Source: an archaeon | Lineage (GTDB): Archaea > Iainarchaeota > Iainarchaeia > Iainarchaeales > CSSED10-239 | Direction of reading: 5' to 3' | Assembly (NCBI GenBank): GCA_035387745.1 | Contig: DAOOON010000007.1 | Span: forward strand, 1 to 8,425 | DNA: 8,425 nt | Part shown: positions 1 through 8,425 of the stretch, piece by piece | How the letters are laid out: every line of letters begins with the position of its first letter | How positions within the stretch are numbered: position 1 is the first letter of the stretch | The notes under the pieces: generated by a model | Told to the model about the DNA's origin: nothing | What the model saw: the letters and a program-made list of their open reading frames with translations, nothing else | The model's database searches: none | Translations under genes and position numbers: made by a program

Positions 1-3
1 AAA

Positions 4-2055
4 TTATAAACTCATTAATCCTTTTTTGTTTTCAGTATTAAAATCTTTATCTGCGCCATTTAGCTTTTCTGGAATAAAAACTGAATTTCCAATCTTGTGT
101 GCTTCTATGATTGTGTTTTTAATTTCTTGAATATTAGTATTATCTGTAAAATAAATCTTTATATCAACAACGCCGTCTGTGTTTTTCTCAAAAATCGATT
201 GTAATCTTATAAAGAACTGTGGAGAGACGTCTTTTGCAAGAGGAAAATTTAATTTTATGTCTTTTGGAATAGTGGATTCTATCTCTTGTTTTGTCCAGGT
301 AGCCTTTAGATCAGAAACATTTACTAAAAGCTCCTTGTTTATTTTTTCAAACTTGTGGCCATTAATCCAAATTATTGGCTTGTAATTAATTATTGCATCA
401 ACACCTAAACTGCACTCGTTAGCAATAGAATAGAAATCAGAAAAAATTATTGAAAACGTAGACGAATTTCTTAATCCGTATTTTTTAATATTATTTCTAA
501 GAGCAATCCAATCGATTTTTGGCATATTTTTTATTAGCTTTTTAGATTTTGTTAAATCTGTAGAAAATAAGGTCTTTTGAACTGGCGCTTTTTCAAAAGA
601 AAAATTAGATAACTCGTATTTGCTTTTTATAAACTTTAGAAATGGGCCTCTTTCTTTTGCAAGTTCTGTTGATTTTAATTTAGAATAATAATTAATATAG
701 TCAGATAAAGAATATGCAAAATTAATTGCATCATCACTGTTATATGGGATATCTAACTTTGTTAAGAGGGTATAAAAACCAGTAATTGAAAGAAAAATGG
801 ATCTGGTTTCTTTAAGCTCTTGTAAGTATTTTTCATTTATTGTTTTTGAAACATCAATTGTATTGTCTAAAAATTCAATAGTATCCCAAATAACGTTTTT
901 TAATTTTAGCCAATCAAAGGTCTTTGTATTGCCTAAAAAATTAACAAATTTAGAAACATCAATAACCCCGCTAACAAAAGACGCATTTTCAAAAACCGGT
1001 TGCATACCAACTGGCGAAATTGTGAATTTTTTATAGTCTTCTAAAAATGGGTTTTTCTTATTAATTGTATCAACAAAAATAAGGCTTATTTTTTCTCCAG
1101 TAATTATCTTAGACGAAATCAAATCAAGTAGTGCTAATGAAGAAATCTTTTGCTTCTTTTCAGAATTTATATCTATTGTGTAATCTGTGTTTTCTGAAAC
1201 TGCAGTCATAAACCTGTCAGGGATTAATATTGCAAAATTATCCTCGTTTTGCGTTGCTGAATAGTTTAAGAACGAAACAATGTCAGGGTGTTCTATAGAT
1301 ATATAGTATAAATTATTAGAAGAATTAATATTATAACCAACCATTGACTTTGCAGAAACAAACAAATCAATAATTCTTATTGGTCCACATGCGTTTCTAT
1401 TGATAGACTTTACTTTCTCTTTTTCTGAGCGTATTTTACTTAAGTCAATAGAAATAGAAGAGCCGTATTTCTGAACAATGCTTGATTGAGAAAGAGTATC
1501 AAAAATACTCTCAATTGTGTCATCAATTTGAAAAGAATAACCAGAAAGCACTTGCTGATTTAAAGTGATATCTCGCAAAAATGTAGAACTTGGATAGAAA
1601 ACGCCTTCTCTAATATATTCAAAAATCTTTTTGTTTGTTTTTTCGTGTTGATTGTTTTGTAACTTATTTAGGTGGGCTTGAATATTTAGTAATTTTGTTG
1701 GCAGGCTATCTGTTTCTTGAATATTTAAAATTAGTTTTAAAATTAGTTCTTTTATTTCGCTATCAGAAGGAATTGTATCTGGCGTTGCTTTTTTAAAAAT
1801 ATAAGCCTGCAAAAGATCTGCTTGATTCTCTTGATGAAGAATTTCTTTTATTATTTCGTCAAGCTTTTCAAAAGGGATTTCTTTTGAATACTTTGCATTT
1901 ACTTTATCAAATATTAAAAATGCTAACTTCTCTGCTAAATTTAAATTAGGATCCCCATAGTTACACATGGTCTCAAATAACATTATTGCAATTTTTTCTT
2001 TAGAAAACTCCTCTGTTTCTCCATTCTTTTGTATCACTGTGTTAACAAAAACCAT
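4..2055 (-). CDS. ATP-cone + class I/II-type ribonucleotide reductase-fold protein (NrdJ/NrdA-like) with degenerate catalytic motifs; probable non-catalytic paralogue
   Basis: Intact 683-aa ORF with ATG at 2053-2055, starting 12 nt after the nrdG stop and preceded by a GTGA Shine-Dalgarno-like element 6 nt upstream. The N-terminus (VIQKNGETEEFSKEKI ... LLQAYIFKK) resembles an ATP-cone (consensus V-x-K-R-D-G..F..KI). The body keeps RNR large-subunit landmarks in the correct order: IEHPDIV (HPDI), DVSKFV..FDW, EFLDNTIDV (FLDNVID), DIPYNSDDA (GIPYDSEEA), ELAKERGPF and YGLRNS. This is a by-eye alignment to remembered consensus motifs, not a computed search. Confidence 0.8.
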   Translation of the reverse strand: MVFVNTVIQKNGETEEFSKEKIAIMLFETMCNYGDPNLNLAEKLAFLIFDKVNAKYSKEIPFEKLDEIIKEILHQENQADLLQAYIFKKATPDTIPSDSEIKELILKLILNIQETDSLPTKLLNIQAHLNKLQNNQHEKTNKKIFEYIREGVFYPSSTFLRDITLNQQVLSGYSFQIDDTIESIFDTLSQSSIVQKYGSSISIDLSKIRSEKEKVKSINRNACGPIRIIDLFVSAKSMVGYNINSSNNLYYISIEHPDIVSFLNYSATQNEDNFAILIPDRFMTAVSENTDYTIDINSEKKQKISSLALLDLISSKIITGEKISLIFVDTINKKNPFLEDYKKFTISPVGMQPVFENASFVSGVIDVSKFVNFLGNTKTFDWLKLKNVIWDTIEFLDNTIDVSKTINEKYLQELKETRSIFLSITGFYTLLTKLDIPYNSDDAINFAYSLSDYINYYSKLKSTELAKERGPFLKFIKSKYELSNFSFEKAPVQKTLFSTDLTKSKKLIKNMPKIDWIALRNNIKKYGLRNSSTFSIIFSDFYSIANECSLGVDAIINYKPIIWINGHKFEKINKELLVNVSDLKATWTKQEIESTIPKDIKLNFPLAKDVSPQFFIRLQSIFEKNTDGVVDIKIYFTDNTNIQEIKNTIIEAHKIGNSVFIPEKLNGADKDFNTENKKGLMSL

Positions 2056-2067
2056 ATTTTTTCACTT

Positions 2068-2733
2068 TTATCTTAATATATAATCTTTAGAGTCCTTTAA
2101 GAGTTGAGAATATATTGTTTTGTAATCTTTATATTCTTTTATTGTGTTGGTATTCATGAAATCTTGGACAAATATTTTTTGCCCTCTAGAAAAATCAATT
2201 ATTTTATTAAAACTTTCTATACTTAGCTCTGGATGCGTGGTTATTCTAAATTCGTGTGGAATATTTGAATCTTTGATTAGCTCAAATGAAAGTTTTATAT
2301 TTTCTGTTGGAACGTTTGTATATTTATTATAATTTTCAAAAACGTCTTTTAGGTCCATTGCAATATAATCTACAAGATTATTCTCAATTGTTTTTTTTAA
2401 CATCTCTGGATTAGAGCCATTAGAGTCTAGTTTTATTAGATAGCCTCTATCTTTTATTTGCTTTATAAATTTTATAAGATCATCACCAAAAATTGTTGGC
2501 TCGCCGCCCGTTATAACTACTGCATCTATTAGGCCTTTTCGCGCGTCCAAGAAATCCTGTATTTCTTTTTCAGAGAGGTCTGGTTTTGTGTCTAATAGCT
2601 CAGGCAGCACCAGTTGTTTATTATAACAAAAACCACAAAAAAAATTACAGCCTTTTAGAAAAATTACACAAGATATTTTGTCAGGATAGTCTATTGTACT
2701 AAATTTTTCTATAGCCCCTATTCTTAAAGACAA
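2068..2733 (-). CDS. nrdG: Anaerobic ribonucleoside-triphosphate reductase activating protein (radical SAM)
   Basis: 221-aa ORF. It has the radical-SAM CX3CX2C cluster motif (GCNFFCGFCYN) right after an FSTIDYPDKISCVIFLKGC N-terminus typical of archaeal-type NrdG, plus a GGEPT SAM-binding motif. It lies 12 nt downstream of the glycyl-radical mini-ORF. The start is TTG (2731-2733), with GTGA 6 nt upstream, the same spacing as the next gene. Confidence 0.9.
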   Translation of the reverse strand: MSLRIGAIEKFSTIDYPDKISCVIFLKGCNFFCGFCYNKQLVLPELLDTKPDLSEKEIQDFLDARKGLIDAVVITGGEPTIFGDDLIKFIKQIKDRGYLIKLDSNGSNPEMLKKTIENNLVDYIAMDLKDVFENYNKYTNVPTENIKLSFELIKDSNIPHEFRITTHPELSIESFNKIIDFSRGQKIFVQDFMNTNTIKEYKDYKTIYSQLLKDSKDYILR

Positions 2734-2745
2734 TATTTTTCACAT

Positions 2746-2892
2746 TTATTTTTTTTCAGGAACAGAAAACAATTTTCTATCTTGAAATTCTGATTGTTTA
2801 CCATAGTTCCATGCGTCTACTCTTCTAACATATCCTACGACTCTAGAATATATTTCGCATTTCTGTCTTTTAGACTCTAATTCACTACTCAT
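2746..2892 (-). CDS. 48-aa glycyl-radical domain peptide (detached C-terminal module of NrdD)
   Basis: Hand translation of the minus strand from ATG 2890-2892 to TAA 2746-2748 gives MSSELESKRQKCEIYSRVVGYVRRVDAWNYGKQSEFQDRKLFSVPEKK. It contains the SR-V-x-G-Y ... W-N-x-G-K-x-x-E-F-x-x-R signature of the NrdD C-terminus (glycyl radical site in RVVGY). The ATG overlaps the nrdD TGA (ATGA), and GGAGG (2900-2904) lies 7 nt upstream. The ORF is below the ORF-track length cutoff. Confidence 0.7.
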   Translation of the reverse strand: MSSELESKRQKCEIYSRVVGYVRRVDAWNYGKQSEFQDRKLFSVPEKK

Positions 2893-4916
2893 TTTATTTC
2901 CTCCTTATATCCTATCTCTTCATCACAAATTGGACAAAACTCGTGTTCTCCAAAAATATATCCATGTTTTGGGCAAACTGAAAAAGTTGGTGTAAATGTA
3001 AAATATGGCAATTTGAATCTTGTTGTAATCTTTTGAATTAACAATTTTATTGCTTCTCTTGATGGTTTCTTTTCGCCAATAAAAATGTGGATCACAGTTC
3101 CTCCTGTGTATTTACATTGTAATTCATCTTGCAATTCTAAAACCTCAAAAATATCGCTAGAGTAATTTACAGGTAATTGAGAGGAGTTTGTATAATATGG
3201 TTGTGCGCCATTATTAATATAATTTTCTTCGTTTGCAACAATTATTGATGGGTATTTTTCTTTATCATAGCTTGCAAATCTATATGTTGTGCTTTCTCCT
3301 GGTGTTGCTTCTAGATTATAAAGATTTCCTGTTTCTTCTTGATATTTTAAAATTCTATCTCGCATAAAGTCCATTACTTTAATTGCAAATGCTTGCCCTT
3401 TTTCTGTATATATCCCTTCTCCTAAAAAATTAACAGCAGATTCATTCAAGCCAAGTAATCCAATTGTAGAAAAGTGATTTTTCCAAAAACTATCAAATCT
3501 ATCTTTTATAGCTTTAAGATTAAATTTAGAATAAGGATATAATCCGTCATCGGTATATTTTTCCACAATTTTCCTTTTTATATCAAGTGATTTTTTTGCA
3601 AGATCCATTAAATGTGCTAATTTTTCAAAATATTCTTCTTCTGATTTAGAGAGATAACCTAATTGTGCAAGATTGATAGTTACAACGCCTATTGAACCAG
3701 TCAAAGGATTAGAACCAAATAATCCGCCGCCTCTTTTTTGTAATTCTCTGTTATCAAGTCTTAATCTACAGCACATGCTTCTTGCGTCTTCTGGTTTCAT
3801 ATCAGAATTAACGAAATTTGCAAAGTATGGTGTGCCGTATTTTATTGTTAAGTCAATTATCTTATTTGCAAGTTCTGTTGACCAATCAAAGTCTTTTGTA
3901 ACATTAATTGTTGGTATTGGAAAAGAAAACATATTTCCTATCGCATCTCCTTCATACAACACATCAAGTAAAGCCATATTAAAAATATCCATTTCTTTTT
4001 GAAAATCTCCATATGTTTTATCTTGTGATTTTCCTCCAATAATAACAGCCTGATCTTTAAAGGTGGAGGGGACTGTTAAATCAAGAGTTATATTCGAAAA
4101 TGGAGTTTGAAAACCTGTTCTTGTTGGAACATTCATATTATAAATAAATTTTTCTAGAGATGCTCTTGTTTGAGCATAATCAAGATTGTCATATCTTATA
4201 AATGGTGCAAGAAGAGTATCAAAATTACTAAATGCCTGTGCACCAGCTGATTCTCCTTGAAGAGTATATATAAAATTAACAATTTGTCCTAATGCAGTAT
4301 CTAGATGTTTTGGCGGAGATGCCACAACTTTTCCTGGGGACCCTCTAAATCCTGTTTGTAATACTGATTGGAGGTCCCAGCCAACGCAATAGGACCCTAA
4401 AGTATTAAGATCATGAATATGAAGTTGCCTTTTTTCATGTGCTTCTTTAATTTCAGGAGGGTATATTTTTTTAATCCAATAGTCAGAAATTATTTTTGTG
4501 GATAAATAATTATTTAGCCCTTGAAGCGAGTAATCCATATTACTGTTTTCTTTAACTTGCCAATCTGAAATATTAATATAGCTTTCAACAGCATTTGTGC
4601 TATCTATTAATTTAGAAAGGTTTCTAAAATCGTCGTGTTGCCTTCTATAAATTACATAGGCTTTAACTAACTTTGTAAATCCTTCTTTTATTAATATGTC
4701 TTCTATAGTGTCTTGAATATCATTTATTTTTGGTAATGTTTTTTTATTAAAGTATTCTTCTGTTAGTTTTATATCTACTTTTTTTGTTAAATAATCTGCT
4801 AAGTCAATATCTGGATTATCGATTGCATCAAGAGCCTTAAGAATAGCTAATTTAATTTTATAAATATTATATGGTATCTTTTCTTCTTTTCTATTGATTA
4901 TTTGTTTGGCAGCCAT
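2889..4916 (-). CDS. nrdD: Anaerobic ribonucleoside-triphosphate reductase (class III RNR) large polypeptide, lacking the glycyl-radical tail
   Basis: 675-aa ORF. The N-terminus is ATP-cone-like (...DIQDTIEDILIKEGFTKLVKAYVIYRRQH). Class III landmarks are present: SMCCRLRLD (CCRL region), GGGLFGSNPLTGSIGVVTINL, and a C-terminal Zn-ribbon-like CPKHG...FCPIC. The ORF stops (…CPICDEEIGYKEEIK*) before any RVxGY glycyl-radical motif. GTGA lies 7 nt upstream of the ATG. Confidence 0.93.
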   Translation of the reverse strand: MAAKQIINRKEEKIPYNIYKIKLAILKALDAIDNPDIDLADYLTKKVDIKLTEEYFNKKTLPKINDIQDTIEDILIKEGFTKLVKAYVIYRRQHDDFRNLSKLIDSTNAVESYINISDWQVKENSNMDYSLQGLNNYLSTKIISDYWIKKIYPPEIKEAHEKRQLHIHDLNTLGSYCVGWDLQSVLQTGFRGSPGKVVASPPKHLDTALGQIVNFIYTLQGESAGAQAFSNFDTLLAPFIRYDNLDYAQTRASLEKFIYNMNVPTRTGFQTPFSNITLDLTVPSTFKDQAVIIGGKSQDKTYGDFQKEMDIFNMALLDVLYEGDAIGNMFSFPIPTINVTKDFDWSTELANKIIDLTIKYGTPYFANFVNSDMKPEDARSMCCRLRLDNRELQKRGGGLFGSNPLTGSIGVVTINLAQLGYLSKSEEEYFEKLAHLMDLAKKSLDIKRKIVEKYTDDGLYPYSKFNLKAIKDRFDSFWKNHFSTIGLLGLNESAVNFLGEGIYTEKGQAFAIKVMDFMRDRILKYQEETGNLYNLEATPGESTTYRFASYDKEKYPSIIVANEENYINNGAQPYYTNSSQLPVNYSSDIFEVLELQDELQCKYTGGTVIHIFIGEKKPSREAIKLLIQKITTRFKLPYFTFTPTFSVCPKHGYIFGEHEFCPICDEEIGYKEEIK
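2900..2904 (-). promoter_or_regulatory. Shine-Dalgarno GGAGG for the glycyl-radical mini-ORF, embedded in the 3' end of nrdD
   Basis: The minus strand reads aaGGAGGaaataaaATGagt. The core is the same as, and the spacing similar to, the GGAGG in front of the PRC-barrel gene (6164-6168). Confidence 0.55.
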
Positions 4917-5112
4917 TCATATCTCACATTTTTATTTAGAATTAAAAATAGTATATTTATAGTAGTTCATCAAGTTTATAAAGGCTATCGGTTTGTCTGA
5001 GAAACCAGTATTTATATGTGTTTTTGGTTTATTTGTGATAGCTGGCTTTATATAACAAACTATTGGCTTTGAAATATTTAGTTAAACAAATTAAGTGCTT
5101 CGGCATAATCTA

Positions 5113-5120
5113 TTTTATAA
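5113..5120 (+). promoter_or_regulatory. TATA-like box (ttttataa) upstream of the xer gene
   Basis: The box is centred about 34 nt upstream of the ATG at 5151 and no SD is present. This fits an archaeal promoter giving a very short or leaderless transcript. AT-rich DNA produces many such matches by chance. Confidence 0.3.
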
Positions 5121-5150
5121 GCATTTCCGTTCTAATTGTTTAGATAAAAT

Positions 5151-6002
5151 ATGGATGAAAAGAACATAGAAATCTTAAAAAAATTCGAAAATGAATTAAA
5201 TATTATTGGTTATAGTCAAAAAACTATAGAGACTTATTTGATATATCTAAATAAATTCTCTGAGTTTATAAAAAAAGATCTAAAAGAAGTAAACTCTGAT
5301 GATATTGTAAATTTTTTATCATATCTTAAAACTAAAAAAAATTCAGGTTCTGCAACTATGAATCTGGTGCTTTCAGCAATCAAACATTTTTATAATGAAT
5401 TTTTAAAACAAAACATTTTAATTGATATTAAATTACCAAAGAAAGCAAAGAAAATACCAATTGTTTTAACTCCAAAAGAAATTAAAGACTTGGTTGAAAA
5501 CACTAGTAATAATCGTAATAAACTGATAATTGAGTTTATGTTTTCTACTGGTGTTAGAGTTTCAGAATGTGTAAATATGAAAATATCTGATCTTAATTTT
5601 GAAGAATTTACTGGAAATGTTATTGCTGGAAAAGGGAATAAAGACAGAATAATAATTTTATCAAAAAATTGGGTTGCGGAATATAAAAAATATTTAGAAG
5701 AAAGAGAAAAAAAAGTAAAATCAGAATATCTTTTCTGTTCTGATTCTGGTAAGCCACTTTCTGTTGATACTATTCAAAAATTTTTAAAAATATCTGCAAA
5801 TAAAGCAGGAATTACAAAAAAAATTAGTCCCCATAAATTAAGACATTCTTTTGCTACAAGTCTTCTTGAAAATGATGTTAATATTAGATATATTCAACAA
5901 CTTTTAGGGCATGCTAATCTTAACACTACTCAAATATACACTAAAGTCAATACAAATAAGCTAAAAGAGATAGAAAATCCACTAGATCATATGAAAAAAT
6001 AG
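5151..6002 (+). CDS. xerA: Tyrosine recombinase, XerA/XerC/XerD family
   Basis: 283-aa ORF with an N-terminal SAM-like core-binding domain (GYSQKTIETYLIYLNKFSEF, ATMNLVLSAIKHFYNEF). The full catalytic set is visible: TGVRVSE (Arg), GKGNKDR (Lys), PHKLRHSFAT (His-x-x-Arg), LLGHANLNTTQIYTKV (His, Tyr nucleophile). Size and layout fit the archaeal XerA / bacterial XerCD type. The xerA symbol assumes an archaeal host. Confidence 0.9.
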   Translation: MDEKNIEILKKFENELNIIGYSQKTIETYLIYLNKFSEFIKKDLKEVNSDDIVNFLSYLKTKKNSGSATMNLVLSAIKHFYNEFLKQNILIDIKLPKKAKKIPIVLTPKEIKDLVENTSNNRNKLIIEFMFSTGVRVSECVNMKISDLNFEEFTGNVIAGKGNKDRIIILSKNWVAEYKKYLEEREKKVKSEYLFCSDSGKPLSVDTIQKFLKISANKAGITKKISPHKLRHSFATSLLENDVNIRYIQQLLGHANLNTTQIYTKVNTNKLKEIENPLDHMKK

Positions 6003-6176
6003 TTTTTTACCCCCTCACTTCCTGTATTAAGCTGAAATTAACTTTAAATTGCGGTTTAGAAAGCAAACTTTAAAACATTCTATTTTTACTTTTAGAAATA
6101 GTAACATATATAAATCCTTTGTATAACCTTTTAGTATACTAATAAAATATATATTTAATATTTGGAGGAATAAAAC

Positions 6177-6542
6177 ATGACAATGAGAATTTCAAAGCTA
6201 TTTGGTATGGATCTTTATGAGACTAATGCTACATACAGAGGAAAAGTTTATGATTTAGTTGTAAACTTAGAATCAGGTATTGTTGAGACAATCACGACTC
6301 AGCCATTAAAGGTTAGCTCTAAAAAAGAGGCTAAAAAGATAATGACAGAGCACAGTATTCCATATAAGAAAGTTATATCAGTTGATGATATTATTCTTAT
6401 TAACTCAGGAAATGTTCCAGTAGCTGAAAGAGAAGTTGTTAGAGAGCCAGTAGCTGAAGAACAAGACAATAGCTATGATTCTAAAATAAGAAAGAAGTAT
6501 ATTGGCTACAAGAGCAAATACTCAACAGCTGGAAGAAGATAA
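6177..6542 (+). CDS. PRC-barrel domain protein
   Basis: 121-aa ORF. The N-terminal ~80 aa (RISKLFGMDLYETNATYRGKVYDLVVNLESGIVETI ... VISVDDIILI) follow the pattern of small archaeal PRC-barrel proteins (l..l.G..Vy...G..lG.V.Dlv.d...g.i). The C-terminal tail is charged. A strong GGAGG (6164-6168) lies 8 nt upstream of the ATG. Confidence 0.72.
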   Translation: MTMRISKLFGMDLYETNATYRGKVYDLVVNLESGIVETITTQPLKVSSKKEAKKIMTEHSIPYKKVISVDDIILINSGNVPVAEREVVREPVAEEQDNSYDSKIRKKYIGYKSKYSTAGRR

Positions 6543-6587
6543 ATAATTAATTTATCTTTTATTTTCTATTTTTTATTGTTTAATTTA

Positions 6588-6604
6588 AGTCTTACTATAA
6601 GACT
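6588..6604 (+). terminator. 7-bp hairpin (agtctta-cta-taagact) after T-rich tracts downstream of the PRC-barrel gene
   Basis: A perfect 7-bp inverted repeat with a 3-nt loop lies 45 nt after the stop at 6542. It is preceded by oligo-T runs (for example T6 at 6569-6574). The stem is weak and AT-rich, so this is speculative. Confidence 0.2.
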
Positions 6605-6727
6605 AACTATCCCTTTAGTTCTTGTAATATTTATTTAATAGGAAAGCTTTATATTATGTATAATTAATCAATATACTTAAATGTAATTAATAAAAAAATA
6701 TTATTGTTATTACTATTATTTATTGTA

Positions 6728-6745
6728 ATATATATATATATATAT
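6728..6745. repeat. (AT)9 dinucleotide microsatellite
   Basis: The run atatatatatatatatat is read directly from the sequence. It lies in the 264-bp intergenic region upstream of the 6807 ORF. Confidence 0.95.
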
Positions 6746-6806
6746 TTATACATAACATAATTTATAATATAATAATACTTAATACAAGAAGTATGGGGGG
6801 GCTCAC

Positions 6807-7487
6807 ATGGATAAAATAATTAGTAATTATATAAAATATAAATTTATATTTAACAATGATATAAAACACTCTTCTTATTTATATCAAAAAATGTTTAGAT
6901 CTATATATGGTTATACTCAAAACGTTACTAAAAAAGATAAAAAAACATATTGGTATCATAGAGAAGGAGTTTTAGAGAATATTCCTTATATTAGGCCAGG
7001 AAAAAATAGCATCATAGTTCCAATTAATACAGAACACAAAATAATTAATTTTTTTAATACAGGAAAAAGTCCAACACATAATTTTAAAGAAAAAGGAGAA
7101 TGGTCTATAAATTATAATATTGATAAAATCGAAATTAATCAAGAAGATATAATTAAAACAATTGATGCATTTATTAATTCTCTAATTGTAATTTCAATAG
7201 ATGGTAAAAATACAAAAATATTTGATGAATTAAATAATATAATAATTGATAAAGAATATGCTTCAAAATTTAAGAAAGCAAATAAGGATAATCTAATATC
7301 AAAGATTAATAATATTTTAGAAATAGATTGGATATTTAAAACAAAAGAATCTTCTGAAAAAGTAAAATTATTAATTTCGTTATTTAATAAAGCAAAGGAA
7401 TCATTTAATTATTCATCAAGTAGTAATTATACAAATAAAGATAGTTTAACTTCTGAATCACTATTAAAAACTACTGATGAAAGCTAG
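6807..7487 (+). CDS. Hypothetical protein (orphan, 226 aa)
   Basis: Long ORF in a region that is otherwise stop-rich and about 20% GC. A G7 run (6795-6801) lies 5 nt upstream of the ATG as a possible SD. I recognise no family. The Lys/Asn/Ile-rich composition fits the local AT bias. Confidence 0.6.
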   Translation: MDKIISNYIKYKFIFNNDIKHSSYLYQKMFRSIYGYTQNVTKKDKKTYWYHREGVLENIPYIRPGKNSIIVPINTEHKIINFFNTGKSPTHNFKEKGEWSINYNIDKIEINQEDIIKTIDAFINSLIVISIDGKNTKIFDELNNIIIDKEYASKFKKANKDNLISKINNILEIDWIFKTKESSEKVKLLISLFNKAKESFNYSSSSNYTNKDSLTSESLLKTTDES

Positions 7488-7490
7488 TAA

Positions 7491-8027
7491 TTATTCTTTT
7501 TCTATTATTATAATATTCTTCTTCCAGGTTCTTTTTTTACCAGAATTATTAACTTTTATAAGGTTTATGTCTGTTAATGTTTTTATATAAGGATAAAGAC
7601 TTTTCTCGTTTTGGTATTCTACATTATATTGTAATTTTATTCTGTTCTTTAGATCTTCCATATCTATCCATTCATCATCTGGAAGACACGCAATAATATG
7701 TTCTGCTTGTGTATTTTCTCTAGCTTTAATTACATCCCAAATAGTGTTAATTTTTTTACTGCTAATTTTTGAAACATCATAGATTTTTGTGTGATTAATT
7801 TCCTTTTCATTATCTACTGTTTTTATATTTAAATTTTTTAATTCAAGTTGCTGAGTTTGCATGGAATTTGTATTTGATATTTTTTCATTTGATTGATTAT
7901 TTGAGTAATTACTGTAATTATTGTTATTACTTGCAAAAGTTTCTTGGTAATTACTATCTTTTTTATTATTTTTATTTTTTTTTAAAAGACCTAATTTAGT
8001 CAATAGTTTTTGAAATATATTGCCCAT
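7491..8027 (-). CDS. Hypothetical protein with Asn-rich N-terminus and possible C-terminal winged-helix DNA-binding domain
   Basis: 178-aa ORF convergent with 6807-7487, with only a 3-nt gap. The C-terminal ~80 aa (TIWDVIKARENTQAEHII..EWIDMEDLKNRI..EKSLYPYIKTLTDINLIKVNNSGKKRTWKK) show a helix-helix-helix-hairpin pattern reminiscent of a wHTH. This is a pattern judgement only. The N-terminal 55 aa are low complexity and are encoded by the GTAATTAC repeat, so the true start could be Met56 (ATG 7860-7862). Confidence 0.55.
   Translation of the reverse strand: MGNIFQKLLTKLGLLKKNKNNKKDSNYQETFASNNNNYSNYSNNQSNEKISNTNSMQTQQLELKNLNIKTVDNEKEINHTKIYDVSKISSKKINTIWDVIKARENTQAEHIIACLPDDEWIDMEDLKNRIKLQYNVEYQNEKSLYPYIKTLTDINLIKVNNSGKKRTWKKNIIIIEKE
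7915..7964. repeat. Intragenic copies of the same palindrome (triplet with 9-nt period plus one single copy)
   Basis: The copies are 7915-7922 GTAATTAC, 7924-7931 GTAATTAT, 7933-7940 GTTATTAC and 7957-7964 GTAATTAC. They lie within the codons for ...NNNNYSNYSNN... and ...DSNYQE... of the 7491-8027 ORF. Confidence 0.85.
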
Positions 8028-8038
8028 ATCATATTATA

Positions 8039-8117
8039 GTAATTACCGTAATTATTTTAAAGGGATTGGTAATTACAGTAATTATATAACCTCATTTTTG
8101 GTCATTACCGTAATTAC
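8039..8117. repeat. Three tandem-doublet copies of the 8-bp palindrome GTAATTAC (17-nt unit GTAATTAC-N-GTAATTAY), spaced 30 and 32 nt apart
   Basis: The three units are 8039-8055 GTAATTACCGTAATTAT, 8069-8085 GTAATTACAGTAATTAT and 8101-8117 GTCATTACCGTAATTAC. The first unit starts 12 nt upstream of the ATG of the 7491-8027 ORF and overlaps its TATA-like box. Confidence 0.9.
8053..8061 (-). promoter_or_regulatory. TATA-like box (tttaaaata on the minus strand) upstream of the 7491-8027 ORF, overlapped by the palindrome doublet
   Basis: The box is centred about 30 nt upstream of the ATG at 8027 and no SD is present. The GTAATTAC/GTAATTAT doublet at 8039-8055 lies between the box and the start codon, which is an operator-like position. 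Confidence 0.3.
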
Positions 8118-8204
8118 TATATTTAGCTTTTTGTTACTAAAAAATCAGCAAATTAGTTATGTATAATTATCTAAAAAAACACCTAAAAAATAAAGGTTTT
8201 TACT

Positions 8205-8240
8205 GTAATTACCAAAAAATCTAGCGTAATTACCAAAAAA
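8205..8240. repeat. Two perfect 15-nt direct repeats GTAATTACCAAAAAA, 21 nt apart
   Basis: The copies at 8205-8219 and 8226-8240 are identical. Each is the GTAATTAC palindrome followed by C plus an A6 tract. Confidence 0.9.
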
Positions 8241-8425
8241 ATAAGCAATTTTAGTGTTATTTATATAAAAATAAAGATTATTTTTAGTTATTTTTTAAAA
8301 AATAGGTTAATTTGGCCCATTATTCTAAATTAAGGCCATTAAATGTTTTTTTAAATAATATTTAGAGATTTATTTAAGTTGTTAATCTTGTCCAAGATTT
8401 AGTGATTTTTAGCTTAAAAATTAGA

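Follow-up and report, generated by a model that had tools for sequence, protein, structure and literature searches.

To our knowledge, the barrel and the glycine loop lie on one polypeptide in every characterised NrdD, and every glycyl radical enzyme characterised so far bears its radical glycine on the catalytic chain; the only detached glycine-loop protein we know of is GrcA of pyruvate formate-lyase (PFL). The closest described counterparts of the archaeal locus reported here are the single-chain NrdD/NrdG systems of the T. maritima / N. bacilliformis type (NF006126; PDB 4U3E, 4COI), with which it shares the ATP-cone, the barrel, the finger loop with its Cys-Cys pair, a Zn ribbon of the Cys/His/Cys/Cys type, the RVVGY glycine loop and an NrdG2-type activase encoded next to it. 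NrdD of T. maritima binds Zn via the motif CxxxHx6CxxC, which follows the last barrel strand and precedes the glycine loop, and its radical glycine is Gly621 (PMC4493059). In the locus studied here, however, the chain is interrupted after the Zn ribbon and before the glycine loop, which places the radical site on a separate 5.8-kDa protein. Very probably, the locus encodes a genuine class III (anaerobic) ribonucleotide reductase (RNR) made from two genes, with a large subunit, nrdD-L, and a separate radical-glycine peptide, nrdD-S. An obligate two-polypeptide enzyme was one of three explanations offered in an earlier note on this DNA, and it is the one that the comparative evidence strongly supports.

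The window, i.e., the whole stretch of 8,425 nt that was analysed, carries nrdD-L, nrdD-S and the activase gene nrdG head to tail on the minus strand, presumably as one operon (Table 1). A stop codon and a frame change part the barrel, encoded by nrdD-L, from the glycine loop, encoded by nrdD-S. The C terminus of nrdD-L reads ...CPKHGYIFGEHEFCPICDEEIGYKEEIK-TGA, and the translation of nrdD-S is MSSELESKRQKCEIYSRVVGYVRRVDAWNYGKQSEFQDRKLFSVPEKK, in which an 11-residue leader precedes the glycine-radical loop and a C-terminal tail follows it. The junction sequence is ATA-AAA-TGA, with 7 nt between GGAGG and the ATG and, in the nrdD-S frame, a TAA five codons upstream of the ATG; these details, together with the ATGA overlap, had been described before and were all read again in the sequence. 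An ATGA stop/start overlap is a geometry typical of translational coupling. As the ATG of nrdD-S overlaps the TGA of nrdD-L and a GGAGG lies upstream, translation of the two genes is probably coupled.

Table 1 Coordinates of the two-gene NrdD locus within the window
Feature	Position	Strand	Description
nrdD-L	2889..4916	minus	class III RNR large subunit, 675 aa, 77 kDa
nrdD-S	2746..2892	minus	small subunit, 48 aa, 5.8 kDa, pI 9.5
nrdG	2068..2733	minus	radical-SAM activase, 12 nt 3' of nrdD-S
Second RNR gene	4..2055		directly downstream in the window
ATGA overlap	2889..2892	minus	nrdD-L stop and nrdD-S start share TG
GGAGG, Shine-Dalgarno-like	2900..2904	minus	inside the last nrdD-L codons; read from the sequence
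Finger-loop Cys pair C382-C383 (SMCCRL), codons	3768..3773	minus	from alignment with T. maritima NrdD
Zn ribbon CPKH-x9-CPIC (predicted), residues 648-664	2925..2975	minus	wholly on nrdD-L
nrdD-L C-terminal tail DEEIGYKEEIK	2892..2924	minus	without counterpart in fused NrdD
SRVVGY motif, residues 16-21 of nrdD-S	2830..2847	minus	Gly20 codon 2835..2833

The product of nrdD-L combines an ATP-cone with an alpha/beta barrel, a finger loop and a Zn ribbon but lacks a glycine loop. It matched positions 1-529 of the 562 in Pfam NRDD (PF13597; 588 bits), plus the ATP-cone, and positions 3-651 of the 684 in NCBIfam NF006126 (988 bits; cutoff 548). nrdD-S matched positions 531-562 of the same Pfam model (36.7 bits, above the gathering score of 26.2; E 2.7e-9) and positions 649-683 of NF006126, so that the two proteins abut exactly in profile coordinates and together span the whole NrdD profile. 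The earlier note had taken the 48-aa ORF for the C-terminal module of NrdD, which is borne out by its match to the last ~32 profile positions, and it had correctly observed that the large ORF ends after its Zn ribbon: a search for R[VI]xG[YF] in the 675 residues of nrdD-L found no instance, and nrdD-S is the only glycine-loop ORF in the window. A Pfam scan of nrdD-S returned NRDD only, with no match to the PFL C terminus (Gly_radical). The product of nrdG matched NCBIfam TIGR02495 (NrdG2) with 174 bits (cutoff 131) and also Pfam Radical_SAM.

Residues 380-385 of nrdD-L (SMCCRL) align to ASCCRL of T. maritima NrdD, and C382 and C383 are invariant in 65 sequences, mostly split-type large subunits; the thiyl radical is presumed to form on this pair. 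Also invariant in the homologue alignment are C648, H651, C661 and C664, the predicted ligands of a Zn ribbon formed by CPKH-x9-CPIC. Since this ribbon lies entirely on nrdD-L, the detached part is limited to the glycine loop and the C-terminal tail. The AF2 core of nrdD-L was confident, and its top PDB matches were all NrdD. In the small subunit, S16, R17, V18, V19 and G20 are invariant across 36 peptides, and the small-peptide profile aligns Gly20 to the radical glycine of the T. maritima enzyme; Gly20 is thus the predicted glycyl-radical site. Modelled alone by AF2, nrdD-S formed a beta hairpin tipped by Gly20, with strands 15-18 and 21-24, followed by a short helix (mean pLDDT 68), which is weakly indicative of a glycine loop. 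The peptide is under strong purifying selection, with a mean pS of 0.93 and a mean pN of 0.20 among 33 sequences and a pN/pS of 0.06-0.10 against its closest relatives. We also considered Cys12 of nrdD-S as a fourth, subunit-bridging Zn ligand and rejected it: this position is Thr or Ala in some lineages, and the Cys/His/Cys/Cys set of the T. maritima type (PMC4493059) is located completely on the large subunit.

The two chains do not simply add up to a conventional NrdD with a nick. From CPIC to the Cys of CEIYSR, the concatenated pair has 22 residues vs 3-8 in fused relatives, with extra residues at both new ends, i.e., an 11-residue tail on nrdD-L and the 11-residue leader of nrdD-S. The earlier expectation that only about one residue would be missing at the joint was therefore wrong; the joint is ~14-19 residues longer than in fused homologues, which argues against a one-base lesion of a fused gene. 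Most of 111 split-type large subunits likewise carry a CPxC followed by a tail of the D[AE]E[IM]GY type, 4-90 residues long. When the concatenated pair was modelled by AF2, the barrel was confident, residues 674-723 had pLDDT <50 and docking was not predicted; the C terminus was covered by only five alignment rows. Two other ways of joining the chains were discarded. Stop-codon read-through or TGA reassignment would add four codons past the TGA in the wrong frame and then meet a TAG, and a split intein (protein trans-splicing) needs halves of ~100 aa and ~35 aa, for which tails of 11 extra residues on each side are too short.

Eighteen contigs retrieved from separate samples and assemblies (NCBI, ENA, JGI, Logan) share one identical junction, the exact 48-aa protein was indexed in 45 blocks of the collection, and the ATGA junction was also found in a 96%-identical variant, P0002 (loci L099-101). 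Among 32 loci with a separate glycine-loop ORF, 30 were true splits, and the remaining two (L058, L086) encode a fused NrdD and an additional small ORF. The relative frame over these 32 loci was 0 in 10, +1 in 12 and +2 in 10, and the junctions ran from overlaps to spacers of 117 nt, the latter in more distant relatives. All three frames, with 8-nt overlaps to 51-nt spacers, already occur among relatives whose peptides are 79-85% identical: the junction of L102/103 consists of an in-frame TAA and one further codon, L105/106 and L020 have an 8-nt overlap in another frame, and L019 and L021 spacers of 51 and 44 nt with stop codons inside. In two bacterial metagenome-assembled genomes (L060, L080), nrdG is located between the large and the small gene. 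The small ORF always had its own start codon, which was preceded by an SD-like motif in 19 of the 32 loci. The split itself is conserved in relatives across all three relative frames. The activase gene was syntenic in every related locus that had a large-subunit match and was not cut off downstream.

Standalone homologues of nrdD-S numbered 52, all of 42-76 aa. A search of 1.84 billion representatives with the small-peptide profile gave 5059 matches, of which the best 150 were all 45-149 aa long. The glycine loop was absent from 111 of the 120 best large-subunit clusters, which kept the Cys pair and the Zn ligands. Judged by these sequences, the split form is the norm in the nrdD-L subfamily and appears to be the usual layout in many ultra-small archaea and bacteria. 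In the phylogeny, the split locus L027 branches within a set of five Thermoplasmatota sequences that are fused (bootstrap 200/200). L033, whose two parts are joined by a long linker, falls inside a group of split forms (199/200), and the linker of P0248, another fused protein, reads as tail plus leader. Both fission and re-fusion recur at this joint. All split examples came from metagenome-assembled genomes or contigs, with no cultured organism carrying the split among the 80 loci examined. A phage origin was rejected, as only three weak phage matches were found, two of them at genes that bear the annotation anaerobic ribonucleoside triphosphate reductase and one in an unannotated record.

The earlier note had also raised an SD-stimulated programmed -1 frameshift. 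In such a case, GGAGG and the A-site stop would act as stimulators at A-AAA-TGA and yield a functional fused NrdD of 723 residues with the trans-frame junction peptide ...EEIKMSSELESK... (...EEIKMSSE...). The local geometry would permit it: a tRNA-Lys could re-pair one base back and then read ATG, GGAGG lies 7 nt 5' of this codon, and the junction is kept in P0002. However, neither the slippery site nor the frame relation is conserved even at 79-85% peptide identity, where frame 0 with a TAA, frame +1 or 44-51-nt spacers with several stops take its place. The three frames across the 32 loci, the two loci with an intervening nrdG and the invariable start codon of the small ORF, with an SD-like motif in 19 loci, are likewise at odds with recoding, and an ATGA with an internal SD is an ordinary translational-coupling signature. 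The downstream RNA structure is weak (z = -1.9; 8 of 200 shuffles fold as well), and its main hairpin begins ~35 nt away. Frameshifting is thus refuted as the basis of this architecture, and we regard it as very unlikely to produce the enzyme here; low-level -1 slippage at A-AAA-TGA may occur in this one lineage, and it is not needed as an explanation. The third option of the earlier note, an error made in sequencing or assembling the A4 run, to which we add a recent inactivating mutation that would make nrdD a pseudogene, has in its favour that one extra A would join both frames. A homopolymer of four A is not error-prone in sequencing, and such a lesion is contradicted by the 18 identical junctions, by hundreds of diverged standalone homologues, by the lengthened joint, by strong purifying selection on both parts with invariant catalytic residues, and by the majority of split forms within the subfamily. 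The error is consequently refuted, and a pseudogene is next to inconceivable.

Under a further alternative, nrdD-S would be optional and act as a strictly GrcA-like spare part, with the large subunit obtaining its radical otherwise or having a non-RNR role. Two loci could be read in this way, L058 and L086, in which a full-length fused NrdD occurs together with a standalone glycine-loop protein that has its own Zn ribbon; from this layout, true spare-part versions seem to exist. A second RNR encoded next door in the window would also fit. In the present locus, though, nrdD-L has no glycine loop and still keeps the invariant Cys pair of the putative thiyl radical and the Zn ribbon, no second source of a glycine loop was detected in the window, and nrdG is retained throughout the related loci described above. 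We therefore think an optional role of nrdD-S very unlikely.

For the two-gene enzyme, we infer that the subunits assemble in trans, that activation takes place on the peptide and that a damaged peptide is exchanged. nrdD-S would be translated from its own ATG, with coupling providing roughly one peptide per large subunit, and the 48-residue peptide would bind nrdD-L non-covalently. Its beta-hairpin loop would then enter the barrel such that Gly20 faces C382/C383, NrdG would take a hydrogen from Gly20, and catalysis would afterwards proceed as in single-chain NrdD. Oxygen cleaves glycyl-radical proteins at the radical glycine. A speculative advantage of the split is that oxygen damage would cost a replaceable 5.8-kDa peptide and not a 77-kDa enzyme. 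Given the second RNR gene at 4..2055, this organism may be able to do without NrdD activity. Extending the idea, we tentatively suggest, as a possibility on which we would place less than even weight, that in a large NrdD clade dominant in DPANN archaea and CPR/Patescibacteria, an exchangeable subunit of ~50 residues carries the glycyl radical, that NrdG activates this peptide free or docked, that oxygen cleaves the peptide only and that a fresh copy re-arms the large subunit. If so, the peptide would be a consumable protein cofactor, a constitutive version of the GrcA repair logic, and the standalone glycine-loop proteins of L058 and L086 would represent the first genuine RNR spare parts. A natural two-piece system would also lend itself to studying how the glycine loop moves out of the barrel and back and how the activase recognises the loop, and to asking whether a subunit swap repairs oxygen damage.

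At present, the small genes carry the label of a fragmentary 'anaerobic ribonucleoside-triphosphate reductase', and their large partners look truncated. With such fragment-like labels, metabolic reconstructions of DPANN and CPR organisms may count NrdD as defective, which a family model built for the small subunit would put right.

No description of a split NrdD was found in a search of open-access full-text papers and preprints. Other RNRs are divided elsewhere: NrdA of phage Aeh1 is reportedly split by a homing endonuclease, and a split class II RNR, NrdJa/NrdJb, is known from Pseudomonas aeruginosa (PMC4520616). As in nrdD-L/nrdD-S, the catalytic chain is encoded there by two adjacent genes, the products of which reassemble; these systems differ in RNR class and break point, and, instead of the radical cofactor, their detached piece bears the C-terminal Zn finger with redox cysteines or a segment of the barrel. 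According to a 2026 review (PMC13450708), formate lyases are the only enzymes with known spare-part glycyl proteins. The analogy to GrcA/YfiD of pyruvate formate-lyase, drawn in the earlier note, is sound, since GrcA too is a small separate protein homologous to the C-terminal glycine-radical segment of its enzyme, presumably shares the activase of that enzyme and works by docking into it. GrcA is optional, however, and rescues oxygen-cleaved PFL, an enzyme that has a glycine of its own, whereas the large subunit described here never has a glycine loop, which would make the nrdD-S peptide obligate; and GrcA serves a formate lyase, whereas nrdD-S belongs to an RNR.

The minus strand of the window (G+C 27%) carries four genes arranged head-to-tail: nrdD-L for a class III ribonucleotide reductase (RNR) large subunit, a small ORF denoted here nrdD-S, the radical-SAM activase gene nrdG, and a gene for a divergent class II-like RNR.

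Features of the window around the nrdD-L/nrdD-S junction
Feature	Position	Strand	Description
nrdD-L	4916..2889	-	675 aa
Small ORF (nrdD-S)	2892..2746	-	48 aa
ATGA overlap of nrdD-L stop and small-ORF start	2892..2889	-	
GGAGG	2904..2900	-	7 nt 5' of small-ORF ATG
nrdG	2733..2068	-	221 aa
Divergent class II-like RNR	2055..4	-	683 aa; ATP-cone + class I/II barrel domain; directly 3' of nrdG
XerC/D-type tyrosine recombinase	5151-6002	+	transcribed divergently from nrdD
PRC-barrel protein	6177-6542	+	transcribed divergently from nrdD

The product of nrdD-L covers positions 1-529 of the 562 in Pfam NRDD and 3-651 of the 684 in NCBIfam NF006126, the Thermotoga maritima-type model and best family match of this enzyme (988 bits; cutoff 548). 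The chain stops 11 residues past the Zn ribbon CPKH-x9-CPIC, and the translation of the whole ORF contains no RVxGY motif. The small ORF, MSSELESKRQKCEIYSRVVGYVRRVDAWNYGKQSEFQDRKLFSVPEKK, aligns to positions 531-562 of NRDD (E 2.7e-9) and 649-683 of NF006126, i.e., the two ORFs abut exactly in profile coordinates; no Pfam or NCBIfam model other than those of NrdD matched the small protein. At the junction, AAGGAGGAAATAAAATGAGT, the ATGA overlap follows the GGAGG; five codons 5' of the small-ORF ATG there is a TAA in the same frame. ATGA with an internal Shine-Dalgarno (SD) motif is the usual mark of translational coupling. ORF reading and profile coordinates thus confirmed every detail of the earlier note, which had described an NrdD ending after its Zn ribbon, a glycine loop on a 48-aa ORF representing the NrdD C terminus, the ATGA, the GGAGG and the TAA. 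Its guess that about one residue is missing at the joint did not hold: fused relatives read CPxC-x(3-8)-CEVYSRVVGY, whereas the window pair spaces these landmarks by 22 residues, made up of an 11-residue tail and an 11-residue leader. The class II-like RNR scored 217 bits, far below the NCBIfam NrdJ cutoff of 961, and its synteny is kept in the related loci L102 and L105. The recombinase and PRC-barrel neighbours are common to all long contigs of the window's species.

Three explanations had been offered for this arrangement: a real two-polypeptide NrdD, an SD-stimulated -1 frameshift, and an assembly or homopolymer error. The last is refuted by a junction identical in all 18 fetched contigs from separate sources (NCBI MAGs, ENA, JGI and Logan runs), and the 48-aa protein occurs, unchanged, in the index of 45 assembly-collection blocks. 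The window corresponds to ENA ERZ761564 NODE_10382. On longer contigs, the neighbour genes TFIIE-alpha and Trm56 mark the organism as an archaeon. Within the window, TGA serves as stop in nrdD-L only; reading through it would add just four codons, without reaching the glycine loop. In Logan assemblies (L008-L010, L099) the gene calls run through the nrdD-L TGA, and nrdG is made to begin at an ATG whose next codon is TGA; the caller evidently used a TGA-sense genetic code.

To locate the large-ORF end and small-ORF start elsewhere, one genome per species was scanned with the peptide alignment and 80 loci (L numbers) were fetched. The glycine-loop ORF was separate in 32 and fused in 37 of these; about 30 of the 32 are true splits, the other two, L058 and L086, being fused NrdD plus an extra small ORF. 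The relative frame of the small gene was 0 in 10, +1 in 12 and +2 in 10 loci, junctions ranged from overlaps to 117-nt spacers, and an SD-like motif preceded the small gene in 19/32. Junctions differ even among the closest relatives of the window: ATGA is retained in L099-101 (small peptide 96% identical to that of the window); in L102/103 (85%) an in-frame TAA and a single codon precede the ATG; in L105/106 (83%) the genes share 8 nt, ATGAATGA, and the frame differs, a frame also seen in the 8-nt overlap of L020 (79%); and spacers with stops separate the genes in L019 (83%, 51 nt) and L021 (80%, 44 nt). Gene order is nrdD-L, nrdG, nrdD-S in two MAGs, L060 (Bacillota) and L080 (Halanaerobiales), with the small gene 721 and 876 nt 3' of the large-gene stop, respectively, and a strong SD. 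Constant throughout is a separate start codon, often with an SD-like motif 5' of it. As these junctions follow no common frameshift or read-through rule, the arrangement is, judged by the junctions compared, no recoding device. RNA 3' of the window junction folds weakly (z = -1.9). Ribosomes may rarely slip at A-AAA-TGA in the window, and transcriptional slippage may occur at the run of eight A in the L105/L106 joint, GAGAAAAAAAATGAATGA, where loss of one A would fuse the two frames; neither is needed to explain the two-gene arrangement, and the run may be mere chance, given Lys-rich tails in an AT-rich genome. A two-gene class III RNR is very probably real, borne out by this varied geometry together with the conserved standalone peptide and the selection acting on it.

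Some junctions had further peculiarities. A long conserved leader, ..YREDEQGNLVLEDGTVIPE.., marks the small subunits of L068, L075, L079 (Bipolaricaulota/Acetothermia) and L089 (Thermotogae), in which Ala replaces Cys before EVYSR; from their putative starts they overlap the large ORF by 17-104 nt in the +1 frame. Five split-type loci with AT-rich junction and spacer sequences (L035, L039, L061, L062, L078) come from MAGs labelled "uncultured Gammaproteobacteria", a label that may reflect mis-binning; their NrdD cluster with CPR, DPANN and Bacillota-type sequences.

Homologues recovered with the peptide numbered 52, their identities reaching down to about 60%; all were 42-76 aa long, and they included MAGs labelled "archaeon" and Parcubacteria. 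C12, S16, R17, V18, V19, G20, W28, G31, K32, E35 and R39 are invariant, and the N-terminal leaders and C-terminal tails vary. A profile of the small peptide matched 5059 of 1.84 billion representative proteins at E <= 1e-3, the top 150 (clustered at 50% identity) all being 45-149 aa long; small proteins of 47-49 aa carry the database label "anaerobic ribonucleoside-triphosphate reductase". Across a 31-codon core in 33 sequences (the window and the 32 loci with a separate ORF), mean pS was 0.93 (saturated) and mean pN 0.20, with pN/pS of 0.06-0.10 against the closest relatives. An alignment of 65 sequences from the clusters that best match the large subunit shows no variation in the finger-loop pair C382/C383 or in the Zn ligands C648, H651, C661 and C664, and the truncated large subunits are therefore under selection as enzymes. 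Purifying selection acts on both genes.

Of the large subunit's 120 best-matching clusters, 111 stop 4-90 residues past CPxC, most with tails starting D[AE]E[IM]GY, and nine are fused; by this count the split form is the norm in the subfamily. When residues 390-660 of the large subunit were placed in a bootstrapped neighbour-joining tree, the split Thermoplasmatales sequence L027 was nested among five fused Thermoplasmatota sequences (200/200) and is 84% identical to its fused sister, which indicates an independent fission. Conversely, the fused Nanoarchaeota sequence L033 is nested among split ones (199/200) with a linker, DKENNYKEGDAESALKRTK, that reads as tail plus leader, and the protein P0248 is likewise fused via DAEIGYTNIHKLRERGQEVDYDMLRRLEKKRQR; both look like re-fusions. 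Tree and linkers together show fission and fusion recurring at one joint, a hotspot. Many nrdD-L genes (L019, L021, L033, L037, L044, L054, L055, L062; proteins P0203-P0219, ~995 aa), including the window's closest relatives, also have in-frame insertions of about 1 kb, probably inteins, equivalent to residues 270/271 or 382/383, the latter splitting the catalytic Cys pair; the nrdD-L of the window lacks such an insertion.

The Zn ribbon of T. maritima NrdD, CxxxHx6CxxC, is an insertion separating the last barrel strand from the C-terminal loop with Gly621; this loop enters the barrel and meets the finger loop there (PMC4493059). Since the large subunit of the window contains the entire Zn ribbon and peptide Gly20 aligns to Gly621, the detached piece is the glycine loop and tail only. 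Non-covalent docking is plausible given cryo-EM of P. copri NrdD, whose glycyl-radical domain as a whole has high mobility and can become disordered with the core intact (PMC11226230). For the concatenated pair, AF2 predicted with confidence a barrel whose top structure matches were all NrdD (probability 1.0, TM 0.55-0.73); residues 674-723 had pLDDT < 50, too few alignment rows covering that end. On its own, the peptide was modelled as a hairpin, Gly20 forming the tip, and then a short helix (mean pLDDT 68).

Both genes are co-oriented with nrdG, and the small gene has an independent start codon. Coupled translation would tie peptide output to that of the large subunit, its loop would dock into the barrel, NrdG would generate the radical on Gly20, and the radical would move to C382/C383 for nucleotide reduction as in single-chain NrdD. 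Oxygen cuts glycyl-radical proteins at the radical glycine; speculatively, a detachable 5.8-kDa radical carrier would make such damage cheap to mend.

A split class I RNR is known from phage. Class II has the split NrdJa/NrdJb (PMC4520616, PMC9669993), and a June 2026 review states outright that detached glycine-loop proteins are known for formate lyases only (PMC13450708). We found no description of a split NrdD in open-access papers and preprints, and the two-subunit class III RNR is conserved and apparently undescribed; curators of RNR databases may already know of it. Two loci, L058 (Patescibacteria JBBTUK010000030.1) and L086 (Moranbacteria PEVT01000031.1), encode a full-length fused NrdD (CPKC-VVEQK-TEIYSRVVGY) plus an ORF of about 90 aa 5' of nrdG (3139-3410 and 4164-4440, respectively), with its own CxxC...CxxC Zn ribbon, a glycine loop and CC at its end. 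This extra ORF looks like a true GrcA-style RNR spare part, and similar longer standalone proteins occur among the representatives (P0148, P0152, P0193). For the window's peptide, a role as exchangeable cofactor is a tentative idea; speculatively, the repair logic that GrcA provides for pyruvate formate-lyase would here have been made constitutive.

Follow-up and report, generated by a model that had tools for sequence, protein, structure and literature searches.

A conserved palindrome array at the promoter of an archaeal winged-helix-like protein family: a candidate set of autoregulatory operators

Layout of the locus and its palindromes

The locus has the conserved order tfe, palindrome array, gene X, gene Y and PRC-barrel gene, and its synteny is deep. 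In the window, by which we mean the whole stretch of 8,425 bases analysed, X and Y are convergent, and the 178-residue X gene is preceded by a 592-bp spacer (Table 1). X always adjoins tfe-alpha, the gene for a general transcription initiation factor, with the PRC-barrel gene nearby and xerA often in the conserved neighbourhood. The locus is syntenic chromosomal DNA, found on contigs of up to 1.19 Mb. The conserved neighbour Y gives a confident structural model without a fold match and so adds no functional context. A mobile element integrated at tRNA-Met was considered and set aside, as the recombinase is an equivalog-level XerA, the synteny is deep and persists at loci without the tRNA or xerA, and X has no viral or plasmid relative. 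A non-coding RNA gene was rejected as well, Rfam returning a tRNA and nothing else.

Table 1. Features of the gene X locus in window coordinates; signed distances are relative to the ATG of gene X.
Feature	Position	Strand	Remarks
Gene X	7491..8027	-	178 aa; ORF, homologue alignments, AlphaFold model; proposed array binder
One-mismatch copy GTAATTAT	7487..7494		spans both stop codons of convergent genes Y and X
In-CDS triplet GTAATTAC-T-GTAATTAT-T-GTTATTAC	7905..7930		about +98 to +123; codes N-N-N-Y-S-N-Y-S
In-CDS single copy	7947..7954		+73; gene orientation GTAATTACCAAGAA; codes S-N-Y-Q-E
Proximal doublet d1, GTAATTAC-C-GTAATTAT	8039..8055		-12 to -28; between TATA box and ATG
Predicted TATA box of gene X, TTTAAAAT	8054..8061	-	-34 to -27
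Doublet d2, GTAATTAC-A-GTAATTAT	8069..8085		-42 to -58; just 5' of BRE/TATA region
Doublet d3, GTCATTAC-C-GTAATTAC	8101..8117		-74 to -90; inverted relative to d1 and d2
Second conserved element, TTATACATAA	8157..8166	-	about -139 to -130; near centre of inverted sites
Distal site 2, GTAATTACCAAAAAA	8205..8219		-186; flanks oriented opposite to d2 and d3
Distal site 1, GTAATTACCAAAAAA	8226..8240		-207; 21 nt from distal site 2

Exact copies of GTAATTAC start at seven positions in the window (7905, 7947, 8039, 8069, 8110, 8205 and 8226), all within 7905-8233, with none in the remainder. One-mismatch partners within the cluster start at 7914, 7923, 8048, 8078 and 8101. The first-pass annotation had listed the same seven exact and five one-mismatch copies and had likewise seen no exact copy elsewhere in the window; its counts stand, as do most of its coordinates, the exceptions being 7905, 7947, 7914 and 7923, each of which it had placed ten positions too high (7915, 7957, 7924 and 7933). 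Its expectation of well below one copy by chance agrees with 200 dinucleotide-preserving shuffles, which give a mean of 0.20 and a maximum of 2, none reaching 7. When up to one mismatch is allowed, the whole window holds 23 sites against 5.6 expected. Chance occurrence of an AT-rich word is ruled out by these shuffles together with control palindromes of the same composition, which occur at the expected frequency.

The copies are also regularly arranged. The 17-mer GTAATTAC-N-GTAATTAT is found at 7905, 8039 and 8069, with T, C and A respectively at its central base, and a further doublet, GTCATTACCGTAATTAC, lies at 8101. The doublets are 30 and 32 nt apart, start to start, and the two occurrences of GTAATTACCAAAAAA, at 8205 and 8226, are separated by 21 nt; all of these relationships had been described at the outset and were recovered. 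Five exact and three near copies occupy the spacer 5' of gene X, and two exact and two near copies fall inside the gene, in the part that codes for a disordered linker. Altogether the array extends for 330 bp and contains about 12 units, with satellites in addition. The in-gene units nearest the ATG, at 7905-7921, read ATAATTACAGTAATTAC in gene orientation and thereby share the form of the intergenic doublets. A doublet is also present inside trm56.

The predicted TATA box of gene X agrees with the local CTTTAWAA boxes 5' of xerA and nrdD on the same contig and is kept at distant loci as TTTAWAAT. Its distance from the ATG at 8025-8027 points to a leaderless or very short-leader mRNA, with a correspondingly predicted transcription start. 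The position of the proximal doublet, first described as lying between a TATA-like box and the start codon, is borne out.

Conservation of the sites and codon choice within gene X

Alignment A2, which covers four syntenic relatives with X proteins 68-93% identical, allows the array to be compared with its surroundings column by column. The motif columns are invariant at 62 of 64 positions, versus 122 of 337 other intergenic columns (Fisher p = 1e-21), and d1 is invariant in all four relatives. The array is retained in syntenic relatives, the comparison that the first-pass annotation had proposed. At family scale, an exact copy lies between -60 and -5 of the ATG in 33 of 36 X genes versus 2 of 177 other genes at the same loci, and this promoter-proximal association holds over genomes of 23-48% GC. 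The motif is likewise upstream of X in nearly all of 44 metagenomic loci (homologues 38-89% identical), including those in genomes of 41-48% GC.

The geometry is conserved along with the sequence. Throughout the family loci, the proximal doublet is always just 3' of the TATA box, in the order TTTAWAAT, doublet, about 11 nt, ATG. Spacings between copies peak at 21-22, 30-32, 41 and 50-51 nt, the shortest class being seen 11 times in 30 loci. The sites are in excess over chance, conserved against a diverging background, phased and placed at the TATA box and ATG, and they are associated with one gene family over a wide range of GC content. Promoter-overlapping operators of archaeal autorepressors sit between or over the TATA box and the transcription start of the regulator gene and are kept in orthologues, and the proximal doublet has both properties if the start is where the promoter sequence predicts it.

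Further copies extend beyond the promoter. The copy at the X/Y junction is exact in one relative (L013, position 4534), and junction arrays in related lineages contain three copies (L033 and L183) or six (L042). The L184 clade carries seven exact copies within the upstream GT2 and Dus coding regions, where no promoter is obvious nearby. Outside the X region, stray copies amount to about 1 per 18-20 kb in the three loci sampled (L001, L182 and L183). A scan of GTDB genomes for the doublet returned, among the matches listed, mostly unrelated bacteria, and in the literature searched the 8-mer turned up only in primers and unrelated sequences. The second conserved element, for its part, has a core that is invariant in alignment A2; TACATAA is found at -125 to -181 in 20 of 34 loci examined, and the 13-mer TTATGTATAATTA recurs 5' of gene Y at 6654-6666.

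Within gene X, the triplet is conserved in relatives at +115, and its Tyr codons are the rarer TAC; the copy at +73 is conserved in L013, L015, L018, L019, L022 and L024. All three Tyr codons within motif copies are TAC, versus a 21% TAC background, and in L015 and L019 the 8-mer is unaltered by an S27G replacement (AGT to GGT). The rare TAC codons and the S-to-G change that spares the 8-mer indicate that these copies are maintained as DNA sequence, which suggests that the motif constrains the codons rather than the reverse. The first-pass annotation had raised a codon pattern for SNY repeats as a possible explanation of the motif. The codon evidence points the opposite way, and such an artefact is rejected since five exact copies are intergenic while the in-gene copies use TAC and survive the S-to-G replacement. 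A wrongly assigned start codon, which would make 7905-7954 intergenic, is rejected because the N-terminal MxNIFxK motif is conserved. Site copies in a disordered linker and in neighbouring genes, kept by codon choice, would be a case of a DNA site constraining coding sequence.

The predicted structure and family of protein X

Protein X consists of an N-terminal amphipathic helix (residues 3-16), a disordered linker rich in N, S, Y and Q (17-81) and a C-terminal PadR-like winged helix (about 95-178). The AlphaFold model contains helices at 107-114, 123-134 and 145-153 followed by strands at 157-162 and 165-170, with pLDDT >90 over residues 100-170. This order of three helices and a beta-hairpin wing is that of a winged helix-turn-helix (wHTH), and the C-terminal domain is accordingly modelled as a winged-helix fold. 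Foldseek matches are almost entirely wHTH DNA-binding domains (Fur, PerR, PadR, BlaI, MarR), at weak E-values of 4e-3 to 3e-2, the top matches being the DNA-binding domains of Fur, PerR and Zur. Matches to PadR (PF03551) are found in 33 of 61 family members, all below the gathering score, with a best E-value of 0.0093. The model, the structural matches and these sub-threshold hits uphold the original designation of the neighbouring gene as a putative wHTH gene. Residues invariant in the family are concentrated in two predicted segments, the recognition helix (EKSLYPYxKTL) and the wing (GKKRTWKK), and the conservation of these presumed DNA contacts pairs with that of the motif.

By sequence, the family is sharply bounded. 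X itself has no Pfam match at E <= 0.01, none of its 87 homologues carries a Pfam domain, and PDB profile and sequence searches with X found nothing. Among 1.84 billion representative proteins, the family forms 37 clusters only, with no tail into PadR. Viral, plasmid and phage relatives were absent from IMG/VR, PLSDB and phage records. X is a small, unannotated archaeal family that is lineage-specific and remotely PadR-like, and its hosts are AT-rich, small-genome archaea, probably DPANN.

PadR (PF03551) offers the closest comparison for the C-terminal domain. Foldseek matches the predicted fold to the B. subtilis PadR-operator structure 5x11, the X segment S-L-Y-P-Y-I-K-T-L resembles the PadR motif L-Y-P-x-L-x-x-L, and PadR proteins are typically autoregulatory. 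In contrast, no X member reaches the Pfam gathering score, and PadR operators are ATGT-N8-ACAT inverted repeats in place of arrays of 8-bp palindromes. PadR proteins dimerise through a C-terminal helix. This helix is absent from the model of X, in which the winged helix is itself C-terminal and ends at the wing strands (165-170 of 178 residues), and X has no recognisable dimerisation domain. The N-terminal helix is cationic and present family-wide, with a hydrophobic moment of 0.5-0.95 and an invariant F5 (20-sequence alignment A1).

Autoregulation and alternative roles of the array

An unannotated protein family is now paired with a precisely defined and deeply conserved DNA site, in uncultivated, small-genome archaea for which, to our knowledge, almost nothing is known of gene regulation. 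The array probably functions as a set of cooperative autoregulatory operators for X, which is encoded alongside. An autoregulatory operator was one of the options first proposed, and it draws strong comparative support from the association with X promoters (33/36 vs 2/177) and from the conserved geometry. We infer from these observations that X is the binder, that binding represses, and where transcription starts. Units of X would bind the 8-bp palindrome, the extended site being YR-GTAATTAC-YR, frequently accompanied by a weaker unit at a distance of 9 bp. As strong sites are about 2, 3, 4 and 5 helical turns apart, bound X would lie on one face of the DNA, where cooperativity is possible. 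Doublet d1, immediately 3' of the TATA box, would cover the expected start, and d2 lies just 5' of the BRE/TATA region; given these positions, occupancy should keep RNA polymerase, and perhaps TBP/TFB as well, from being recruited, and would thereby silence the promoter of X. The copies at +73, +115 and the X/Y stop junction, along with the doublet in trm56, probably extend the same nucleoprotein complex. Outlying copies might serve as roadblocks or as anchors for loops, with a possible influence on the adjoining trm56-tfe operon as well, and the adjacency to tfe-alpha suggests a possible tie to basal transcription.

Repressors with operators that overlap the core promoter are known in archaea, among them MDR1 (Archaeoglobus), Phr (Pyrococcus), TrmB/TrmBL1 and SurR. 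X would share with this group a small (winged-)HTH domain and a palindrome just 3' of the TATA box and over the start that blocks RNA polymerase; these proteins are, in addition, often autoregulatory, with extra upstream sites for cooperative binding. X differs in falling outside those families by sequence, in its array of about 12 units of 8-bp palindromes in 9-bp tandem doublets that reaches into the coding sequence, and in having an amphipathic helix and long linker without a ligand-binding or dimerisation domain. Fur provides a second parallel, its operators being short AT-rich GATAAT hexamers along which the protein oligomerises. As with Fur, several wHTH units would sit side by side on short, contiguous AT-rich repeats, and Fur, PerR and Zur are the nearest structural matches. 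In contrast, X has no metal-binding or dimerisation domain, its period is 9 bp vs 6 bp, the unit sequence differs, and there is no sequence homology.

Several features weigh against a simple operator: the array exceeds the needs of a simple autoregulator, X has no recognisable dimerisation domain, the fold matches have weak scores, and wHTH dimers do not usually target palindromes of only 8 bp repeated in tandem every 9 bp. The locus might instead organise or tether the chromosome, with the N-terminal helix of X attaching this site-specific DNA-binding protein to the membrane or a partner, the array acting as a centromere-like or anchoring site, and autoregulation a by-product. We regard this as unlikely, if worth weighing. 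It fits the conserved cationic amphipathic helix followed by a long disordered linker, a number of sites greater than a promoter requires, spread over about 2 kb, the coding-region copies kept at the DNA level and the X/Y-junction arrays, the restriction of sites to one locus in samples of 18-20 kb, and a neighbourhood with a PRC-barrel gene and often xerA. The PRC-barrel family has been implicated in archaeal cell division (bioRxiv 10.1101/2023.03.28.534520). Against it, no ParA, SegA or other NTPase gene is adjacent, membrane binding by the helix is a resemblance that could equally denote an oligomerisation or partner-binding peptide, and the sole universal feature, the promoter-proximal site, is explained by a plain operator. 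Functionally, such a system would be likened to Noc-NBS, RacA-ram and ParB-parS. The stronger form of the proposal, in which X is not mainly a transcription factor but a membrane- or partner-anchored, site-specific DNA tether of reduced-genome archaea and the cluster an anchoring or centromere-like locus beside genes for cell division and chromosome resolution (PRC-barrel and XerA), is decidedly unlikely; it was prompted by the array, by the copies in the X linker, trm56, GT2 and Dus, by the X/Y-junction arrays, and by a site density that shapes codons. If true, it would constitute a new kind of chromosome-anchoring system.

Partition functions of the kind also suggested in the first-pass annotation are not supported. 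The small plasmid partition proteins of omega heptads, ParR-parC and ParG are ribbon-helix-helix binders with an adjacent ParA or ParM. Like the locus described here, they have a dense array of short repeats directly 5' of the binder gene that can be both operator and assembly site; unlike them, the present locus is chromosomal, lacks an NTPase partner and encodes a predicted winged helix. No gene table contains ParA, SegA or ParM, as would be expected of partition centromeres (ParABS, SegAB, type Ib/II), and no Rep gene accompanies the repeats, as it would in plasmid or viral iterons (17-22-bp direct units with a rep gene on a mobile replicon). Recombination sites for Xer (dif) consist of imperfect 11-bp inverted repeats with a 6-8-bp spacer, TAA-N(6-8)-TTA (PMC11840125). 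A convincing 11-6-11 repeat was not found, the best non-coding candidate having 7/11 matches at 8234 and, by our reading of alignment A2, not being conserved in relatives.

The array does not resemble either a replication origin or a group of plasmid iterons, options that the first-pass annotation had left standing and that the gene content of the region does not support: Orc1/Cdc6, Rep and ParA are absent within 10 kb, and X has no viral or plasmid relative. An origin would place inverted repeats on either side of an AT-rich unwinding centre, with Orc1/Cdc6 or X as initiator. The spacer of 592 bp is long for a compact genome, the distal pair is inverted relative to d2/d3 about the conserved element at about -135, and the locus is kept across a deep clade, all of which would suit this arrangement. 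We consider it very improbable, as there is no orc1/cdc6 or AAA+/Cdc6 gene within 10 kb on either side in L001, L182, L183 or L184, the ORB core TCCANNGGAAA gives 4 hits with up to one mismatch vs 1.9 expected and none in 7900-8425, and the palindromes are placed by the TATA box and ATG and follow the gene even at loci without intergenic space. Adjacency to orc1/cdc6 is usual for archaeal origins and not obligatory. GC skew over 8 kb follows the gene strand.

Nor are the palindromes likely to act as RNA. In principle a promoter farther 5' could yield a long leader in which they pair with one another and control translation or termination; about 14 nt of d2 and d3 would be able to base-pair, and the conserved element at about -135 might belong to a second promoter. 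Such a role is extremely unlikely: the central base of the doublets varies freely without a compensating change in its partner, the spacing tracks the DNA helical repeat, sites occur in addition 5' of the TATA box and, on either strand, within other genes, and Rfam identifies only the tRNA.

A DNA-binding role leaves the identity of the binder to be considered. The sites could be operators of a protein encoded elsewhere, for example one of AbrB/MazE fold, with X as a conserved target gene. The identical 17-mer, GTAATTACnGTAATTAC, lies 5' of MazE/AbrB-type antitoxin genes in many unrelated bacteria, so the motif alone does not point to a wHTH protein and may be read by a different fold. Co-occurrence of X and the array is, moreover, confounded by synteny: both belong to a deeply conserved neighbourhood, so that finding them together is no independent evidence of a functional pair, and the sites could be bound by another factor. 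This explanation seems to us a doubtful one, as no AbrB/MazE-type gene is present in the archaeal loci examined, and the segments of X predicted to touch DNA match the motif in their invariance across the same set of lineages. In prokaryotes, moreover, a small wHTH protein encoded beside its sites most commonly regulates itself, and this is the arrangement that we favour for X. The bacterial antitoxin operators place the doublet 30-40 nt 5' of their own small gene, and they differ from the array in serving a swapped-hairpin fold (PF04014), in consisting of a single doublet and in lying at sigma-70 promoters.

Organisation and conservation of the array

Seven copies of the 8-bp palindrome GTAATTAC are present in the window, versus a mean of 0.20 copies (maximum 2) in dinucleotide-preserving shuffles. 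All seven lie within 7905-8233 and none elsewhere in the window, as the first-pass annotation had claimed; its count stands, but four of its coordinates (7915, 7957, 7924 and 7933) were each 10 too high. With up to one mismatch allowed, there are 23 sites against 5.6 expected, 12 of them within the same interval. The organisation that it had described is borne out on reading the sequence: the 17-mer GTAATTAC-N-GTAATTAT is present three times and GTCATTACCGTAATTAC once, neighbouring doublets start 30 and 32 nt apart, and two copies of GTAATTACCAAAAAA are separated by 21 nt. The distal pair is inverted relative to doublets d2 and d3, as judged from the CCAA flank, and the extended palindrome, flanks included, reads YR-GTAATTAC-YR. 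Spacing between consecutive exact copies shows peaks at 21-22, 30-32, 41 and 50-51 nt, all multiples of ~10.3, an established phasing that places the strong sites on one face of the helix.

Conservation is equally well established by comparison with related contigs, a check that the same annotation had proposed. Syntenic relatives with X proteins of 93, 71 and 68% identity keep every unit at the same distance from the ATG within a diverged spacer; invariant columns number 62 of 64 in the motif versus 122 of 337 elsewhere (p = 1e-21). A metagenome scan added 44 loci with X homologues down to 38% identity, almost all of which carry an exact GTAATTAC upstream of X, including genomes of 41-48% GC, where chance occurrence is far lower. 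Of 36 X genes, 33 have an exact copy between -60 and -5 relative to the ATG, compared with 2 of 177 other genes of the same loci.

Once the main array is masked, related loci totalling 163.6 kb contain 55 copies versus 3.8 expected, all of these additional copies being close to X, and sixteen control palindromes in the same sequence occur at expectation. Outside the X region, about one stray copy was seen in each of the 18-20-kb samples from loci L001, L182 and L183. In these loci and samples, the motif is apparently not general in the genomes concerned.

A doublet scan of GTDB genomes returned mostly bacteria among the matches listed. Listed matches to the perfect 17-mer GTAATTACnGTAATTAC come from many unrelated bacteria, often of high GC content; in these genomes the 17-mer closely follows a TTGACA box and precedes by 30-40 nt a gene for an 80-90-aa MazE/AbrB-type antitoxin (PF04014). 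It appears to be the operator of a toxin-antitoxin family that is widespread and shares its DNA word with the archaeal array.

The X protein family

Homologues of X number 87 in a collection of 5.8 billion proteins; the named ones are all "hypothetical protein [archaeon]", and none of the 87 has a Pfam domain. When 1.84 billion representatives were searched exhaustively with a profile, only 37 clusters came back, with no trailing weak hits. This is a small family with sharp limits. Its alignment opens with an N-terminal peptide that is conserved (MxNIFxKLLxKLG, or in other clades MGLFxKIKxLFxK), continues through a variable linker rich in N, S, Y and Q, and ends in a highly conserved C-terminal domain of ~85 residues. 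The AlphaFold model has a short N-terminal helix, disorder at residues 17-81, and a confident domain (pLDDT above 90) of three helices and a beta-hairpin.

Foldseek matches in the PDB are exclusively winged-helix DNA-binding domains (Fur, PerR, Zur, PadR, BlaI/MecI and MarR types, and RosR), with E-values that are weak but uniform, from 4e-3 upward, and sub-threshold PadR matches occur in 33 of 61 family members. The assignment of the neighbouring gene as a wHTH protein in the first-pass annotation thus holds at the level of fold, which is established. X lies outside the PadR family by both Pfam threshold and domain order. Near-invariant residues map to the predicted recognition helix (EKSLYPYxKTL) and wing (GKKRTWKK), and all family members have an amphipathic, cationic N-terminal 11-mer (hydrophobic moment 0.5-0.95).

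Because the N-terminus is conserved, the annotated ATG at 8027 is correct, and the copies at 7905-7954 are therefore coding. In gene orientation they read ATAATTACAGTAATTAC at +106 to +122 (exact unit from +115) and GTAATTACCAAGAA at +73, the same forms as the intergenic sites. All 3 Tyr codons within motif copies are TAC, whereas eleven other contig genes use TAT 156 and TAC 42 times. In most close relatives the motif Tyr codons stay TAC (Y27 and Y41 wherever the copies are kept; Y38 is lost in relative loci L015 and L019), and other Tyr codons of the linker are mostly TAT. Both L015 and L019 also replace Ser27 with Gly (AGT to GGT) and leave the 8-mer untouched, and AGTAATTAC is used in none of three SNY tripeptides elsewhere on the contig. 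The TAC bias, the spared 8-mer and the SNY tripeptides lacking AGTAATTAC argue against a codon artefact of SNY repeats, which the annotation had raised. Most simply read, selection acts on the DNA sites, and the disordered linker tolerates the residues they encode.

Promoter geometry and proposed autoregulation

Promoter geometry is likewise established. Towards the gene, the shared layout consists of GTAATTACnGTAATGACCAAAA, ~15 nt, ATAATTACnGTAATTACCAATCn, TTTAWAAT overlapping ATAATTACgGTAATTAC, ~11 nt and the ATG; in the most distant lineages it has shrunk to TTTATAA-GTAATTAC (or GTAATGAC) ~24 nt before the ATG. Since TTTAAAAT matches the CTTTAWAA boxes of the same contig upstream of xerA (at the same distance) and nrdD (further upstream), we take it for the TATA box of a promoter whose transcript has a short leader or none. 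In the clade with ABCE1 before tfe-alpha, a conserved GTAATTAC abuts a TATA-like TATATTTA ~65 nt upstream of tfe-alpha, which suggests that this general transcription factor gene may also be under motif control there.

A second conserved element, TTATACATAA (complement TTATGTATAA), is found at -125 to -181 in 20 of 34 loci examined and twice upstream of Y in opposite orientations; it bears no resemblance to the local TATA consensus.

Autoregulation of X through the array is the best-supported reading of these sequences. Units of X would sit on d1, in the interval from TATA box to start, and on the doublet that immediately precedes the BRE/TATA region, with phased sites on either side aiding cooperative binding; polymerase recruitment would be blocked. 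Both the identity of X as binder and the sign of regulation we infer. Because gene and array share one deeply conserved neighbourhood, a protein other than X might bind the sites instead, which we consider improbable. Functionally, the array resembles the promoter-overlapping operators of archaeal repressors and the multi-unit operators exemplified by Fur boxes and small partition-protein arrays.

The first-pass annotation had also entertained a replication origin or plasmid, viral or partition iterons, and neither alternative fared well. An origin is very unlikely: four lineages lack an orc1/cdc6 gene within 10 kb, no ORB-like core is present in the array, and the sites track the TATA box and ATG, not an unwinding element. 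Iterons or partition sites are unsupported, as no Rep or ParA gene is present, X has no relatives in IMG/VR, PLSDB or phage records, and the locus resides in chromosomal contigs that reach 1.19 Mb. A dif site was rejected for want of a convincing 11-6-11 repeat, the criterion of PMC11840125. The array thus lacks the defining features tested of oriC, iterons, ParABS-type centromeres and dif. An RNA element is also very unlikely: the doublets' central bases differ with no compensating change, and the tRNA is the sole Rfam hit.

Satellite sites extend beyond the array. The trm56 coding region, outside the window and ~1.65 kb upstream of X, holds a doublet of intergenic-like form (ATAATTACAGTAATTACCAA, encoding I-I-T-V-I-T-K) and a third near-unit 31 nt on, present in L001, L013, L015, L019, L022 and L024 and absent from L016. 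Copies also cluster at the X/Y stop junction of some relatives. Where X follows GT2 and Dus with no spacer, as it does in one clade, those two genes hold seven exact copies, and another copy lies 21 nt before the X start. Because array size, satellites and the N-terminal amphipathic helix with its long flexible linker exceed what a minimal operator involves, we keep in view a larger nucleoprotein assembly built by X, possibly tethered to membrane or partner, although it seems unlikely. With autoregulation preferred, we rate X as a probable unannotated regulator family with a newly defined predicted operator and some unusual anatomy.

Genomic setting

Contig JAKQJS010000088.1 (archaeal MAG GCA_029561035.1) contains the window in identical form, and contigs from several other samples match it identically too. 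From left to right it encodes a class II-like ribonucleotide reductase, nrdG, nrdD, xerA (NCBIfam equivalog NF040815, 276 bits versus a cut-off of 220), a PRC-barrel gene, Y and X; past its right end follow tRNA-Met, tfe-alpha, trm56, three tRNA genes (Lys, Lys, Phe), mutS and mutL. This gene order places the array in a 592-bp spacer that follows the tRNA and precedes X, which share transcription direction.

Features of this and other loci (window positions unless prefixed by a locus label, L)
Feature	Position	Strand	Remark
X	7491-8027	minus	178 aa
Y	6807-7487	plus	226 aa, orphan
tRNA-Met(CAT)	8430-8506 (L007:9621-9697)	minus	just past right window end, between tfe-alpha and array
Exact GTAATTAC	7905, 7947, 8039, 8069, 8110, 8205, 8226		distal pair: 8205, 8226
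Doublets d1, d2, d3	8039-8055, 8069-8085, 8101-8117		
TTATACATAA/TTATGTATAA	8157-8166		~-135 of X
TTATACATAA/TTATGTATAA	6654-6666, 6746-6755		upstream of Y
One-mismatch copy	7487-7494		spans X and Y stop codons; exact in L013
X/Y junction array	L042:3397-3536		six GTAATTAC, mostly 22-nt period
X/Y junction arrays	L033:3400-3448; L183:10571-10619		three copies each, 20-21 nt apart
trm56 sites	L001:8353-8400		
GTAATTAC near tfe-alpha	L047:1625, L048:727, L050:1684, L054:1707, L046:931		
Bacterial GTAATTACnGTAATTAC	L064, L065 (1353-1369), L069, L077, L092, L094, L097, L149, L175, L180		
CACTAAATCTTGGACA	L001 ~9625-9645		soon after tRNA-Met
(TA)n microsatellite	6727-6745		~19 nt, spacer upstream of Y
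NrdD ORF	2889-4916	minus	675 aa
Short ORF	2746-2892	minus	48 aa

The 15-nt block CACTAAATCTTGGACA is invariant in four relatives while its surroundings diverge. Y, the convergent neighbour of X, is kept in almost every locus examined; it matches nothing in Pfam or NCBIfam, and its confident AlphaFold model (mean pLDDT 85, pTM 0.76) has no significant match in a PDB fold search (best E-value 0.25), indicating an orphan fold. The anaerobic ribonucleotide reductase appears split: the NrdD ORF ends at 2889, and the short ORF, overlapping it by 4 nt, holds the glycyl-radical motif YSRVVGYVRRV, a split called likewise in several samples.
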